In this document: positions 1-64,000 of the stretch, piece by piece
Numbering within the stretch: position 1 is the first letter of the stretch
Layout of the letters: each line of letters starts with the position of its first letter
Notes under the pieces: model-generated
Database searches by the model: none
What the model saw: the letters and a program-made list of their open reading frames with translations, nothing else
Told to the model about the DNA's origin: nothing
Position numbers and translations under genes: made by a program
Assembly (NCBI GenBank): GCA_019058445.1
Contig: JAHPZA010000006.1
Span: 128,001 to 192,000, forward strand
Direction: 5' to 3'
Source of the DNA: Promethearchaeota archaeon
GTDB taxonomy: Archaea; Asgardarchaeota; Lokiarchaeia; Sigyniarchaeales; SOKP01
DNA: 64,000 nt

Positions 1-1
1 A

Positions 2-331
2 TTAATTTCGTCTACTTTTGGTAAATTTGAAAGCTTAAAACCATTAGAATTTATGAAATTCGAGATGGGAACCTTAGACTCAAATTTATATGTGATATAT
101 CAGAAAATTATGGAATTATTAAATATGCAAAACCTATCTCCATTGGCACTATCCACTATAGTATTTGAATCCGATGTTTGCTTTGTTCTTGTTAAGGAGG
201 TTAGTGAGAGTGCTGTTATTATGGCAGTTACTAAAAATAAGAAAATGGATGTCTTCTCCAGTGTAATTAATGCGTTGACTGGAGATAGTTTTAACGATTT
301 AAAAGAATTTATGACTAAACCGCAATTCTAA
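2..331 (+). CDS. hypothetical protein, 5'-partial (possible roadblock/longin-like alpha/beta domain)
   Basis: Frame is open from the window edge to TAA at 329-331. Alternating beta-strand pattern (STIVFESDVCFVLVKEVSESAVIMAVTK) followed by a helix; fold call is weak. Confidence 0.5.
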   Translation, partial: LISSTFGKFESLKPLEFMKFEMGTLDSNLYVIYQKIMELLNMQNLSPLALSTIVFESDVCFVLVKEVSESAVIMAVTKNKKMDVFSSVINALTGDSFNDLKEFMTKPQF

Positions 332-423
332 ATAGCATTAAATGGAATATTGAACTTAGTTCTAAAAAATTTAAAAATAAAAAATAGAATTTAAGAAAAT
401 TTATTTTGCTTATACTTTTTCAA

Positions 424-1263
424 TTAGGCTTCTTTTTCATGTAATTTTCTTTTCGTTAGCAGGTGTTGTTTTGCGTGATGTGGTCTTCTTAAGACAGTAT
501 CATTAGATTTTTCGATCTCCCTTGCTTGATCACACATTTTGGCTGCAGTAGACATCATCTCGTGAGCAGCAGCTAGTAAAGGCATGTATTCTTCTCTTTC
601 TTTAAGTTGAAAACATGCTTTCCCTGTTACTTTAGACACTGAAGAAGCAAGCTCAAAAGCAGCTAACGCTTTCGCTTCCGCATATGGATTAGAAAATCCG
701 GCAGCTTTAACTGCTTTTGTAGCATCTACAATAATTTTTGGCAAGGAAGGAGCTTTCCCCTCCAACATATCCATTATAACTTTGTTTAATTCTTCAGCTA
801 TAACGCTAAGGGCTCCTGTTATGGCAAGTACTTTTAACAAATCAGAGTTAAACACACTCATTTCAATAGGATCTAAAAAAGGCCTTCTCGCACCAATCAT
901 AGAATCACAATTTACTAAAATGTATCCCATCCCTTTTTCAGTAATTTCCTCCACTGCTTTCTTGGCTGGTGCATCAGAGATAATAATAGTAGGAATACTT
1001 CCAGCCATATCTCTTGCAGCTTTTGGTCCTTTAAGAGCTGCATTAGGAGATGACATTAAAATCAATTCAGGTTCCCATTTTAATAAATCTTTCATCGTTT
1101 CCGTACACATCTCTGGAGGATGCATCTTTGCTCCAGAAGTCACCTCGTATACATTAATTCTCGTAGCTTCAGCTCTTTCATCCATTAAAAACGCAAGTAA
1201 TAGAGAAGACCCAATTGTTCCATTTTTCAAAATTCCGATTTTTAATACTTTTCCTTCGCTCAT
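424..1263 (-). CDS. mtd: F420-dependent methylene-tetrahydromethanopterin dehydrogenase
   Basis: 279 aa; KIGILKxGxIG, DERA, SGAKM, SPNAALKGP, DSMIGARRPFLDPxEM and LRRPH motifs of Mtd. Confidence 0.93.
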   Translation of the reverse strand: MSEGKVLKIGILKNGTIGSSLLLAFLMDERAEATRINVYEVTSGAKMHPPEMCTETMKDLLKWEPELILMSSPNAALKGPKAARDMAGSIPTIIISDAPAKKAVEEITEKGMGYILVNCDSMIGARRPFLDPIEMSVFNSDLLKVLAITGALSVIAEELNKVIMDMLEGKAPSLPKIIVDATKAVKAAGFSNPYAEAKALAAFELASSVSKVTGKACFQLKEREEYMPLLAAAHEMMSTAAKMCDQAREIEKSNDTVLRRPHHAKQHLLTKRKLHEKEA

Positions 1264-1420
1264 TTTTCATTACACTATTTTTAATTGATATTGAAGTTTT
1301 AAAATATAAATTTCTATTTCTTCTATTTAATTTTGCACTATTTTTATTTTTTTTTTAAAATTTTATATAAAATGAAATCTATTAAAAATAGTAATAATTG
1401 AAAATCTAAAAAAAAGTTGA

Positions 1421-2326
1421 ATGATGATGGAATTAAATGGAGTAGAAATTGAAGATACATATTGTGAAGCATTTGGAGGATTCTTTGCTCGAGTTTTAGT
1501 GACCGCTATCAATGAAAATTGGGCCAAAATTGCGGGTTTAATAGCCACGGGTTACGGAACTTCAACAATTCACTGTGATGCTGAAGCAGCAATCGATGTT
1601 ATGGTACCCGCTAACCAAACCCCTGATAATAGGCCAGGCGCTGCTTTAATGTTCTTCATTTCGGATAAAAAGAAAGTTGGCAACGTAGTAATGAACCGTT
1701 TAGGACAATGTGTTTTGACATGCCCCACGACCGCGTGTTTTGATGCTATGAAAGGATCACTGGATCCAGAAAAAATATTTGACATAAAGATCGGAGAAAA
1801 TTTAAGGTATTTCGGTGATGGTTTCGAAGAGAAGGATGGCAACATATGGAATATTCCAGTTATGGATGGGATTTTTAAATGCCAAGACATGATGAAAGTT
1901 GGTAAAGGTATTGCAGGAGGAAATTTCCTTATAATTGGAAAAGATCAAGCATCCACTTTAAAAGCTGCTGAAGCTTCAATAGATGCAATTAAGGATCTTG
2001 AAGATGCAATAGCCGCATTCCCAGGTGGTATTGCAAGATCTGGTTCAAAAGTAGGTTCTAAATATAGTTTCCTAGGTGCTTCAACAAACGACGCATACTG
2101 TCCAGCTTTGAGAGAAAAATCTGAGAATACAGCACTCAAAGAGGGGGATAACTGTGTATACGAAGTTATCTTAGATGGAGCCACTGAAGATGCATTAAAA
2201 ATGGCAATGAAATTAGGAGTTGAAGCTGCTGTTAAAGTTTCCGGCGTAAACCGGATTTCTGCAGGAAATTACGGAGGTAAGCTAGGAAAATTTCAATATC
2301 ACCTAAAAGATGTCTTAGGATTATAA
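1421..2326 (+). CDS. ftr: formylmethanofuran:tetrahydromethanopterin formyltransferase
   Basis: NGVEIEDTYCEAF, TPDxRPG, GQCVLTCPTTA, FPGGIARSGSKVGS and ISAGNYGGKLG motifs. Confidence 0.96.
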   Translation: MMMELNGVEIEDTYCEAFGGFFARVLVTAINENWAKIAGLIATGYGTSTIHCDAEAAIDVMVPANQTPDNRPGAALMFFISDKKKVGNVVMNRLGQCVLTCPTTACFDAMKGSLDPEKIFDIKIGENLRYFGDGFEEKDGNIWNIPVMDGIFKCQDMMKVGKGIAGGNFLIIGKDQASTLKAAEASIDAIKDLEDAIAAFPGGIARSGSKVGSKYSFLGASTNDAYCPALREKSENTALKEGDNCVYEVILDGATEDALKMAMKLGVEAAVKVSGVNRISAGNYGGKLGKFQYHLKDVLGL

Positions 2327-2367
2327 ATTCGAAATTCAAAAAAAAAATAAAACAATTTTTTTCTTTA

Positions 2368-4095
2368 TTATAATTTTCTTTTTATTTTTCGCTTAGGAGC
2401 AGGTTTTTTAGGTTCTTCTTTCTCAGATACCTTTTCAATTTCTTTTTCAACGCGTTTTGGCTTAGCTGGAGTTGGTTTTTCTTCAGTGGGTTTTTTTGCG
2501 GGTTTTTTCTCCTTCTTAATAGGTATTTTCTCTTCTAAGGGTTTATATTTTGCATATTTTGATTTACCTGTATGATAACCCACTCCAATACCGACAATTA
2601 TTCCTATGATCGAACCGACTACTAACGTAATCCATGGTAAGATGTCTGAAATTAAATCAGGAACAACTGTTATTTGTTGGGGACCAGTATCAAAATCATC
2701 ATCGAGATCGGTGGTTTCACCATCCGTATCAGTAACAGAGACGTAAACAGTCCAAGTTCCAGAGCTTAAATCTTCTGTTCTAATGGTTAATTCAGAACCA
2801 CCATCTTCATATGCTACAGAAGCTTCATATTCATCCTTTTCGTCAGCCATTGGATCTTCCAAAATAAGTTCCACAGTAATATAGGAAATTCCCTCAACAT
2901 CACTCACATCAAAATCGAATTCCAAATCATCACCATAAGGAACCGAAATTCTTTCATCAGTATCAATATCATTAATCTCGTATCCATCTATATCTGGAGC
3001 ATTATTTTTTATTAATACTCCAGTATTTTGAACAGTCACCCCTCCATTGCCATCATCAGCAGTAAACTCAACATTATAATTTCCTTTAGGTCGGCTTCCA
3101 TCTATCGTAAAGTTCCCTTCAAAGACATTACCTTGGCTATTAAATAATTCGGGATTATCAATCGTAACTGTTTGACCATTTGTATCAGTTATTTTCATAT
3201 TAACTCCCTGCATATCACTTTCCTTATCACTAGCATTTAATGTCACAACACAAAATTCTTCTCTAAAAACTGAGCTTGGGCTAAATTTAATATTACTAAT
3301 TACCGGATCCGAATTCTTGATAAAAAATCCAAAATAATCTGCATGCCAAGTAGTCCAAAAATCTTCTGTCAAATTTACTGCAACATAATAATAGCTATTA
3401 ACACGGTCAAAACTCTCATCTATAGTGAAGTTAATTTGAAAGGGATTTTTCGTAAATTCTTGAATTATATGTTGTTGAGATGCAGTAGTGGCATTTACAA
3501 CTAGGATCTCCCAATCATAGTTATCAGATTCGTCAATTGCAATATCAGCAACTACTTCCTCATCTCTATAATATTCACTACTATTAAATCCAACCATGCT
3601 AGTAGATCTTATTGTAAAATTTGTATAGGTTGTTTGAGTATTTAAAAGGTAATTTGTAGAATTACGGATTTCAAAGCTTACTCTTTGTAATCCTAATGGA
3701 GCATTTCCCCTTGGAGTGTATGTATATGTAAAATTTTTATTAGTTCCTGGGATATATGACATGTTAAAAAGCGAATCCGAGTTGTTAGTAAAGTATATCC
3801 TCATATAGGTCTTATTTGCAGCTAAAAATCCAGATACATTAACGGTTATATTAATTGATTGAAATCCCCGACGAATTATTGTAGTATTTCTAAATATTGA
3901 GGAATAATTTAGAGTATTTACTCCATTTGCGGATTTTAACTTATCTTTTCGATCTAAAAATTCACTATCTTGACCAACATATCTAAAATTGTCACTATCC
4001 TTATTATTCTCTGCTGAGAGCAGAGCAATACCCAGAAAAGTATTGAATACCAGTAAAAAAAAGAGCACAATGCAAAATGTTTTTTTTTTATTCAT
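2368..4095 (-). CDS. secreted, C-terminally membrane-anchored surface protein with Ig-like beta domains and Lys/Pro/Glu-rich tail
   Basis: N-terminal hydrophobic signal, many NxS/T sequons, repeated 'N..P.I' Ig-like modules, C-terminal TM helix followed by a basic low-complexity tail. Confidence 0.75.
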   Translation of the reverse strand: MNKKKTFCIVLFFLLVFNTFLGIALLSAENNKDSDNFRYVGQDSEFLDRKDKLKSANGVNTLNYSSIFRNTTIIRRGFQSINITVNVSGFLAANKTYMRIYFTNNSDSLFNMSYIPGTNKNFTYTYTPRGNAPLGLQRVSFEIRNSTNYLLNTQTTYTNFTIRSTSMVGFNSSEYYRDEEVVADIAIDESDNYDWEILVVNATTASQQHIIQEFTKNPFQINFTIDESFDRVNSYYYVAVNLTEDFWTTWHADYFGFFIKNSDPVISNIKFSPSSVFREEFCVVTLNASDKESDMQGVNMKITDTNGQTVTIDNPELFNSQGNVFEGNFTIDGSRPKGNYNVEFTADDGNGGVTVQNTGVLIKNNAPDIDGYEINDIDTDERISVPYGDDLEFDFDVSDVEGISYITVELILEDPMADEKDEYEASVAYEDGGSELTIRTEDLSSGTWTVYVSVTDTDGETTDLDDDFDTGPQQITVVPDLISDILPWITLVVGSIIGIIVGIGVGYHTGKSKYAKYKPLEEKIPIKKEKKPAKKPTEEKPTPAKPKRVEKEIEKVSEKEEPKKPAPKRKIKRKL

Positions 4096-4114
4096 TAATT
4101 AATCTCCAAAATGC

Positions 4115-6949
4115 TTATCTTCGTAATAATTTAAATTTTATCTCCTTATTTTTATAATACAAAATAACACTCACGGGAATAATAATAGGAAGTATATAAA
4201 ATAATAGCAAATTAATAGCTGATAATTGAATTTCTGACTCGAAGTACTCCTCAACAATAACGTCGTCGTCGTTATCTTCTAGTTCAATATGAAATCTTTT
4301 GTAACCAAATTCATAAGGATTAATTGTTGGTAACACATCAACTTCTATTCTATTCTCTCCTGGAGGGAGTTCCTCTATATCAGTATCAATTTTATCATCA
4401 TTAATTAATAACGTAAACTCTTGAGAACTTTCTTGGTTGTTTTTAATTATTAAAATTAACTTTGCCGACTCTCCTTGTACTACTTTTTCAGGATATTTTA
4501 TACTAACAATTTCAAATTTTGATAAGATATTAACCGTTAAAATTTCACTTTTAATTACAGTGCTTCCTTTTAAAATTTTCATAGTAATTCCAAATGAATC
4601 AACATCAGTCCCACTAGATATAGAAATCCTTAGTAACACAGTTCTAATTTCACTCTCATCTAGCGTATATGAAAATAACCTGGTGCCTACAACGAATTCT
4701 CCCGTAAAAGTTACGTTTAACGATTGGTTATCAGCTATTAAATAATTAATTAGTTCAAAGGAAACTTGGATACTATTACCTGGTACAACATATTTATTAT
4801 AAAGCAGATTTGAATAAGTAAGAGCATCAGATATGAAAAAAGAATCCATATATTCTAAATAAAGAATCGTTCCATCCATGAATATAATACTCAATGCTCT
4901 TGATCCATTTACAGCGGAGGTTATTGCTGAGATATTTAATTGAATTAAAGTTTCAGAGTTATTTGCGAACACTAAATCAGTTAGGGTATAATTAATGGCA
5001 CCAAAGGCTTCCACAGATACGTTTAGCGTTAGATTGTAGTTATATAGGCTTTTGATCGTAATATTAAAATCTCGAGTTTGACCTTGATAAAACTCATCAA
5101 CTTCATCAATCTCATCTAAACCTATTACCTCTTTAACCTCTAAACCAGATATGACATTGAATGTTTTATTCGCGAAAGCTACACCAAAATATGTCGAATT
5201 AGCTTTAATATTAATTGTATAACCATTACCAACGGGTAGCGAATCTGTTATCGGATAAATCAATGTTGTTGTATTATCTTGGATATCATTTCTAATCACT
5301 TCTATGATTGTTCCATTAGGATAACGAAAAATATAAGTGATAACTCCCCCAGTAATATCATTATATCTAGTGAGATTTGTTCCCGGAGTTGTTGGGTGGT
5401 ATGAATAGCGGATTTCCTTTTCAAATGCATAATCGCAAGTTATATTAATAGCATCTTGATTAAAAATGTAATCTTGCGGGTCAGTGATATTAAATGTAGC
5501 GTCTAAGACAGTACTATTGTAGATGCCAAGGGCATTCAAATAAGCCTCTGTTAATCTTAAGTTAGAGGTAAGGTTTATATTTGTATTGTCACTTGATACT
5601 GGATGAAAGGATGTGATATATGCATTATGCGAGGCGTCATACATTCGATTTTCAAAGGTTCTATATATTTCAATTGCTCTATCATAATAGGTTATATTCC
5701 CGGTAACTTCAAATAGTTTTAAGCAAGCTTGCATCCATAGAGCATTTGCTTCTAAATCATATCGATTATATGGATCAGTATTGGGTAATAAGTCAGACCA
5801 ATCAAAATTTGAAGCATATCGAGAAACATTATCAGCCCCTTCCCATAAGTTGTCATATATAAGATTATAAATTCGGGTTGCATTTTTAAAATATAATGAA
5901 TGTACATTCATCTCTTCATTTTCAATCCAATAATTCAGTAAAGCAAGTATTCCTAGTGCATTTACATCTAGATATTTAAAATCATTCCCAGGTAAGACAT
6001 TCCAATTATTACGGGCAGCTTTATAAAAACCTCCTTTTTGGTTGTCCCACATTTTCTCTATAAGAGTTTCCATCACAGAATTCGCAATGTCAAATGCATC
6101 ATCACCACTAAAAATGCTACTTTGAAAACCGTTTCGATAAAGATGATAATATGCCAGTATTGTATAAAAGTTGCTTTTCATTTGGTAAATACTTCCAGTC
6201 GATGTGGAATTATAATCCAAGAAACCATTATCTGTTGTATTATAGAATAAGGATGAGTTAACTAGAAGTAATGTTTCTTCTAATGAATCTTTGGCATTTG
6301 CTCCGTTATAAGTGATATCCTCTAAATTTTCTTTACCATCTCCTACTAATAAATAAATCGGCATTACATTATCAATTAAATACCTATTACTATCTGTAAT
6401 ATCACCTGTGATCCCATCTACTGTACCTACAAAGCCATATTCAAATTGGCCTGTATCGTTTTTATACCAAAGTGGAGTAGTTTTTAATTTAGAATATGCT
6501 TCAAAGGTCTCATTTTGACCATAATTAAAATCTAATAATGAATTGTATATTAGAAGGTTATCCAAGGAATACACTCCATTATCAATAGGGTTATCTCCAG
6601 CATCTTTTGCTCTTATATAAGTTGAGATGTCATAGTCTGTTAAATCAGAACGAAAGCTAGTATTGAAATAATGCCATATAGAGCTAAAATTAATTGTAAA
6701 AGGATCTTGAAGTTCATTAGGATCATCTGCCGTTTTTGGAAATAATGGATTAAATTCTGTAATAAAATCAGTATTATCATTTATTCTAGATTTATTAGAT
6801 AAATCAAGTTGATTGTTTTGATTCTGTATAAATATAAAATTTGAAATAATCATGAATCCTAAAAAAAAGATGATTATAATTTTTTTTGCGATTCTCTTTT
6901 CAATATATCTCTTTCTATTTCCTAAAGAAGGATTTTTAAAAAAATTCAT
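4115..6949 (-). CDS. membrane-anchored surface protein with (alpha/alpha)6 barrel (GH76/AGE-like) and Ig-like domains
   Basis: 944 aa; WDxxxGGFY, KYLDVNALGI and LFEVTGNxTYYDRAxEIY repeats typical of six-hairpin glycosidase folds; N- and C-terminal TM segments. Confidence 0.65.
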   Translation of the reverse strand: MNFFKNPSLGNRKRYIEKRIAKKIIIIFFLGFMIISNFIFIQNQNNQLDLSNKSRINDNTDFITEFNPLFPKTADDPNELQDPFTINFSSIWHYFNTSFRSDLTDYDISTYIRAKDAGDNPIDNGVYSLDNLLIYNSLLDFNYGQNETFEAYSKLKTTPLWYKNDTGQFEYGFVGTVDGITGDITDSNRYLIDNVMPIYLLVGDGKENLEDITYNGANAKDSLEETLLLVNSSLFYNTTDNGFLDYNSTSTGSIYQMKSNFYTILAYYHLYRNGFQSSIFSGDDAFDIANSVMETLIEKMWDNQKGGFYKAARNNWNVLPGNDFKYLDVNALGILALLNYWIENEEMNVHSLYFKNATRIYNLIYDNLWEGADNVSRYASNFDWSDLLPNTDPYNRYDLEANALWMQACLKLFEVTGNITYYDRAIEIYRTFENRMYDASHNAYITSFHPVSSDNTNINLTSNLRLTEAYLNALGIYNSTVLDATFNITDPQDYIFNQDAINITCDYAFEKEIRYSYHPTTPGTNLTRYNDITGGVITYIFRYPNGTIIEVIRNDIQDNTTTLIYPITDSLPVGNGYTINIKANSTYFGVAFANKTFNVISGLEVKEVIGLDEIDEVDEFYQGQTRDFNITIKSLYNYNLTLNVSVEAFGAINYTLTDLVFANNSETLIQLNISAITSAVNGSRALSIIFMDGTILYLEYMDSFFISDALTYSNLLYNKYVVPGNSIQVSFELINYLIADNQSLNVTFTGEFVVGTRLFSYTLDESEIRTVLLRISISSGTDVDSFGITMKILKGSTVIKSEILTVNILSKFEIVSIKYPEKVVQGESAKLILIIKNNQESSQEFTLLINDDKIDTDIEELPPGENRIEVDVLPTINPYEFGYKRFHIELEDNDDDVIVEEYFESEIQLSAINLLLFYILPIIIPVSVILYYKNKEIKFKLLRR

Positions 6950-7174
6950 TTAACCTTTTTCAATCTAATATCGTAACTTTTCACAGAAGTTATATTTTTT
7001 AAATTTTTAAGATTTTAAAAATTTATTAAAACTTTTATCTCTTTTTTAAAAAAACTGTCTATTTGAGAAAAGTTATATACACAAACTAATGTTAGATTAC
7101 ATAAAATTTGCTATATAATCTTATCTCTAGACTCTTTAGTAAATTTGTTTCTGAAGCGTATAGAAATAGAGAGT

Positions 7175-8677
7175 TTAAGGTGTAATATTTAAAAGCTTAT
7201 CATTTATTACTTCTGGAACTTTTGAAATTTCTATTCTTCGTTGTTTCATAGTATCTCTCTCTCTAATTGTGACTGTGTTATCCTTAAGTGATTCATAGTC
7301 AATAGTAATGCAGAAAGGAGTCCCTAACTCGTCTTGTCTACGATATCTTTTTCCTATTGAGCCTGCAGCATCAAAAAAAGAGCTAATTCGATGTTTTAAC
7401 AAATTTTTATGTACATCTATTGCGATTTTTCTAATACTTTCTTTATTCTTTACAAGGGGAAACACCGCAACTGTGTTTGGGGCTAAAGTTGGATTCAATT
7501 TTAAGTTAATCCTCCCGTCTTCTACATTAAATGCGGTTTCAAGTAAAGTATATATAATTCTATCTGGTCCAAAAGCAATCTCAAGAATTTGAGGGATCTC
7601 CTTATTTTTAGGATCTTGTCCCATAGGAACCTCAAAATTTTGGTTAGAAAATTCTCCATGACGTCTGAGGTCATATTCAGTCCGATCATGTATTCCACAA
7701 ATTTCTACCCAACCAAATTGATTGGTTTTAATTTCCAAATCCCATGCATCATCTGCATAATGAGCTCTCTCATTTGGAGAATGTTGCCTAAGCCTAATTA
7801 CTTCCTCAGGATATCCTAATATTTTAGTTAAATAGTATCCAAGATAAATACAGTACGCATAGGCAGGTTTCTTAAGAATATTATCGTTAAGTGCTTTCTC
7901 TAAAGAAATAGTATTAGGAATATCAATGTTTTCTTCTTGTAATCTCCAATTAAGTAAAGGTAATTCATATGTTTTTACCTCGTTAAAGTCCTCATAGTCC
8001 ATTTCCTGCTCTTTTCCAATGAATAATTGAAGTTCAAATTGATCAAAAGCTCTCATTCGAAGAACTTGTTGTCTTGGAGATATTTCATTCCTGTATGCCT
8101 TCCCATATTGAAAGATTTTAACAGGGTATTGCCTTCTGGCATCTTGATCAAGTCGATTAAAAAGTAAATACGTAGTTGTTGCTGTCTCTGGACGGAGATA
8201 AGCAATATTTCCAGCCCCTACTTCAGTTTTTAGCATAAGATTATATTCTTCGATCTTTTCAAATGGTGTATCACATTTCGGACATGAAATATTATTTTTA
8301 TCTATTAATTCCTCCATTTTGTCATATGACATCCCATCAATCATTAGATCTGGGAAGAGATCTTGAAGAAATTTGTCAGCACGCTGCATTGTATCACATT
8401 TCTTGCATTTTAACACAGGATCTATAAATCTTTCCAGGTGGCCTGATGCTTTCCATACAATTTCTGGCATAATAGTTGGACATTCGACTTCTCCAAAACC
8501 AAATGCGCGAAGTTCCTGCCTAAAAAGTGATAAAACTTTGTTTTTAAGAGCCATACCTGCAGGACCATATGAATAAAATCCTGCAAGCCCCCCATAAATT
8601 TCTGGTGAGGGCCCCCATATAAATCCCCTCCTTTTTAACAAAGAATTAAACGTCTCTATAGTGTTGTCAATTTTCAT
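7175..8677 (-). CDS. glyS: glycine--tRNA ligase (archaeal/eukaryotic homodimeric type)
   Basis: KRRGF..SPEIYGG, YLRPETA, GKAYRNEISPR, ERAHYA and SIGKRYRRQDELGTPFCITID motifs. Confidence 0.97.
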   Translation of the reverse strand: MKIDNTIETFNSLLKRRGFIWGPSPEIYGGLAGFYSYGPAGMALKNKVLSLFRQELRAFGFGEVECPTIMPEIVWKASGHLERFIDPVLKCKKCDTMQRADKFLQDLFPDLMIDGMSYDKMEELIDKNNISCPKCDTPFEKIEEYNLMLKTEVGAGNIAYLRPETATTTYLLFNRLDQDARRQYPVKIFQYGKAYRNEISPRQQVLRMRAFDQFELQLFIGKEQEMDYEDFNEVKTYELPLLNWRLQEENIDIPNTISLEKALNDNILKKPAYAYCIYLGYYLTKILGYPEEVIRLRQHSPNERAHYADDAWDLEIKTNQFGWVEICGIHDRTEYDLRRHGEFSNQNFEVPMGQDPKNKEIPQILEIAFGPDRIIYTLLETAFNVEDGRINLKLNPTLAPNTVAVFPLVKNKESIRKIAIDVHKNLLKHRISSFFDAAGSIGKRYRRQDELGTPFCITIDYESLKDNTVTIRERDTMKQRRIEISKVPEVINDKLLNITP

Positions 8678-8865
8678 TTTGTATTATAACTCAATTCTAT
8701 TAGTAAGAAAGAATAAACCATAATTTTTTTAGTTTCATATTTTAAGTATTCTCGAAAAAATTAATATTTAAAAAAGATAAATAGATTATTATAATCAAAA
8801 CTCTAAATTTAATTTATTAAATTAGAAACATTAAAAATATTGTAAATTTTAACGAGTGATTTATT

Positions 8866-9708
8866 TTGATTTTTGAAAACAATTTCAGATATTTCGGCTT
8901 CTTTGATGCCATTGAGATGGGCTTATATTTTGTAATAGTAGGCTACTACTTCCTAATTTTCGCATTCTTCTTACTTATGAGATTTAGAACTTCTAAACGA
9001 TTATATTGGTTATTTTTTAGCTTTTTATTTCTATTTTTAGCTGCGGGAAGAGTGTTTTTTATCGCGTATTATTTTTTCATTCCTGAACTTCAGGGTTCGA
9101 TGGGAAATGTCGAGCTCGCTTCAACACTCATGCTTTTTTATCGATTAGCTCAGTTCTCTTCATGGTTGGCTGTGGCATGTCTAATGGGTGTGTTAGGTGT
9201 GCTTCTCTTCCCTCCAGAGGCAGAATCAGATCCTACACCTAAAACTGATAATACTAGCACAATTATCACTTTAACACCTAATTTGAAAATTGTATTTAGA
9301 ATTATTCTCATTGCAATTCCAGTGTTCATTGGTATTCTTACATTGGTATTACCAGATAAACTTTTTATGGATCCTGAAATTGTTGAAAAGTACGATTTAG
9401 ATATAGAGTTAGATACTATTTGGGGATTTCCAATTGGGATTTTCATAATAAACTTAGTACTTTTACCGATATTTATTATAGCAATTCCATTTTTGTTTAT
9501 TTACTTAGCTATAAAGACATATGGTGTGTTAAGAAAATCTTATGCTTTAAACGCAGTAGGATTTCTTCTCTATTACACAGGAAGACTTTTGCAAGGTTTA
9601 TTTGAAATAGCAAGATGGCCCCATCTTGAATCGACAATTCCGCCTTTAATTATTCTCCTTTCCTTGTTGATCATAGTAATTGCTAACAACTATGAACAAC
9701 TCAGGTAA
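8866..9708 (+). CDS. multi-pass (about 7 TM) membrane protein
   Basis: TTG start after GAGTGA; about seven hydrophobic helices. Confidence 0.75.
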   Translation: MIFENNFRYFGFFDAIEMGLYFVIVGYYFLIFAFFLLMRFRTSKRLYWLFFSFLFLFLAAGRVFFIAYYFFIPELQGSMGNVELASTLMLFYRLAQFSSWLAVACLMGVLGVLLFPPEAESDPTPKTDNTSTIITLTPNLKIVFRIILIAIPVFIGILTLVLPDKLFMDPEIVEKYDLDIELDTIWGFPIGIFIINLVLLPIFIIAIPFLFIYLAIKTYGVLRKSYALNAVGFLLYYTGRLLQGLFEIARWPHLESTIPPLIILLSLLIIVIANNYEQLR

Positions 9709-9874
9709 AAGAAGTATAATTTATAAATCCGTATTTTATTATTAAATGTAGAGTTTTGAAGAAAATTTCATCCTTTTATCATGTAATTAAAAATAAAATT
9801 TTCTATGAAAAAATAAAAATATATTTCAATAATCCATTATAGAATTAATAAAAAAAACTTGAGGGAAAGAAGTT

Positions 9875-11500
9875 ATGTCTATTCATGGAAACCAGTATCT
9901 ATTACCATTATTATTACGTAAAGATCCAAGCTTACCTTACATTTATGAGAATGACGAATTAGCTATTGTATTCTATTTATTGACAAAGGATTTAAAACAA
10001 GAGAAGATCCTCTCTTTTTCAAAATTATTATGGCCTTTATTAAGTATTCAGGGTGTTATCTCAACACATATCATACTGGATGGGCTAAATGTTTTTTCTA
10101 AAACTGGAAAGTTTAGTAATCCTCCTAGACAACCTTTAATAGGCCATATCTTAAGAAATATAGAAGGAAAGTCCGAAATCGAGATTTTAAATAAAATAAT
10201 TGAAATCCTAACATATAAAGATGTTGAAGCTGAAGAAATTGGATCAGGAGAGGAATCGGAATATCAAGCACTAAATATTAAGGGTCTGATTAATCCAGAA
10301 TACCTTCAATCTATTTTAAAAATTATTCCTTATTTAGATTATTTACCAATTGCAAATTACTCTCCATTAGATACTAGTATAACTACTGAAGATGCTTTGG
10401 ATATCTCTGAAAAATATAGAAATACAATTGATACTATGAAAGGAAATGCGTTTCGATGGGAAACTCAAATCTCATTAATAGATAAAGAAATAAATAAGTG
10501 GGTAACTGATCTGACAGTTAAATTGAAGGATGTGGAATTATTGTATTCTTCCCAAATTAATAAAACAAGTTCGACGATAAATAATACTCAAGCGAAAGAG
10601 CAATTAGAGTTAGAACAAGATAAAGTTGATCAATGGAAAGCAAATGAGAAAAGGACCTTAATAGAAAATATAACAGTTCTTTTTAAAACTGCTGAAAGAA
10701 ATCTTCAAGAAATTATTAAAAAAAATAGATTTTTTAGTCAAGAAGATTCATTAAAGTCTAAAGTTTTCGAAGATCTTATTCATCCATTCGAAAACCATTT
10801 TAAATATTTGAAAGAAGAGGGTAAAACATTTGTAAATAATGTGGAAAATTTGCAAAACAAGTTTAATGAAATAAAAGAACAAGCTTCTCGGATTGATAGG
10901 GAAGCTGAAAATAAACTTATAAAATTTAAAGAAGAATTAGACGAAAAACTCAAAGACCGTGATGCTCAACTTGGAGTTTTTAAGGAGGAAAAAGAAGAAA
11001 AGATTACTCAATTAAGAAATTTACAAAAAGAAATTGAAACACTAAACAATAAAATTAAACAAATCATTCAATCTAAAATAAATGAATGTTTTCAAGATGC
11101 AAATGATTTAATAGATTGGTCGATTGTGGATACCCAAGATGAGTTATTTTCTAAGCCAATTCAATGGATATATATGCCCTTGTATGCTATGTTTGTAGAG
11201 AATGAGGAATCAATGGAGGAACAAATGTACGTGATTTTGCCGGGGTATATAGGTGATATTAATACATTATATGAAGATTTATCAGAGTCTTTTTTAGAAT
11301 TTAAAATCCTTCTAAATAAGAAGATTGAAGAAGATATGAGAATTAGATCAAATTTTGAATTTTCAGTTGAAAAAAATAATTTGATTAAAGACCCAAATTT
11401 TAAGAAGAGAATTGAAATGGGAATCTCCATCTTAAAAAATAAAGGATTAATGAACGATCACATTGAAGCAACAATTAAAGAAAAACTGAATTTAATATAA
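9875..11500 (+). CDS. hypothetical protein with long central coiled coil
   Basis: 541-aa ORF with heptad-rich E/K/Q/N region at about residues 180-410. Confidence 0.75.
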   Translation: MSIHGNQYLLPLLLRKDPSLPYIYENDELAIVFYLLTKDLKQEKILSFSKLLWPLLSIQGVISTHIILDGLNVFSKTGKFSNPPRQPLIGHILRNIEGKSEIEILNKIIEILTYKDVEAEEIGSGEESEYQALNIKGLINPEYLQSILKIIPYLDYLPIANYSPLDTSITTEDALDISEKYRNTIDTMKGNAFRWETQISLIDKEINKWVTDLTVKLKDVELLYSSQINKTSSTINNTQAKEQLELEQDKVDQWKANEKRTLIENITVLFKTAERNLQEIIKKNRFFSQEDSLKSKVFEDLIHPFENHFKYLKEEGKTFVNNVENLQNKFNEIKEQASRIDREAENKLIKFKEELDEKLKDRDAQLGVFKEEKEEKITQLRNLQKEIETLNNKIKQIIQSKINECFQDANDLIDWSIVDTQDELFSKPIQWIYMPLYAMFVENEESMEEQMYVILPGYIGDINTLYEDLSESFLEFKILLNKKIEEDMRIRSNFEFSVEKNNLIKDPNFKKRIEMGISILKNKGLMNDHIEATIKEKLNLI

Positions 11501-11523
11501 TAATTTTATTTTTATTTATTATA

Positions 11524-12198
11524 ATGTCAGAGTCTAAATTAGACCTAAAAAAAAGAAGGATTAGGGAATTTTTTTCAACATTTAAACCGAAACTTAAACA
11601 CAAAGATCAAGATATTAGCGAAATTCAAAAAGAAGCTTTACAAAAGGGTATGATTTATATCCAAGTACGACTCCCTGTTGAAAAAATCACTAAAGAATTT
11701 GAAGATTCATTAAAAGAGAAAATTGAACAGAGTGTTTTTCAAGCGAATATTCGAATTGCTGATAAAAGTGACCTCAAAAGTGTTATGGAGCTCTATAATA
11801 AAGCATGGCTTACCGCCAATACACCATTCCGCCCGATTGAAATAGATTCTCTAAAGGCAATTTTCAATGATCCCGATACTAGGTTTTTAATTGCTAAAAT
11901 ATATGGGAAAGATTCTGGATTTGTGATCCTTGATTTTGAAGGGGAAAATAAAGAATTTGCGATAATAGCTGCATTAGGAGTTATACCACGATTCCAGCGA
12001 AGAGGACTTGGAACGGTATTAGGAATGGCTGCTTGGAATTATATAAAAGAGAATCATCCAAATGTTAAGGAAATTAGAGCTGAAGTGTATAAAGATAATT
12101 TTAGTTCATCAAATTTTATTAAGTGGATTGGATTTGAAGAATTTGGAAAAAAAGCCTATCGAAAAGAAGATTTCTTAATTGAGGAAGATATTGAATAA
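11524..12198 (+). CDS. GNAT family N-acetyltransferase
   Basis: LGVIPRFQRRGLG acetyl-CoA motif A; N..S..F...GF motif B. Confidence 0.88.
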   Translation: MSESKLDLKKRRIREFFSTFKPKLKHKDQDISEIQKEALQKGMIYIQVRLPVEKITKEFEDSLKEKIEQSVFQANIRIADKSDLKSVMELYNKAWLTANTPFRPIEIDSLKAIFNDPDTRFLIAKIYGKDSGFVILDFEGENKEFAIIAALGVIPRFQRRGLGTVLGMAAWNYIKENHPNVKEIRAEVYKDNFSSSNFIKWIGFEEFGKKAYRKEDFLIEEDIE

Positions 12199-12257
12199 AT
12201 CTTTATCAGTTTTCAAATTATAATTCTATAACAAAATAAACTATTTTTGATACGAAA

Positions 12258-12902
12258 ATGTCAGAAGAAAATAGGCTTAATTTTAAGAGAAAAATGGTAA
12301 GAAGTCTTTTTTTAGCACTTGAAAGAAAACCTAAAGAAGAAACAGAATTCCAAGAGGAAACTAAAGTTATAGGGATGAAATACATCCAGATGAGGTTACC
12401 CGTAGAAAAAATCACCCCTGAATTTGAAGAACAAATAAGAAAAAGAGTAGAGAAAAGTATTCTTCGTGCTAAAATTAGAGTAGCAAAAAAAGAAGATTTA
12501 GAAAGTATATCTCATGTATATAATAGGAGTTGGATGACTTCAAGTACTCCATATAGCCCTATAACAGCAGATTCTTTAAAACAGATCTATGAGTATCCCG
12601 AAACTGAAATATTAATAGCTAATGTATATGGAACTGACGCGGGATTTGTCATACTCGATTTTGAAGGAGCTGATAATGAAATCGGCGTAATCGCGGGTCT
12701 CGGTGTAATTCCACGTTTTCAAGGAAAAGGTCTTGGAACAGTATTGGGAATGGCAAGTTGGGATTATTTTAAAAAGAAAGGAGTAAAAGAACTTATATGT
12801 GAAGTATACATTGAGAATAAAGTATCTTATAACTTCATTAAGTCTTTAGGATTTGAAGATTATGATACTAAAGTTTATGAAAGTGAAGATTTCGTATATT
12901 GA
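12258..12902 (+). CDS. GNAT family N-acetyltransferase (tandem paralog)
   Basis: LGVIPRFQGKGLG; shares GMxYIQxRLPVEKIT and GFVILDFEG with the upstream paralog. Confidence 0.88.
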   Translation: MSEENRLNFKRKMVRSLFLALERKPKEETEFQEETKVIGMKYIQMRLPVEKITPEFEEQIRKRVEKSILRAKIRVAKKEDLESISHVYNRSWMTSSTPYSPITADSLKQIYEYPETEILIANVYGTDAGFVILDFEGADNEIGVIAGLGVIPRFQGKGLGTVLGMASWDYFKKKGVKELICEVYIENKVSYNFIKSLGFEDYDTKVYESEDFVY

Positions 12903-12928
12903 AAAAATAAAAAATAAATTTCAATTCA

Positions 12929-14368
12929 TTAAAAGCTATTGTTACTAGAATCTGTTAAGGAATTAATTTTCTCTGTTAATAATTTTGTTTTATACTCATC
13001 ATTTAAATCCCTATAAAAATCCTTAGCTTTTTGGAAGTATGATAACGCGAGTTCTTTTATCTCTTTATTAGCATAAACATCTCCTAATTCATGAGTTATT
13101 TCTGCGATTTTTTTTACATAATTTAAATCCGTGAAAATATCTAAAGCCTCTTCAAAATATTTAATGGATTCAGAATCATCAATTTTTAGATATAGCTGAG
13201 CTAATTTATATTTTAATTCTGCATAGTTTAAATCATCTCCAAATTTATAATGGATTTCTCCTGCCAAATTATAGTAGTCAATGGATCTTTTATAATCCTC
13301 TTTAGCTTCAAATAACTTTCCGAGATTTTCCAACACGATACTTTCATTAATTTGACTAGTTTCAACCAATCTTATAGATCCAAGACTTTGGAAAAAATAG
13401 TTTTCTGCTTCATTATATTTATTTTCTGAAAGAGATAATTTACCAAGATAAAGAAGGATTTCCCATTCTAATTTTGCCTTATGTTCTGATGTAAAATATG
13501 TTCCGATTTCAATTTTATTAATTATTTCCAAGGCTTCTGATAAAACTTGAAATGAAGGGATATAATTATCTGGTCCTAAAAGGTAATGTAATTTTCCGAT
13601 TTTAGTAAGAGTAATTATGGACCCATAAGGATCTCCTATTTGTTTGAAATAATCTAAATTTCTTCTTAAAATTTTATCAGTTTTATCATAATCTTTTAAT
13701 AAGAATAGGATATCAACTAAATTGCTTGATGTCTTAATTTCTTCCTTAATACTATTTGTTTTTTCTGTTAAAGTTAGTGCTTTATTGTAATATTCAAAAG
13801 AATGCTCTATATCTTTTATCAAATAATATACATTTGCTAAATTATTATATACTTTAATGAGTTTATTAGAATCATTAATTGTATCAAGATATTCTATAGA
13901 TTTCTCAAAATTATAGATACTATTCTCATAAAATCCAAGCTCTTCCTGAATCAATCCGATTTCATTATGAGCAATTGAACAATTTAATAGATCATTATCT
14001 TCAGTGAAAATATTTAAAGCATTTTCCAACGTTTTTAAAGCCAAAGTATAGTCTTTTTTTGAAAATAACAAACCAGATTTTTCAAATAACAAATGGCCTA
14101 CTTGTTCTCCTAGCTTTATTTTATTATCTATTAAGTTATCAATTTTTTGGATATTAAAGTCAATTTCTTTCTCTTGGACCAAATTGAAATCATACAATCT
14201 CTCGTTTGCTTTTAAATCCAAATTTGAATAAGGCTCAACATGAAAATCAGGTATATCAGAATCCAAAAATCTTTGATCTTGTAAGTTAACAATGAGAGGT
14301 TTATTACAATGCTGACAATAAGACCAGTGTTCTTGCAGAGGTTTCTTACAATATGGGCAGTTTTTCAT
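12929..14368 (-). CDS. TPR repeat protein with N-terminal zinc ribbon
   Basis: CPYC..CQHC at the N-terminus followed by many TPR helix pairs. Confidence 0.85.
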   Translation of the reverse strand: MKNCPYCKKPLQEHWSYCQHCNKPLIVNLQDQRFLDSDIPDFHVEPYSNLDLKANERLYDFNLVQEKEIDFNIQKIDNLIDNKIKLGEQVGHLLFEKSGLLFSKKDYTLALKTLENALNIFTEDNDLLNCSIAHNEIGLIQEELGFYENSIYNFEKSIEYLDTINDSNKLIKVYNNLANVYYLIKDIEHSFEYYNKALTLTEKTNSIKEEIKTSSNLVDILFLLKDYDKTDKILRRNLDYFKQIGDPYGSIITLTKIGKLHYLLGPDNYIPSFQVLSEALEIINKIEIGTYFTSEHKAKLEWEILLYLGKLSLSENKYNEAENYFFQSLGSIRLVETSQINESIVLENLGKLFEAKEDYKRSIDYYNLAGEIHYKFGDDLNYAELKYKLAQLYLKIDDSESIKYFEEALDIFTDLNYVKKIAEITHELGDVYANKEIKELALSYFQKAKDFYRDLNDEYKTKLLTEKINSLTDSSNNSF

Positions 14369-14500
14369 AAATACTTTAGATAAAAAACGACTTCATTTAA
14401 TACTTAATATAATAAAACAAGATAATTGCGTTATATAAAATTATTCAAGAGAAAAAATCAAAAGAATACTTTTTAAATTTTGTATGGAGTATATTAAATC

Positions 14501-15433
14501 TTAATGAGATTTGTTATTTCTACTCTTCTCGTAGATTTTTAATTCACTCTCAATGTCTTTTTCAGATAAACCAAGCGAATTTAATAAAACTCGTAATTGT
14601 ATAATTGAATTTTTAGATTTTATCTTTTCAGCTAAACTTAACGCTTTTATATACTCATTTTTAGCTTCTTTAAGTTTTCCTAGGTAAAAAAGGGTCTCAC
14701 CTATATAACTTAAACCTTTTAAAATTAATTCAGTATAATTTGAGTCTATTGCCATATTTGTTCCATTTTTAAAATAATTTATAGCCTCTTCATAGCGAGA
14801 CGACTTTTTCCTCAAAATACCCATATTAAAATAGGAAACGATAATCCCTTTTGCATCCTTGAGTTTTTCAAATGACTCTAAAGATTTCACATATAACTCG
14901 AAAACAACATCCCATTTTTCTTGAATCTCATGTATGTGAATCAAATTACCAATACAGTCTAATAAATTGTATATATCATTATTATCAGAACAAATAGCAC
15001 TACACTCTAAGAATTTATCGCAAGCATCATCAAGGCGATTTAACTTGATTAAATTATTTCCAATCCCTAATAAGCAGGTAATTTGCTCTTGAATTTGGTT
15101 TAATTCCTTATATATCTCATAAGCTTGAGAATAATATAAAATTGACTCTTCATATTTCCCTATTTTAAAGTATAATACACCTAAAACGCCAAGAACAGAT
15201 GCCTGACCTAATCTATCAAGTTGTTTTTTAAAATGTTTTAAACATAGTTGGAAATTTTTTTCAGATTCCTCATATCGCTCAATTTCTAATTGTAAAAAAG
15301 CAATGTCACTTAATTCTTTGATGTATTCAGAACCTTTTGCGATTTTCCCTAAATCTTTTAAATTCTGTAATTTTTCTGTAATTAAATTCTCAATTTCCTC
15401 ACTTGATAATTCATCATTTTCATTAGCGCGAAT
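14501..15433 (-). CDS. TPR repeat protein (310 aa; probable ATT start, longer than the 147-aa ORF-track call)
   Basis: Frame is open from 15442 to 14501 with TPR-like sequence throughout. No in-frame ATG/GTG/TTG occurs before 14944. ATT at 15433-15431 lies 9 nt after AAAGGTGA. Confidence 0.75.
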   Translation of the reverse strand: MRANENDELSSEEIENLITEKLQNLKDLGKIAKGSEYIKELSDIAFLQLEIERYEESEKNFQLCLKHFKKQLDRLGQASVLGVLGVLYFKIGKYEESILYYSQAYEIYKELNQIQEQITCLLGIGNNLIKLNRLDDACDKFLECSAICSDNNDIYNLLDCIGNLIHIHEIQEKWDVVFELYVKSLESFEKLKDAKGIIVSYFNMGILRKKSSRYEEAINYFKNGTNMAIDSNYTELILKGLSYIGETLFYLGKLKEAKNEYIKALSLAEKIKSKNSIIQLRVLLNSLGLSEKDIESELKIYEKSRNNKSH

Positions 15434-15467
15434 AGAAGCATGTCACCTTTTTCAATTTTAAAAATAT

Positions 15468-15968
15468 TTAATGGGTTTTTGGTCTAAGAGGGCATCCATT
15501 TACGGTGCATTTCCTACATCCCAATGTATGAATCAAGAAAGTTGTAATACCTACAATGAAATAAATAATTGCCAATATCACATCTAGCAATACAATTCCT
15601 TCTGAAATGAAATAATATATATACACAGTAAGAGGAAAAAGAAGAGCAAATGCAATAAAAATAACATCAAGCCAAAATCTCCAGATTTTTATTTCGGTAA
15701 AATCTTTTTTATCCGACCGTTTATATAGTTTACTTCCAATAAGTCCCATACACCATGTTGGACATGGTTTTCCCAAAAAGTCACAATGTCTACAAACCAA
15801 TGCCCTACCAACAAAAATTACAATAGCCCACAAAACCCAATATCCAATAACTAAGAACCATGATTTCAATAATAATATAAATGTTGCAAATCCCATCGAG
15901 ATGATGATTGCGATTAAATTTCCACATATTTCTCCTGTCGTCCAAGGAGTTTTCTTTGTTTCTGTCAT
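15468..15968 (-). CDS. 4-TM membrane protein with Cys clusters (CxxC..CP, CxxC..CP)
   Basis: Hydrophobic helices; CRHC..PCP and CRKC..GCP; ATG after GAGGAG. Confidence 0.7.
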   Translation of the reverse strand: MTETKKTPWTTGEICGNLIAIIISMGFATFILLLKSWFLVIGYWVLWAIVIFVGRALVCRHCDFLGKPCPTWCMGLIGSKLYKRSDKKDFTEIKIWRFWLDVIFIAFALLFPLTVYIYYFISEGIVLLDVILAIIYFIVGITTFLIHTLGCRKCTVNGCPLRPKTH

Positions 15969-15992
15969 ATTTAATAATTCTCCTCTCATTAT

Positions 15993-16439
15993 TTATACAT
16001 TATTTTGTAATAGTTCTTCAAGAATCTCGGCTGAATCTTGAACTAAATTCGGACAGATCTCAATGAAGAGCTTTTCCTCAACAGCTTTATTTCTTCCTTC
16101 GGAGGTGCTTATATCGCAATTTAACAATTTCTTACATTTAATCGTACCATTTCGGGATTTAAATCTGCTGGTAAACTCTTTAACAACTTGGTAAGCTTTT
16201 TCTTTCTTTTTACTTTCACTCGCTTTTGAATTCCCATATTTTAATCCTAAGACCATAAAAGCACCTGTTACTGCTCCACATGTATTGCCTAAACTACCCA
16301 TACCAGCCCCAAAAGGAGAAGCCAACTTTAAAGCGAGTTCACGCTCTAAACCAAATTGTTGACCATACGTCGATAAGATTGCTTGCGAACATCTAAATCC
16401 CTTCAAAAATAAAGAAACAGCTTTTTCAACTTCACTCAT
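15993..16439 (-). CDS. C-GCAxxG-C-C family putative redox protein
   Basis: FxCSQA, FGAGMG..TCGAVTG, C..LL and C..LV motifs. Confidence 0.9.
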   Translation of the reverse strand: MSEVEKAVSLFLKGFRCSQAILSTYGQQFGLERELALKLASPFGAGMGSLGNTCGAVTGAFMVLGLKYGNSKASESKKKEKAYQVVKEFTSRFKSRNGTIKCKKLLNCDISTSEGRNKAVEEKLFIEICPNLVQDSAEILEELLQNNV

Positions 16440-16539
16440 TTAAAAATTCCACTTTTATACTCTCTTTTATTATAGCCAATTATAAAAATTATAAAAATGC
16501 CTTTCTATTATATATTTAGGAATAAAAATAAAGATATGA

Positions 16540-17667
16540 GTGTGCGAAGAAACTTTGAAATTTAAAGCAAAACTATGGAATAAGCTTGATGGCAACAAAG
16601 TGAAATGTCATGTATGTGCAAATGAGTGTACAATTTTACCTGAAAAGATTGGGATTTGTAGAACACGTAAAAACTTCGATGGTGAACTGTTTACCTTAAT
16701 CTATGGATCAATGATTTCATCGGGAAGTTTAGATCCAATAGAAAAAAAACCGCTTTATAATTTTTGGCCGGGGGCAATTGCATATTCTATTGCGTCAATA
16801 GGTTGCTCTTTCCGATGCCAAAATTGCCAAAACTGGTCGATCAGTCAAGCAAATCCAAGTGATAATGGGAAAAATGGGTCATATGATCTTGAGGGTTATA
16901 AGGGGCGAGGTATGTCTTTAGTAGAAATGAGTCCGGAACAATTGGTGAAAAAAGTTGTAAAAAGCGGCGCTAAGACTTTAGCATATACATATAATGAACC
17001 ATTAATTTGGCACGAATGGATATTAGATACGACTGAGCTTCTCAAAAAGGAAGATATCAAAACAATCTTAGTTACTAATGGTTATTCTACTCCTGAAGCT
17101 TCAAAAGAACTAATAGAAGCGGGAATAGATGCTGCGAATATAGATATTAAAGCTATGAGTGATGATTTTTATAAAAAAATTTGCGGTGTAAAATCAGTCC
17201 AACCTGTTTTAGACTCAGCTAAGCGGTTTAAGACTAATGGAATTCATGTGGAGATAACAAATTTAGTTATTCCTGATTGGAACGACAGCCGAGAAGATAT
17301 TGAGAAGCTGTGTCAATGGATTGTTAAAAATTTAGGAGAAAATACTCCAACCCACTTTTCAGCATATCATCCAGACTTTAAAGCCCCTTCTAATAAGAGG
17401 ACACCTTATCAAACTTTAGATATGGCCTATGATATCGCAAAAAAAGCAGGTTTGTATTTTCCTTATGTGGGTAATATTAGACATGATGAGGGTAGCAATA
17501 CTTATTGTCCAAATTGTAAGCATTTAATTTTTGGGAGGCATGGATATAGTTTTACAAAAATTGATATAACGGATGAGAATAAGTGTCCGAATTGTGGGTA
17601 TGACTTAAGTACCGACATCATTGGAGTAGTAAATAAAAATCCTTCGCATAGATTTGCATATTTCTAA
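16540..17667 (+). CDS. amrS: AmmeMemoRadiSam system radical SAM enzyme (PflA-like)
   Basis: CxxCxxxC..GICxxR, DPIEKKPLY, GCSFRCQNCQNW, AYTYNEP and TYCPNC motifs. Confidence 0.9.
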   Translation: MCEETLKFKAKLWNKLDGNKVKCHVCANECTILPEKIGICRTRKNFDGELFTLIYGSMISSGSLDPIEKKPLYNFWPGAIAYSIASIGCSFRCQNCQNWSISQANPSDNGKNGSYDLEGYKGRGMSLVEMSPEQLVKKVVKSGAKTLAYTYNEPLIWHEWILDTTELLKKEDIKTILVTNGYSTPEASKELIEAGIDAANIDIKAMSDDFYKKICGVKSVQPVLDSAKRFKTNGIHVEITNLVIPDWNDSREDIEKLCQWIVKNLGENTPTHFSAYHPDFKAPSNKRTPYQTLDMAYDIAKKAGLYFPYVGNIRHDEGSNTYCPNCKHLIFGRHGYSFTKIDITDENKCPNCGYDLSTDIIGVVNKNPSHRFAYF

Positions 17668-17690
17668 AAAAAAGAAAAAAAAAAATATGT

Positions 17691-18338
17691 TTAAGCTAGG
17701 GAAGTACCTAAAACTAATAACATAAAAGCTTGGATAAAGCTAATTATTGCTACTATAAATGCTATAGGTGCCCAGGATATAAATTTTGATACTGCCATTA
17801 ATCCTGCCGTATAAAATTTAACAGTTCCAGCAACGACAATAAAGATAATAATGAAAACCGCTATTAGTACATACTTAGGATTCACCACTTGTTCTATTAA
17901 TTCAACAGCAGAATCCGGAATCAAAAATGCAATCGCTAGTGTAACAGCAGTCGCAACTAAAAGGCCTGCTATACTTGAAATAGGTAAATCATTTAAAGGT
18001 TTCATAAAAGCAAAAAATCCAAATATGATAAGAAATACTGAAGTAAACACATTTCTCTCATCACCCGTAGTTGCGCCGTAAGCAATACTGGGAGCTACAT
18101 TAAGAATTAATCCAACTGCTCCAGCTGCAATGCACAAAATACCAACGATAAATCCATAATACGTCATTAAGCGTAAAATTTTAGTTATGTCGAAATTCCA
18201 GTCTTCTACACCGGTGAGTTGGCGCCACGATTGTCTTCTATTAGCTTCATACGAAGCATTAATGAACCACATAATTCCTAATAATAACATAAAAAAACCG
18301 GCATAACCTGCAAATGAGGTTAATTCTTCTACAACCAA
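17691..18338 (-). CDS. multi-pass membrane protein
   Basis: About six hydrophobic helices; TTG start after GAGTGA. Confidence 0.7.
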   Translation of the reverse strand: MVVEELTSFAGYAGFFMLLLGIMWFINASYEANRRQSWRQLTGVEDWNFDITKILRLMTYYGFIVGILCIAAGAVGLILNVAPSIAYGATTGDERNVFTSVFLIIFGFFAFMKPLNDLPISSIAGLLVATAVTLAIAFLIPDSAVELIEQVVNPKYVLIAVFIIIFIVVAGTVKFYTAGLMAVSKFISWAPIAFIVAIISFIQAFMLLVLGTSLA

Positions 18339-18455
18339 TTGAATTCACTCTATATTTTAGAATTAAAGTATTTAATTTTATAATACGAATTTTATATTAA
18401 AAAATATAATTCTTTAGTAGTCCAATTAATATAAAAAATTAAGTAAAAAAAGTTA

Positions 18456-20135
18456 TTAAATAAAAGCTACTGTTTTTTTCACATAGTCCATATAATTTTC
18501 AATTTCACTTATCTTTTTCTCTTCTGACCATGAATACTCTTTTGCCATGATTTCAGCAACCTTCTCGGCAGCCTCGCGTGCTTTACCGTGTCTTATCCAT
18601 AGCGCCATTTCCGTGCGACGGCAAAATACATCAATTAAACAGGGAGTCATCTCATATCTTAAAATATAAAGAATTTCTGCCTTGGTGAAGTCATTTTCAT
18701 TCAGAATTCTTTCTTTAAGGTTTTCATCTTCTTTAATCATTTCAAGAATTTTAATTGCTCCCTTGCCGTATTGTTGGTAAATATGATCAACAATATCATC
18801 ATCGAGCTTAACTCTAGATTTATTATATTCCTTAAGCCAATCTTCTTTCTCCAAACCAATGATAAATTTTTGTTTCGAGAAATTCTTTTCTCTTTCTATA
18901 TCCGGAAAAATATTTTTTTCTTCAACATGTCTGAATAAGTCTTCTGCCATGGCCCGCCATGCTGTTAATTTTCCACCAGATATGGTAAGTAGACCATCAT
19001 CAGAGAAGAAAATTATATGTTTCCGGGAAACTTCGCTTTCTGATTTTCCTTTTTGCATGACTAGAGGTCTAATACCGGCATATGTTGAAAGAATCTTATC
19101 ATATTCTAATTCAGCAGCGGGTAAATGATACTTAACTGATTCTATTAAATAATCTGCATCCTCTTTAGTACAGAAAGGATTTTCTAAATCTCCTTTATAG
19201 TCTGTATCTGTGGTCCCTAGAATAGTATATTCACCACGGGGTATCACAAAAAAGAATCTATTATCGCTAATGGAACGTAAAGCTAAAGCATTATTGTGCT
19301 TCACATGTTCGCGTTTAAATTGAAGATGAACACCTTTAGTAGGTCGAATTAATGGATCTGGGATATCATCAGGATAGGTTTTAACCAGCTTGTCTGTCCA
19401 AATACCTGTTGCATTTACAATTAAAGTACCCTTTATTTCAAAATCAGTATCGTTTATCAAATCCTTACATTTTACCCCATTAATTTTTCCATTATCCATA
19501 CGATAGTCTTTAACTTCACAATAATTTACAGCATCAGCATTTCTAATTATTGCCTCTTTTAATGTCTCAATAGTTAATCTTGCATCATCAAGATTGGTGT
19601 CATAATAAAGTATGCCTCCTTCATTCCCCTCTCTTACAAATTCAGGTTCTAAATCGAAAACTTCCTCCGGCTTATACCATTTATGTTTCTTATATATTTT
19701 AAATTCAGTATCTTTATTTCCTAAAAAATCGTAAATTTTACCGGCGCTTACTATATCTCGTTTTTTGTACTTTCCTCCTTTAAAAACTACAAGCAAGAAA
19801 GGTAATGGTCTAATTAAATGTGGAATGTGTACAACCATCCAATTTCTTTCCGTAGTAGATTCGTGCACTAAATCCATATCTCCATGTCCCAGATATCGAA
19901 TTCCTCCATGACCTAATTTTGAACTCCTTGATGAAGTTCCAGCCGCAAAATCTTGCATATCAATAACAGCAACTTTTAAACCCCTCATCGCTGCTTCTCT
20001 GGCTACTCCGACACCTGTAATCCCCGCTCCGATTACTATAAGATCATAGCTATTTTCTTTTAATCTCTTAATTATTAGATCTCTATTTTTATAATTCCAA
20101 GATTGATCAAATAATTTGACTTCTAGTTCATTCAT
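18456..20135 (-). CDS. glpD: FAD-dependent glycerol-3-phosphate dehydrogenase/oxidase
   Basis: IGAGITG, DFAAGTSSRSSKLxHGGIRYL, DDARL, GTTDTDY, YAGIRPL and GGKLT motifs. Confidence 0.92.
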   Translation of the reverse strand: MNELEVKLFDQSWNYKNRDLIIKRLKENSYDLIVIGAGITGVGVAREAAMRGLKVAVIDMQDFAAGTSSRSSKLGHGGIRYLGHGDMDLVHESTTERNWMVVHIPHLIRPLPFLLVVFKGGKYKKRDIVSAGKIYDFLGNKDTEFKIYKKHKWYKPEEVFDLEPEFVREGNEGGILYYDTNLDDARLTIETLKEAIIRNADAVNYCEVKDYRMDNGKINGVKCKDLINDTDFEIKGTLIVNATGIWTDKLVKTYPDDIPDPLIRPTKGVHLQFKREHVKHNNALALRSISDNRFFFVIPRGEYTILGTTDTDYKGDLENPFCTKEDADYLIESVKYHLPAAELEYDKILSTYAGIRPLVMQKGKSESEVSRKHIIFFSDDGLLTISGGKLTAWRAMAEDLFRHVEEKNIFPDIEREKNFSKQKFIIGLEKEDWLKEYNKSRVKLDDDIVDHIYQQYGKGAIKILEMIKEDENLKERILNENDFTKAEILYILRYEMTPCLIDVFCRRTEMALWIRHGKAREAAEKVAEIMAKEYSWSEEKKISEIENYMDYVKKTVAFI

Positions 20136-20246
20136 TTTTATCACACTTTTTAAAATAATTTAACATAATTAAGATTTCTAATTTTATACTATTAGAAAAT
20201 ATTTATTTTTCAATACTTTGACTAAAATTAATCAAAGTTATTTACC

Positions 20247-22043
20247 CTATTTTAAAAGTTTCTTGACTCCCTTTAGTGTTTCTTCTGCTTCAAATAAACT
20301 TATCTTATCGCCTGTATCTTTCAGGATTTCAATAGCTTCTCTTAGGCTTGTGATTGCTTTACCTACATCATTCATATCTGCATATGTTTTACCTAATTCA
20401 ATTAAGATTTTTCCCATCTTGATTCGATCACTGAGTTTTTGAACTATTTGATAAGCATTTCTATAATTTTCAAGTGCTTCGGGGAATTTTTTTTGACCTT
20501 TATAAGTATCTCCGATATTAGTTAATCTAATAACATGTCCAGCCAAATTTCCCGATTTTTTGTCGTATTTTAGTGCCTCCTTTAATTTTTCAACTGCTTT
20601 TTCATAATCTTCCTGTTTGAGATAAACCAATCCCATATTATTAAGGCGAGCGGCCATTCCGTAATAATCTCCTCTTCCTTGAGCAATCTTAAAAGCTTCT
20701 TCAAAAGATTTCATTGCTTCATCATAATTTCCCTTTTCAAGCTGGATTAATCCGATATTATTAATCCTGCTTCCTTGAAGCTGTTGATTGCCCATCTCTT
20801 TATTGATTTCTAGTGCTTTTTCAAAAAAAGTTAATGCATCATCAAATGCCTTTTCGTTAAAATGATAAACGCCTAAAAGATTTTGAAATTCTGCTTCCAT
20901 TTTCTTTGATTTTATCTCTTGGGCAATATTTAATCCTTTTTGAGAACATCGGTAAAAATCATCTTTAAATCCTAACTCCAAATAAATATCAGCGGTACAT
21001 TTCCATTTAAGAACTTCGGGAACATTAGGAAATTTTTCATTTATCCAATCCTGGAAGTGAGGGACTTTGGAGGTTTTAGATTTATCTATCTTCGGTATTT
21101 TTTCTTTATCAAAAAGTAATGTCCATAATTTTTCTTCAATATAGTTATCTGTATTGGCTTTTATCATAATAACTTGGGCTTCTGTATTAGAAGAAATTTC
21201 AGCAAGTAACCTTTCCGTTCGAGATAATCCCTTTGGAATAACAAAAGCAGCTTTAGGATCAAACTCATACATTTCAATGCTACCTTTTTTATGATGATCA
21301 ATCCATATTAAGCTCTTTATATCAAATAAGGTTCTTAGTACAGGAGCAATATCGAAGTCATCGCTCCCCGAATATCCCATTATGATTACTGTTTTATTTT
21401 TGGTTATTTCCTTAAACGATTTTTTCTTGTAGGATTCTAAGGATAGGACTACATCTCCTTTACCAAATGCGCTCATTGTTGTTACTAAGGAATCAGTGGT
21501 TTTAATCTTTGTAATAATGTTCTTCTTCGCACCATGAAGTTTATAGATTGGAAATTTGCCTGCAGAAAAAACTTCATCTGGATTTTGATTATTTGTAAAA
21601 TCAAATTTGGTTATGACAGGTAAAATCTGTGATTTTTTATCCTCAGGAAGTACTTTTTGTAATGCATATTCTATCAGATAATCGAAATTAGTTGTATAAA
21701 CAGCATGACCTTTTGCAATTGATTGCGCTAAAAAAAAATGAATGAGATTTGGTTCTGTTCCAAATTCAAAATAATCCATAAATTCTAAACCATAATCGAT
21801 ATAGCGTTGGATTAATTCAACAATCATTTCATATCGAAGAGTCTTTAATGTTAATAAATTTGGGATTTCTTCTTTAGGGGCGCAAAGTTCTAATAGATAT
21901 TGAATGAATTGCGGTGCGGGGAGTAGATTTGCGGGAGGGTCAATCGATATACCTGCTCCAACCATAAAAATATACCGATTCTTGGAAGAAATTAAGTTTT
22001 CAACCGATCCTTCATATGGTTTAATAAGTTTTTTTTCACTCAT
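20247..22043 (-). CDS. SIR2-like domain protein with C-terminal TPR repeats
   Basis: GAGIS, TTNFD, KLHG and MGYSGSDDFD SIR2_2 motifs followed by about 6 TPRs. Confidence 0.88.
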   Translation of the reverse strand: MSEKKLIKPYEGSVENLISSKNRYIFMVGAGISIDPPANLLPAPQFIQYLLELCAPKEEIPNLLTLKTLRYEMIVELIQRYIDYGLEFMDYFEFGTEPNLIHFFLAQSIAKGHAVYTTNFDYLIEYALQKVLPEDKKSQILPVITKFDFTNNQNPDEVFSAGKFPIYKLHGAKKNIITKIKTTDSLVTTMSAFGKGDVVLSLESYKKKSFKEITKNKTVIIMGYSGSDDFDIAPVLRTLFDIKSLIWIDHHKKGSIEMYEFDPKAAFVIPKGLSRTERLLAEISSNTEAQVIMIKANTDNYIEEKLWTLLFDKEKIPKIDKSKTSKVPHFQDWINEKFPNVPEVLKWKCTADIYLELGFKDDFYRCSQKGLNIAQEIKSKKMEAEFQNLLGVYHFNEKAFDDALTFFEKALEINKEMGNQQLQGSRINNIGLIQLEKGNYDEAMKSFEEAFKIAQGRGDYYGMAARLNNMGLVYLKQEDYEKAVEKLKEALKYDKKSGNLAGHVIRLTNIGDTYKGQKKFPEALENYRNAYQIVQKLSDRIKMGKILIELGKTYADMNDVGKAITSLREAIEILKDTGDKISLFEAEETLKGVKKLLK

Positions 22044-22169
22044 AACTAAATGGACTTTTATAATTTAATTAAATTAAAGATATTTCGCACTCTCTTATAA
22101 AGTTTTATTCTCAGAAGATAAAAATGAAATCCTATTTTAAATTCACTACTGATTTTCAATGATTTTTTG

Positions 22170-22298
22170 TTATCCTTTTCTGAATACACTTAATGTTCTG
22201 TTAGGTGTGCCTTTACGGAAGACAAAACAATACTTGTATTCTAAATTACAACTATTAGTAATATTAACTAATGCCGTTGGACGAAATTTTTTTTTCAT
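22170..22298 (-). pseudogene. truncated radical SAM gene remnant (42 aa) with degenerate CxxxCxxC
   Basis: Translates as MKKKFRPTALVNITNSCNLEYKYCFVFRKGTPNRTLSVFRKG*; the middle Cys position of the motif is Tyr (TAC). Confidence 0.6.
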
Positions 22299-22374
22299 TT
22301 ATTTCAACTCAAAATATTTCTTCTGTAAAATTGAGTTTTTATTGATATTATATAATCCTTGGAAACTTAGTGAA

Positions 22375-23016
22375 TTATCCTTTTTTGAATACGTATACTG
22401 TTGTATGCTCAAGTCCAAAAATTTTAGAACATTGAATTTCTCTACTAAACTTGAGAAGTATCATACCCATTGGAATAAATGTGTCGAGAACTTCTTCTTT
22501 TGTATAAGCTCTTGAATACATTTTTTCACCCATTATATCTACAATTGCTTCTCTATCAACATCGGCATTTTCTTCCCATGGCTCATTTAATGATAGGTAA
22601 AATAGACCTCTCTTTTTTAAGGATTGCACAATTCTCATACCTACATCTTTGAACAAGAGAGTATCAAGTAAGAGCATTGTAAAAGAGGAGAATACTCCAT
22701 TAAATTTATCTTTAAAGTCTAAATCCGTCATGGATTTTTCGATAAATTCTGCCTTTGGGACATTATTTTGAGCAATTTTTATCATCTGAGAAGAAATATC
22801 GATTCCTAATACTTTAAATCCCCTTTCTATAAACGCCTTCGCATATGGTAACCCAGTGCCAGAACCTAAATCTAAAATAAAACTCCCATTGGAGAGTTGA
22901 TTACAAAAATATTCAAAAAGAGGATTAATTTGTGCAATATTTTCCTGTTCATATATTTTAGCTACTTTATTCCAAGCATGTTTATTCAATGAAATAACAT
23001 CTGGATCTTTATTCAT
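22375..23016 (-). CDS. class I SAM-dependent methyltransferase
   Basis: ILDLGSGTG motif I, GIDIS and LKKRG. Confidence 0.9.
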   Translation of the reverse strand: MNKDPDVISLNKHAWNKVAKIYEQENIAQINPLFEYFCNQLSNGSFILDLGSGTGLPYAKAFIERGFKVLGIDISSQMIKIAQNNVPKAEFIEKSMTDLDFKDKFNGVFSSFTMLLLDTLLFKDVGMRIVQSLKKRGLFYLSLNEPWEENADVDREAIVDIMGEKMYSRAYTKEEVLDTFIPMGMILLKFSREIQCSKIFGLEHTTVYVFKKG

Positions 23017-23053
23017 AGAAATCTTTATAATAAAATTAAAAATTTAAATTCCT

Positions 23054-24034
23054 TTATTTATTATCTAATAATTTTTGAAGGATTAATGGCATTGAATATA
23101 GATCATAGTAATTATGCTCAATGATTTCTTTTATTAAGCCCACATATCTTTCAGGGTCTTTTTTATACTTTTTATAGCACACCCCTACTAAATTACTCGG
23201 TAATTCATTACTTCTTTTCCAAGATAATAGCTCTTCTTCCATTGACGTTAGCTTATAGCTATCAAACTGCCCCCTAAATTTCCGCCGACAATTCCAATAC
23301 AAGTCTACATGGTGAAAAATGGTATTACTCTGCTGAAAAGGCTCATCATTCTCTGAAATCATAGGATTTTCATCAAAAAAATATAAGAATCGATTTGCAA
23401 TATAGGGAATGTCAAAACTTCTTCCGTTATAAGTGATAAACGTTTTAAAATGGGGAAGGATCTCACTTTGCATATATTCGCAAATAGCGATTTCCTCTTC
23501 TAAATCCCTTGCAAAATATTGATGGATTTCAAATGCATCATCCTGAAAAAATCCTAATCCCATGATAATTATGGGGCTATCATACAATCCTAAGGTTTCA
23601 ATATCAATAAATAAAAGTTCCTCAAGATCAAAACAAAATAAAACGTCTAAATCATAAACATATTTATTACAGCGGAGTTTTTTATAATCCTTACACTTAA
23701 TTAACCTTAGAACTTCTCGTGCTGCTTTGTTATATTTGAGGTGAAATAAAAGATCATTAAGTGTTTTTATTCCTCTTCTGATTAATTGTTGTTCAATGTA
23801 TTCACCAATATAATATACTGTCTTGAGGTTCCGCATCAGGTTTTTTTTTGTTCTTACTAACTTCAGATTACAGGGAAAATCATTTTCTTTCCATATAATT
23901 TTCATGAAATCTCCGGATTCAACATGAATAATTTCGTGATTAGGGAAAAGTTCTTCAACTTTTTTACCTCTATACTGTTCTACTAACCGGGTAATATCCA
24001 AGCTTTCAAAGTTATAATAGTAGTCCATTGCCAC
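23054..24034 (-). CDS. ribonuclease H-like domain protein (YprB-type DEDD exonuclease)
   Basis: FIDIETLGL, TYNGRSFDIPY, HVDL and HNxxD motifs. Confidence 0.88.
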   Translation of the reverse strand: MAMDYYYNFESLDITRLVEQYRGKKVEELFPNHEIIHVESGDFMKIIWKENDFPCNLKLVRTKKNLMRNLKTVYYIGEYIEQQLIRRGIKTLNDLLFHLKYNKAAREVLRLIKCKDYKKLRCNKYVYDLDVLFCFDLEELLFIDIETLGLYDSPIIIMGLGFFQDDAFEIHQYFARDLEEEIAICEYMQSEILPHFKTFITYNGRSFDIPYIANRFLYFFDENPMISENDEPFQQSNTIFHHVDLYWNCRRKFRGQFDSYKLTSMEEELLSWKRSNELPSNLVGVCYKKYKKDPERYVGLIKEIIEHNYYDLYSMPLILQKLLDNK

Positions 24035-24139
24035 TAATAATTAAGAAGATCTATTTAATAATTTATTCTCTGACAATTTATAATAAAACTAAAAATAAGA
24101 AATAAAAAAAAAGTTTCAGGTTAAAAAAAATTAATAATT

Positions 24140-25474
24140 CTATAGGTCGATTTTAGGAATAACGTCCTCTAATTCCCTGCGTGTGGGTTTATATTTGAAG
24201 AGTCTACGAGATTCGCTATCTTCAAGCACATAATTAGATCCTCCACCATGCAGCATACAGTACGCATCAAGCAACCCTATTGGATTGGAATATTGTCTAA
24301 TAAATCCACGTCCACCCATGGTCCTGAAACAATGTGTAGCAGCTTCAAATGCTAATTCAGTGGTTTGAATTTTTAATCCCATCGCTTGAGCTGCCATTAA
24401 TTTTGAGCCTCCAAGTTCAGGGCGCTTATCTAATTCTCTCGTATAATTTATCAAAGCTGTTAATAAAAGATTCAACTGACGTATATTAGCTGAAATTGGA
24501 AATCTAATAACTTGATATTCATGTAATCTTTGTTCAAACTGTCTTCTATGTAACGCGTATGTATGGGAATATAATAGTTTCTTCATCGCATCTCCAAGAG
24601 CTTCCGCGCCTATTACCAATCTTTCTTCAGTTAACTGATGAAATGCGATATCCAATCCATTTCCCTGAAGAAGATTTTCTCTTGGGAGCTCTACTCTGTC
24701 AAAAATTAGACGACTTACAAAAGCGTCTCTCATTCCATAAGTTCTTATTCGAGCTGATCTAAAGTTTTTTAATTGTTGGTGTTCTGTATCTACAATTACA
24801 GCACCTAATGGACCGTTATTTATTCTACCATATAAAATTATATAATCGGCGATCATTCCATTAGTAATAAAGACTTTTTTTCCTTTTGCAATTACCTTAT
24901 CATCAGTAACTTGTAAATTTAGCTCCATTCGAAAGATGTCACTCCCTGCATTGAATTCAGTCATTGCCGATGCTGCTATTGCTCCATCTTTTGCAATAGG
25001 GTTTAAAAATTTTTCTCTTTGATAGTCGTTTGCCTTATAATTTACAGGATTGCAATAAAGGGTACCTCCCGCAAGGCGTCCCATCTCAATACTCCAATTT
25101 CCAGCTATATAGCGTTCACTGTAATCAGACCATCTCCCCCCACAAAGAGCATAAGCAATAAGAGCATTTCTCGTTATTTTCCCAACTTCATATTCATTTT
25201 CATTTAATGTTGTGGAATAATAACCATTTTCGGCTAGTTTTTTCATGATTTTTATAACAATATCTCGCTTTTTGTCTTGAGTAGGCTCCTCTACGTAGTA
25301 ATTTAGTTCTTCTAATGCTCTGAGATCTTTATCAAGATTTTTCTCTATGAATTCATAAAAATCAGCCAAAAACTCTTTCTCTTTCGCATTCAAAATCGGA
25401 TTTGCTAGTAAATCTAACTCTTGAACATATTTTTGAATACTAATAGGTTCAAATTCACTCAATCTGGTATCCAT
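24140..25474 (-). CDS. acyl-CoA dehydrogenase family protein
   Basis: AMTEFNAGSD, GKKVFITNG, RRQFEQ and MGGRGF motifs; the C-terminal 'I.EG' position reads LHGG. Confidence 0.88.
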   Translation of the reverse strand: MDTRLSEFEPISIQKYVQELDLLANPILNAKEKEFLADFYEFIEKNLDKDLRALEELNYYVEEPTQDKKRDIVIKIMKKLAENGYYSTTLNENEYEVGKITRNALIAYALCGGRWSDYSERYIAGNWSIEMGRLAGGTLYCNPVNYKANDYQREKFLNPIAKDGAIAASAMTEFNAGSDIFRMELNLQVTDDKVIAKGKKVFITNGMIADYIILYGRINNGPLGAVIVDTEHQQLKNFRSARIRTYGMRDAFVSRLIFDRVELPRENLLQGNGLDIAFHQLTEERLVIGAEALGDAMKKLLYSHTYALHRRQFEQRLHEYQVIRFPISANIRQLNLLLTALINYTRELDKRPELGGSKLMAAQAMGLKIQTTELAFEAATHCFRTMGGRGFIRQYSNPIGLLDAYCMLHGGGSNYVLEDSESRRLFKYKPTRRELEDVIPKIDL

Positions 25475-25631
25475 ACTAACCTTTTCTCACTTAAATTAAT
25501 AAAATTTTGTTATTATACTCTATGGTAAATATAAGTTTAAAGGTAAAAAAATTTTATAATTTTATATCAATAATAATTAAACATATAGAATTTCAGCTTT
25601 AATTAGAAATGATAAATTAAAAATAGATAAT

Positions 25632-27062
25632 GTGAAAGATATGATTAGATTTAGTGATAAGCAATTAAAAATCCCTAAATTAATGAGGCCGGTATATCTT
25701 GTTACAGCAGGTATGTCAAAATTTGATCGAGCATTTCCAGAAACTCGAACTGAAGAGCTTTGCATAGACGCTTTAACCGCAGCTTCTGATTTTGTAGGTA
25801 TGACACCAGCTGAATTAAAAAAGTACATTCATACATGCTATTATGGTCATTTCGCAGATCATTTTGGTGATCAATTGCTCGGTGAAGCTGTAATCCATGA
25901 TCGACTGGGTTTAGATCCTTTAGGGAATATAGGTGTAAAAACTGGAGGTGCTACAGGAGGTTCAGCTATGTGGGAGGCTGTAAAAGCCGTAGCTTCTGGA
26001 TATAGTGACTGTGCGCTCGCTCTTGGTTGGGAAAGGATGGATGAAGTACCCACTGATGAAGGCAACCATCTTATTTCTTGTGCCGCAGATAAAGATTGGG
26101 AAACTCCCTTAGGACACATTTATACAGGATATTACGCAGTTATGGCACAACGATACTGGAAAGTTTTTGGTAAAGAACAAGATTCTTTTAGGAAAACAAT
26201 GGCGGAAATTGCCGTAAAAAATCGTGGCTACGCTCGAATGAACCCTCATGCCCATGGGCCAATGAAAATTACTGTAGAGGATGTCACTAACTCCCCTATA
26301 GTGGCTTATCCTCTTCGGGTTTTAGACTGTTGTTTAATGAGTGTGGGATCCGCATGTGGTGTGGTGTGTGATGAAAAAACGGCATATGAAATTACGGATA
26401 AACCTCTAAGAATATATATTGCTGCGGGAAGTCATACGTTAAGAGTAGCAGATCGACGGGATATGACAATACCCCTTTTACCAAACGAAACTCCGGGGCA
26501 GTATGACGACATAGGAAAGAAATTTCCAGGTGGTGATCGATATCCTGGTTTTTCTAGCTTTTTGGCCGCACGTGTAGCCGCATATTACGCATATCACATG
26601 TCAGGTGTAGTCGATCCTTCTGAAGATCTCGATGTTGTGGAGTTACATGATGCGTTTACGATTAGTGATATCCAAACCTACGAGGATATCGGAATTCGCC
26701 CTTATGGAGAGGGAAGAGACTATATTGAGTCAGGAGATGCATATGTAATAAATCCACTTACGAAGAAACCTGGAAAACTACCAAGTAATCCATGTGGAGG
26801 ATTAATTGGTTGCATGCACGCCGTAGGGGCAACAGGACTTATGCAGATTGCTGAAATAGGGTATCATATTTGGAATCGATGGGATGAGATTCATGAGCCA
26901 GAAGAAAAATGGAAAGCCTTCGGACGAGAAAAACCAAAAGATTGGACGAGCCTTCAAGTAAAGGGAGCTAAACGCGGTTTGGCAATAAGTCATGCGGGGG
27001 TAGGTTCCCATGTAACTTGTACAATTTTAATGGATCCAAATAAATTAATAAAGGAGGATTAA
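25632..27062 (+). CDS. thiolase-fold protein lacking canonical nucleophilic Cys
   Basis: GGATGG at the C-x-S/G nucleophile position; VKNR, DCCLMS, VELHDAF and NPxGGLIGxxHAVGATG motifs. Confidence 0.88.
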   Translation: MKDMIRFSDKQLKIPKLMRPVYLVTAGMSKFDRAFPETRTEELCIDALTAASDFVGMTPAELKKYIHTCYYGHFADHFGDQLLGEAVIHDRLGLDPLGNIGVKTGGATGGSAMWEAVKAVASGYSDCALALGWERMDEVPTDEGNHLISCAADKDWETPLGHIYTGYYAVMAQRYWKVFGKEQDSFRKTMAEIAVKNRGYARMNPHAHGPMKITVEDVTNSPIVAYPLRVLDCCLMSVGSACGVVCDEKTAYEITDKPLRIYIAAGSHTLRVADRRDMTIPLLPNETPGQYDDIGKKFPGGDRYPGFSSFLAARVAAYYAYHMSGVVDPSEDLDVVELHDAFTISDIQTYEDIGIRPYGEGRDYIESGDAYVINPLTKKPGKLPSNPCGGLIGCMHAVGATGLMQIAEIGYHIWNRWDEIHEPEEKWKAFGREKPKDWTSLQVKGAKRGLAISHAGVGSHVTCTILMDPNKLIKED

Positions 27063-27065
27063 AAA

Positions 27066-27668
27066 ATGCCTAAAACAAATGAGGAAAAAGGTTTTGTTGA
27101 TATAATTAACGGGAGATATAAACCCAATGGAAAATTTCACATAATTGAAGCGAATCAACCAATATTTAATAAAGATACTGGAAAATTGGCTGGAGTGACG
27201 AACCCTAGAGACATGACCTACATCCATTCGTATGGAGGAGAGGCAATTTTCTTTGAATCGCTTGGAAAAGGAAAACTTATGGCAACTCGATGTGACAACG
27301 ATAAGTGTGAAGCAAAGGGTTCTATATTTGAACCTTTTAGAATTTTTTGTCCAGATTGCTTAAGAAAAGCTACTGTAGTCGATATCACAGAAAAGGCTCA
27401 ACAAATGGCAAAAATTCATTCCTTCATAATAACTCATCGTTCAGGCGCCTTTAATACTCTTCCAAAACCGATTAAATTTATCAACGTAGAATTCGATGAG
27501 GAAGTAGTTACTATTTTGATGAGCGTATTGTCAGTTGGTGAGCCAGAAATTGGGAAAAGAGTTGTCCCGATCTTTCGAACTAAAGATCCGACATATACTA
27601 TTATGGATCTTATGTTTGTGGTAGAAGGAACACCTGAATCGGATTTACCAGAAGGATTTACTTATTAA
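27066..27668 (+). CDS. DUF35 Zn-ribbon/OB-fold protein (thiolase partner)
   Basis: FFxxLxxGKLMATRC....C...PxRxxCPDC followed by an OB fold; directly downstream of the thiolase. Confidence 0.85.
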   Translation: MPKTNEEKGFVDIINGRYKPNGKFHIIEANQPIFNKDTGKLAGVTNPRDMTYIHSYGGEAIFFESLGKGKLMATRCDNDKCEAKGSIFEPFRIFCPDCLRKATVVDITEKAQQMAKIHSFIITHRSGAFNTLPKPIKFINVEFDEEVVTILMSVLSVGEPEIGKRVVPIFRTKDPTYTIMDLMFVVEGTPESDLPEGFTY

Positions 27669-27867
27669 TTTCCAATATTTTTACTATCCATATTTTATTT
27701 TTTTTTAATTTTTTTAAATTAGTTTGTTCAATATAACCATTTTAATTAAATTTTTCAATAAAAATGAATATCATTTAATAGGTTTCGGTGATCCACATCG
27801 ATCTATTAATCTTGTTAATTTCAAGATCTTTAATTCAATTTAAAAAAAAAAAGAAATAAAATAAATT

Positions 27868-28764
27868 TTATAATATAACAGAGCCTTCTTTTAAGTGAAA
27901 AATTTTACGTGCCTCATCAGGAGTAGCTGGCTCACGTCCAGCAATTCTAGCTACCTTTGCTGCCCATTCTACTTGTTCATAAGATCCCTTTGCTAACCCT
28001 CCATCAATGATTCGTGTATTATCCTCTAAACCTACCCTAATGTGTCCTCCCATAGGTGCGGCACACATAGCTGCGCGAAATTGATCTTTAGCTACCCCAC
28101 ACACACTCCATGTAGAGTTTGGAGGCATTAAATTAAGAAGGCTTGCGAGATTTTGGTAAGAAAATGGTACCCCTCCAAGAACCCCCCATACTAATTGAAA
28201 ATGAAGTGGCTGGGCAAAAAGGCCTTCTTGCCTGTTTAAAAATACCATATTATACATGCCGCCATAATCATACACTTCCATCTCAGGCTTCGTTCCAGCC
28301 TTTTTCATTTCTTTTGCAAACTTTTCAACCATTCGAAAATTATTAACGAAGACATTGGTATTACCCATGGTTACTTTTCCTTTTCTATGGTCGCCAACAC
28401 TGAAATTCATTGAATTGGTATTTAAGGATGCCAATGGGGGCTGAAATCTTTTAACAGGCGCGATTCTCTCTTTTTCTGTTGCTACCGCACTTATTGCGGA
28501 ACTTAGATTTATTATTATATCAGGAGCCTTTTCCTTAATAGCTACTAATACAGCTCTAATTTGTTCCAAATCGGCAGTAGGATTACCTTTTTCGGGATCT
28601 CTGGCATGGATATGCACAATTGCCGCACCTGCCTCATAGCATTTTTTCGCCTCTTCTCCAAATTCTTCAGGAGTATAAGGTACATTAGGATTTTGGGCTT
28701 TAACAGTAACAGCTCCTGCGAGTGCAGCGCTAATTACTAATTTATTCGATAAATCTTCAGACAT
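27868..28764 (-). CDS. beta-keto acid cleavage enzyme (BKACE/DUF849, Kce-like)
   Basis: PYTPEE, AGAAIVHIHARD, SMNF, KPEMEVYD and HIRVGLEDN motifs. Confidence 0.92.
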   Translation of the reverse strand: MSEDLSNKLVISAALAGAVTVKAQNPNVPYTPEEFGEEAKKCYEAGAAIVHIHARDPEKGNPTADLEQIRAVLVAIKEKAPDIIINLSSAISAVATEKERIAPVKRFQPPLASLNTNSMNFSVGDHRKGKVTMGNTNVFVNNFRMVEKFAKEMKKAGTKPEMEVYDYGGMYNMVFLNRQEGLFAQPLHFQLVWGVLGGVPFSYQNLASLLNLMPPNSTWSVCGVAKDQFRAAMCAAPMGGHIRVGLEDNTRIIDGGLAKGSYEQVEWAAKVARIAGREPATPDEARKIFHLKEGSVIL

Positions 28765-28929
28765 TTTTAATCTCTAACCTCAATAATAGTATTTTAATTT
28801 TATATTTAATGAGTAAAATAAAGTTTGGATAAATTAAAACACTACATATTTTAGGTTTTAAACCTATATTCAAAATAAAATGAATATAAAGAATAAAAAT
28901 AAGAAATTTAAGAAATAAATAAAAAAAAA

Positions 28930-29817
28930 TTAGATATTAATAGTACCTTCTTTTAGGCCTAACATTTTACGAGTTTCGTCTGGCGTCGCGGGTTCCCTGC
29001 CTGCTAATTCTGCCACTTTTACGGCCCATTCGACTTGCTCCCAAGAACCTTTTGCCAATTCACCTTTTATATTTCGAATATTATCCTCTAATCCAACTCG
29101 AATGTGTCCTCCTAAAGCTGCTGCACATAATCCCGCCTCAAATTGTTGATGAGCAACTCCACAGACTGACCACGTAGCATCTGGAGGTTTATGATTTAAA
29201 AAATATTGTAGAGTATTAATCGTAAATGGCAGACCACCCAAAACGCCAAAGACGAACTGGAAATGAAGAGGTTCCACTAGAATTTTCTTCATCTGTAGAA
29301 AGGCAATATTTTGCAGCCCTCCTGCGTCGTAAATTTCTATTTCTGGTTTGGTACCAGCTTTCTTCATCGCTTTGGCAAGACGGCCGATAAGTCGAAATGT
29401 ATTACTAAAAATCGTCTCGACTACAACATCACCCGTTTTCCAATTTCCAACTCCAAAATTCATTGAGGCTGAATTTAATGAAGCCAGCTCAGGTCCAAAC
29501 TCCTTAATAGGAGCGATTCGTTCCTTATCCGTAGCATTAATACTAATCGCAGAACTTAGGTTTATTAAAATTTCGGGACACTCTTCTTTTATAGCCTTTA
29601 AAATCGATCTATAAAATTTGAGCTCAGGAGTTGCCACCTGAGTTTCAGGATCTCTCATATGAAGGTGTACGATAGCTGCTCCTGCTTCATAGCATTTTTT
29701 GCATTCTGCAGCATACTCTTCAGGTGTGATGGGGATCGCGGGATTCTGTTCCTTCCTGGTCACCGCTCCGCACAATGCTGCTGATATTATACATTTATTG
29801 GATAAATCTTCAGACAT
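28930..29817 (-). CDS. beta-keto acid cleavage enzyme (BKACE/DUF849), tandem paralog
   Basis: AGAAIVHLHMRD, SMNF, KPEIEIYD and HIRVGLEDN; same MSEDLSNK start as its neighbour. Confidence 0.92.
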   Translation of the reverse strand: MSEDLSNKCIISAALCGAVTRKEQNPAIPITPEEYAAECKKCYEAGAAIVHLHMRDPETQVATPELKFYRSILKAIKEECPEILINLSSAISINATDKERIAPIKEFGPELASLNSASMNFGVGNWKTGDVVVETIFSNTFRLIGRLAKAMKKAGTKPEIEIYDAGGLQNIAFLQMKKILVEPLHFQFVFGVLGGLPFTINTLQYFLNHKPPDATWSVCGVAHQQFEAGLCAAALGGHIRVGLEDNIRNIKGELAKGSWEQVEWAVKVAELAGREPATPDETRKMLGLKEGTINI

Positions 29818-30113
29818 TTAATTTTCTCACTTTTTTAAAATTTTATAATTTTAAGGATTAATTAATTGATTAAAATATTGGTTTTTTCATATTTAAACTT
29901 TAAAAATAGACTGAGTTTTATTGGAAATTTATGTTAATTAGAATTTAACTGAGAACTTTATAACAAACAAATCAAATTCTTAAATTATAAGCGCAAATTG
30001 AATTTTCTAAGAAGTCTTTTGAATAAAAACTTTAATATGAAAAAAAATCATATCTAACATATCAATATTCTTTATAAAATAAATTTAAAATTAAAATATA
30101 AGAGATTAAAATT

Positions 30114-31253
30114 ATGAAAGTAGCAATTGTGGGAGTAGCCCAGACCAAATATGAGAGCAACAAAATCGATCAAACCTATATGGAGCTCACGTTTGAAGTT
30201 GTGAAGAAGCTTCACAATCAATTAGGAATAACAAACGATGACGTGGGTTCGGTAATCACTGGCTCTAACGATTTCACAGATGGTAGAACAATCGCTAATA
30301 TGGCAGTACAAGATGGTGTAGGATCCGTTCGCAAGTCGGAATCGAGAGTTTCGGGAGATGGAGCTTTTGCGTACGTTTACGCTGCTATGAGAGTTTTATC
30401 TCAGGAGTACGATACAGTTTTGGTAGTTTCGCATTCCAAGTGCTCCGAAGGGGATCAGTGCCTTATTAATAACTCAATTTTCGATCCCTTCTATCAGCGA
30501 CATTTGGGTTTGGACCAAATCTCTTCTGCTGGGTTGATGGCAAATATGTATATGAGTAAATATGGTATAACGGAAGAACAAGCGGCAAAGGTGGTAGTTA
30601 AAAACAGAAAAAATGCTTTTAACAATCCTTACGCTCATATACAGAAAGAGATAACTGTTGATGATGTTCTTAAATCGCCCATGTTAGCTTATCCATTAAA
30701 AGAATTAGATCTGCCTCCATATAGCGATGGTGCAGTAGCAATGCTCCTTGCTAATGAGGAAACCGCAAAAAAATTAACAGACACACCAGTATGGTTGAGG
30801 GGATACGCTAATTGTACTGACGCGTATTATCTAGGGAATAGAAACATGACGGATTTAATTGCATTAGAATTAGCAGCAAAGGAGGCCTACAAAATGGCGG
30901 GTATTAGCGATCCTATAAAAGATATAGATGTAGCTGAAGTGTCAGAAAATTTTAGTGCACACGAGCTTATGATTTACGAAGCCTTAGGTTTTTGCGGAAA
31001 GGGAGAAGGTGGAAAGTTTATTGATAGTGGAGAAACCCAAATGGGAGGAAAAATTCCCGTAAATCCTTCTGGAGGAGTATTATCAAGCAATGTGGCTATG
31101 GCAAATGGGTTAATTCGTGTAGCGGAGGTTGCTGAACAGTTAACGGGCAAAGCAGGAAAACGTCAAATACCTGATGCAAAAACAGGATTGGCATATGGGA
31201 TGAATGGAATATGTTCTCAAGGAAATTGCGTGTTAATTTTTGGAGGTGATTAA
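30114..31253 (+). CDS. thiolase-fold protein, Ltp4-like (no catalytic Cys)
   Basis: GSNDFTDGR and ESRVSGDGAFA resemble the Ltp4 'ESHVEMDAAW' region; VNPSGG. Confidence 0.85.
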   Translation: MKVAIVGVAQTKYESNKIDQTYMELTFEVVKKLHNQLGITNDDVGSVITGSNDFTDGRTIANMAVQDGVGSVRKSESRVSGDGAFAYVYAAMRVLSQEYDTVLVVSHSKCSEGDQCLINNSIFDPFYQRHLGLDQISSAGLMANMYMSKYGITEEQAAKVVVKNRKNAFNNPYAHIQKEITVDDVLKSPMLAYPLKELDLPPYSDGAVAMLLANEETAKKLTDTPVWLRGYANCTDAYYLGNRNMTDLIALELAAKEAYKMAGISDPIKDIDVAEVSENFSAHELMIYEALGFCGKGEGGKFIDSGETQMGGKIPVNPSGGVLSSNVAMANGLIRVAEVAEQLTGKAGKRQIPDAKTGLAYGMNGICSQGNCVLIFGGD

Positions 31254-31257
31254 AAAA

Positions 31258-32436
31258 ATGCCTAAACATGATGTAGCAATAGTAGGAATTGGTCAAACTA
31301 AATTTAGAAGTAAGAGAAGGGATGTCAATATCCCCGAAATGATTTATGAAGCTGTAAAAGCAGCTCTTGATGATGCAAATCTAGAAATCAAAGATATAGA
31401 CGCTCTATTAATTGGGAATATGGATCATTTTGAGGGAATAAACTTTAGCGAGCTGTGGACAGGTATCGATGCGTGCGGATTTTATCTCAAACCTGTGGTT
31501 AAAATAGCTACGGGAGGCACTACGGGTTCCTCATTAGGTATAAGTGGATATTATAACATTGCTTCAGGGATATATGATAAAGTATTGGTTGTAGGATGGG
31601 AAAAGCTTAATGAGGGTGGAGCAACAACAGGAATAATTACTGCTTTCGACCCAGTTTGGGAGCGACCATCTTTAGCAGGAGCTTTAGGTCCACTTGCGCT
31701 TATGGCGAACATATATGCATCAAAATACGGGATAGAGCGTTCAATGGAAGCTTCAGCTGATGTGGTTGTGAAAAATCGATCAAACGCTGCAAATAACGAA
31801 TTTGCTCATTTACAGATGCCTAATATTACGACTGATTTTGTAATGAGTTCACAGATGATTAGCTATCCATTACGCTTACACGATTGTTGCCCTCAAAGTG
31901 AAGGAGCTTGCGCAGTAATTTACGCAAACGAGAACGAAGCTAAGAAAATCACAGATAATCCTGCTTGGTTTAAAGGCGTTTCAACGGCACACTATTATAC
32001 CTTTGGATGCGATGATATTATGTATAATTTGCCTACGGCAACTATTGCTTCCAAGAAGATTTATAAAAAAGTAGGTATCAAGGATCCCATAAAAGATCTT
32101 GATGTTGCTGAAATTTACGAGCCTACTTCGTGGGCTGAGCTCGCTTGGACAGAGGCGTTGGGTTTTTGCGATTTTGGTAAGGGACATACCTTATTGGATG
32201 AAGGTATTAGTAAAATGGGTGGTGAAATGCCAGTAAATCCCTCAGGTGGCGTTTTAAGTACCAATCCAATTGGTGCGACTGCATTAGTTCGATTCGCAGA
32301 GGCAGCTATTCAAATTATGGGAAGAGGTGGAAAAAGGCAAGTCCCAGATGCTGAAGTTGCTATGGGTATGGGATTTGGTGGTAGTTTATGGACAGAATTA
32401 TGCATATTGGGCAAAGACCCAAAACCAGTGAGGTGA
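31258..32436 (+). CDS. thiolase-fold protein, Ltp3-like (no catalytic Cys)
   Basis: DHFEG, ATGGTTG, AEIYEPTSWAE and NPSGGVLSTNPIGATA; ATG 8 nt after GGAGGTGA. Confidence 0.85.
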   Translation: MPKHDVAIVGIGQTKFRSKRRDVNIPEMIYEAVKAALDDANLEIKDIDALLIGNMDHFEGINFSELWTGIDACGFYLKPVVKIATGGTTGSSLGISGYYNIASGIYDKVLVVGWEKLNEGGATTGIITAFDPVWERPSLAGALGPLALMANIYASKYGIERSMEASADVVVKNRSNAANNEFAHLQMPNITTDFVMSSQMISYPLRLHDCCPQSEGACAVIYANENEAKKITDNPAWFKGVSTAHYYTFGCDDIMYNLPTATIASKKIYKKVGIKDPIKDLDVAEIYEPTSWAELAWTEALGFCDFGKGHTLLDEGISKMGGEMPVNPSGGVLSTNPIGATALVRFAEAAIQIMGRGGKRQVPDAEVAMGMGFGGSLWTELCILGKDPKPVR

Positions 32437-32443
32437 TTATAAA

Positions 32444-32956
32444 ATGGTAAGACAAAAAGGAGAATTTCAAATCAGATGGAAAACCGATCTTCCCTATAGA
32501 TGGGCAATCGGAAAACTTGCGGTTAAATATTTTGAAGAACTTAAAAAAAGGAAAATTATGGGGTCAAAATGTCCGAAATGTGGGAAGATGTATATGCCGC
32601 CAAGAGGGGTTTGTGCTGATTGTTTTGTGGAAATGACAGTAGATGATATGGTAGAACTTTCTCGAAAAGGTACGTTAATGGGGTTCACAGTAGTGAATTA
32701 TCCTTTTGTAGATCCCAATACTGGTGCGATGAGACCGTTCCCTTATGGATACGTAATTTGTCAGCTAGATGGAGCCGATACATATCTTATGCACTTTTGC
32801 GATGAAATTGACCATACCAAATTCAAAATCGGACAGCGTGTTGAAGCCGTTTTTTGCGACGAGCTACCTAAGGATCATGAAAGTTATCGCCCTGAGTTAA
32901 AAGGTGATATCTACGACATTCCATTTATTAGACTATTAAAAGATGAGGAGGTATAA
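32444..32956 (+). CDS. DUF35 Zn-ribbon/OB-fold protein
   Basis: GSKCPKC..PPRxxCADC and QLDGAD. Confidence 0.9.
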   Translation: MVRQKGEFQIRWKTDLPYRWAIGKLAVKYFEELKKRKIMGSKCPKCGKMYMPPRGVCADCFVEMTVDDMVELSRKGTLMGFTVVNYPFVDPNTGAMRPFPYGYVICQLDGADTYLMHFCDEIDHTKFKIGQRVEAVFCDELPKDHESYRPELKGDIYDIPFIRLLKDEEV

Positions 32957-32969
32957 CGGAGGGATAAAA

Positions 32970-33413
32970 ATGAGTGATGATAAGAGAGTATTTGAGGGAA
33001 GAATCAAAGTACCATATAAGCATACTGCCGGAGCTTATGTAGAAAAGTTTTTAACCGAAATCGGCCAAAATCGCAAAATAATGGGTGTTAAGTGTCCAAA
33101 GTGCAAAAAAGTATTTGTTCCACCGAAAATGGTGTGCTTTGAGTGTTTTGAGAAGATGGAAGAGTGGGTAGAAGTCGGAAACCAAGGTACTCTTAAAGGT
33201 TTTACAGTTGTTACACATAAAACTGATGTTATGCCCTTAAAACCTCCTTTTGCCTATGGGATAATCAGACTCGATGGTGCTGATACTGATATCGTACATT
33301 TAATAAAGGAAAGTGATCCAAACAAGCTTAAAGCAGGTATGCGAGTTGAGGCTAGTTTTTATGCGAAACCAAGAAAAAGAATCCTAGATATAGAATATTT
33401 TAAACCAATCTAA
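32970..33413 (+). CDS. DUF35 Zn-ribbon/OB-fold protein
   Basis: GVKCPKC..PPKxxCFEC, RLDGAD and GMRVEA. Confidence 0.9.
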   Translation: MSDDKRVFEGRIKVPYKHTAGAYVEKFLTEIGQNRKIMGVKCPKCKKVFVPPKMVCFECFEKMEEWVEVGNQGTLKGFTVVTHKTDVMPLKPPFAYGIIRLDGADTDIVHLIKESDPNKLKAGMRVEASFYAKPRKRILDIEYFKPI

Positions 33414-33524
33414 TTTTTTTTTATTTTCTAATTCTATTATATATTCGAATGAAAGGTCATATCATTAAAATTGAGATCAGTTCGGAAAGATTATGTGTAA
33501 AAGGTATATTTAAATATTCTTAGT

Positions 33525-34004
33525 ATGAAAGGATATCGAATAGTAGAAAAAAAAACTCCAATAGTAGGCCCATTAAAAGATGATTATGAATTATTTGATC
33601 TTCTTGACGCTTTAAAAGAGGAGATAGTTAAATATATATGGTCAGTTTCTGATTATGAGGTTTTTACGACAGGAGTTATTATTCCTAAATTTAGAGATTT
33701 ATCTCCAAATAATTTATTTTAGATTTCAGGAAAAGGACTTTATAAAATTTCAAAGTCAATTACTAGTACTATTTGAGACGCATTTTTAGCATATTTCCCT
33801 CATGAAGCTCCATTTGAATATGTTGAAATTCCGTATTCGAAAGGGAGACCACCCTCTATCCAACATCCAAAAGCAATTATTGAGATTCAAGCTGTTGATG
33901 GGGGATATTATGAAATTTTTTCAAAAGACTCAAATGTATATAAACTCTTAAAAACACATTTTTAGGTGGAAGAAGTGTACTCACTAGAAGGGGAATATAT
34001 ATAA
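33525..34004 (+). pseudogene. hypothetical-protein pseudogene with in-frame nonsense codons
   Basis: Protein-like frame continues through TAG 33720, TGA 33774 and TAG 33963 to TAA 34002 (...IEIQAVDGGYYEIFSKD...). Confidence 0.65.
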
Positions 34005-34023
34005 AAAAAAAGCGATTGATAGA

Positions 34024-34803
34024 TTACTCTTTTTTAATCGTCTTTCTTAATGAGTTTTTAATTAGACCTCCCAATAAATTAGCTATATTGTATTTAATTG
34101 GATTTACTTTTACATCAAAATAAAACTTTTTGTCGTTCAAGGGTTTATAAAAATTGTAATCAGCAGTTAAGACGTCAACCATACATTCTACATCTGCAAT
34201 TGCTCTGAAAGCTGTAAATTGAATCAAATTTGAGAGACTTGGAGACCAATTACTTTTTGAAAGTTTCTTATAAAATTCTTTAGCGGCTTTAGCTACCTCT
34301 TTATGCTTCTTCTTAATAATTTTATCTTTGAGTTTAAATGGCGGAGTAATAACACCTAAAACTGTATTAGATCTAAATCCCCACGTACTAGCTACACTTT
34401 TTAAATACTCATTGACTTGTTTTAATCCCATCCCTCCTGTTGTCGATATTATCATAGCATCTTGTTTAAAAAATTGAGGACGATGACCATTATAAGCAAG
34501 TCTATCAATAAAATTTTTCATTAAAGCGGTAACATTAAACATATATACAGGAGAAGTAAATACTACTCCATTTGAGTCTAACATTTGTTTTAGTATATTA
34601 TCTCTATCATCTTTGAGAGGGCAATGCTCTTCTCCAATTCCTATACAGTTAAAACATCCAATACACCGCTTTAAATTAGATTCCCTAAGAAAAAGATAAT
34701 TAAAGTCTACATTATCGTATTTTTTTAAGTTTTCCTCAAATTGTTGAGTAATTTTGTAGGTATTACCCTTGTGAGGACTTCCCATAATTGCTAACACTTT
34801 CAT
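34024..34803 (-). CDS. flavodoxin-like NAD(P)H-dependent FMN reductase / iron-sulfur flavoprotein family
   Basis: GSPHKGNT, CIGCFNC....CPLKDD and SPVY....MKNFIDR motifs. Confidence 0.88.
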   Translation of the reverse strand: MKVLAIMGSPHKGNTYKITQQFEENLKKYDNVDFNYLFLRESNLKRCIGCFNCIGIGEEHCPLKDDRDNILKQMLDSNGVVFTSPVYMFNVTALMKNFIDRLAYNGHRPQFFKQDAMIISTTGGMGLKQVNEYLKSVASTWGFRSNTVLGVITPPFKLKDKIIKKKHKEVAKAAKEFYKKLSKSNWSPSLSNLIQFTAFRAIADVECMVDVLTADYNFYKPLNDKKFYFDVKVNPIKYNIANLLGGLIKNSLRKTIKKE

Positions 34804-34871
34804 ATTATCAACTAAAATTTTTTTTTTTATTAATTTTTTTTAATAGAAACAGATTTAAGAAATATTTAGTT

Positions 34872-35987
34872 TTAATCAGCTGTTAATTTTATAGGGGGCA
34901 CAAAAACATATCTCTGACCTGTTCTTTCCAAATGAATTGCTTCTTCTGGACAATGATGAGCACACACTCCGCACCCTATACATTTATCTTCGTTTACTTC
35001 TGCAACTGTATCTACTAATTCGATGGTTTCCATAGGACACATCTCAACACATGTTCCACAACCGATACAATCTTCCCTATTCACTTTCGCTAAATAGGAG
35101 GTTGATGTAAAAAATGGCGAAGCACCTCGATAATATAGTTCGAAACCCCCACAACAACACTTACAGCAGTTGCATATCGCTTCTATTTCTCTCTTAGGAT
35201 CTAAATGCACGTGAAACACGCGATGGACGAGTGCTTCATTTTCTGCCTGACGCAATATTTTTATTGTCTCCTCTTTTGAGATTGGTTGCGCAAAACCTTG
35301 TTCTACTGCGTGTTTAGCACCCTTACCTAAAAGTAAACAATTAAGCTTTTCATCAGTAACTTTACAAGGATTATCAACAAGATCTTTCTCGTGTCGGCAA
35401 TAGCAATTCGTTAACGCAATCAACTCATAATCATCAAGCAGATTAATAATATTTTCGCCAGGAATTACTTCTTCCTGTCCAACTTTAACCTCTTTCTCAA
35501 CGGGAACAACGCGGGCAGTTGGCATCTCTCTAATTTTTTTGAATTGCGAAGTTATAGCATCATAATTTTTTTGAGTTCTATCGGTCATCTCATCAAATAA
35601 TTTTTCAAATAAATGGGCTATTATTTTCTGTTTTTCTCCAGTTTCACCTTTCATCATAGTATATTCGAAAATTCCAGGGAAAGGGCCCAGGAGTCTATAA
35701 ACATCCATTCCCGTAGTTCTACTTTGAGATTTAACAAGTACCCCACCTGCTAATAACTCCTTGAGTAATCTTTTTACATCTTTTTCCTCAAATTCACCCT
35801 CTGTTCTTTCTAAAATTTGAGCCATATTCAATGAGGGTTTTCTAAAATGTAAAAGGAGTCTCGCTTGTTCTTCATTGATTAAATTTTGTAATATTTCTAT
35901 GATAATTCTATCATAATCCTTAGGAAATGGAACTGCTCCAGCTGTAGCAACTACACGGACAACTTTTTGCCATAGTTTTTCTGACAT
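34872..35987 (-). CDS. 4Fe-4S dicluster protein with CxCR and CNCCxCCC motifs
   Basis: CYCRH, CNCCKCCC and two CxxCxxCxxxCP motifs. Confidence 0.88.
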   Translation of the reverse strand: MSEKLWQKVVRVVATAGAVPFPKDYDRIIIEILQNLINEEQARLLLHFRKPSLNMAQILERTEGEFEEKDVKRLLKELLAGGVLVKSQSRTTGMDVYRLLGPFPGIFEYTMMKGETGEKQKIIAHLFEKLFDEMTDRTQKNYDAITSQFKKIREMPTARVVPVEKEVKVGQEEVIPGENIINLLDDYELIALTNCYCRHEKDLVDNPCKVTDEKLNCLLLGKGAKHAVEQGFAQPISKEETIKILRQAENEALVHRVFHVHLDPKREIEAICNCCKCCCGGFELYYRGASPFFTSTSYLAKVNREDCIGCGTCVEMCPMETIELVDTVAEVNEDKCIGCGVCAHHCPEEAIHLERTGQRYVFVPPIKLTAD

Positions 35988-36187
35988 TTTTAATCATTTT
36001 TTTGAGTATGGAAATTAAGAATTAAAAAAATTTGATAACATAATAGAGTTGTGACTAAATTTGAATATCTCAATAAATTATTCTACAAACACAATGTAAC
36101 AATTACCGAATTTTCTTAGTTTTTTAAAAATAAGTGTAAATACAGAGTGTTGATATTATAAAAAGAAATTAAAAAAAAATAAAGTTA

Positions 36188-38230
36188 TTATATACTATTA
36201 CCCATTTTATAACCTCGAGCAACAGCTTCCATTACCGTTTCTGGTTTACGAGCATCTCCGATTTTCTCTACTTTAATAGTACCTAGTTGCTTGATTTCTT
36301 TATAAAGAGCATCGTTCGGTTCGACCCCGGTAGCATAATAGATATAATCTATATCACTAATTGCGTTTTCTTTACCCGAAGAGTCTGAATAATTTACATA
36401 ATTTTCGCCGATTTCAGTGACTTTTACACTTGTAAGGAATTTCACACCTAAAGCATCGCATTTATCAAGAAGTACCCATTTCGTAGTCCTTCCTAACGCA
36501 GATCCTAATTTTGGTAACATTTCAAGAACGGTAACCTTATTCCTTCCCTTATGCATCATATCTAACGCAATTTGAGGCTCTAAGGCCTTATAGAATGTAA
36601 GAAAATCAAATGCTTCACGGCTTAATGTTCCATATTTTGCAATGTATATTGCTAATTCTATACCAGTGGCTCCGCCTCCTATAATAACATTGTTCTTACC
36701 AACTGGAGCATCACCGCTTAAAGCATCATTTGCCCAATATACATTTGCTCTGTCAATACCGGGAATAGGAGGTTTTATGGGATTTGAACCAGTGGCGACA
36801 AATGCAACGTCAGGATTGAATTCTTTTACTATATCAATAGTGACATTTTGTTGGAAATGTACATTGATGCCGTATTTCTGAATCCAATAGTTATAATTAT
36901 CTATCATACGTTTAAATTCGTTTCTTCCTGGTGGAATCCAGATTATGTTTAATAACCCGCCAATTTTATCATCCTTCTCAAAAATATGAACATCATGTCC
37001 TCTAATTGCCGCTATTCTCGCAGCCTCTAATCCTCCTGCTCCTGCTCCAATAATCATAACTTTTTTCTTTTCTTTCAATGGTTTCAGTTCAGTTCGGGCT
37101 TCATTTCCCGCTCGAGCATTCCTTAAACACGTGACAGGCATCATCCTGAATACCTGGTCAAAGCATCCTTGATTGCAGCCAATACAGTTCATTATATCTC
37201 TTAATTCACCCTTTTGAGCTTTCATTGGCAGATAAGGATCAGCAATTAACCCTCTTCCAATACAAATAGCATCAGCTTTTCCGGCCATTAAAACTTGTTC
37301 GGCGAGCTCAGGGTTGTTAATTCTATTGGAAGAAAATATAGGAATAGATACACGTTTATGAATATTTTCAGCTAGGTATGTATAACATCCTTCTGGAACA
37401 TCCATTGTTAATTGTGGTGTTTTTGTTTCATGCCAACCACCTGTTACGTTGAAATAATCTAAATATTTACCTAATTCTTCTGCAATAACTACTTTTTCCT
37501 TATATGTATTGCTGCCTGGAACAAAATCATCTCCAGAAATTCGATAGCCAAGAGGGATATCGTCTACTTTAGAACGCATTAATTCAATGGTTTCAATCGG
37601 GAATCTTAAACGATTTTCAAGATCGCCCCCATATTTATCAGTTCTCTTGTTAGTTTTTGGGGAACAAAACTGATCGGTTAAATAACCAGCATTTCCGCAA
37701 ATCTCTACTGCATCGAAGCCTGCTTTCTTAGCTCTAATTGTAGCGTCGGCAAAAGCCTCTTGTTCACGCTTTATATCTTCAAGACTCATTTCCTTAGGAG
37801 TGGTCTTACTAAAATTACTATAAACTGCAGAGGGGGCAATAGGTGTTCTGCCAATTATCTGTGGGAATGCGTTTAGGCCTCAATGGTAAATCCATTTCGA
37901 GGAAGCCCCGCCATGGTATAATTGGCAACAGATCTTTACATCATCTCGAGCATTGTGTACGGCTTCAGTTAATTTCTGTAAATCAGGAATAAATTTATCG
38001 TCATCAACTGCAATCATCGATGGTAAACCCTTTGCATAAACGTCTACATAACACCCTCCTACAATTAGCATTCCAGCACCTCCCTTAGCCCTTTCAACGT
38101 AAAAATCTATCAATTTGTCAGTGATAAACCCATTTTTTGCCAAGTTGAGATGCATCGCAGGCATTATAATACGATTAGACACATCCATATCCTTTATTTT
38201 AAAAGGAGTAAATAGTTTAAAGAACTTCAT
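36188..38230 (-). CDS. NADH:flavin oxidoreductase / 2,4-dienoyl-CoA reductase (FadH-like), 670 aa after removal of a 30-nt intron; join(complement(37903..38230),complement(36188..37872))
   Basis: OYE barrel (NRIIMPAMH, ERAKGG, AGFDAVE, NKRTDKYGG), CIGCNQGC and two Rossmann motifs. Both ORF-track fragments are in one frame, separated only by a TGA inside the BHB-flanked insert. Confidence 0.9.
37873..37902 (-). other. bulge-helix-bulge (tRNA-type) intron, 30 nt, in FadH-like gene
   Basis: mRNA: GCG GGGC UU^C CUC GA AAUGG AUUUA CCAUU GAG GCCU AA^A CGC. Complete outer helix, 4-bp central helix and two 3-nt bulges; the spliced sequence reads HGGAYAFP. Confidence 0.88.
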
Positions 38231-38460
38231 ATCTCATACTCATTAAAAAGTTTTTTTTAACTAGAAATAAAACGGGAATTTATTAAAATTAATTGAATTT
38301 AATTTAAAATGCTTCTCTATTTAGAAATTTAAGTTTAAAAAGTAATTTATGTGCTTTGAGAAAATAAATATAAAAAGTATAAAAAATGGAGAATAAGGAA
38401 TAATTTTTTATCATTGAGCAATTATAATAATAAAATATTATACTTATGGTTAGACTAAAA

Positions 38461-39285
38461 ATGAGTAATGATGCTATATTAATTGAGGAAAATGAAGATA
38501 AAACTGTCACCACAATTAAAATGAATCGGCTCGCGAAAAAAAACGCGATCGGCTATGATATGATGGTGGGACTACTGGATGCGATTGATAAAGTTGAACG
38601 AACTAATGCGAGAGTAGTAATTATCACGGGAACTGATGATCTTTTCAGCTCTGGGATAGATCTAAACTTTTTAACGGGTCAAGACGCTGGACCTGAGGGA
38701 GTTCTTCCAGATCTAAAAGTCCCACGTAATTTTAGATACTTTGCAAATACATGGATCCATCCAATATTTACCAAAATCGAAAAAATGGAAAAGCCAGTGA
38801 TAGCTCGAATTAATGGAGTGTGCTTTGGACTGGCTTTTGAATTAGCACTCGCTTGTGATTTCCGATTCTGTTCAGAAAATGCAATATTTAGCATGCTTGA
38901 AACAAAAATAGGTATGAATCCTGATGTAGGAGGGACAATTAGGCTGGTAAGATTGGTTGGAATCCCAAATGCTAAGGATATCATCTTAACAGGAAGAAGA
39001 TTTGATGGGAACGAGGCTTATCGGTTAGGTGTGGTAAATAGGGTTGGAAAAACCCCTCAAGAGATGGATGAGATAATTAAAAATTATGTTGATGAATTAA
39101 TTGACAGTGCCCCATTAGCCGTAGGTTTGGCCAAGAAGCTTATAGATGATTGTTATGGGCAATCAACTGCTCTTGGTTTGGAATTGGAAACATTAGTGAG
39201 CTCACAATTATTACAAACCAAAGATGCGATGAGTGGTGCACTTGCCCGTTTACAAAAAACTAAAGCCAAATGGAGATGGAAATAA
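38461..39285 (+). CDS. enoyl-CoA hydratase/isomerase family protein
   Basis: FSSGIDL, KPVIARINGVCFGLAFELALACDFR and ETKIGMNPDVGG motifs. Confidence 0.92.
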   Translation: MSNDAILIEENEDKTVTTIKMNRLAKKNAIGYDMMVGLLDAIDKVERTNARVVIITGTDDLFSSGIDLNFLTGQDAGPEGVLPDLKVPRNFRYFANTWIHPIFTKIEKMEKPVIARINGVCFGLAFELALACDFRFCSENAIFSMLETKIGMNPDVGGTIRLVRLVGIPNAKDIILTGRRFDGNEAYRLGVVNRVGKTPQEMDEIIKNYVDELIDSAPLAVGLAKKLIDDCYGQSTALGLELETLVSSQLLQTKDAMSGALARLQKTKAKWRWK

Positions 39286-39388
39286 TTTTTTTTAATAATT
39301 TCATTCTTTTTTCTTTTTAATATTTAAGTCATTAGATTATAAAACTCATATTCAATGGTTTTTAAGATAATAATAATTCTGTATAACT

Positions 39389-40489
39389 ATGTCAGATAAG
39401 ATGTGGTATAACCTTGCCAGAAAGATTTTAAGATCTGGGGGACCTCCAGTCCCTGTTAATGAGACACTAATTGATTTACTAAAAACAGTTTTAGACGAAA
39501 ATGAAGAACAAGTGCAATTTCTTTTACAATTTAGTAAGCCCCTTAGATTAGATCAAATCAAGGAAAAGGTAGCTTTAGATAATGACACCCTAAACAAAAT
39601 GCTGGATGATTTAATGCATGTTGGACTGCTAACTGGAATTCCAAGTAGAAGTACCGGAGTTATGATATATCGTTTAGTCGCTTTTTTACCTGGTTTACTT
39701 GAATTCACGCTTATGAGAGGAGAAACTGGGGAAAAACAAAAGAAATTGGCACAAATATGGGATAAGCTATTTAAAGAAGGAGCTGAAATGCTTCAAAAGA
39801 ATTTTGAGATTGCCATGGAAGCTTATAAGAATGCTCCTGCGATTGATAGAGTTGTTCCAGTTGAAGAACAAATAGATCCACAAGAAGAGAAGATTATTCC
39901 AGTTGAAGAAGTGCATAAAATCGTTGATAGATATGATGATATTGGGGTATCTTATTGTTATTGTAGACATAGAAAAGACTTGCTTAATGATCCATGTGAG
40001 GTTGATGCCCCACGACATAATTGTTTGAGTTTTGGCAGGACAGCGAAATTTGCTATAGATTACGACTTTGCCGAGCGAATAACTAAGGAGGAAGCATTAA
40101 AGTTATTGAGAGAGGCCGAAGATTTGGGTTTGGTTCATAAGACATTTCATGTAAGAGGAAATCCAGAAATGGAAGAATTAGCGATATGTAATTGTTGTAA
40201 ATGCTGTTGCGGGAGTCTGTCTGCATATCATAAAGGTACGGGCCCCATGCACACTCTATCTTCCTATATGGCAAAAATCAATAAAGATAAGTGTGTTGGT
40301 TGCGGTACGTGTGTTGAAAAATGTCCGATGGAAGCAATTGAACTAATTAATAATGTAGCGAAGCTTAATGCTGCTAAATGTATTGGATGTGGAGTGTGCG
40401 CACATCTTTGCCCAGAAAAAGCGATAAAATTAACCAGAACTGGATTGCGGGATATATTTATCATTCCTCAGCAATCTACGGCTAATTAA
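39389..40489 (+). CDS. 4Fe-4S dicluster protein (paralog of 34872-35987)
   Basis: CYCRH, CNCCKCCC and two CxxCxxCxxxCP motifs. Confidence 0.88.
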   Translation: MSDKMWYNLARKILRSGGPPVPVNETLIDLLKTVLDENEEQVQFLLQFSKPLRLDQIKEKVALDNDTLNKMLDDLMHVGLLTGIPSRSTGVMIYRLVAFLPGLLEFTLMRGETGEKQKKLAQIWDKLFKEGAEMLQKNFEIAMEAYKNAPAIDRVVPVEEQIDPQEEKIIPVEEVHKIVDRYDDIGVSYCYCRHRKDLLNDPCEVDAPRHNCLSFGRTAKFAIDYDFAERITKEEALKLLREAEDLGLVHKTFHVRGNPEMEELAICNCCKCCCGSLSAYHKGTGPMHTLSSYMAKINKDKCVGCGTCVEKCPMEAIELINNVAKLNAAKCIGCGVCAHLCPEKAIKLTRTGLRDIFIIPQQSTAN

Positions 40490-40597
40490 TTAAATTACTA
40501 AATTTAATTCATTCTCTTTTTTACAGCTTATTAATAAAAGCAGTTTTAGAAATATCATGAATAATTTTTAAATGAAGTATTAATTTTGGGAAATATC

Positions 40598-41695
40598 ATG
40601 TCTGAAAAAGAATGGGTAAAGTTAGCAAAAAATATCATGAAGGCTGGAGAAATGCCCATGCCGATTAATGAACCTTTAATTGATTTAATTAAGGAAATGG
40701 TGAATGAGGAACAATTAAAATTTCTCCTAAATTTTAGAAAACCTTCTTATACCCTTGATCAGATTAAAGCATGGACAGAATTAGATGATGAGTCACTTAA
40801 CAAAATGCTTGCTGATTTAATGTACATAGGGATGGTGACCGGAATTCCAAGTAGGCGGACAGGAATAATGGTATATCGTTTAGTAGCATTTCTCCCTGGG
40901 ATGCTTGAGTTTACTTTAATGAGGGGTGAGACTGGCGAAAAACAAAAACGATTGGCTAAAATCTGGGAACGATTCTTTGATGAAATGAAAGCGGGGACTC
41001 AAAAATATTATGATACTATCGTGAATGTGTTTAAAAATGCGCCTCCTCTTGATAGAGTTGTTCCTATTGATGAGGAAATTGAAGTTCAAGAGGATAATGT
41101 ATATCCTTTTGAGGATGTAAAAAAAATTATAGAAAAAACTGATATTATTGGAGTTCAATATTGTTACTGCCGACATCTAAAAGATTTATTGGATGATCCA
41201 TGCAAAATAGATGCTCCACGGAGAAATTGTTTTAGTTTTGGTCGAACTGCTAAATTTTGTATAGAGCAGGGATTCTCAACAGAAATATCTAAAGAAGAGG
41301 CAATAAAATTATTAAAAGAAGCTCAAGACGCAGGTTTAGTTCATAAAGCTCTCCATAGCCGCGCAAATCCAGAATTAGAAGAAATTGGTATGTGTAATTG
41401 CTGCAAATGTTGCTGCGGAAGCCTTTCCATGTTTCACAACGGAACAGCTCCAACCTCAACTATAACATCCTACATGGCAAAAATTCATAAAGATACATGT
41501 GTTGGTTGTGGAACTTGTGTCGAAAAATGTCCTATGGAGGCAATACAATTAAATAATGGAATAGCAAAGCTTCAAGCCGCAAAATGCATAGGGTGCGGTG
41601 TGTGCGCATACCATTGTCCTGAAAAAGCTATTACATTGAATAGAACGGGACTTAGAAAAGTCTTTGTCCCTCCCCCTAGATTAGAGTCTAATTAA
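40598..41695 (+). CDS. 4Fe-4S dicluster protein (tandem paralog)
   Basis: Same motifs; highly similar to 39389-40489. Confidence 0.88.
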   Translation: MSEKEWVKLAKNIMKAGEMPMPINEPLIDLIKEMVNEEQLKFLLNFRKPSYTLDQIKAWTELDDESLNKMLADLMYIGMVTGIPSRRTGIMVYRLVAFLPGMLEFTLMRGETGEKQKRLAKIWERFFDEMKAGTQKYYDTIVNVFKNAPPLDRVVPIDEEIEVQEDNVYPFEDVKKIIEKTDIIGVQYCYCRHLKDLLDDPCKIDAPRRNCFSFGRTAKFCIEQGFSTEISKEEAIKLLKEAQDAGLVHKALHSRANPELEEIGMCNCCKCCCGSLSMFHNGTAPTSTITSYMAKIHKDTCVGCGTCVEKCPMEAIQLNNGIAKLQAAKCIGCGVCAYHCPEKAITLNRTGLRKVFVPPPRLESN

Positions 41696-41919
41696 TTTAT
41701 TACTTTTTTCAAATTCTTTAAGGATTTTTAATTTTTGACTCGTTATGTTTCTATAAATATAACGTAGTTTATTTTAGTAGTGTTTGGTTAAAAAACAGTT
41801 AAATATATTTAGTATAAAAATTCAAATTCTAATTAACAACATTTATTGAAAAGAAACCTAAAGTTAAGTACAATTTTGGAAAAAAATAAAATTTACAATA
41901 ATAAAATAGGAGAAAAAAA

Positions 41920-43206
41920 ATGGTTAGAGAAAAACCTACGTGGTATGAGACTCCGGCAATTCAGGATATGATGACTTCTTTAGGAGGAAAAGCGGTAAGA
42001 GGTGTAATGTCAAATTATTTCTCAGCGAATATATTAGCTGGAAAAGTGGGTTTAATCGGATTAACTGAATATTTAGAAGCAACTCTAGATCCAGAGGATA
42101 GAAGAGCTTTGATAATATGTGATGATTTCACACAAAGATATACTAAAAAGGTTACAGATCTTCTTGAAACAATAGATATGGATTATCAAATATATGCTAA
42201 GGTAATACCTGAAGTACCCTTTTATCAAATTGAAGAAACGGTTAAATTATGTGAGGAGTTTAAGCCAAAAGTTCTTATAGCAATTGGAGGAGGTAGCGTA
42301 ATGGATGCAACAAAAATCACAATGTTTGTCTATGAAAAACCTGAAGAAAATCTACTTTTAACCATCCCGATTGGCTCTATTGGTTTACGAAAAAAAATTA
42401 AATATTTAGTTGCGATACCCACTACCTCAGGTACTGGCTCTGAAGTAACCTCAGCCGCAGTCCTAACCGATACTGATAGAAATCCTCCGAAAAAAATAGA
42501 AATAATGACTAGTGAAGTAGTTCCCGATATTGCCGTATTAGATACGGATTTTGTAAAAGATATGCCTCCATTTCTCACGATGGCAACTGGTCTAGATGCT
42601 CTAGCTCATTCAGTTGGAAGTTATGTCACGAATTGGGGTACCCCCTATGTAGATGCAATGAATATTACGGCGATAAAGGAAATTATAAAATATCTTCCTC
42701 GTGCGTATAAACATGGCTCTGATTTGGAAGCCCGTGCTCACATGCAAATGGCTGCAACCATGGCAGGATTAGGATTTGGAAATTCAATTCCGGGTATTGA
42801 TCACTCTCTCGGACACAGCTTCGGAAAGGTTTTTGGAGTTCATCATGGTCTTTCTGTTGGGCTATTCACACCGTATTCTGTTGATTTTCAAAGGAAAGTT
42901 ACAGATAGGTGGATGGACTTATGTCCGATTTTTGGCGTAGAAATAAAAGGAAAACAAAAAGAGGATTTATTCAAAGAATTTATGCAATCGCTTAAAGATT
43001 TCATCCATTCTCTTGATGCTCCCACGTGTGTCAAAGATTTAAAAAATCCTGTAATAAATAAGGAAGAATATGTGGATAAGCTTGATCTTGTAGCTGACTA
43101 TGCTTTTAATGACGCAGTATCTCTCTTTTCTTATCGTACAATTACCCCCGAAATAATGAGAAAGATATTCGAATATGCTTGGGATGGTAAACCTATTGAT
43201 TTTTAA
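41920..43206 (+). CDS. iron-containing alcohol dehydrogenase
   Basis: GGGSVMD, PTTSGTGSEVT, DALAH and HSLGH...HHG motifs. Confidence 0.93.
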   Translation: MVREKPTWYETPAIQDMMTSLGGKAVRGVMSNYFSANILAGKVGLIGLTEYLEATLDPEDRRALIICDDFTQRYTKKVTDLLETIDMDYQIYAKVIPEVPFYQIEETVKLCEEFKPKVLIAIGGGSVMDATKITMFVYEKPEENLLLTIPIGSIGLRKKIKYLVAIPTTSGTGSEVTSAAVLTDTDRNPPKKIEIMTSEVVPDIAVLDTDFVKDMPPFLTMATGLDALAHSVGSYVTNWGTPYVDAMNITAIKEIIKYLPRAYKHGSDLEARAHMQMAATMAGLGFGNSIPGIDHSLGHSFGKVFGVHHGLSVGLFTPYSVDFQRKVTDRWMDLCPIFGVEIKGKQKEDLFKEFMQSLKDFIHSLDAPTCVKDLKNPVINKEEYVDKLDLVADYAFNDAVSLFSYRTITPEIMRKIFEYAWDGKPIDF

Positions 43207-43230
43207 AATTAAATAAAAGGAGGAATAAAA

Positions 43231-45105
43231 ATGAGTGAAAATTTAAAAGGATATAATGGAAAGATTGCTTATGTGAATTTAAGTGAAGAGAAATTCGAGA
43301 TTAAAAATCTTGATGTTCAAATAGCAAAAGATTACTTGGGTGGTACTGGTTTAAGCGCAAAAATCATGTATGATATGCTGTCGGATGCTGATTATAATAC
43401 GTTAAAATCCGATCCTTATGCAGAGATCAATCCCTTGATATTTGCTACAGGTCCTGTCACAGGAACCGTGAGGCCTTCGTCTGGGAGGTATTCTGTATCG
43501 GCTATATCTCCACTCACAAAAATTTGGGGGGAGGGTACGTCGGGAGGTACTTTTTGCATCTCTTTGCGGAATAGTAGATTTGATGCAATAGTTATTACTG
43601 GAAAAGCAAAAAGCCCTTCTTATTTATATGTTCATGATGGAACTATTGAATTTAAGAGTGCGAGTAGTGTATGGGGAAAAGACACATATGAATCCCAAAA
43701 AGTCATTAAAAGTGAATTAAATAATGAAAAGGCAAAAGTCGCAACTATTGGAATTGCTGGGGAAAATTTAGTGAAATATGCGGGAATCATAAATGATGAG
43801 GGGAGAGCTGTAGGTAGATGCGGTATGGGCGCAATTATGGGTTCCAAGAATTTAAAAGCTATAGCAGTTCATGGTACAAATCCAGTTAAAATAGCAGATG
43901 CGGCACTTTCTAAGAAAATCTTAAATGAGGCTCAAGAGAGAGAGAAAGGAGATTTCATGAAGGCAGCTGTTTTTAATGTATTTCATCTTTACGGAACGAA
44001 TTCCTATTTAGATATTGGAATGGCATTAGGAGACACACCAGGGTATTATTTTACCAAATCCGAGTTTTATGCAGAAAAATTAACAGGAAAGACTTTGAAA
44101 GAAACATTTCCTGTTCTAAATTATGGTTGTGCGGGTTGTACATTACAATGTGGTAAAACTACAATTATCGAACATAATGGTCAAGAAATTGAAGTGGATG
44201 GTCCTGAATATGAGTCTGTTGGAGCTTTAGGAACAATGGTGGGGGTATTTGATCCGAAAAATGTAGTATTATCGAACCACATGTGTAATGTATACGGTTT
44301 TGACACTATCTCTGGAGGAGTTAGTATCTCATTTTTAATTTATTTGGTGGAAAATAATCTGGGAATCGAAAAAATCAAACAATTTTTGAAAGATATTAAA
44401 ATTGATGAAATAAGCTGGGGAAATGGAGAATTAATATTAAAATTAATTGATAAAATTGCAAAGAGAGATGATATTGGAGATTTACTGGCAGAAGGAGTGA
44501 GAGTTATGGCAGAGAAACTTGGAGTCGATCCCGAGTTAGCTGCTCATGTAAAGGGGTTAGAAATGCCGATGCATGATCCAAGAGCTTTTGATGGTCAAGC
44601 TTTAAGTTATATGACATGTTGCGTTGGAGCGAATCATGAAAAAGCGGATTGGTTTAGTGCTGAGATGGGAAATTTAGCCTATCCACCTCTACGAATTAAG
44701 GGTGGAGATTATCATAAAATTGATAGACGGGAGAGAGGTGTTAAGAATTTACAAGATCTTAGGGCAATTGATGACTCTGCGGTAAATTGTAATTTTCGGA
44801 ATCCGGATCTTGAAGATATCATCGGATATATTAATGCGGCTACTGGATTTAGTTATGATAGAAAAACACTTATGAAAGTTGGAGAACGCATTAATAACAT
44901 TAAAAGAGTTATAAATTGTAAGATGGGTATCACAAGAGCAGATGATAGACTCACTGGGATAAATACTAAAGTTTTGCCGATGGGAAAAATAGCGGGTGTA
45001 AAGCTTGATATAGAAAAGAACTTAGAACGCTATTATAAAGAGCGAGATTGGGATTGGGATACAGGAGCTCCTTCTCAAGAAAAATTAGATGAATTAGGAA
45101 TATAA
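43231..45105 (+). CDS. tungsten-dependent aldehyde:ferredoxin oxidoreductase family protein
   Basis: SPLT, IGxAGENLV, GRxGMGAxMGSKNLKA, CxGCxxxC, GPEYE, DTIS and HVKGLE motifs. Confidence 0.93.
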   Translation: MSENLKGYNGKIAYVNLSEEKFEIKNLDVQIAKDYLGGTGLSAKIMYDMLSDADYNTLKSDPYAEINPLIFATGPVTGTVRPSSGRYSVSAISPLTKIWGEGTSGGTFCISLRNSRFDAIVITGKAKSPSYLYVHDGTIEFKSASSVWGKDTYESQKVIKSELNNEKAKVATIGIAGENLVKYAGIINDEGRAVGRCGMGAIMGSKNLKAIAVHGTNPVKIADAALSKKILNEAQEREKGDFMKAAVFNVFHLYGTNSYLDIGMALGDTPGYYFTKSEFYAEKLTGKTLKETFPVLNYGCAGCTLQCGKTTIIEHNGQEIEVDGPEYESVGALGTMVGVFDPKNVVLSNHMCNVYGFDTISGGVSISFLIYLVENNLGIEKIKQFLKDIKIDEISWGNGELILKLIDKIAKRDDIGDLLAEGVRVMAEKLGVDPELAAHVKGLEMPMHDPRAFDGQALSYMTCCVGANHEKADWFSAEMGNLAYPPLRIKGGDYHKIDRRERGVKNLQDLRAIDDSAVNCNFRNPDLEDIIGYINAATGFSYDRKTLMKVGERINNIKRVINCKMGITRADDRLTGINTKVLPMGKIAGVKLDIEKNLERYYKERDWDWDTGAPSQEKLDELGI

Positions 45106-45200
45106 ACTTCTCAATATTTTTTTTTATTATTTATTTTTTTTTAAGATCTCTTTACTATACCCTTAAAATACTACATTCTACATAAAAAAAAAGAAAAAAA

Positions 45201-46388
45201 TTAAGTTAAAGTTAGATCTAAATGTATATCTGTAAGCGGATAGGAGATACAAGGATGGATAAATCCATAATTTTGGTCTATTTCACGAATAGTAACTTCG
45301 GGAGGCACGAAAACTTTACCAGAAACCATTTTTGTTCTACATAAAGCACATTGCCCTGAACGACACCCGTTTTCAATCATCAATCTTAGATCTTTCTGCC
45401 TTTCAATACTATTTAGGAGAGGTTCTATGCTAGAGGCCTCAAATGAAATCTGTTCTTTCTGACCCTGTGAGAGAAAGTCAAGGGTTACTTTGACTTTTTT
45501 AGAACCATCGATATCATTTGGCCAACCCATTACTTTTGTTATATCGTCAGGAACTCCAAATGCCTCATATTTTATACGATGAATAGGAATGTTTAGCGCA
45601 TTAAGTTCTCCTTCAATAAATTGATACATATTCAAGCTTCCAACAACATAAAAATATTTACCTTCAATGTTGCCAATAAAATTTAAGATTTCATTTTTAG
45701 TGATGAATCCACAGGCGCCCTTCCAATCTGATTCTGGCTCCGAAAGGATAAATTTCAGTTTTATATTTGAACGACGTGTTGCTATATCTTCAAGTTCTTT
45801 CCGAAATAAAATATCTTTTTCAGTTAAACATCCAAAAATTAAATACACGTTTAATGGTAAAGTGCGCTCAGTGATATCTCTTAACATCGATATAAAAGGA
45901 GTAATACCACACCCCCCAGCGATGAACACCAGATTCTGTCCGTGAAATAGAGTGTTATAAAAAAATTCTCCTAAGGGTCCTGTAGCCTCCAAGTTATCTC
46001 CAACTTTTAAATTTTCCAAAAGATATGGGCTAACAAAACCACCCTCTTTCTTTTTAATTCCTAATTCGTAATAGGCGAGATTATTTGGAGAGGAGACGAG
46101 TGAGTATGGCCGAGAGGTTCTTACTCCATTAATTTCTGCTGTAAGTCCAATATATTGTCCAGCTCGAAACGGAGATAGCAACTTCTTAGGATTTGCTGAG
46201 GTTAAACGGTATACCTTTGTATCCCATGAAAGTTCTTCTATATCACTCACTTGTAATACTAATTTCTCAGGATGAAGTCGCTCGCATAGATTTTCCAGAC
46301 CATCGTAATACCATGGGGTCTGCAAAGTTTGTTCTCGCTGTTTTTTAGCTTTTTCCGCGTTTTGATATTTTTTGATATCTTTCATCAT
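45201..46388 (-). CDS. FAD/NAD(P)-binding oxidoreductase (FNR family) with C-terminal 2Fe-2S ferredoxin domain
   Basis: FRAGQY, RPYSL, GFVS, AGGCGITP and CRSGQCALC...C motifs. Confidence 0.9.
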   Translation of the reverse strand: MMKDIKKYQNAEKAKKQREQTLQTPWYYDGLENLCERLHPEKLVLQVSDIEELSWDTKVYRLTSANPKKLLSPFRAGQYIGLTAEINGVRTSRPYSLVSSPNNLAYYELGIKKKEGGFVSPYLLENLKVGDNLEATGPLGEFFYNTLFHGQNLVFIAGGCGITPFISMLRDITERTLPLNVYLIFGCLTEKDILFRKELEDIATRRSNIKLKFILSEPESDWKGACGFITKNEILNFIGNIEGKYFYVVGSLNMYQFIEGELNALNIPIHRIKYEAFGVPDDITKVMGWPNDIDGSKKVKVTLDFLSQGQKEQISFEASSIEPLLNSIERQKDLRLMIENGCRSGQCALCRTKMVSGKVFVPPEVTIREIDQNYGFIHPCISYPLTDIHLDLTLT

Positions 46389-46391
46389 CGT

Positions 46392-47945
46392 TTACCACTT
46401 CCCCTCCTTTTTATCTTTGAAATACATTCCAGCTGCAATTCTGCCACCTAGAATAGAAGTTGAAAAACCGCCTCCCATATTTGTCCATGCTCCCACTTGA
46501 TATAGCCCGGGAACTGCTCCCCTTGATTTTAAACGCAACATTGGCCCATTATCAACATCCTGAGTGGTTCCATAAATTGCACCCTCTATATTTTTAGAAT
46601 AACGGTAGTAAGTTAGAGGGGTTGCTGCTTCTGCAACCTCAATATAATCGCGAATATTGGGCGAAATAGTATCTTCAACTAATTTTATCATTCCATCAGC
46701 AATTTCGTCCTTTACACGAAAATATTGGTCAGCGGATATGCCTTGCCAAAGTTTCCCCATTTGAAGTGTAGTTAAAACTAATTGAGTTGTTCCCGGTGGA
46801 GATATATCCTCATAAATATGGTTATAACAGGCCGCCACCATATATTTAGGGGGCTCTAATTTCCTAAACGTATCAAATGCTTCATTTTGATCATAAGTGG
46901 TATTAATAAATGCCTCATGGGAAGTAAGCCCAAGTTCTTTATATGACGCATTCAATCCTATATATACTGAAAACCCAGATGGTCCGATTTCAGGTGCATA
47001 AATACTCTTCTTATAACTGTCAGGCACAACTTCAGGAGGAAGCATTTTCATTGCAGTGCAAATCGGATTTACATTTGATACAATTGCTTTACATTTGTAT
47101 ATATCGCCATTCAAAAGGTCTACTCCGCAAACATGGCCATTATCAACGAGAATTCGGTTAACAAGAGCATTATATCTTACTTCACCGCCTAATTCTTCAA
47201 ACGCCTCGACCATCGCTGTAGTGAGTGAATGAGATCTTCCAATGGGAAATGCTGCACCCCATCTCAAAAAGAATATGAGCATTGCAATATAAACATACGC
47301 ATTAGCTCTATCAGGAGGGACTCCCACGTACCCCCACATCTGTGATATTACAGCTATGAGCTTTTTATCTGTAAAAAACTTTTCATATAACTCTGAAAGT
47401 GTAAGACCTGATACTCGAGGGAGCCAAGGATGTTCCTTTAATACTTCTTGAGGTGAAAACCTGCCCCCTTTGGATGCGATATACTCAATTCCTGCTAAAA
47501 CAGCTTTACACATCTCCATAAATTCTTCTATTCCTTGTTTTTCATGAGGGAAAAGCTCTATTAATTTGTCAGTATATTCCTGTATGCCAAACGGTAGTAT
47601 CACATCATATCCATCATAATAGATACTCCGGTACATTTCAGGAACTTGTTTAAACTTAAGCTTATGAGGTACTACACCTAATCTTTCTAAATACCTGTAG
47701 AGCCCTCCTCTATCTTCTTCAGTGCCAATATCGCTTAGTTCGTGCAAAGCACCCTCGAATTCAAATCTCCCCCTTACAAATGAAGTCGCAAATCCTCCCG
47801 GTACATTATGTTTTTCTAGTAGTAATACTTTCTCTCCAGCTAAGGCAATTTGGCAAGCTGCTCCTAGCCCTCCCAATCCAGCACCAATAACAATTACCGG
47901 ATAACTCGAAATTACTTTATTTTCATTAAAATTACTTGATACCAT
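46392..47945 (-). CDS. phytoene desaturase / all-trans-retinol 13,14-reductase family FAD oxidoreductase
   Basis: IGAGLGGL, LEKHNVPGG..SFVRGRFEFE, ATPLT..RY...GAIYG and GLYQVG motifs. Confidence 0.88.
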   Translation of the reverse strand: MVSSNFNENKVISSYPVIVIGAGLGGLGAACQIALAGEKVLLLEKHNVPGGFATSFVRGRFEFEGALHELSDIGTEEDRGGLYRYLERLGVVPHKLKFKQVPEMYRSIYYDGYDVILPFGIQEYTDKLIELFPHEKQGIEEFMEMCKAVLAGIEYIASKGGRFSPQEVLKEHPWLPRVSGLTLSELYEKFFTDKKLIAVISQMWGYVGVPPDRANAYVYIAMLIFFLRWGAAFPIGRSHSLTTAMVEAFEELGGEVRYNALVNRILVDNGHVCGVDLLNGDIYKCKAIVSNVNPICTAMKMLPPEVVPDSYKKSIYAPEIGPSGFSVYIGLNASYKELGLTSHEAFINTTYDQNEAFDTFRKLEPPKYMVAACYNHIYEDISPPGTTQLVLTTLQMGKLWQGISADQYFRVKDEIADGMIKLVEDTISPNIRDYIEVAEAATPLTYYRYSKNIEGAIYGTTQDVDNGPMLRLKSRGAVPGLYQVGAWTNMGGGFSTSILGGRIAAGMYFKDKKEGKW

Positions 47946-48177
47946 AAGAATTAACCTTCTCAGATTACTTTTAAAATTTTTTTTTTCTCTTGTGTTTTTA
48001 TTGATTAGATCAAATTCTATCTATGCCGAAATTTAGTAGACTTAGTATATTCTTAACCTTTTTAAAGAAATAAAAGATTTATAAGTGTCTATACCGAAGA
48101 GAATATAACCAAAATTTAAAATAAGAAATATAATTTTACTTAAAAATTTCAACTAAAAACGACAAAAATTAAAAAAA

Positions 48178-48786
48178 ATGATTAAAATGGATAAAACTCA
48201 AAAAAAAATAATATTCTTCGTGCTTCTCATTGTTTTTGTTATTACCTTTCTTATTCATCTCGGAATGATATACCCTTTTATTAGATATGTACTTCGGCAG
48301 GAAGCTATGATTGAATTCATTTATATGATAATTTTTATTATAGCGTTTATCATCATAACTGGATGCTCTATCCCTATAGTTAATTTTCTTGAGGTTCGGA
48401 AAGCTTGGTTAATATATATGCCTTTTTTGTTAATCAATTTAGGATTAGCTTTGATAATGTCTTCATATCTATTATTTCTTATTTCAGCGGTAACTTTAGG
48501 TATAGGGTTTGCAGGAACATTATTCATAATTAATTTTGCATTGAACTTTAATGAAGAGGGAGATAAAACAAGAATTCAAAGCTGTGTTTATGCGCTTATA
48601 TTAAGTCTTTTGATCGGATTTATACTGATTGGATTAAGTTGGATGGGACTTGGAATTAATCTATTTGCATCTGAAACAGATGTTATATCACCGGGGGAGA
48701 TTTTAAGAATAAGACTTCTAATGATGATCTTTCCAGCATCCGCCATATTAATTGGAATAATAGTGGTTTTAATGGAGAAAGGTTAG
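48178..48786 (+). CDS. multi-pass membrane protein (MFS half-like)
   Basis: About six TM helices. Confidence 0.65.
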   Translation: MIKMDKTQKKIIFFVLLIVFVITFLIHLGMIYPFIRYVLRQEAMIEFIYMIIFIIAFIIITGCSIPIVNFLEVRKAWLIYMPFLLINLGLALIMSSYLLFLISAVTLGIGFAGTLFIINFALNFNEEGDKTRIQSCVYALILSLLIGFILIGLSWMGLGINLFASETDVISPGEILRIRLLMMIFPASAILIGIIVVLMEKG

Positions 48787-48890
48787 GAAAAGTAAATTCA
48801 ACATTTTAGAAGAAAAATTTTTTTTTCCCCTATTGGGGAGTGTTTAGTTAAAATCACTGTAAGTGAGGCATTAGAATTAATTGTAAGAGT

Positions 48891-49706
48891 TTAACGTCCT
48901 ACAAATACAGGATCTCTTTTTTCTTTAAGAGCATCCATCGATTCCCTAAAATCTTTTGATGCAAAGAGTTTTCTTAGTGCCTTATTTTCTAAATCGAGTG
49001 TTTTACTTAATATATCACTGAAATAGGCATGCATTGTTTTCTTCATTAATTTTATTGAAAGACTCGGCCCCTTAGGAGGGATAAGTCGAAGCGCTTGCTC
49101 TCTTGCATACGGGATTAATTCATCAGCAGGAAGTACTTTATTAATAAGTCCAAGTTCATAAGCTTCTTGAGCGTGTACTTGCTTGCCGAAATAACAGATT
49201 TCTTTCGCTTTTTGAAAGCCAATTAGAAAAGGAAGAACAAAATTAAGTGCAAATTCAGGCACTATAGCTCTCCTGCTAAAATAAAATCCCAGCCATGCCT
49301 CTTGTGCCATATAAATTAAATCGGAACATGCTAACGGCATAGTAACACCACCTCCTATTGCCATTCCATTAATCGCGCTAATCACGGGTTTATCAAAATT
49401 CCACATTTTCAAGCATAATTTCTTCTGTGCTATATCCATAAGGTCAATCTCGGGAAATTTCTGCATTTTATGAAACATTTCCTTTTTAAAATATCCTCCA
49501 GAGGTAAACGCGTCCCCTTTTGGATCCCCAGTCATAATTAAAACTTTCGCATTTTTATCTTTTTCCATGTCTTCGATGACAGTATAAATTTCTAAAAAGG
49601 TAATGTATGTGACTGCATTCCGTATTTCAGGTCTACTCAGAGTGACCGTACAAATCCCATTTTCTTCCTTTTCATATTTTATATCTTCAAAATCTTCAAT
49701 TTGCAT
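48891..49706 (-). CDS. enoyl-CoA hydratase/isomerase family protein
   Basis: LSRPE.RNA, KPVISAINGMAIGGG and EAYELGLINKV motifs. Confidence 0.9.
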   Translation of the reverse strand: MQIEDFEDIKYEKEENGICTVTLSRPEIRNAVTYITFLEIYTVIEDMEKDKNAKVLIMTGDPKGDAFTSGGYFKKEMFHKMQKFPEIDLMDIAQKKLCLKMWNFDKPVISAINGMAIGGGVTMPLACSDLIYMAQEAWLGFYFSRRAIVPEFALNFVLPFLIGFQKAKEICYFGKQVHAQEAYELGLINKVLPADELIPYAREQALRLIPPKGPSLSIKLMKKTMHAYFSDILSKTLDLENKALRKLFASKDFRESMDALKEKRDPVFVGR

Positions 49707-49855
49707 TGTTTTTTGCCATTTCTTAATTATTTCAAGTTAATAATTCAAGTCTAAGTAAATTTAATTTATAAACTCAAATTATTTTATTTTCCAAATTAAT
49801 ATAATTATAAAAAAATAATATGAAAAAAAAAATAACCGATTTATCGATTTTTCTA

Positions 49856-51544
49856 CTATTCTTGTCTAAGTTCCTTTTTCAAAACCTTTCCAACCAAACT
49901 TAACGGTAATTCTTCCTTAAACTCATAGATCTTGGGAACTTCGTATTTTGAAAGATGTTCTTGAGCATATTGTTTTATACTTTCCTTTACTGCTTCTGAT
50001 GCCTCAACTCCCTCTTTCAATTGAACTACTGCCTTTACAATTTCGGCACCAGGTCTGTCTGGATTAGGGACACCTATAATTGCTATTAATTGAATGTCAG
50101 GATGTTTTGTCATTATATCTTCAACGTGTACACTATATACTTTAAATCCACTGACAATTAACATATCCTTTGTACGATCGACAATAGTTAAATAACCTTC
50201 CTCATCAAAGACACCTACATCCCCTGTATGAAGCCATCCATCGATGTATGTTTTCGCCGTAGCTTCTGGTTTTTTATAATATCGTTTAGTAATCTGCGGA
50301 CCTTTTAAGCATACTTCGCCGGGCTGTCCAACTGGTACTTCTTCCCCCGTTTCTACATCTACAAGTTTGAAGTCAGTATCGGGGAGAGGTAGACCTACAG
50401 TTCCAATTTTTTTCTTCCCTAAAGCGGGATTTACTGATACTAAAACTGCAGATTCCGTCATTCCATAAACTTCAACGAATTTATTCTCTGAGTGGAAATC
50501 TTTTTCAAAGTCTCTAACTGCTTCAGCTGGAAAAGGGGCTGCCCCAGAAATATATAAATTTATATTATCTAGAGTTTCAGGTGGTATTTTTTTAGCCTTA
50601 GGATTATCCTGAATCATTAAAAATAAAGTAGGGACGTTTCCAAATACTGTTGGCTTTTTATCAATTATTTCTTTTATCATGTGGTTAGTGTCTCTCGGAT
50701 TAGCGATGATGATATGTGATGCTCCGATATAGGTTAAGAATAAACCAACGAATAATCCTGCTAAATGAAAGTATGGAAATGCCGAAATAACTATATCTGT
50801 TCCGTGTTTTCTGTTAAGCCATGTATTGAACTGAATACTATTCGCACATAAATTAGCATGTGTAATTTCAGTTCCTTTAGGGCGTCCAGTAGTTCCTCCA
50901 GTGTATTGTATTAACATTAAATCTTTATGAGGATCCATCGAAACTGGTTTTACATCGATTTCCGTATCGATAGCTTCTTGGAAAGGCACAACTTTTTTGC
51001 CTGGATATGGAACCATTTTTCCTTTTGGAATTTTTCCTAGTAGTTTCGCTATCCCTACTATAAACCCCGGGAGATTCATCATCTCAGCTATATTTGTAGG
51101 AATTATAACTTCGAGCTTTGGAATTTTATCTAAAATGTTTCCAATTATCTTTTCATGGACGATATCCATTGTAACAAGAAATTTTGCATCTGAATCATTT
51201 ATCTGATATGCAATTTCATCAGCACTCATAAGAGGTGAACATCCTGATGACACTCCTCCCGCTATATATGTCCCATAAAGTGCGATTAAATACTGCGGGC
51301 AGTTTGGGATATTCATTGCTACAACATCTCCCTTTTTCAATCCATTTTTTTGCAAAAAGGTGGCAAATTTCCGAGAAAGCTCTAATACTTCCCTATATGT
51401 CAGCACATTCTTCATAAAATAAAATGCTACTCTGTCCGGAAAGGCTTCCATAGCCCGTGTTAAAATTGTCCCAAAATCTTCATATTTATAGGTAAGGCTC
51501 TCAGGAACATGTTTATCATATGATTTTAACCAAATTTTTTCCAT
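49856..51544 (-). CDS. long-chain-fatty-acid--CoA ligase
   Basis: QYTGGTTGRPKG, YGMTE, WLHTGD, DRTKDM and VGKVLK motifs. Confidence 0.93.
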   Translation of the reverse strand: MEKIWLKSYDKHVPESLTYKYEDFGTILTRAMEAFPDRVAFYFMKNVLTYREVLELSRKFATFLQKNGLKKGDVVAMNIPNCPQYLIALYGTYIAGGVSSGCSPLMSADEIAYQINDSDAKFLVTMDIVHEKIIGNILDKIPKLEVIIPTNIAEMMNLPGFIVGIAKLLGKIPKGKMVPYPGKKVVPFQEAIDTEIDVKPVSMDPHKDLMLIQYTGGTTGRPKGTEITHANLCANSIQFNTWLNRKHGTDIVISAFPYFHLAGLFVGLFLTYIGASHIIIANPRDTNHMIKEIIDKKPTVFGNVPTLFLMIQDNPKAKKIPPETLDNINLYISGAAPFPAEAVRDFEKDFHSENKFVEVYGMTESAVLVSVNPALGKKKIGTVGLPLPDTDFKLVDVETGEEVPVGQPGEVCLKGPQITKRYYKKPEATAKTYIDGWLHTGDVGVFDEEGYLTIVDRTKDMLIVSGFKVYSVHVEDIMTKHPDIQLIAIIGVPNPDRPGAEIVKAVVQLKEGVEASEAVKESIKQYAQEHLSKYEVPKIYEFKEELPLSLVGKVLKKELRQE

Positions 51545-51694
51545 TTAACTCACTATTTTCAAAATTAATTTGTTAATTATTTATTTTGCTTTAGTGGAAT
51601 TTAATACTTTTCAAAATCTTGAATTAAATTATTCATTCTAATTAGAGAAAATAATAAAAAAAAGAGATTTAAAATTTAGAAATCTTTACATTAG

Positions 51695-52210
51695 CTATTT
51701 TTCTTGTTCCTTTTTGTTAAGTTCAACTGCCGGATCTTCAAGAGCATCATAATAATCGATATCAAACCACGAACCCGTCCTTTCTTTTGCCCATACAGCT
51801 TTTACTGGCATTCCAATATAGACAGAATGAAAATCAATATCTTTCGGCATATTATGAAGCCAAATTGTGTCGGCTCCATCTTGACGAACTGCAATAACGG
51901 GTAATGGTCTTTCACGATTTTTATCATCAGCCTCATAAGTGGCGGAGCCAGTAGCTATAGTTCCAGTCTCTGGCAAACGAACCCATTGATCTGGCATTAC
52001 TAAGCATCGTCCACATATTAATCTCGGGGGAAATGAGACTGTATTGCACGACCGGCATTTTAATCCTAAACAAACTCCATCTTTTAGCCCTTTAAGAAAG
52101 ACTTTTGTTCTCGACAAATTAAATTTATATTTATAATTCATTAAATACCAGTTTCCATGCAAGGTTCTTGTCTTTTTATATTGCTTTTTAATATAGTCTG
52201 GTAGTGGCAT
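51695..52210 (-). CDS. DUF35 Zn-ribbon/OB-fold protein
   Basis: CRSC..PPRLICGRC, DGAD and GMPVKAVW. Confidence 0.88.
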   Translation of the reverse strand: MPLPDYIKKQYKKTRTLHGNWYLMNYKYKFNLSRTKVFLKGLKDGVCLGLKCRSCNTVSFPPRLICGRCLVMPDQWVRLPETGTIATGSATYEADDKNRERPLPVIAVRQDGADTIWLHNMPKDIDFHSVYIGMPVKAVWAKERTGSWFDIDYYDALEDPAVELNKKEQEK

Positions 52211-52218
52211 TCTTTATT

Positions 52219-53463
52219 TCACCTCCATTTTCTCTGTGGTTCATCGGACATCACCACATGAGTTATTAAATTGATAGAACCGCCCCAACCATGTCCTAAA
52301 GCAGTGTGAACTGTTTTTGGTACTTGGTTGCCAGCTTTTCCCATAATTTGTAGAGCAGCTTCAGCTGGCCGTTCCATAGCAGAAGCTCCAATCGCATTTG
52401 TCGAATTGACGCCGCCAGAACAGTTCACAGGTAATTCTCCATTAAGCGCAGTAACTCCATTCCGATATGCTTCTGGAGCCTGATTTTCTTCAAAAAGCCC
52501 AATTCTTTCAACCCACATCAATTCTTGATTTGGGAATGGAGAATAAACTTCCGCATAATCAATTTCCTTATTGGGAAATGAAATACCTGCTTGTCCATAT
52601 GCCACCTCAGCTGATTTCATCGCTCCCAGTTGTTCGCACGGATCAGTTTGGCCTGCACCTGCACAATCTATCCCTATAATGGCCGATTCATTGCTGTAAC
52701 TCGCAACACCATTGATATAGACGGGAATGTCCGCTATTTGCTTCGCTTTTTCTTCAGTTGTAATTAACATCGCGCAAGCACCATCAGAGGCAGGACATAC
52801 CATTCCAAATCTCAGAGGAAAAGAGATATATGGTGTGTCGAGTACATCCTCTATGGTAATCGTAGGCATTTTTAAATGCGTCCACCAATTTTTTGCAGCA
52901 TTTCTTCTATTTTGGACAACAACGCGGGCTAGATCCTCTTCAGTTGCCCGACTACGCCTCATATAATTCATAGCTTGATAAGAAGCTACTCCAATTGCAG
53001 CTCCGGAACCCATATTTGATCTCATCCTCTCAATGGTATAGCCTAAATCAGAAAAAATAGAAAATTCTCCTAATGCTACAGATGCTAAACCTACTGTGGT
53101 ATCCCCACATGATTGCTGCTCGAAACCGATGCATAAAACCATGTCGTATAATCCTGAGGCTACACTGTAATAACCAGCTATTGTAACAGAACCTCCTGTA
53201 GTTCCGCCTGTGGTAACCCGGAGCAACGGTTTATTTTTAGAGGCCATGTGATCTCCCATCCATAATTCTGGCATATTCGCCCCTTCAAATGCGGGCATAT
53301 TACCATTGACAACCGCATCTATGTCCTTCCAATCGATATTTGCTTTTGTAATACAATCCTCAACCGCTTCATTGACCAATTCTGCCATGTTCACATCAGA
53401 ACGTTTAGATGCGTGTTCACAAAACCCACAGCTTATTATTGCTGGTTGTACTTTATGTGCCAT
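52219..53463 (-). CDS. thiolase-fold protein, Ltp3-like (no catalytic Cys)
   Basis: PAFEG, RVTTGGTTGG, AEVYSPF and SGGVNSTNAIGAS motifs. Confidence 0.85.
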   Translation of the reverse strand: MAHKVQPAIISCGFCEHASKRSDVNMAELVNEAVEDCITKANIDWKDIDAVVNGNMPAFEGANMPELWMGDHMASKNKPLLRVTTGGTTGGSVTIAGYYSVASGLYDMVLCIGFEQQSCGDTTVGLASVALGEFSIFSDLGYTIERMRSNMGSGAAIGVASYQAMNYMRRSRATEEDLARVVVQNRRNAAKNWWTHLKMPTITIEDVLDTPYISFPLRFGMVCPASDGACAMLITTEEKAKQIADIPVYINGVASYSNESAIIGIDCAGAGQTDPCEQLGAMKSAEVAYGQAGISFPNKEIDYAEVYSPFPNQELMWVERIGLFEENQAPEAYRNGVTALNGELPVNCSGGVNSTNAIGASAMERPAEAALQIMGKAGNQVPKTVHTALGHGWGGSINLITHVVMSDEPQRKWR

Positions 53464-53466
53464 TTT

Positions 53467-54600
53467 TTAACCACCTCCCTCCAATACAAATAATATACTA
53501 TTTTGAGCACAAAAACCCACCTGTCCAGAAGCAATTGCTTTCTTGGCACCGGAAACTTGATACTCATCTGCTTCCCCTCGAAGTTGCTTCGCAGCTTCTA
53601 CTATTCTTGTCAGTCCACAAGCACAAGGAGTAAATGCACTCATCGCCCCTCCAGAAGGATTTAATGCTGATCCTGAATCAAGCAACGTCGCTCCTTTTCC
53701 ATTTTCAGCCAATTTTGCTGCCTCTGCTAATATTAATTCTTCACACGATGTATGTCCAAAGAGTTCTGCTACATCAATTTCAGATTTAGGATCACTTATT
53801 CCAGCCATTTTATACGCTTTTTCGGCCGCTTTTTCCATTGAAACGCTTTTGCTTAAATCTCTATCACCTAAATAATAGGTCTCCTGACATTGTCCCATCC
53901 CGGTGATCCACACGGGGGTATCCGTAATTTTTAAACTTTGTCTCTCAGGAGCTAAAATCATCGCAGTTGCCCCATCACATGGGATAGGATACATCAATTC
54001 CCTTAAGGGACTGCTTAAAACCTCAGAATTTAACACATCTTGCACAGAGATATCCGATTTTTTCACATCTGGTAAAGCTAAAGGATTTTTCGCAGAATTC
54101 TTATAACCTTGTACTGCAACCTTCGCAATTTCTTCTTCGCTCACGCCAAATGCTTTCATATAAGCCCTCATTTGCATTCCTCCAGCAGTATATGAGTTTA
54201 TCAAACTTATGGTTCTATCAAAAGTAGGATCTAATTCCAAGATTCTCACTGGCTCATATAAATAGCATGATGGCATGCTAAATCCATATATCATCGCTAA
54301 TTTATGGTTACCTGATAATATTCTATACTGCCCGTAAGCTGCGGCATGCGCTCCATCCATTTCGACTTTAGTCTCGTCCTTCATATAAGCCCCCCCTGCT
54401 TCTACTTTAAAGCAGTTCGAAATAGTTTTTCCATCATAGTAATCGTTCGTGCACGTTACTACAGTGGTAATATCTTTTCTTTTTAAACCAGCAGAATCCA
54501 AGGCTCCCCTCACTGCAGAGTAAATGGCTTCATAGGGACTCATCATCATATCCAGTTCAGGTTTTAGTTGACAATACCCAACAATTCCTACTCGTTCCAT
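53467..54600 (-). CDS. thiolase-fold protein, Ltp4-like (no catalytic Cys)
   Basis: NDYYDGK, ETKVEMDGAHA and NPSGG motifs. Confidence 0.85.
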   Translation of the reverse strand: MERVGIVGYCQLKPELDMMMSPYEAIYSAVRGALDSAGLKRKDITTVVTCTNDYYDGKTISNCFKVEAGGAYMKDETKVEMDGAHAAAYGQYRILSGNHKLAMIYGFSMPSCYLYEPVRILELDPTFDRTISLINSYTAGGMQMRAYMKAFGVSEEEIAKVAVQGYKNSAKNPLALPDVKKSDISVQDVLNSEVLSSPLRELMYPIPCDGATAMILAPERQSLKITDTPVWITGMGQCQETYYLGDRDLSKSVSMEKAAEKAYKMAGISDPKSEIDVAELFGHTSCEELILAEAAKLAENGKGATLLDSGSALNPSGGAMSAFTPCACGLTRIVEAAKQLRGEADEYQVSGAKKAIASGQVGFCAQNSILFVLEGGG

Positions 54601-54602
54601 CT

Positions 54603-55082
54603 TCATCCACCTCCCACCGGTTCAAAACCCGCAATATCGTTGGGATGACCTTTAACATTTTTCGCCCATACAACTTTCACCTTCATCCCTTCTTTTAGAG
54701 AATCTGGACTTATGTTTATGATCGGCGCTATTATGCCTGTATCAGCTCCATCAATTTGAATCAATCCCACCATAATGGGTTCCTTTGCCTTTCTTGCTCT
54801 ACGCTCTGTAACATTATAATTAGATACTGTGAAATTTTTTAGTACTCCATTTTCAGGTAATTCCACGAATTCCTCAGCCTTAGCAAAACAGTCACCACAT
54901 CGATTTCTTGGTGGCAAAAACACACGCTGGCACTTGGAACATTTGCTGCCTATAAATTGTTTGTTTTGCAAACCGTCATAGAATTTATCCATTACAATTC
55001 CTACCCAAAAATCAAACTCAGCACGCACCATGCCTCGTTTCACATAAACATCTTGTTCATCTTCAAGATTTAATTTTGAAAT
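54603..55082 (-). CDS. DUF35 Zn-ribbon/OB-fold protein (probable ATT start)
   Basis: CSKC..PPRNRCGDC and DGAD. The frame extends upstream of the GTG at 55043 to an ATT 6 nt after GGGTGA. Confidence 0.85.
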   Translation of the reverse strand: MSKLNLEDEQDVYVKRGMVRAEFDFWVGIVMDKFYDGLQNKQFIGSKCSKCQRVFLPPRNRCGDCFAKAEEFVELPENGVLKNFTVSNYNVTERRARKAKEPIMVGLIQIDGADTGIIAPIINISPDSLKEGMKVKVVWAKNVKGHPNDIAGFEPVGGG

Positions 55083-55267
55083 CGTTCTTCACCCAATATT
55101 TTTTTTTTAGTTTTAATTTAAATTTTAATTATTAATTAATTGGATATCATTATAAATATAAGTTTCAATAAGATATTCAAAAATTTTCAATTACTTAGTT
55201 TGCGAATTGTCAGTAAAAAAGAGAGAAAAAAATAAATTCGCTTTGCTCTTCTAGGAACGTAAATTCT

Positions 55268-55384
55268 TTAAGGAGAACCCTCGCCACAACCTGGAATACT
55301 GACTCCAGCGCTGGCAAGACTCAGTCCATAAGCTAAGGTAAGCATGACCGCTAAAGCGACAATAGTTTTTTTGTGAACATTCAT
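55268..55384 (-). CDS. small secreted peptide precursor, 38 aa: MNVHKKTIVALAVMLTLAYGLSLASA|GVSIPGCGEGSP
   Basis: Higher-GC patch in an AT-rich spacer; AGGT 7 nt before ATG; n/h/c signal peptide ending A-S-A; T-tracts downstream. Below the ORF-track size cutoff. Confidence 0.7.
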   Translation of the reverse strand: MNVHKKTIVALAVMLTLAYGLSLASAGVSIPGCGEGSP

Positions 55385-55493
55385 TTTAGTAACCTACTTA
55401 GAGTTTATAATCATTCGATATTACAAGTAGTATTTACTAATTTATATCCGCTTATTTAAATAACACGAATTTAGAAATTTAGCGAATTAAAAT

Positions 55494-56540
55494 TTATAAT
55501 AATTTTTTCAAAACCACACCTATTTTTTTGATAGCATATTGAATATCATCTTCATTGATTCCGTAATGGGTGACAAAACGAATTCTATGCTTATCGATAT
55601 TAAAGGCCATAACCCCCTCATTGCCGAGAGTTCGTACGACTTTCCCGATTCGAATACCTTCAGGCACAGATATTATCAAAATATTTGTATCAGGGTTTAA
55701 AATTTTTACAGATGAATTAAAACTTGCAATTCCCTCGGCAAGTAATTTCGCATTTTTATGATCCTCTTCGAGTCTTTGAATCCATTTTGGTTCGAGAGCA
55801 ACCAAACCAAATGAGGCAATGATTCCAGCTTGTCTCATGCCTCCTCCTACCATTTTTCTATATTTTCTTGCTTCCGAGATAAAACTTTTAGAACCTGCGA
55901 CTAAAGATCCAACGGGGCACGAAAGTCCCTTTGATAGGCAAAACATAAGGCTATCAACATGCTTAGTGATTTCGGTAACATTCACGCCTAGCCCGATAGC
56001 CGCATTAAATACTCTTGCGCCATCCAAATGGAATTTTAAACCATTTTTGTCTGCAAATTGCTTCATTTCTCTTAAAACTTCAGGTTTAATTATCGCTCCT
56101 CCATGATAGTTATGCGTGTTTTCAGAAGTTAGTAGAGTTATCTTTTGTTCTTTAGCTCTGTTTTTATCGATTATATTTTGAAGCTCATCAATAGAAGGAG
56201 CGCCCCTATTAGAAGAATAGAGATTAACCTTTAATTCTGCAATTTTCGTAGCGCTACTTAATTCATTTTGGTAAATATGACATTGCTCTTCAATTAGGAT
56301 TTCTTCACCACGATTGGTATGAGATAGCATTGCGACGAGGTTAGCTTGTGTACCAGATGTAACATACACCGCCGTTTCCTTTCCGACTATTTTTGCTGCT
56401 TTCTCTTCCAATTTATTAACACTCGGGTCTTCTCCAAAGACATCATCCCCAATGTGTGAATTATCTAAAGATTTGAGCATTTCCCACATTTCAGGAGATG
56501 GTTTTGTAAACGTATCAGACCGCAAATCGACTACTTTCAT
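55494..56540 (-). CDS. ltaE: low-specificity L-threonine aldolase
   Basis: DLRSDT, GDDVFGEDP, SGTQAN, ENTHN, HLDGARVFNA and CLSKGLSCPVGS motifs. Confidence 0.93.
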   Translation of the reverse strand: MKVVDLRSDTFTKPSPEMWEMLKSLDNSHIGDDVFGEDPSVNKLEEKAAKIVGKETAVYVTSGTQANLVAMLSHTNRGEEILIEEQCHIYQNELSSATKIAELKVNLYSSNRGAPSIDELQNIIDKNRAKEQKITLLTSENTHNYHGGAIIKPEVLREMKQFADKNGLKFHLDGARVFNAAIGLGVNVTEITKHVDSLMFCLSKGLSCPVGSLVAGSKSFISEARKYRKMVGGGMRQAGIIASFGLVALEPKWIQRLEEDHKNAKLLAEGIASFNSSVKILNPDTNILIISVPEGIRIGKVVRTLGNEGVMAFNIDKHRIRFVTHYGINEDDIQYAIKKIGVVLKKLL

Positions 56541-56590
56541 ATAGTATCCCAATAAATAATCCTTAAGTGAGCTATAAAGTGAATAAAGGA

Positions 56591-57175
56591 TTAAAAATTA
56601 TATGATGGCAAAAACTCATAGAGTACATCTTCTTCTAAATTTAAAAGAAATTCAGGGGAAATTGTTTTGAGAGGTATTTTTTCTGTCCTTGTAAGGGTAA
56701 TTTTTTCGGTGTCTAACGCTCCATCATACCAATGCTTTAAAAGCCCGATTCTTGAGATTTTTTTGGTATTTAGTAAGCTACGAAGAAAATCCAGCCATCT
56801 CTTTGTTTCATTTTCTTTTTCCTTAGGAGTAAGTTTTTTCCTTAATGTTGAAGAACCTTCCCTTTGCAGTTTTTCTTTTATCCATTGATCAATTTGCTCA
56901 TCCGTCCATTTTTTCTTTTTTAAGTTGCGCACTTTTTGAGAATTAAGTAAATTTTGATATTCCTGTAGATTATTTGAAGACCCTAAAACAGTATCACAGT
57001 CGCAATAGTCTTTTGTTGCTCGCAAATATAGCTCTCCAGAACGAAGCTGAGACAGAATGGATTCATTCTCTATAGGATTAAAGGCCATGTTATATTCATT
57101 AAATATATTGTCTAATTCTTCTAACACAACGCCTTTAGGAAGGGTTGCAGTTATATAAAAACACATATTAACCAT
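56591..57175 (-). CDS. hypothetical protein (MC...CDC motif)
   Basis: 194-aa ORF overlapping the upstream gene's stop. Confidence 0.7.
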   Translation of the reverse strand: MVNMCFYITATLPKGVVLEELDNIFNEYNMAFNPIENESILSQLRSGELYLRATKDYCDCDTVLGSSNNLQEYQNLLNSQKVRNLKKKKWTDEQIDQWIKEKLQREGSSTLRKKLTPKEKENETKRWLDFLRSLLNTKKISRIGLLKHWYDGALDTEKITLTRTEKIPLKTISPEFLLNLEEDVLYEFLPSYNF

Positions 57176-57584
57176 TAATTTTACTAGATATTTTACTTTT
57201 TCTTAATTTTTGATAGAGGCAGCGAAGGTTTTTCGCAGAATTTAAATCGGTAGGATCTAGCTCTAAGACCCGGTTATATGCCTCTTCAGCTCTTTTATAA
57301 TCCCCTTTATCATAATAAATAATCGCAAGGCGCCTCCATACGGTTGGGTTGAAATTAGACTTTAATGCTTGCTCATATTCATTTTGATCTAAAAGGATTC
57401 TCTTAACATCACGTCTTACTAATTTGGTATAGCAGCCACAGCAATAAAACTGTAGAGAAGGATGATTCCAGAGCTTTTTTAATTTAATTTCGTCAAAAAC
57501 TTGATTTACTTCTTTAAATTCATCAAAATTCAATAGTTTTTTACAGGCCCAACAATATTTTTTAGAGATAATCATCTTCAACAA
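57168..57584 (-). CDS. small Zn-finger (CWAC...CCGC) plus TPR protein
   Basis: CxxC and CCxC pairs followed by one TPR (WRRLAIIYYDKGDYKRAEEAYNRVLELDP). Confidence 0.75.
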   Translation of the reverse strand: MLKMIISKKYCWACKKLLNFDEFKEVNQVFDEIKLKKLWNHPSLQFYCCGCYTKLVRRDVKRILLDQNEYEQALKSNFNPTVWRRLAIIYYDKGDYKRAEEAYNRVLELDPTDLNSAKNLRCLYQKLRKSKISSKING

Positions 57585-57644
57585 TAATTAATCAGTGATT
57601 ATAAGATGATAATTCCTTTATATAACATCTTAGTAATGTGAACT

Positions 57645-58826
57645 TTATTTCTGAAATTTTTCCTTAATCGCTTTTTGTTCTTCCCGGGCTTTAAATGGTT
57701 TAGAGGGTTTAGACATATCGAGTGTGCTATCGCACGCCCAACATACGTTTTCCAAATTAGTTAAAGCATTATAACATCTTTCACAATATGAAGTTTTACA
57801 ATTTCTGCAAACAAAGTTAATTCCTATAACTTCCCCCTTACATACCAAGCATATCTTTTTTTCTTTTGAGACAATTACTTCTTCTTCGGTTAATTTTTGA
57901 GGTCTAGTAAAACCTTTAAAGATATCTTCTGGTTCCTTTTCCATTGTTTTCTCAAAGGATACTCTTGAAATAGTGCTTTTAGCCTTTTTCATTTGAACGA
58001 TCCCAAATATTATTAGTATAGAGTATAATGGGATAAATAATAGAATATAAAATTTGGTAGAAACCGGAATAGGGGTGGAGATTAAACTTAAAATAACAAA
58101 TATCATTGACCCATGAAAAAGAATAAGAATTATCCAATGAAAAACTGAATTTAATCTAATAAAGGTATCTAGTTTAATAAAGAGTGGTATAAGAAGTAAT
58201 GTTCCGCAAACGAGCATTACCGTTGGTATAATAGAAGGATGAATTCCGATGTAATATACAGTACTTATAAAAATAAAGGAAGAAAAACCAAAATTAGAGC
58301 CAGTTATAATAAACACTGAAATAATTCTAAGTTCTCTGCTTGATTTAATAGAAAGCTTTATACCAGCATAATTAATTATGTATACATTAAAAAGGAAGGC
58401 AATTGCTATGAAAGTTGAGTCTACAATCATAAAATATAAACCAATCATATTGATTACTGATAATAAATATTTTGTAGATTTAAAGACTCGCTCAAATAGA
58501 AATACGAAAATTGTTGCTCCTATTACCCAGCTCAGTGAGGCAAGATGAAAAAAAATATTCGAGAACATACTCTCATCTGCAATTGCATAAAAACTATGTC
58601 CGACATAATGGCCCTCTACGAAATAAATTGCTAAAAAATAAAAAATGAAATTTAATGTTATCGCAAATATAAACATCATCCCAAATCCATATAATATTAA
58701 TTTTTCATTACGATTCTCATTCTTATAAGCCCGATTCAAGTAAAGTAAGCCTATTAATAGCGTCATAAATATTACTATTATCCACAATGCTCGTTCTAAA
58801 GGATCAAATATTAAAGCTTCGTTCAT
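57645..58826 (-). CDS. multi-pass membrane protein with C-terminal 8-Cys RING-like zinc finger
   Basis: About nine TM helices, then FTRPQKLTEEEV..SKEKKICLVC..CRNC..YCERC..CWAC. Confidence 0.8.
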   Translation of the reverse strand: MNEALIFDPLERALWIIVIFMTLLIGLLYLNRAYKNENRNEKLILYGFGMMFIFAITLNFIFYFLAIYFVEGHYVGHSFYAIADESMFSNIFFHLASLSWVIGATIFVFLFERVFKSTKYLLSVINMIGLYFMIVDSTFIAIAFLFNVYIINYAGIKLSIKSSRELRIISVFIITGSNFGFSSFIFISTVYYIGIHPSIIPTVMLVCGTLLLIPLFIKLDTFIRLNSVFHWIILILFHGSMIFVILSLISTPIPVSTKFYILLFIPLYSILIIFGIVQMKKAKSTISRVSFEKTMEKEPEDIFKGFTRPQKLTEEEVIVSKEKKICLVCKGEVIGINFVCRNCKTSYCERCYNALTNLENVCWACDSTLDMSKPSKPFKAREEQKAIKEKFQK

Positions 58827-59076
58827 TTGGCATCAACATTAAATTTCTAATAAATATTAATCTACATAAATGTAATTAATAGTATTCTTAGGAATTTTTA
58901 ATTTATAAATTTTAATTTTGTTTAGTCGTGAAGGAATATTCTAAAAATCTAATTGAGATAATCTTTTTTTCAATTAATAGAATAACTTCTAGAACTAAAA
59001 TAGAAAACATATCAAATTATATGTCATTTTCTATGAAATTATCTCAATAAAGAGAATAAAATAAAAAAAATAGTAA

Positions 59077-59445
59077 TTAAGTTTTAATAATGATTGTAAT
59101 TGCTCTCGTAAGACGGATAACGTCCATAACTTTTCCTTGCTCTACGATGATTTGTTCTCGACTTATTGCGTGGGTAAAATCTCCTTTTCCTTCACATATT
59201 CGTACGATAGCATTCGGATCTCCAGACATAACAATCTCTGCATTTGGGAGTGTTCCATCCACAATTTTTCCTTTCTTCTCCTTAATTTCTAAATAAAAGG
59301 GATCTTCATTCTCCAGATTAAATTGAAAAGTCATATCCCAGTTTACATCCTTGCCAGCAACGTTAGTAACAAATACCGTTTGTGCCTTAGGATTTCCATT
59401 TAAACCTTCAATAACTTTTGTTAAATTTTCTTTTGCAGCTCCCAT
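59077..59445 (-). CDS. SCP2 sterol/lipid-binding domain protein
   Basis: 122 aa; FQFNL....FYLEIK.......G....AEIVM..D.....I..G pattern; operonic with DUF35 and thiolase. Confidence 0.75.
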   Translation of the reverse strand: MGAAKENLTKVIEGLNGNPKAQTVFVTNVAGKDVNWDMTFQFNLENEDPFYLEIKEKKGKIVDGTLPNAEIVMSGDPNAIVRICEGKGDFTHAISREQIIVEQGKVMDVIRLTRAITIIIKT

Positions 59446-59447
59446 TT

Positions 59448-59951
59448 TTAAGCACCTCCCTCGTATTCTGGTTTAGCAATCCATCTTTCATACTCATCTT
59501 CAGGTACAAAAAAGAAATCCGTCATTTTACCTTCTCTGTTTTTGGAAAATACCGCTTTAACTCTTCGTCCTTTTTTAACTTTTGAGGGAACTAGATTTTC
59601 TGAAAATATTCCTTGAAATAAAGCAGTGTCAGCTCCATCTAATTTTATAAAACCTATAGAATAGGGTACCGATTTTATAAACGCAGAAGTTGTATACCAA
59701 ACGATAGTGCTAACCTCAATCGTTCCTGTTTGTTTCATTTCAATCCATTCGGTAGGCGAATAACATTCTGAGCAATTAATTCTTGGAGGCATCCATATTT
59801 TCCCGCAATTTGAATTAGTGCATTTAGTTCCTAACAACTTTTTATTGTTCATGACCTCAATAAAGAACTTAGATTGTCCTCCCATCGTGTATTTATAGTT
59901 AATTTTAATTATATCCCTTATTTCATGTGATTGAAAATCTTGCTTGCTCAT
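59448..59951 (-). CDS. DUF35 Zn-ribbon/OB-fold protein
   Basis: GTKC....C..PPRINCSEC and KLDGAD; ATGA overlap with the thiolase stop. Confidence 0.9.
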   Translation of the reverse strand: MSKQDFQSHEIRDIIKINYKYTMGGQSKFFIEVMNNKKLLGTKCTNSNCGKIWMPPRINCSECYSPTEWIEMKQTGTIEVSTIVWYTTSAFIKSVPYSIGFIKLDGADTALFQGIFSENLVPSKVKKGRRVKAVFSKNREGKMTDFFFVPEDEYERWIAKPEYEGGA

Positions 59952-61275
59952 GGTTGTTTCAATCCCTCCTCATTCGTCATTACAATAATCGCAGCATATG
60001 CTGCTCCAGGACCTCCAATTGAGTGCGCTATAGCCCTGCCTTTTTCAATTGTTACTTGGTGCTTACCAGCATCTTCTCGAAGTTGTAGTGCTGCTTCTCC
60101 TGTGCTCATAATCCCTGTAGCACCTACAGCGTGACCGCATCCAATCAATCCTCCTGATGGGCAACATGGTACTTCACCATTAATCCATGGCCCTTCTCCT
60201 GGTTTTTCAAAGCTATTTTCAATCCAAGGACCTCCTTCTCCAAAAGGAACAAATCCCAATTCTTCATACGATATAACCTCTTGCCCGCTAAATGCATCAT
60301 GCAGTTCTGCTAAGTCAACTTGTTGCTTTATTTTATTATAATCAAGTCCTGCCATTTTATAAGCTACTTTAGCTGCATTAATATTTGAATATAATCTTCC
60401 CATATCTTCTCTATTACCTATAAAACAGTCAGTATTCGCCGCACCTACACCCGTAATCCAAATTGGTTTTTCAATACCTAATTCCTTAACTTTTTCTTCT
60501 GGTGCTAGAATTAAGGCCGCTGATGCTTCTGAGTAAAGACAACAATCTAACATTTTAAAAGGATAACAAATAATCCTCGAATTCAAGACATCTTCAATTG
60601 TTAAATCCATCGGAGACTGCGCTTTAGGATTAAGCATTGCGTTTCCATGGTTTTTAACGCTAACAATAGCCAAAATTAACTAAACGTTAAAATTTTAAGC
60701 CATATGCTCTTCAGTTGGATTTCCAAATTCCTCAAAATGAGCATTAACCATAGAAACGTAAGAACTAGCTGCCATCATCCCCATAGGATACTCATAAGTC
60801 AAATCTGCTGAATATGCGATGGCATTGAGCACTTCTGGTGTTGTTGTACCTGTTTAAACTTATTAGGGATATCCTAATTGATTTGTTCATCGTAACAATC
60901 GTTACATTTTTCCAGACCAAGACATAGGCATAGGTCTGACAACCCAGAAGCAACTTCAGCATAAGCCATCCTTACAGTATAGCCGCCTGTAGCACCTCCT
61001 GAGGCAATCCGGGTACCTGGCTTATCATTCATCCCGATGTAACTATTAGTAAAAATATCCGGCATGAATTGCCGTTCAAACAGCTCGTTATAAATCCCAT
61101 ACACTGTTGATTCCAAGTCTTTGTGCGTAATTTGTGCTCCGTTCTTATTGGCATCGTCAAGCGCCAATTTTGTCGCGTCATAAGCCAGCTCAAAATAGGT
61201 CTTATCCAAATATCTTGCTCTAAAAGGTGTTATTCCTACACCTATTATCGCTACTTTTCTCACTTTATTTTTCAC
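59948..61275 (-). CDS. thiolase-fold protein (no canonical Cys), 422 aa after removal of two introns; join(complement(60883..61275),complement(60696..60853),complement(59948..60665))
   Basis: Exon 1 has KVAIIGVG, ASGGATGG and EK. The hidden middle exon reads TGTTTPEVLNAIAYSADLTYEYPMGMMAASSYVSMVNAHFEEFGNPTEEHMA. Exon 3 has VSVKNH, ELHDAF and GHAVGATG. Confidence 0.88.
60666..60695 (-). other. BHB-type intron, 30 nt (thiolase intron 2)
   Basis: mRNA: AU GGCU UA^A AAUUUUAAC GUUUA GUUAAUUUU GGCU AU^U GU. The unspliced frame has UAA (spanning the 5' junction) and UAG; the spliced sequence reads EHMAYVSVKNH. Confidence 0.75.
60854..60882 (-). other. BHB/BHL-type intron, 29 nt (thiolase intron 1)
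   Basis: mRNA: GAAC AA^A UCA AUUAGG AUAUC CCUAAU AA GUUU AA^A CAGG. Removal fixes both a stop and a frameshift; the spliced sequence reads DCYDEQTGTTTPEV. Confidence 0.8.
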
Positions 61276-61354
61276 TCAATATTTTTTAGATTTTTTTGAA
61301 TATATTATAGATATAGATTTAATTTGTCTTTAATCATATTTTAAAATTGTTAAT
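61190..61354. repeat. repeat copy 1: native thiolase 5' end plus upstream promoter region
   Basis: TAGGTCTTATC..AAATATCTTGCTCTAAAAGGTGTTATTCCTACACCTATTATCGCTACTTTTCTCAC ... ATATAGATTTAAT ... ATATTTTAAAATTGTTAAT. Confidence 0.85.
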
Positions 61355-61475
61355 CTTAATTTTGAATTATTAGGTTTGATTCAATAAGAATAGTATAAAT
61401 AATTTTTATATATTAACATAAGTTTTAGATTACTATGGATAATCCAGTTATTATATTTTAAAAAGAGACTTTTCT

Positions 61476-62144
61476 ATGGAAAACTCGGGTGATCAATATT
61501 CCGTTAAATATTCTGTTAAATATATTCTTATTCATTTTGGCTTAATATTAACAATAATTGTTGTTTTATATATAATAAGTGATATTTATCGATGGGGGCT
61601 GGATCCATACCAATTCTTAGGTTATGCTTTTTTATCAACTTTGGCTTTAGTTATCTTATTCGTTGGTATTTATCATATTCACGCTGAAAGAAATAAAATA
61701 GATTTCTTCGAAATTACATCCCCTAAAACTTTTATCAATATAATTTTAAGAAAAAGTTGGCTATTTGCAATTATTTGCATTCCAGTTGGAATATTTTTTA
61801 TATCAATCAATTTATTATCAAGTTTTTTATTTGGTTTCGAGCTTATTCGGTTATCATATGATCTGTGGTTCTTCATCATTTTAATTACTGGAATAATGGA
61901 ATTAATAAACGGTTGTCTTATATTAAAATTCAAGTCGTTCAATGTTAATTTAAATATTATTGCTTATTTATTGAATATATTAACATTGCTTTGGTACCTT
62001 ATTATATGTGGTTTTGGGATGCTATTTTATTCATTATTAGTATTTTTTCATTTCTTTTTTGTAGTACTGATTTATCAATTTATATTTAGTGTTTTGAAAA
62101 TTCTCAAAAATAAGGATCTTCTTAATAATTTTTCATTATTATAA
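61476..62144 (+). CDS. multi-pass membrane protein; in-frame zinc ribbon lies just past the stop (to 62228)
   Basis: About six TM helices. After TAA at 62142 the frame continues ICKNCGYKSLGPFEICSNCRIKQNKEN*. Confidence 0.65.
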   Translation: MENSGDQYSVKYSVKYILIHFGLILTIIVVLYIISDIYRWGLDPYQFLGYAFLSTLALVILFVGIYHIHAERNKIDFFEITSPKTFINIILRKSWLFAIICIPVGIFFISINLLSSFLFGFELIRLSYDLWFFIILITGIMELINGCLILKFKSFNVNLNIIAYLLNILTLLWYLIICGFGMLFYSLLVFFHFFFVVLIYQFIFSVLKILKNKDLLNNFSLL

Positions 62145-62257
62145 ATTTGTAAAAACTGTGGATATAAATCATTGGGTCCTTTTGAAATCTGTTCCAATTG
62201 CAGGATTAAACAAAATAAAGAAAATTAAACAAAAGTAGTAAAGTAAGATAAATCATT

Positions 62258-62418
62258 TCAAATTAGGTCTTATCTAAATATCTTGCTCTAAAAGGTGTTA
62301 TTCCTACACCTATTATCGCTACTTTTCTCACGTTTTTTCACTTAATTTTATTCGTATTTTTTTATATATTATAAATATAGATTTAATGTTTATTTGCTAA
62401 TATTTTAAAATTGTTAAT
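62258..62418. repeat. repeat copy 2: near-identical orphan copy of thiolase 5' end plus promoter
   Basis: About 74 nt nearly identical to 61190-61263, followed by a diverged promoter block. Confidence 0.85.
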
Positions 62419-62688
62419 ATTTCCTCAAATGATGGTTTATTAATTATAAGTAGAAATTTAGAACGATTGGAATAAAATGTAAATTATGAATAATCCGCGT
62501 TTTAATTTGTCTTGAATTGTATTTCAAAATGTTAAAATGTCTTAAAGTATGAATTTCAAATAAGTAAAAATCTTATTTTATATAACTAAATGTTTAATAA
62601 TAGCAAAATAGATAAGAATAAATATAAATGCACAAAAAAATTGTTCTTTCTAAATTGCTACTAAGAGAAATTACGATCAGTAAAAGAT

Positions 62689-63540
62689 TTGGTGAAAACT
62701 TTGGAATTAGGGTTTGGTTCATTTGGTCATTTTATGGAATTTGCCTTTACACAAAAGTTTGATAACGGAATAGATTTATTGTTAAAATCTACTGAGGCAG
62801 GTCTACTATTTGCCGAAGAAAATAATATTAAGATTTGTGAAATATTTTTTGATCCAGCAGATATATTTATAGAAGAGAATAAAGAGAAGTTTATTGATTT
62901 ATGCAATTCATTCTCAGTTAAAAAACAGATTCATGCCCCTCTTATTGATGTGTGCTTGTGTTCAACAAATCCATTTATTTCTAATACCACGCTGGATTTA
63001 TTTATCGAAATAAGTAAGATATGTGATAAAGTTGATGCCCAAGTCTTTAATATTTGTCCAGGAAGCTCCTTCCTCGCGAATTTTGATTCAATTAAAGCTT
63101 TCAATAGAAAAAGATTGATTGAGAGCACAACCAAATTGTTAGACGCGACTTCCAATTTAAACGTGAAAATTTGCATGGAACACATGCCGAATGCGTTTGG
63201 AATGAAAATGTTATTGTACTTGGAAGAAATTGAACAGTTTTTTTCTGAATTAAACAGAGAGGACATATTTATGACATGGGATACAAGCCATTCTTGGACT
63301 TGTGACATTGACCTTGAAATGTTTTGGGAAAAATTTCATAATATTATTAAAAATATTCATCTTTCTGATAATAATAACAAAAGAAGGGATGAGCATCCCG
63401 CTTTAGGTTCTGGAAAAGTAGATTTCGAAGAAATTTTTAATTTAATTCAAAAATACAACTATGATTGTAGCTTAATAGTAGAAGTTAGCTTTGCACGGGA
63501 TTTACCTAAAAGTCTAGCCTTTATAACAAAATTCTTATAA
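62689..63540 (+). CDS. sugar phosphate isomerase/epimerase (xylose isomerase-like TIM barrel)
   Basis: IHAP, ICME, WDTSH, IHLSDN...DEHxxLGSGxVDF and IVE motifs. Confidence 0.88.
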   Translation: MVKTLELGFGSFGHFMEFAFTQKFDNGIDLLLKSTEAGLLFAEENNIKICEIFFDPADIFIEENKEKFIDLCNSFSVKKQIHAPLIDVCLCSTNPFISNTTLDLFIEISKICDKVDAQVFNICPGSSFLANFDSIKAFNRKRLIESTTKLLDATSNLNVKICMEHMPNAFGMKMLLYLEEIEQFFSELNREDIFMTWDTSHSWTCDIDLEMFWEKFHNIIKNIHLSDNNNKRRDEHPALGSGKVDFEEIFNLIQKYNYDCSLIVEVSFARDLPKSLAFITKFL

Positions 63541-63610
63541 ATTATTGGTAAAGATTCAATTTTACTCTAAAATAAAACAGAAACAAAAATAGATCTTAAT
63601 TCCCTCACTA

Positions 63611-63710
63611 ATTATCGCTACTTTTCTCACTTTATATTCACATAAGCTGTTTTGATTTATTTATATTATAAGATATAGATTTAATTTGTCTTAACTCATA
63701 TTTTAAAATT
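63611..63710. repeat. repeat copy 3: shorter, more diverged copy of thiolase 5' end plus promoter
   Basis: ATTATCGCTACTTTTCTCACTTTAT ... GATATAGATTTAATTTGTCTT ... CATATTTTAAAATT. Confidence 0.8.
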
Positions 63711-63851
63711 TTCGATAGAAATTTTGAAATTGCTTCTTGAATTTTCTATGAAAATCATTTCTGAAAATAGAACTTTTATATATTTCAAAGATTAATGATA
63801 TAACGTTAAGTTAAATTATCAAATTGTTATTTAAATTATTAGTGAATTAAA

Positions 63852-64000
63852 ATGGCAAGACAAAAGGTTATTTTACCTGAGGAGGGAATTCCCCGAGATA
63901 AGCTTCTTAAAATAATGAAAGAAGCAAGTAAAGAGGATGCGAATTGGAAGGATGGAAAAACGTGGGGGTTGGTAAATCGTGCTAGTGATGAGCATACTGA
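63852..64000 (+). CDS. PLP-dependent decarboxylase / sphingosine-1-phosphate lyase-like protein, 3'-partial
   Basis: MARQKVILPEEGIPRDKLLKIMKEASKEDANWKDGKTWGLV..: LPxxG...D.xWxxG.....V N-terminus of group II PLP lyases; runs off the window end. Confidence 0.6.
   Translation, partial: MARQKVILPEEGIPRDKLLKIMKEASKEDANWKDGKTWGLVNRASDEHT

What the first reader, a model, noticed from the sequence alone, without database searches (positions are those of the whole stretch)
60666..60695. Second intron in the same thiolase gene: a two-intron, three-exon archaeal CDS
This 30-nt insert puts UAA and UAG in frame just before the conserved VKNH motif. It folds with central helix GGCU/GGCU (2 GC + 2 GU pairs), bulges UAA and AUU, and a 9-position inner stem AAUUUUAAC/GUUAAUUUU with two U-U mismatches; the outer helix is weak. 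The BHB rule predicts MAYVSVKNH. The insert is also flanked by a TGGCT direct repeat, so a DNA-level insertion model would give MAIVSVKNH. Tyr versus Ile distinguishes the two models, and the repeat may record how the intron was gained.
Basis: partly seen in the sequence, partly recalled or inferred. Interest (0 to 1): 0.85.

Follow-up and report, generated by a model that had tools for sequence, protein, structure and literature searches.

The report
Second mini-intron in Asgard thiolase gene
A 30-base insert that breaks a thiolase gene of an Asgard (Promethearchaeota) archaeon has the shape of the introns cut out by the archaeal tRNA-splicing enzyme, and comparison with dozens of relatives indicates it is removed from the messenger RNA, which makes this a rare multi-intron protein gene in an archaeon.

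Summary
Window 60666-60695 (minus strand) is a 30-nt insert with in-frame UAA and UAG in a thiolase gene. A 29-nt insert (60854-60882) breaks the same gene.

Most Promethearchaeota orthologues lack both inserts. Removing each by the bulge-helix-bulge (BHB) rule, cutting after the second nucleotide of each 3-nt bulge, gives a 422-aa ORF like the intron-less genes.

The BHB rule predicts MAYV. The closest intron-less orthologue reads MAYV. Across 52 intron-less genes the residue is Y/L/F/M/H and never I.

Twelve diverged copies of this intron keep the 4-bp central helix in 100% of cases. Their inner stem shows compensatory changes. Some copies are 29 nt, so they cannot be translated through.

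The gene family carries about a dozen unrelated 29-35-nt inserts at seven or more sites. In 24 of 28 cases a perfect central helix sits at the frame-restoring register, against about 1-2% in controls. dN/dS is 0.02-0.05.

The TGGCT repeat is the wobble-self-complementary central helix, not a target-site duplication.

Four other genes of this genome carry similar introns, one of them in this window. No RNA data were available, so splicing is inferred. I found no report of coding-sequence BHB introns beyond crenarchaeal cbf5.

The parts
60883..61275 (-). Exon 1 of the thiolase gene (Thiolase_N). It ends ...GAU GAA CAA.
   Evidence: ORF and Pfam. The exon end is set by the BHB register and by intron-less orthologues, which read DEQ|TG.
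60854..60882 (-). Intron 1, 29 nt (AUCAAUUAGGAUAUCCCUAAUAAGUUUAA). It shifts the frame. Central helix GAAC/GUUU, bulges AAA/AAA, and a 6-bp hairpin AUUAGG/CCUAAU offset by a small internal loop.
   Evidence: Absent from most orthologues. Homologous copies occur in L016 and L065, and L065 has a perfect 9-bp inner stem.
60696..60853 (-). Exon 2. It encodes ...TGTTTPEVLNAIAYSADLTYEYPMGMMAASSYVSMVNAHFEEFGNPTEEHMA plus the first two bases (UA) of the Tyr codon.
60666..60695 (-). Intron 2, the finding: 30 nt (AAAUUUUAACGUUUAGUUAAUUUUGGCUAU), in frame, carrying UAA (shared with the exon bulge) and UAG.
60698..60701 (-). 5' strand of the 4-bp central helix (GGCU, exonic).
   Evidence: Pairs with 60668-60671. 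Paired in 12 of 12 orthologous copies.
60695..60697 (-). 5' bulge UAA. Predicted cut between 60696 and 60695.
   Evidence: Cut rule from PMC2738675. The register restores the orthologous frame.
60672..60694 (-). Inner hairpin h': AAUUUUAAC / loop GUUUA / GUUAAUUUU, with two U.U mismatches in this copy.
   Evidence: 90% of cells are paired across 12 copies, with compensatory changes at 4 pairs (A-U<->C-G, U-A<->C-G, U-A<->A-U).
60668..60671 (-). 3' strand of the central helix (GGCU, intronic).
   Evidence: It is GGUU in L042 and L145, which still pairs.
60665..60667 (-). 3' bulge AUU. Predicted cut between 60666 and 60665. The U at 60665 completes the codon UA|U, which is Tyr.
59948..60665 (-). 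Exon 3 (Thiolase_C_1). It starts (U)GUU AGC GUU AAA AAC CAU, which is (Y)VSVKNH. The stop codon is at 59948-59950.
59448..59951 (-). Downstream gene: a DUF35/OB-fold (OB_ChsH2_C) protein, the usual partner of archaeal thiolases. It overlaps the thiolase stop codon.
59077..59445 (-). Downstream SCP2-domain gene in the same orientation (genomic context).

Best explanation
Window 60666-60695 is an archaeal bulge-helix-bulge (BHB) intron inside the coding sequence of a functional thiolase gene of a Promethearchaeota (Lokiarchaeia-type Asgard) archaeon. It is the second of two such introns in this gene.

Proposed mechanism:
1. The pre-mRNA folds locally. The exonic GGCU pairs with the intronic GGCU to make the 4-bp central helix. 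This helix is flanked by the 3-nt bulges UAA and AUU, an intronic hairpin, and a short exon-exon helix.
2. The tRNA-splicing endonuclease EndA cuts after the second nucleotide of each bulge.
3. RtcB joins the exons. This gives ...AUG GCU UAU GUU AGC..., which reads MAYVSVKNH, and a 422-aa enzyme.

Shown here:
- The motif is present.
- It is conserved and covaries across diverged copies.
- The cut register restores the orthologous frame and residue.
- The gene is under strong purifying selection.
- Similar introns occur in other genes.

Inferred, not observed:
- That excision happens at the RNA level.
- That EndA and RtcB are the enzymes.
- The fate of the excised intron.
For: 1. Most orthologues (85-94% amino-acid identity) are uninterrupted 1269-nt genes. 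The window gene is 1269 nt after the 29-nt and 30-nt inserts are removed.

2. The junction residue predicted by the BHB rule is Y. The sister gene L016 reads Y, and 52 intron-less genes read Y/L/F/M/H and never I. The rival rule gives I/N/K.

3. Twelve distinct copies of this intron were collected from MAGs and metagenomes. Their central helix is 100% paired and their inner stem 90% paired, with 4 compensatory pairs. Slid controls give 28-42%.

4. In six of the twelve distinct copies (L058, L066, L108, L179, L181, L121) the intron at this site is 29 nt, so it cannot be read through.

5. Across 28 insert instances at seven or more sites in this gene family, 24 have a perfect 4-bp central helix exactly at the frame-restoring register. 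The rate is 8/672 at wrong registers and 2.2% for random pseudo-introns. Splicing by this rule gave ORFs of 400-422 aa in 15 of the 16 carrier genes; L024 is a 1230-nt partial gene. L081 needed one register set by hand, and its spliced ORF was not recomputed.

6. dN/dS is 0.02-0.05 with dS above 1 between carriers and relatives.

7. The same genome has BHB-type 30-nt introns in four other genes: Sir2, an aEF-2-family GTPase, a flavin-reductase-like gene, and an Oxidored_FMN gene at window 37873-37902. Three of the four are supported: in Sir2 and the aEF-2-family gene the Pfam domain resumes across the junction, and intron-less orthologues or a paralogue exist for Sir2, the aEF-2-family gene and the Oxidored_FMN gene. 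The flavin-reductase-like gene has neither kind of support.

8. RtcB and one EndA homologue are encoded in the genome. Seven of the eight same-genus relatives searched have two or more EndA paralogues and one has a single match.

9. The cut rule (between the 2nd and 3rd bulge residues) is the one verified by cDNA for cbf5 (PMC2738675).
Against: - There is no transcript evidence. No RNA run could be listed, and no near-identical spliced product was found in the protein database.
- The window's copy is a degraded version of the motif. It has two U.U mismatches, only 2 outer pairs, and a fold z-score of only -1.9.
- The catalytic-type EndA paralogue was not found in this 92.6%-complete assembly. 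Only the paralogue without the Tyr/His/Lys residues was found, as judged by eye from the sequence.
- Genome-wide motif-plus-ORF scans show no excess over decoys, so such introns are few per genome.
- In an organism with coupled transcription and translation, unspliced mRNA would yield truncated product. How this is avoided is unknown.
Confidence: 0.85

Rival explanations
1. Translational bypass (ribosome hopping), as in T4 gene 60 or the mitochondrial 'byps' elements. Peptidyl-tRNA-Ala would take off at GCU just before the UAA, skip the hairpin, land on the second GCU and resume at AUU, giving MAIV.
For: In the window copy the take-off and landing codons match (GCU...GCU). A stop codon follows the take-off codon, and a hairpin lies in the gap. 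Bypass also tolerates gaps whose length is not a multiple of three.
Against: The landing codon is GUU, not GCU, in L042 and L145. This model would give I/N/K at a position where 52 intron-less orthologues have Y/L/F/M/H. Only 1 of 28 inserts in the gene family has matching 3-nt codons at its two ends. What all the inserts share is complementarity (a 4-bp helix with 3-nt bulges), not repetition.
Confidence: 0.04
2. An inactivating DNA insertion with a TGGCT target-site duplication, making the gene a pseudogene.
For: The insert introduces in-frame stops and is flanked by a TGGCT direct repeat. The genome has 15 other thiolase paralogues that could compensate.
Against: dN/dS is 0.026-0.046 with dS above 1 against the nearest relatives, and the exons are intact in all carriers. 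The insert is retained with structure-preserving substitutions in 12 diverged genes. It is single-copy in the genome, so it is not a repeat element. The repeat is not kept in L042. Similar inserts sit in an aEF-2-family gene that is present in all 31 genomes searched.
Confidence: 0.03
3. RNA-level excision by something other than EndA and RtcB, such as a different endonuclease or a self-cleaving activity, with the BHB-like shape being incidental.
For: The catalytic EndA paralogue was not found in this assembly. No enzymology was done.
Against: The geometry is exactly the EndA ruler: a 4-bp helix, two 3-nt bulges on opposite strands, and the cut after the second bulge nucleotide. It recurs in unrelated insert sequences. 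Thirty nucleotides is too short for a group I or group II ribozyme, and Rfam finds nothing in the window. Seven of the eight same-genus relatives searched carry two or more EndA paralogues.
Confidence: 0.05
4. The insert is translated as a 10-residue loop by stop-codon read-through or recoding.
For: In the window the insert is 30 nt and in frame.
Against: It would need both UAA and UAG to be read through. Orthologous copies at the same site are 29 nt. The other inserts in the family are 29, 31, 32, 34 and 35 nt. The substitutions preserve base pairs, not codons.
Confidence: 0.01

Closest known systems
The cbf5 pre-mRNA intron of Crenarchaeota (Watanabe 2002; Yokobori 2009, PMC2738675)
   Same: It is a BHB-like motif at the exon-intron borders of a protein-coding gene. 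The cut falls between the 2nd and 3rd bulge residues. The lineage is one described as having a hetero-oligomeric EndA. Presence is patchy among relatives, which implies gain and loss.
   Different: The phylum differs (Promethearchaeota/Asgard) and so do the genes. In this genome cbf5 is uninterrupted. There are two introns in one CDS here and up to three in orthologues. The introns are very short and uniform (29-35 nt). Many alternative positions occur within one gene family. No cDNA proof exists yet.
[quoted passage not shown]
   Same: The motif is the same and presumably the EndA/RtcB machinery is too. Gains are repeated and lineage-specific, and they occur at sites able to form the motif.
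   Different: The substrate is an mRNA. The exon half of the motif is coding sequence that is constrained by the protein, and excision must restore a reading frame. The preprint does not treat protein-coding genes.
The BHB intron in the 5' UTR of HVO_1309 in Haloferax volcanii (PMC7714728)
   Same: It is an mRNA processed at a BHB motif by the splicing endonuclease.
   Different: It lies in the untranslated leader, not in the coding sequence, and the organism is a euryarchaeon.
Translational bypass elements (T4 gene 60; mitochondrial 'byps').
   Same: They are short non-coding inserts in an ORF, with a stop codon after the take-off codon and a hairpin. In the window copy the GCU codons match.
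   Different: The matching codons are not conserved in orthologous copies or in the other inserts. The conserved feature here is a helix with two 3-nt bulges.
Unconventional HAC1/XBP1 mRNA splicing in eukaryotes (Ire1 plus an RtcB-type ligase; RtcB/XBP-1 is mentioned in the abstract of PMC8718801). The comparison is otherwise from my own knowledge.
   Same: It is non-spliceosomal removal of a very short intron from an mRNA by a protein endonuclease, with an RtcB-type ligase joining the exons.
   Different: The endonuclease and recognition motif differ (Ire1 stem-loops versus the BHB), and it serves a regulatory stress pathway.

Membership tests
Archaeal BHB (EndA-type) intron | [quoted passage not shown] | tested here: met
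   GGCU/GGCU with bulges UAA and AUU. The helix is paired in 12 of 12 orthologous copies.
Archaeal BHB (EndA-type) intron | Cleavage between the 2nd and 3rd bulge nucleotides yields the functional product | tested here: met
   The rule comes from PMC2738675. It gives a 422-aa ORF equal in length to intron-less orthologues, and it gives Tyr where the sister gene has Tyr. This was tested by comparison, not by cDNA.
Archaeal BHB (EndA-type) intron | Flanking helices h (exon-exon) and h' (intronic), as in the canonical hBHBh' form | tested here: inconclusive
   h' is present and covaries (90% paired). h has only two invariant pairs (U.G and A-U) and is 61% paired over six positions. The motif is therefore the relaxed form rather than the strict one.
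Archaeal BHB (EndA-type) intron | The organism encodes the splicing endonuclease and an RNA ligase | tested here: inconclusive
   RtcB is present. One EndA homologue is present. The catalytic-type paralogue, present in the genus, was not found in this 92.6%-complete assembly.
Archaeal BHB (EndA-type) intron | A spliced RNA or excised intron is observed, or the motif is cleaved in vitro | not testable with these tools
   No RNA run was listed. No near-identical spliced product was found in the protein database.
Translational bypass element | Matched take-off and landing codons flank the gap | tested here: not met
   Met in the window copy (GCU/GCU). Not met in L042 and L145 (GCU/GUU), and not met in 27 of 28 inserts in the gene family.
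Group I or group II intron | A ribozyme core of hundreds of nucleotides | tested here: not met
   The insert is 30 nt, and there is no Rfam match in the window.
Transposable insertion (IS or MITE) with target-site duplication | A multi-copy element whose flanking direct repeat is independent of function | tested here: not met
   Both introns are single-copy in the 4.6-Mb genome, allowing up to 4 substitutions. The 'repeat' is the two strands of the central helix and degenerates to GGCU/GGUU in L042.

The most novel reading that the evidence does not exclude
Promethearchaeota (Asgard archaea) carry a dynamic population of 29-35-nt BHB mini-introns inside protein-coding genes.

- A single gene can hold up to three.
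- Within one gene family the introns occupy many alternative positions.
- They are gained, lost precisely, and apparently shifted by a few nucleotides between close relatives.
- They also occur in a conserved translation GTPase of the aEF-2 family.

On this reading, routine pre-mRNA splicing by the tRNA-splicing machinery, and the need to keep ribosomes off unspliced mRNA, already exists in the closest prokaryotic relatives of eukaryotes.
Probability: 0.7. Interest if true: 0.9.

Novelty: new member of a known kind. Interest (0 to 1): 0.8.

Why it matters
A 2020 paper states that cbf5 is the only reported BHB intron in an archaeal mRNA besides a haloarchaeal 5' UTR (PMC7714728). I found no report of such introns in Asgard protein genes.

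If these introns are spliced, four things follow:
- This would be a multi-intron archaeal CDS, and I found no report of one in the library searched.
- It would place mRNA splicing by the tRNA machinery in the lineage closest to eukaryotes.
- It would supply a natural series of intron presence, absence and position variants for studying how BHB introns are gained, lost and moved.
- It would raise the question of how splicing is coordinated with coupled translation.

There is also a practical consequence. Gene callers split or truncate these genes; for example, a 241-aa 'acetyl-CoA C-acetyltransferase' cluster is just exon 3. Asgard gene inventories and pseudogene counts therefore need correcting.

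Tried and rejected
- RNA evidence: no RNA holder was listed for the gene, so read laying could not be used.
- Protein database: the 'longer' search found nothing. The 'near' search found no protein above 92% identity, so there is no candidate spliced transcript.
- tRNA and Rfam scans of the window found nothing.
- Genome-wide motif-plus-ORF scans with shifted-register decoys showed no excess: 500 against 483-523; 361 against 330-354; 68 against 60-72 with an inner stem of 7 or more pairs; and 20 against 19 for single-stop ORF pairs. Motif scanning alone cannot count these introns. The individual cases were confirmed by homology instead.
- A weak second EndA-like hit (L186, E = 0.05) turned out to be a methyltransferase-like ORF.
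- The catalytic EndA paralogue of a genus relative found only the known paralogue in this assembly.
- The idea that TGGCT is a target-site duplication was rejected.
- One automatic register call (L081, third intron) was wrong. Corrected by hand, it lies at the site-G junction with a 3/4 central helix.

Full report
**What is in the window**

The finding lies in a thiolase gene on the minus strand, at window 61275..59948. It is followed in the same orientation by a DUF35/OB-fold gene and an SCP2 gene. The gene is cut into three open pieces of 133, 45 and 241 aa.

In mRNA sense the second break reads ...AUG GCU UAA AAU UUU AAC GUU UAG UUA AUU UUG GCU AUU GUU AGC GUU AAA AAC CAU....
- a 30-nt in-frame stretch (60695..60666) with UAA and UAG
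- GGCU/GGCU able to form 2 G-C and 2 G.U pairs
- bulges UAA and AUU
- a 9-position stem with two U.U mismatches
- a weak outer helix
- a UGGCU direct repeat

**Whose genome it is**

The window is contig C6:128001-192000 of a 4.6-Mb, 10-contig genome that is 92.6% complete. Its G+C content is about 33%. Orthologues of the thiolase in public genomes are almost all labelled Promethearchaeota or Promethearchaeia, that is, Lokiarchaeia-type Asgard archaea.

**Comparison with orthologues**

Seventeen of 40 related genomes hold an orthologue with 85-91% amino-acid identity over exon 3. Most of these are single uninterrupted genes of 1269 nt.

Relative to them the window gene has exactly two extra stretches: 29 nt at 60854-60882 and 30 nt at 60666-60695. 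Without them it is 1269 nt long and encodes 422 aa.

The tree of the spliced proteins places the window gene in a well-supported trio, (L024,(window,L016)). L024 carries only the second insert and L016 carries only the first. L016, which lacks the second insert, reads ATG GCA TAC GTG, which is MAYV.

**Tyr or Ile at the junction**

In the cbf5 case, cDNA showed that archaeal BHB introns are cut between the second and third residue of each bulge (PMC2738675). Applied here, that rule joins ...GCU UA to U GUU..., giving Tyr.

Among 52 intron-less orthologues the residue is Y (20), L (27), M (2), H (2) or F (1), and never I. For the seven carriers analysed, the BHB rule gives Y five times and L twice. 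Removing the stretch between the direct repeats instead gives I, I, N, I, K, N, N, and it breaks the frame in the two 29-nt copies.

**Is the structure real?**

A pattern scan of metagenome contigs added eight more thiolase genes with this intron. In an alignment of 12 distinct copies (A1), the results were as follows:
- The central helix is paired in 100% of cells.
- The inner stem is paired in 90% of cells. Four pairs changed on both sides, for example A-U to C-G, and UU/AA to AA/UU in L042.
- Sliding the 3' partners by 1-3 columns drops pairing to 28-42%.
- The outer helix has only two invariant pairs.

The two U.U mismatches of the window copy are U-A pairs in several relatives. The window copy is therefore a somewhat degraded version of the motif: its fold z-score is -1.9, against -2.6 and -3.4 for L065 and L042.

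Six of the twelve distinct copies are 29 nt long. Translation through them is impossible.

**A gene family full of mini-introns**

Among 62 non-redundant orthologues, 16 carry between one and three inserts of 29-35 nt. These sit at seven or more positions and belong to about a dozen unrelated sequence families.

For 24 of 28 insert instances, a perfect 4-bp helix flanked by two 3-nt bulges lies exactly at the register that restores the orthologous frame. The other four have 3 of 4 pairs. The rate of perfect helices is 8 of 672 at wrong registers, and 2.2% for random pseudo-introns in intron-less genes.

Splicing by this one rule gave ORFs of 400-422 aa in 15 of the 16 carrier genes; L024 is a 1230-nt partial gene. 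The exception is L081, where one register was corrected by hand and the spliced ORF was not recomputed.

Only 1 of 28 inserts has matching 3-nt codons at both ends. This argues against ribosome hopping as the general mechanism.

**The carriers are not pseudogenes**

dN/dS between intron-bearing genes and their relatives is 0.02-0.05, with dS above 1. Both window introns are single-copy in the genome, so they are not a repeat family.

**Other genes of the same genome**

Motif scans alone gave no excess over decoys. A paralogue-spanning test and follow-up of individual candidates found four more cases.

| Gene | Intron | Homology or domain support |
|---|---|---|
| Sir2-family gene | 30 nt; central AUGG/CCAU; bulges AAA/AAA | An intact paralogue lies next door. 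The Pfam SIR2 profile runs 58-105 \| 108-180 across the junction. |
| aEF-2-family GTPase | 30 nt, in frame | The gene is present in all 31 genomes searched and is uninterrupted in most. |
| Flavin-reductase-like gene | 30 nt; central UGGA/UCCA | Motif only: exon 1 has no Pfam match, and no orthologue or paralogue was compared. |
| Oxidored_FMN/Pyr_redox_2 gene, inside this window | 30 nt at 37873-37902 (minus strand), with an in-frame TGA | Orthologues in G003, G002 and G008 lack exactly these 30 nt and read HGGA-Y-..PQ, as the BHB splice predicts. |

In the aEF-2-family gene, four genomes carry four 30-nt introns at different positions. All four have perfect central helices. Two of them are homologous introns sitting 6 nt apart on a repeated (A/U)CAGAU exon motif.

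**Machinery**

RtcB is present, and so is one EndA homologue of 202 aa. Seven of the eight same-genus relatives searched have two or more EndA matches, and one (G002) has a single match. This agrees with the two-subunit enzyme reported for Asgard archaea (PMC5829648; preprint).

The paralogue with the Tyr/His/Lys residues was not found in this assembly. That judgement rests on reading the sequences by eye. I take the absence to be an assembly gap, but it is a gap in the evidence.

ARAGORN recognises only 23 tRNA genes in this genome, 19 of them with intron calls. This fits the heavy tRNA-gene interruption described for some Asgard lineages.

**What is known already**

The held literature describes coding-sequence BHB introns only for crenarchaeal cbf5, plus a 5'-UTR intron in Haloferax (PMC7714728; PMC6379350). 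Eight searches found nothing on Asgard protein-coding BHB introns. The recent Asgard tRNA-intron preprint does not treat mRNAs. In this genome cbf5 itself is uninterrupted.

**Verdict**

The target-site-duplication idea is not supported.

The mechanism is a known kind (EndA-type BHB splicing of an mRNA) appearing in a new lineage and in new genes. The unusual aspects are several very short introns per gene and a rapid turnover of positions.

The missing piece is direct RNA evidence, which these tools could not provide.

Noticed in passing
window 37873-37902 (minus strand), in the gene at 36191-38233: There is a third BHB-type intron in this window. It is 30 nt (CCUCGAAAUGGAUUUACCAUUGAGGCCUAA) with an in-frame UGA, in an Oxidored_FMN + Pyr_redox_2 (enoate/dienoyl-CoA reductase-like) gene. 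The central helix is GGGC/GCCU. Orthologues in three close relatives lack exactly these 30 nt and read HGGAY.. as the splice predicts.
   Followed up: yes
G000:C10, loci L188/L192 (exon 1 at L188 2529..2317, exon 2 at 2316..247, minus strand): An aEF-2-family GTPase carries a 30-nt in-frame BHB intron with UAG. Its best NCBIfam hit is aEF-2, below the equivalog cut-off, and it is present in 31 of 31 genomes searched. Three other genomes have 30-nt introns at other positions in this gene. The one in G006 is homologous to the one here but sits 6 nt downstream on a repeated (A/U)CAGAU motif, which looks like intron sliding.
   Followed up: partly
G000:C9, locus L187 (exons 2730..2386 and 2361..1930, minus strand; intact paralogue at 3642..2863): A Sir2-family gene is split by a near-ideal 30-nt BHB intron (AUGG/CCAU, AAA/AAA, 8-bp inner stem). 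It sits next to an uninterrupted paralogue.
   Followed up: partly
G000:C10, locus L189 (412..567 and 574..945, plus strand): A flavin-reductase-like gene is split by a 30-nt BHB-type insert (UGGA/UCCA, AAA/AAA, 9-bp inner stem). It was not checked against orthologues.
   Followed up: partly
whole genome G000: Thirty-four gene pairs are joined by a single in-frame stop (15 TGA, 14 TAA, 5 TAG) that paralogue alignments span. ARAGORN also calls candidate tRNA-SeC and tRNA-Pyl genes. The stops could reflect Sec/Pyl recoding, decayed repeat genes, or further in-frame introns.
   Followed up: no
whole genome G000: ARAGORN finds only 23 tRNA genes in 4.6 Mb, 19 of them with intron calls. This suggests that most tRNA genes are too interrupted to be recognised.
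   Followed up: no
G000:C9:770313-770918 (L001) compared with L190 (G006): This assembly holds only the EndA paralogue that lacks the catalytic Tyr/His/Lys residues, as judged by eye. Seven of the eight same-genus relatives searched hold two or more EndA matches.
   Followed up: partly
L043 (contig DATKTP010000175.1): Two tandem copies of the thiolase gene lie on one contig, one with the site-G intron and one without. This contig and a few others that carry the orthologue are labelled as bacterial or Thermoplasmata MAGs, which is probably mis-binning.
   Followed up: no
window about 26199-26864, 30588-32388 and 52243-54123: Five further thiolase paralogues lie in the same 64-kb window, out of 16 matches genome-wide.
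   Followed up: no

Follow-up and report, generated by a model that had tools for sequence, protein, structure and literature searches.

Short inserts with BHB anatomy interrupt a thiolase-family gene and other protein genes of a Promethearchaeota genome and are very likely removed by mRNA splicing

The window, by which we mean the whole 64,000-nucleotide stretch of DNA that was analysed, lies on contig C6 of a 4.6 Mb genome that is 92.6% complete. On its minus strand, from 61275 to 59948, it carries an interrupted thiolase-family gene in three pieces. These pieces match the thiolase N- and C-terminal families, and the near orthologs of the gene come almost all from the Promethearchaeota (= Lokiarchaeota). 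Excising 60666-60695 and 60854-60882 yields an intact thiolase-family frame of 422 aa. The gene and its neighbours are arranged as follows (here and below, a hyphen within a short motif marks the cut or junction):

60883..61275, minus strand: exon 1 of the thiolase-family gene, 393 nt, with a GTG start at 61275
60854..60882, minus strand: putative intron 1, 29 nt, frameshifting; central helix GAAC/GUUU, bulges AA-A and AA-A, junction DEQ-TGTT
60696..60853, minus strand: exon 2, 158 nt, whose final bases are ATG GCT TA
60666..60695, minus strand: putative intron 2, 30 nt, phase 2 in codon 181, with TAA and TAG in frame
59948..60665, minus strand: exon 3, 718 nt, whose first bases are T GTT AGC; motifs KNHGN, HDAF and GHAVGATG
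59448..59951, minus strand: ChsH2/DUF35-type OB-fold gene, downstream, overlapping the thiolase stop
59077..59445, minus strand: SCP-2 sterol-transfer family gene, after the ChsH2/DUF35-type gene

We infer that the thiolase, ChsH2/DUF35-type and SCP-2 genes probably form one operon. A second pair of thiolase-family and DUF35 genes, this one uninterrupted, is found 5 kb downstream (window 53467-55043, minus strand). Near position 61000 the interrupted gene encodes the motif RIASGGATGG, with Gly where typical thiolases have the N-terminal catalytic Cys; in combination with the DUF35 partner, this points to a thiolase-fold enzyme of a non-canonical kind and not to a true acetyl-CoA acetyltransferase. 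The region 62247-62504 resembles 61180-61458 and is a degenerate, stop-terminated copy of the first ~26 codons of the thiolase plus ~190 nt upstream, apparently the result of a local duplication that took in the promoter and the start of the gene.

In the public annotation exon 1 starts 12 nt later and is named as a 129-aa protein (P0102). Interrupted genes of this kind appear in databases as fragments of 129-152 aa or 241-311 aa, or as hypothetical proteins, and many of the database proteins P0088-P0115 are fragments of the thiolase gene truncated at known insert positions. Other fragments in this set stop near residues 43-48, 73-78 and 159, which may reflect further insert positions or merely contig ends. 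None of 115 database proteins exactly matched the spliced product of an interrupted gene, a sample that is small and uninformative.

A preliminary description, made from the sequence alone, had reported a 30-nt insert with UAA and UAG in frame and a BHB fold consisting of central helix, two bulges, inner stem and a weak outer helix. All of these elements held. The insert lies at 60666-60695 on the minus strand, directly before VSVKNH, and its parts are:

60698-60701, minus strand: 5' arm of the central helix, exonic; GGCU, made of the G of Met179 and the Ala180 codon GCT
60668-60671, minus strand: 3' arm of the central helix, intronic; GGCU (GGUU in two relatives)
60695-60697 and 60665-60667, minus strand: bulges UAA and AUU, 3 nt each
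60672..60694, minus strand: inner hairpin, a 9-position stem with two U-U mismatches and a 5-nt loop
60698-60702 and 60668-60672, minus strand: TGGCT direct repeat, the second copy overlapping the intronic helix arm

The central helix forms four of four pairs (2 G-C and 2 G-U), and the inner stem seven of nine, rising to nine of nine in the relatives L046 and L069. The outer helix has only ~2 pairs, which are invariant (A-U and U-G) and raise the computed energy when included. All BHB features that can be tested from sequence are present except a strong outer helix. Thermodynamics alone is unconvincing: the fold is weak compared with shuffled sequences (z = -1.3 to -2.1), and the BHB conformer (-5.9 kcal/mol) lies ~5 kcal/mol above the minimum-energy fold (-10.8 kcal/mol), in which the GGCU/GGCU register is retained and the bulges are collapsed. 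The argument beyond chance rests on comparison. An Rfam search of 59500-62500 gave no match at E up to 1, and a group I or group II self-splicing intron is ruled out, since the insert has only 30 nt against a catalytic core of hundreds of bases.

The residue at the junction depends on the register of removal: cutting by the BHB rule yields MAYVSVKNH, deletion at the repeat MAIV, and an intermediate register MAFV. The preliminary description had predicted Tyr from the BHB rule and had proposed that Tyr versus Ile separates splicing from a DNA-level insertion, to be checked in intron-less orthologs. In 47 insert-free orthologs residue 181 is Leu in 24, Tyr in 19, Phe in 2, Met in 1 and His in 1; Tyr or Leu is thus found in 43/47 and Ile in 0/47. 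The nearest of them (P0080), 93.8% identical to the spliced frame, reads EEHMAYVSVKNH. The insert-free orthologs therefore support the predicted Tyr junction. A wider protein search returned Leu 35, Lys 9, Tyr 7, Met 4, Ile 2 and Glu 1. One of the two Ile cases is a database read-through of the insert itself, but the other (P0036, locus L244) is genuinely insert-free and reads MAIV, showing that Ile at this position is rare but possible. The criterion of Tyr versus Ile therefore held only in part and is not absolute.

We found the codon-181 insert at six other genome loci, on nine metagenome contigs and on two further contigs, giving 13 distinct versions of intron 2, six of 30 nt and seven of 29 nt. 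At the BHB junction ten of these read TA-T (Tyr) and three TT-A (Leu), while the mixed combination TA-A, a stop codon, is absent. The two halves of the split codon thus covary across the insert in a way that avoids the stop. The central helix is paired in all 15 aligned sequences, and 94% of cells in the BHB pairing are paired, compared with 24-45% in slid controls. In the inner stem 90% of cells are paired, and four of the nine pairs are altered on both sides. These sequences are related, and two of the four compensated pairs trace back to one division between two subfamilies, so the covariation counts overstate the number of independent events. The Ala180 codon is GCT in 13/13 insert-bearing versions versus 18/59 other genes. 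In the gene tree, copies with the codon-181 insert lie dispersed among insert-free relatives, a pattern that would imply repeated precise loss or spread by recombination, although the deep branches are poorly supported.

Inserts are not confined to these two positions. Defined by alignment, without use of the BHB motif, 30 inserts of 29-35 nt were found in 17 of 68 distinct thiolase copies, with up to three per gene, at ten positions (codons 12, 128, 129, 149, 150, 154, 179, 181, 307 and 309). For all 30, the BHB register is among the registers that restore the protein. A full 4/4 central helix at the protein-restoring register occurs in 22 of 28 unique inserts, compared with a mean of 1.6 and a maximum of 8 over 2000 shuffles; the other six have only 3/4 pairs, so that three or more pairs are seen in 28/28, versus 10.5 expected. 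Intron 1 is also present in L011 and L069, and in L069 its helix carries compensatory changes (GAGC/GCUU). The preliminary claim of two introns and three exons in one thiolase coding sequence is therefore supported, with splicing inferred and not shown, and the register of intron 1 is refined to the BHB register 60854-60882.

The first alternative is a pseudogene, inactivated by a DNA insertion that duplicated TGGCT at its target site. In its favour are the 5-nt direct repeat, the in-frame stops and the public annotation of the pieces as fragments. However, intron 2 is common to the window and L022 at dS about 1.0, and genomes that share the insert differ by dS about 1 or more, with exons that remain intact at dN/dS about 0.04. 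Exon 2 compared with the two nearest orthologs gave dN 0.017-0.043 and dS 0.5-0.9; each exon of the window gene is conserved by dN/dS analysis, and the median dN/dS is 0.036 among insert-bearing genes and 0.043 among insert-free genes. All 17 interrupted copies can be restored to an open frame of 400-427 aa, the shortest being truncated by a contig end. The interrupted genes are therefore under normal purifying selection (dN/dS about 0.04) and are not decaying. Target-site duplication also predicts an empty site reading MAIV, which the preliminary description had named as part of what would favour an inactivating insertion; this was seen in 0/47 insert-free genes and in one protein of the wider search. 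In addition, the gene for EF-2 is interrupted in the same way (see below). We consider this explanation very unlikely.

A second possibility, readthrough of the stops or a different genetic code, would give a protein with ten extra residues. The 30-nt window version does keep the frame, and one database entry translated a related version with TAG=Q. Against this, seven of the 13 versions are 29 nt long and thus frameshifting, like intron 1; TAA and TAG would both need decoding, and neighbouring genes terminate normally under table 11. This explanation is all but excluded.

The main rival at the codon-181 site is translational bypassing of the T4 gene 60 type, with take-off at GCU of Ala180, landing at the second GCU and resumption at AUU, giving MAIV from uncut RNA. 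The window fits well, with GCT followed by TAA, a hairpin and a landing GCT, and at this site only it resembles T4 gene 60 (PMC5009743) in combining a short non-coding insert and matched codons on its flanks with an adjacent stop and a hairpin. Matched GCU codons occur in 11/13 versions, both 29- and 30-nt lengths are compatible, and Ile is tolerated in one ortholog. However, the bypass products would carry Ile (3), Lys (1) or Asn (7), residues unseen in the close insert-free orthologs, which have Tyr or Leu; the landing codon is absent in 2/13 versions, and in three versions the take-off codon is followed by UUA and not by a stop. Unlike in T4 gene 60, matched codons are missing at most sibling inserts: they give the right peptide in only 3/30 other inserts, and in none at intron 1 or EF-2. 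Nor does bypassing account for the 4-bp helix and the 3-nt bulges that are conserved at every site. We judge it very improbable.

Finally, slippage between the TGGCT repeats might remove the insert from the DNA of some members of the population, a switch between on and off states that would yield MAIV. The L244 sequence GCT ATA GT is the exact product of a repeat-to-repeat deletion from a Leu-type insert, but a single TTA-to-ATA substitution accounts for it equally well. Most other inserts lack a repeat of this kind, and excision at the DNA level would not lead one to expect conserved RNA pairing with G-U pairs in it. This model, too, is very unlikely.

The TGGCT repeat itself, noted in the preliminary description, is real; the suggestion that it may record how the intron was gained was not supported as a general mechanism. 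The direct repeat is 2-5 nt long among intron 2 versions and 1-3 nt at most other sites, which argues against duplication as a general route. Exonic GGCU can pair with eight 4-mers, GGCU among them, and the preceding T pairs into the inner stem; the repeat is best explained by this self-pairing helix. A decayed 7-nt duplication remains possible at the codon-181 site only.

Homology-defined searches identified at least ten BHB inserts in seven genes of the genome. Besides the two in the thiolase gene, these are:

C10:684116-684145: EF-2, 30-nt BHB insert with a stop, in the GTPase domain (L158, L161)
C9:775863-775892: Sir2 gene, single 29-30-nt BHB insert
C6:862879-862908 and C6:877181-877209: two acyl-CoA synthetases, one 29-30-nt BHB insert each
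C10:622214-622245, 621871-621900 and about 621764-621795, minus strand: acetyl-CoA synthetase-like gene, three BHB inserts
C10:5858-5887: unidentified gene, single 29-30-nt BHB insert

Homologous EF-2 inserts occur in three relatives (L170, L174 and L182), at two positions 6 nt apart. The interrupted EF-2 has the diphthamide-loop histidine, which a paralog on C9 lacks; by the criteria of 10.1101/262600 it is the canonical translocase, and the C9 paralog is unlikely to substitute for it. The strongest indirect case for removal of the inserts is that EF-2, an essential gene, carries an in-frame stop in four genomes.

Relatives' proteins covered 465 kb of the genome in this comparison. The seven events that break a frame there are without exception 29-30-nt BHB hairpins; small frameshifts were not encountered, and none of 32 stop-free indels had a comparable hairpin. 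This sample was picked partly for the thiolase and EF-2, so any figure of tens per genome is merely a rough extrapolation. Scanning the genome for BHB motifs that join open frames, done twice without use of homology, did no better than controls in which the excision was shifted by 1 or 2 nt. The signal is drowned by gene junctions, and only homology-defined inserts are therefore counted. One candidate (C3:503429-503457) has an ATG and a sequence like a ribosome-binding site and was discarded as an ordinary gene junction, and further weak BHB candidates were likewise dismissed as gene junctions. Three closed genomes from another family (G044, G050 and G055) had an open, uninterrupted EF-2, and none of their 36 AMP-binding matches had an internal stop; five loci examined in G045 showed no clear insert.

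Two further observations concern single genes. The acetyl-CoA synthetase-like gene has an extra stop-free stretch of about 20 residues after PTYP. The acyl-CoA dehydrogenase gene of the window (24143-25486, minus strand) is uninterrupted, and its ortholog in G009 has a 31-nt BHB-type insert (L195:14227-14257).

Some inserts at different sites are alike. The L244 insert at codon 12 (L244:1510-1540) and the L013 insert at codon 154 are identical at 25 of 31 nt (shuffle mean 8.9, maximum 20); their sites are about 430 nt apart and both lie behind the exon end TGGGAA. Similar inserts also occur 5-6 nt apart, at thiolase codons 307/309 and in EF-2. In an all-against-all comparison, similarity across positions was weak save for a few pairs. 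Likeness at both distant and nearby sites suggests re-insertion where the same half-motif is available, and the route, for example reverse splicing followed by DNA repair, is inferred.

The genome encodes RtcB. Its sole EndA match lacks the catalytic Tyr and His motifs and resembles a beta subunit, and a gene for the catalytic EndA alpha was not found in the 92.6%-complete assembly. EndA alpha with catalytic motifs is present in nine of nine congeners (L226-L234), and Memo, the neighbour of the EndA alpha gene, was also not found in the assembly; that both adjoining genes are missing suggests an assembly gap. Asgard EndA is reported to be a two-subunit enzyme with a loop linked to relaxed substrates (PMC5829648), and relaxed motifs are known for two-subunit EndA (PMC2738675). 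ARAGORN called only 23 tRNA genes in the genome, most with odd introns and many of them doubtful, which suggests heavily interrupted tRNAs.

We propose that 60666-60695 is very likely a BHB mRNA intron spliced by EndA, for which there is no transcript, cleavage or peptide evidence. In the pre-mRNA the exonic GGCU would pair with the intronic GGCU between two 3-nt bulges, and the two-subunit EndA would cut behind the second bulge base (UA-A and AU-U). RtcB would then ligate the exons, with UA+U forming the codon for Tyr181, and the 29-nt intron 1 would be removed likewise, giving the 422-aa thiolase-family protein. In this scheme the 29-35-nt BHB introns of the Loki lineage would be inherited, lost and apparently slid or moved to sites with the same exonic half-motif. 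The anatomy, homology, covariation, exon selection and recurrence in other genes are shown; cleavage, ligation, the acting enzymes and mobility are inferred.

A bolder reading is that one Lokiarchaeia family routinely splices its mRNAs, in tens of genes per genome including the canonical EF-2 and three-intron genes, and that short BHB introns have spread to new coding sites with a shared exonic half-motif; taken jointly, we regard this as likely. Split protein genes may then be commonplace in some of the closest prokaryotic relatives of eukaryotes. If true, relatives of the eukaryotic ancestor have an exon-intron gene architecture without a spliceosome, overlooked so far because the genes are annotated as fragments. 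Multi-exon genes, with that of an essential translation factor among them, would demonstrate that the tRNA-splicing machinery is able to sustain mRNA splicing in general, which is relevant to how intron-interrupted genes were tolerated before the spliceosome and nucleus. BHB introns are chemically unrelated to spliceosomal introns. That one insert recurs both far away and within a few bases gives a starting point for asking how BHB introns arrive and move. In practical terms, Loki genomes are mis-annotated at interrupted genes.

Asgard and Thermoproteales tRNA genes contain multiple non-canonical introns (bioRxiv 10.64898/2026.10.13.758758), and the coding inserts resemble these in being short BHB inserts, several per gene, with repeated gains and positions limited by an exonic half-motif. 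That study proposed transposition for Thermoproteales and found no general arrival route; it covers tRNA genes only and does not mention mRNA introns. Unlike the tRNA introns, the thiolase family has one intron family at two distant sites, with the TGGGAA exon end. For mRNA, the 5'-UTR BHB intron of HVO_1309 in Haloferax volcanii (PMC7714728) is a precedent for EndA acting on mRNA through a BHB motif, an action that is inferred for the Asgard inserts. The HVO_1309 intron, in contrast, sits in an untranslated leader and leaves the reading frame unbroken. As of 2020 the same paper named cbf5 as the only other archaeal mRNA case.

We found no reports of Asgard coding-region mRNA introns in the literature searched, which did not cover most subscription journals, and within that literature cbf5 is the only archaeal coding-region BHB intron. 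The cbf5 pre-mRNA intron is known from Desulfurococcales and Sulfolobales (Watanabe 2002; Yokobori 2009, PMC2738675), and the TruB/Cbf5 domain match in the window genome is an open 338-aa frame without a stop. Like the Asgard inserts, the cbf5 intron is a short, codon-splitting BHB-type coding intron, cut behind the second bulge base, with patchy gain and loss, and its hosts belong to a lineage with two-subunit EndA. Splicing of cbf5 was shown by cDNA, whereas the Asgard inserts are without RNA proof. But cbf5 has one intron at one position in one gene, while in the Asgard archaea a gene has 2-3 introns, one gene family has inserts at ten positions, and at least seven genes are interrupted in a single genome. 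What we describe is thus very likely a new, multi-intron and multi-gene form of the known BHB mRNA splicing, with splicing itself inferred.
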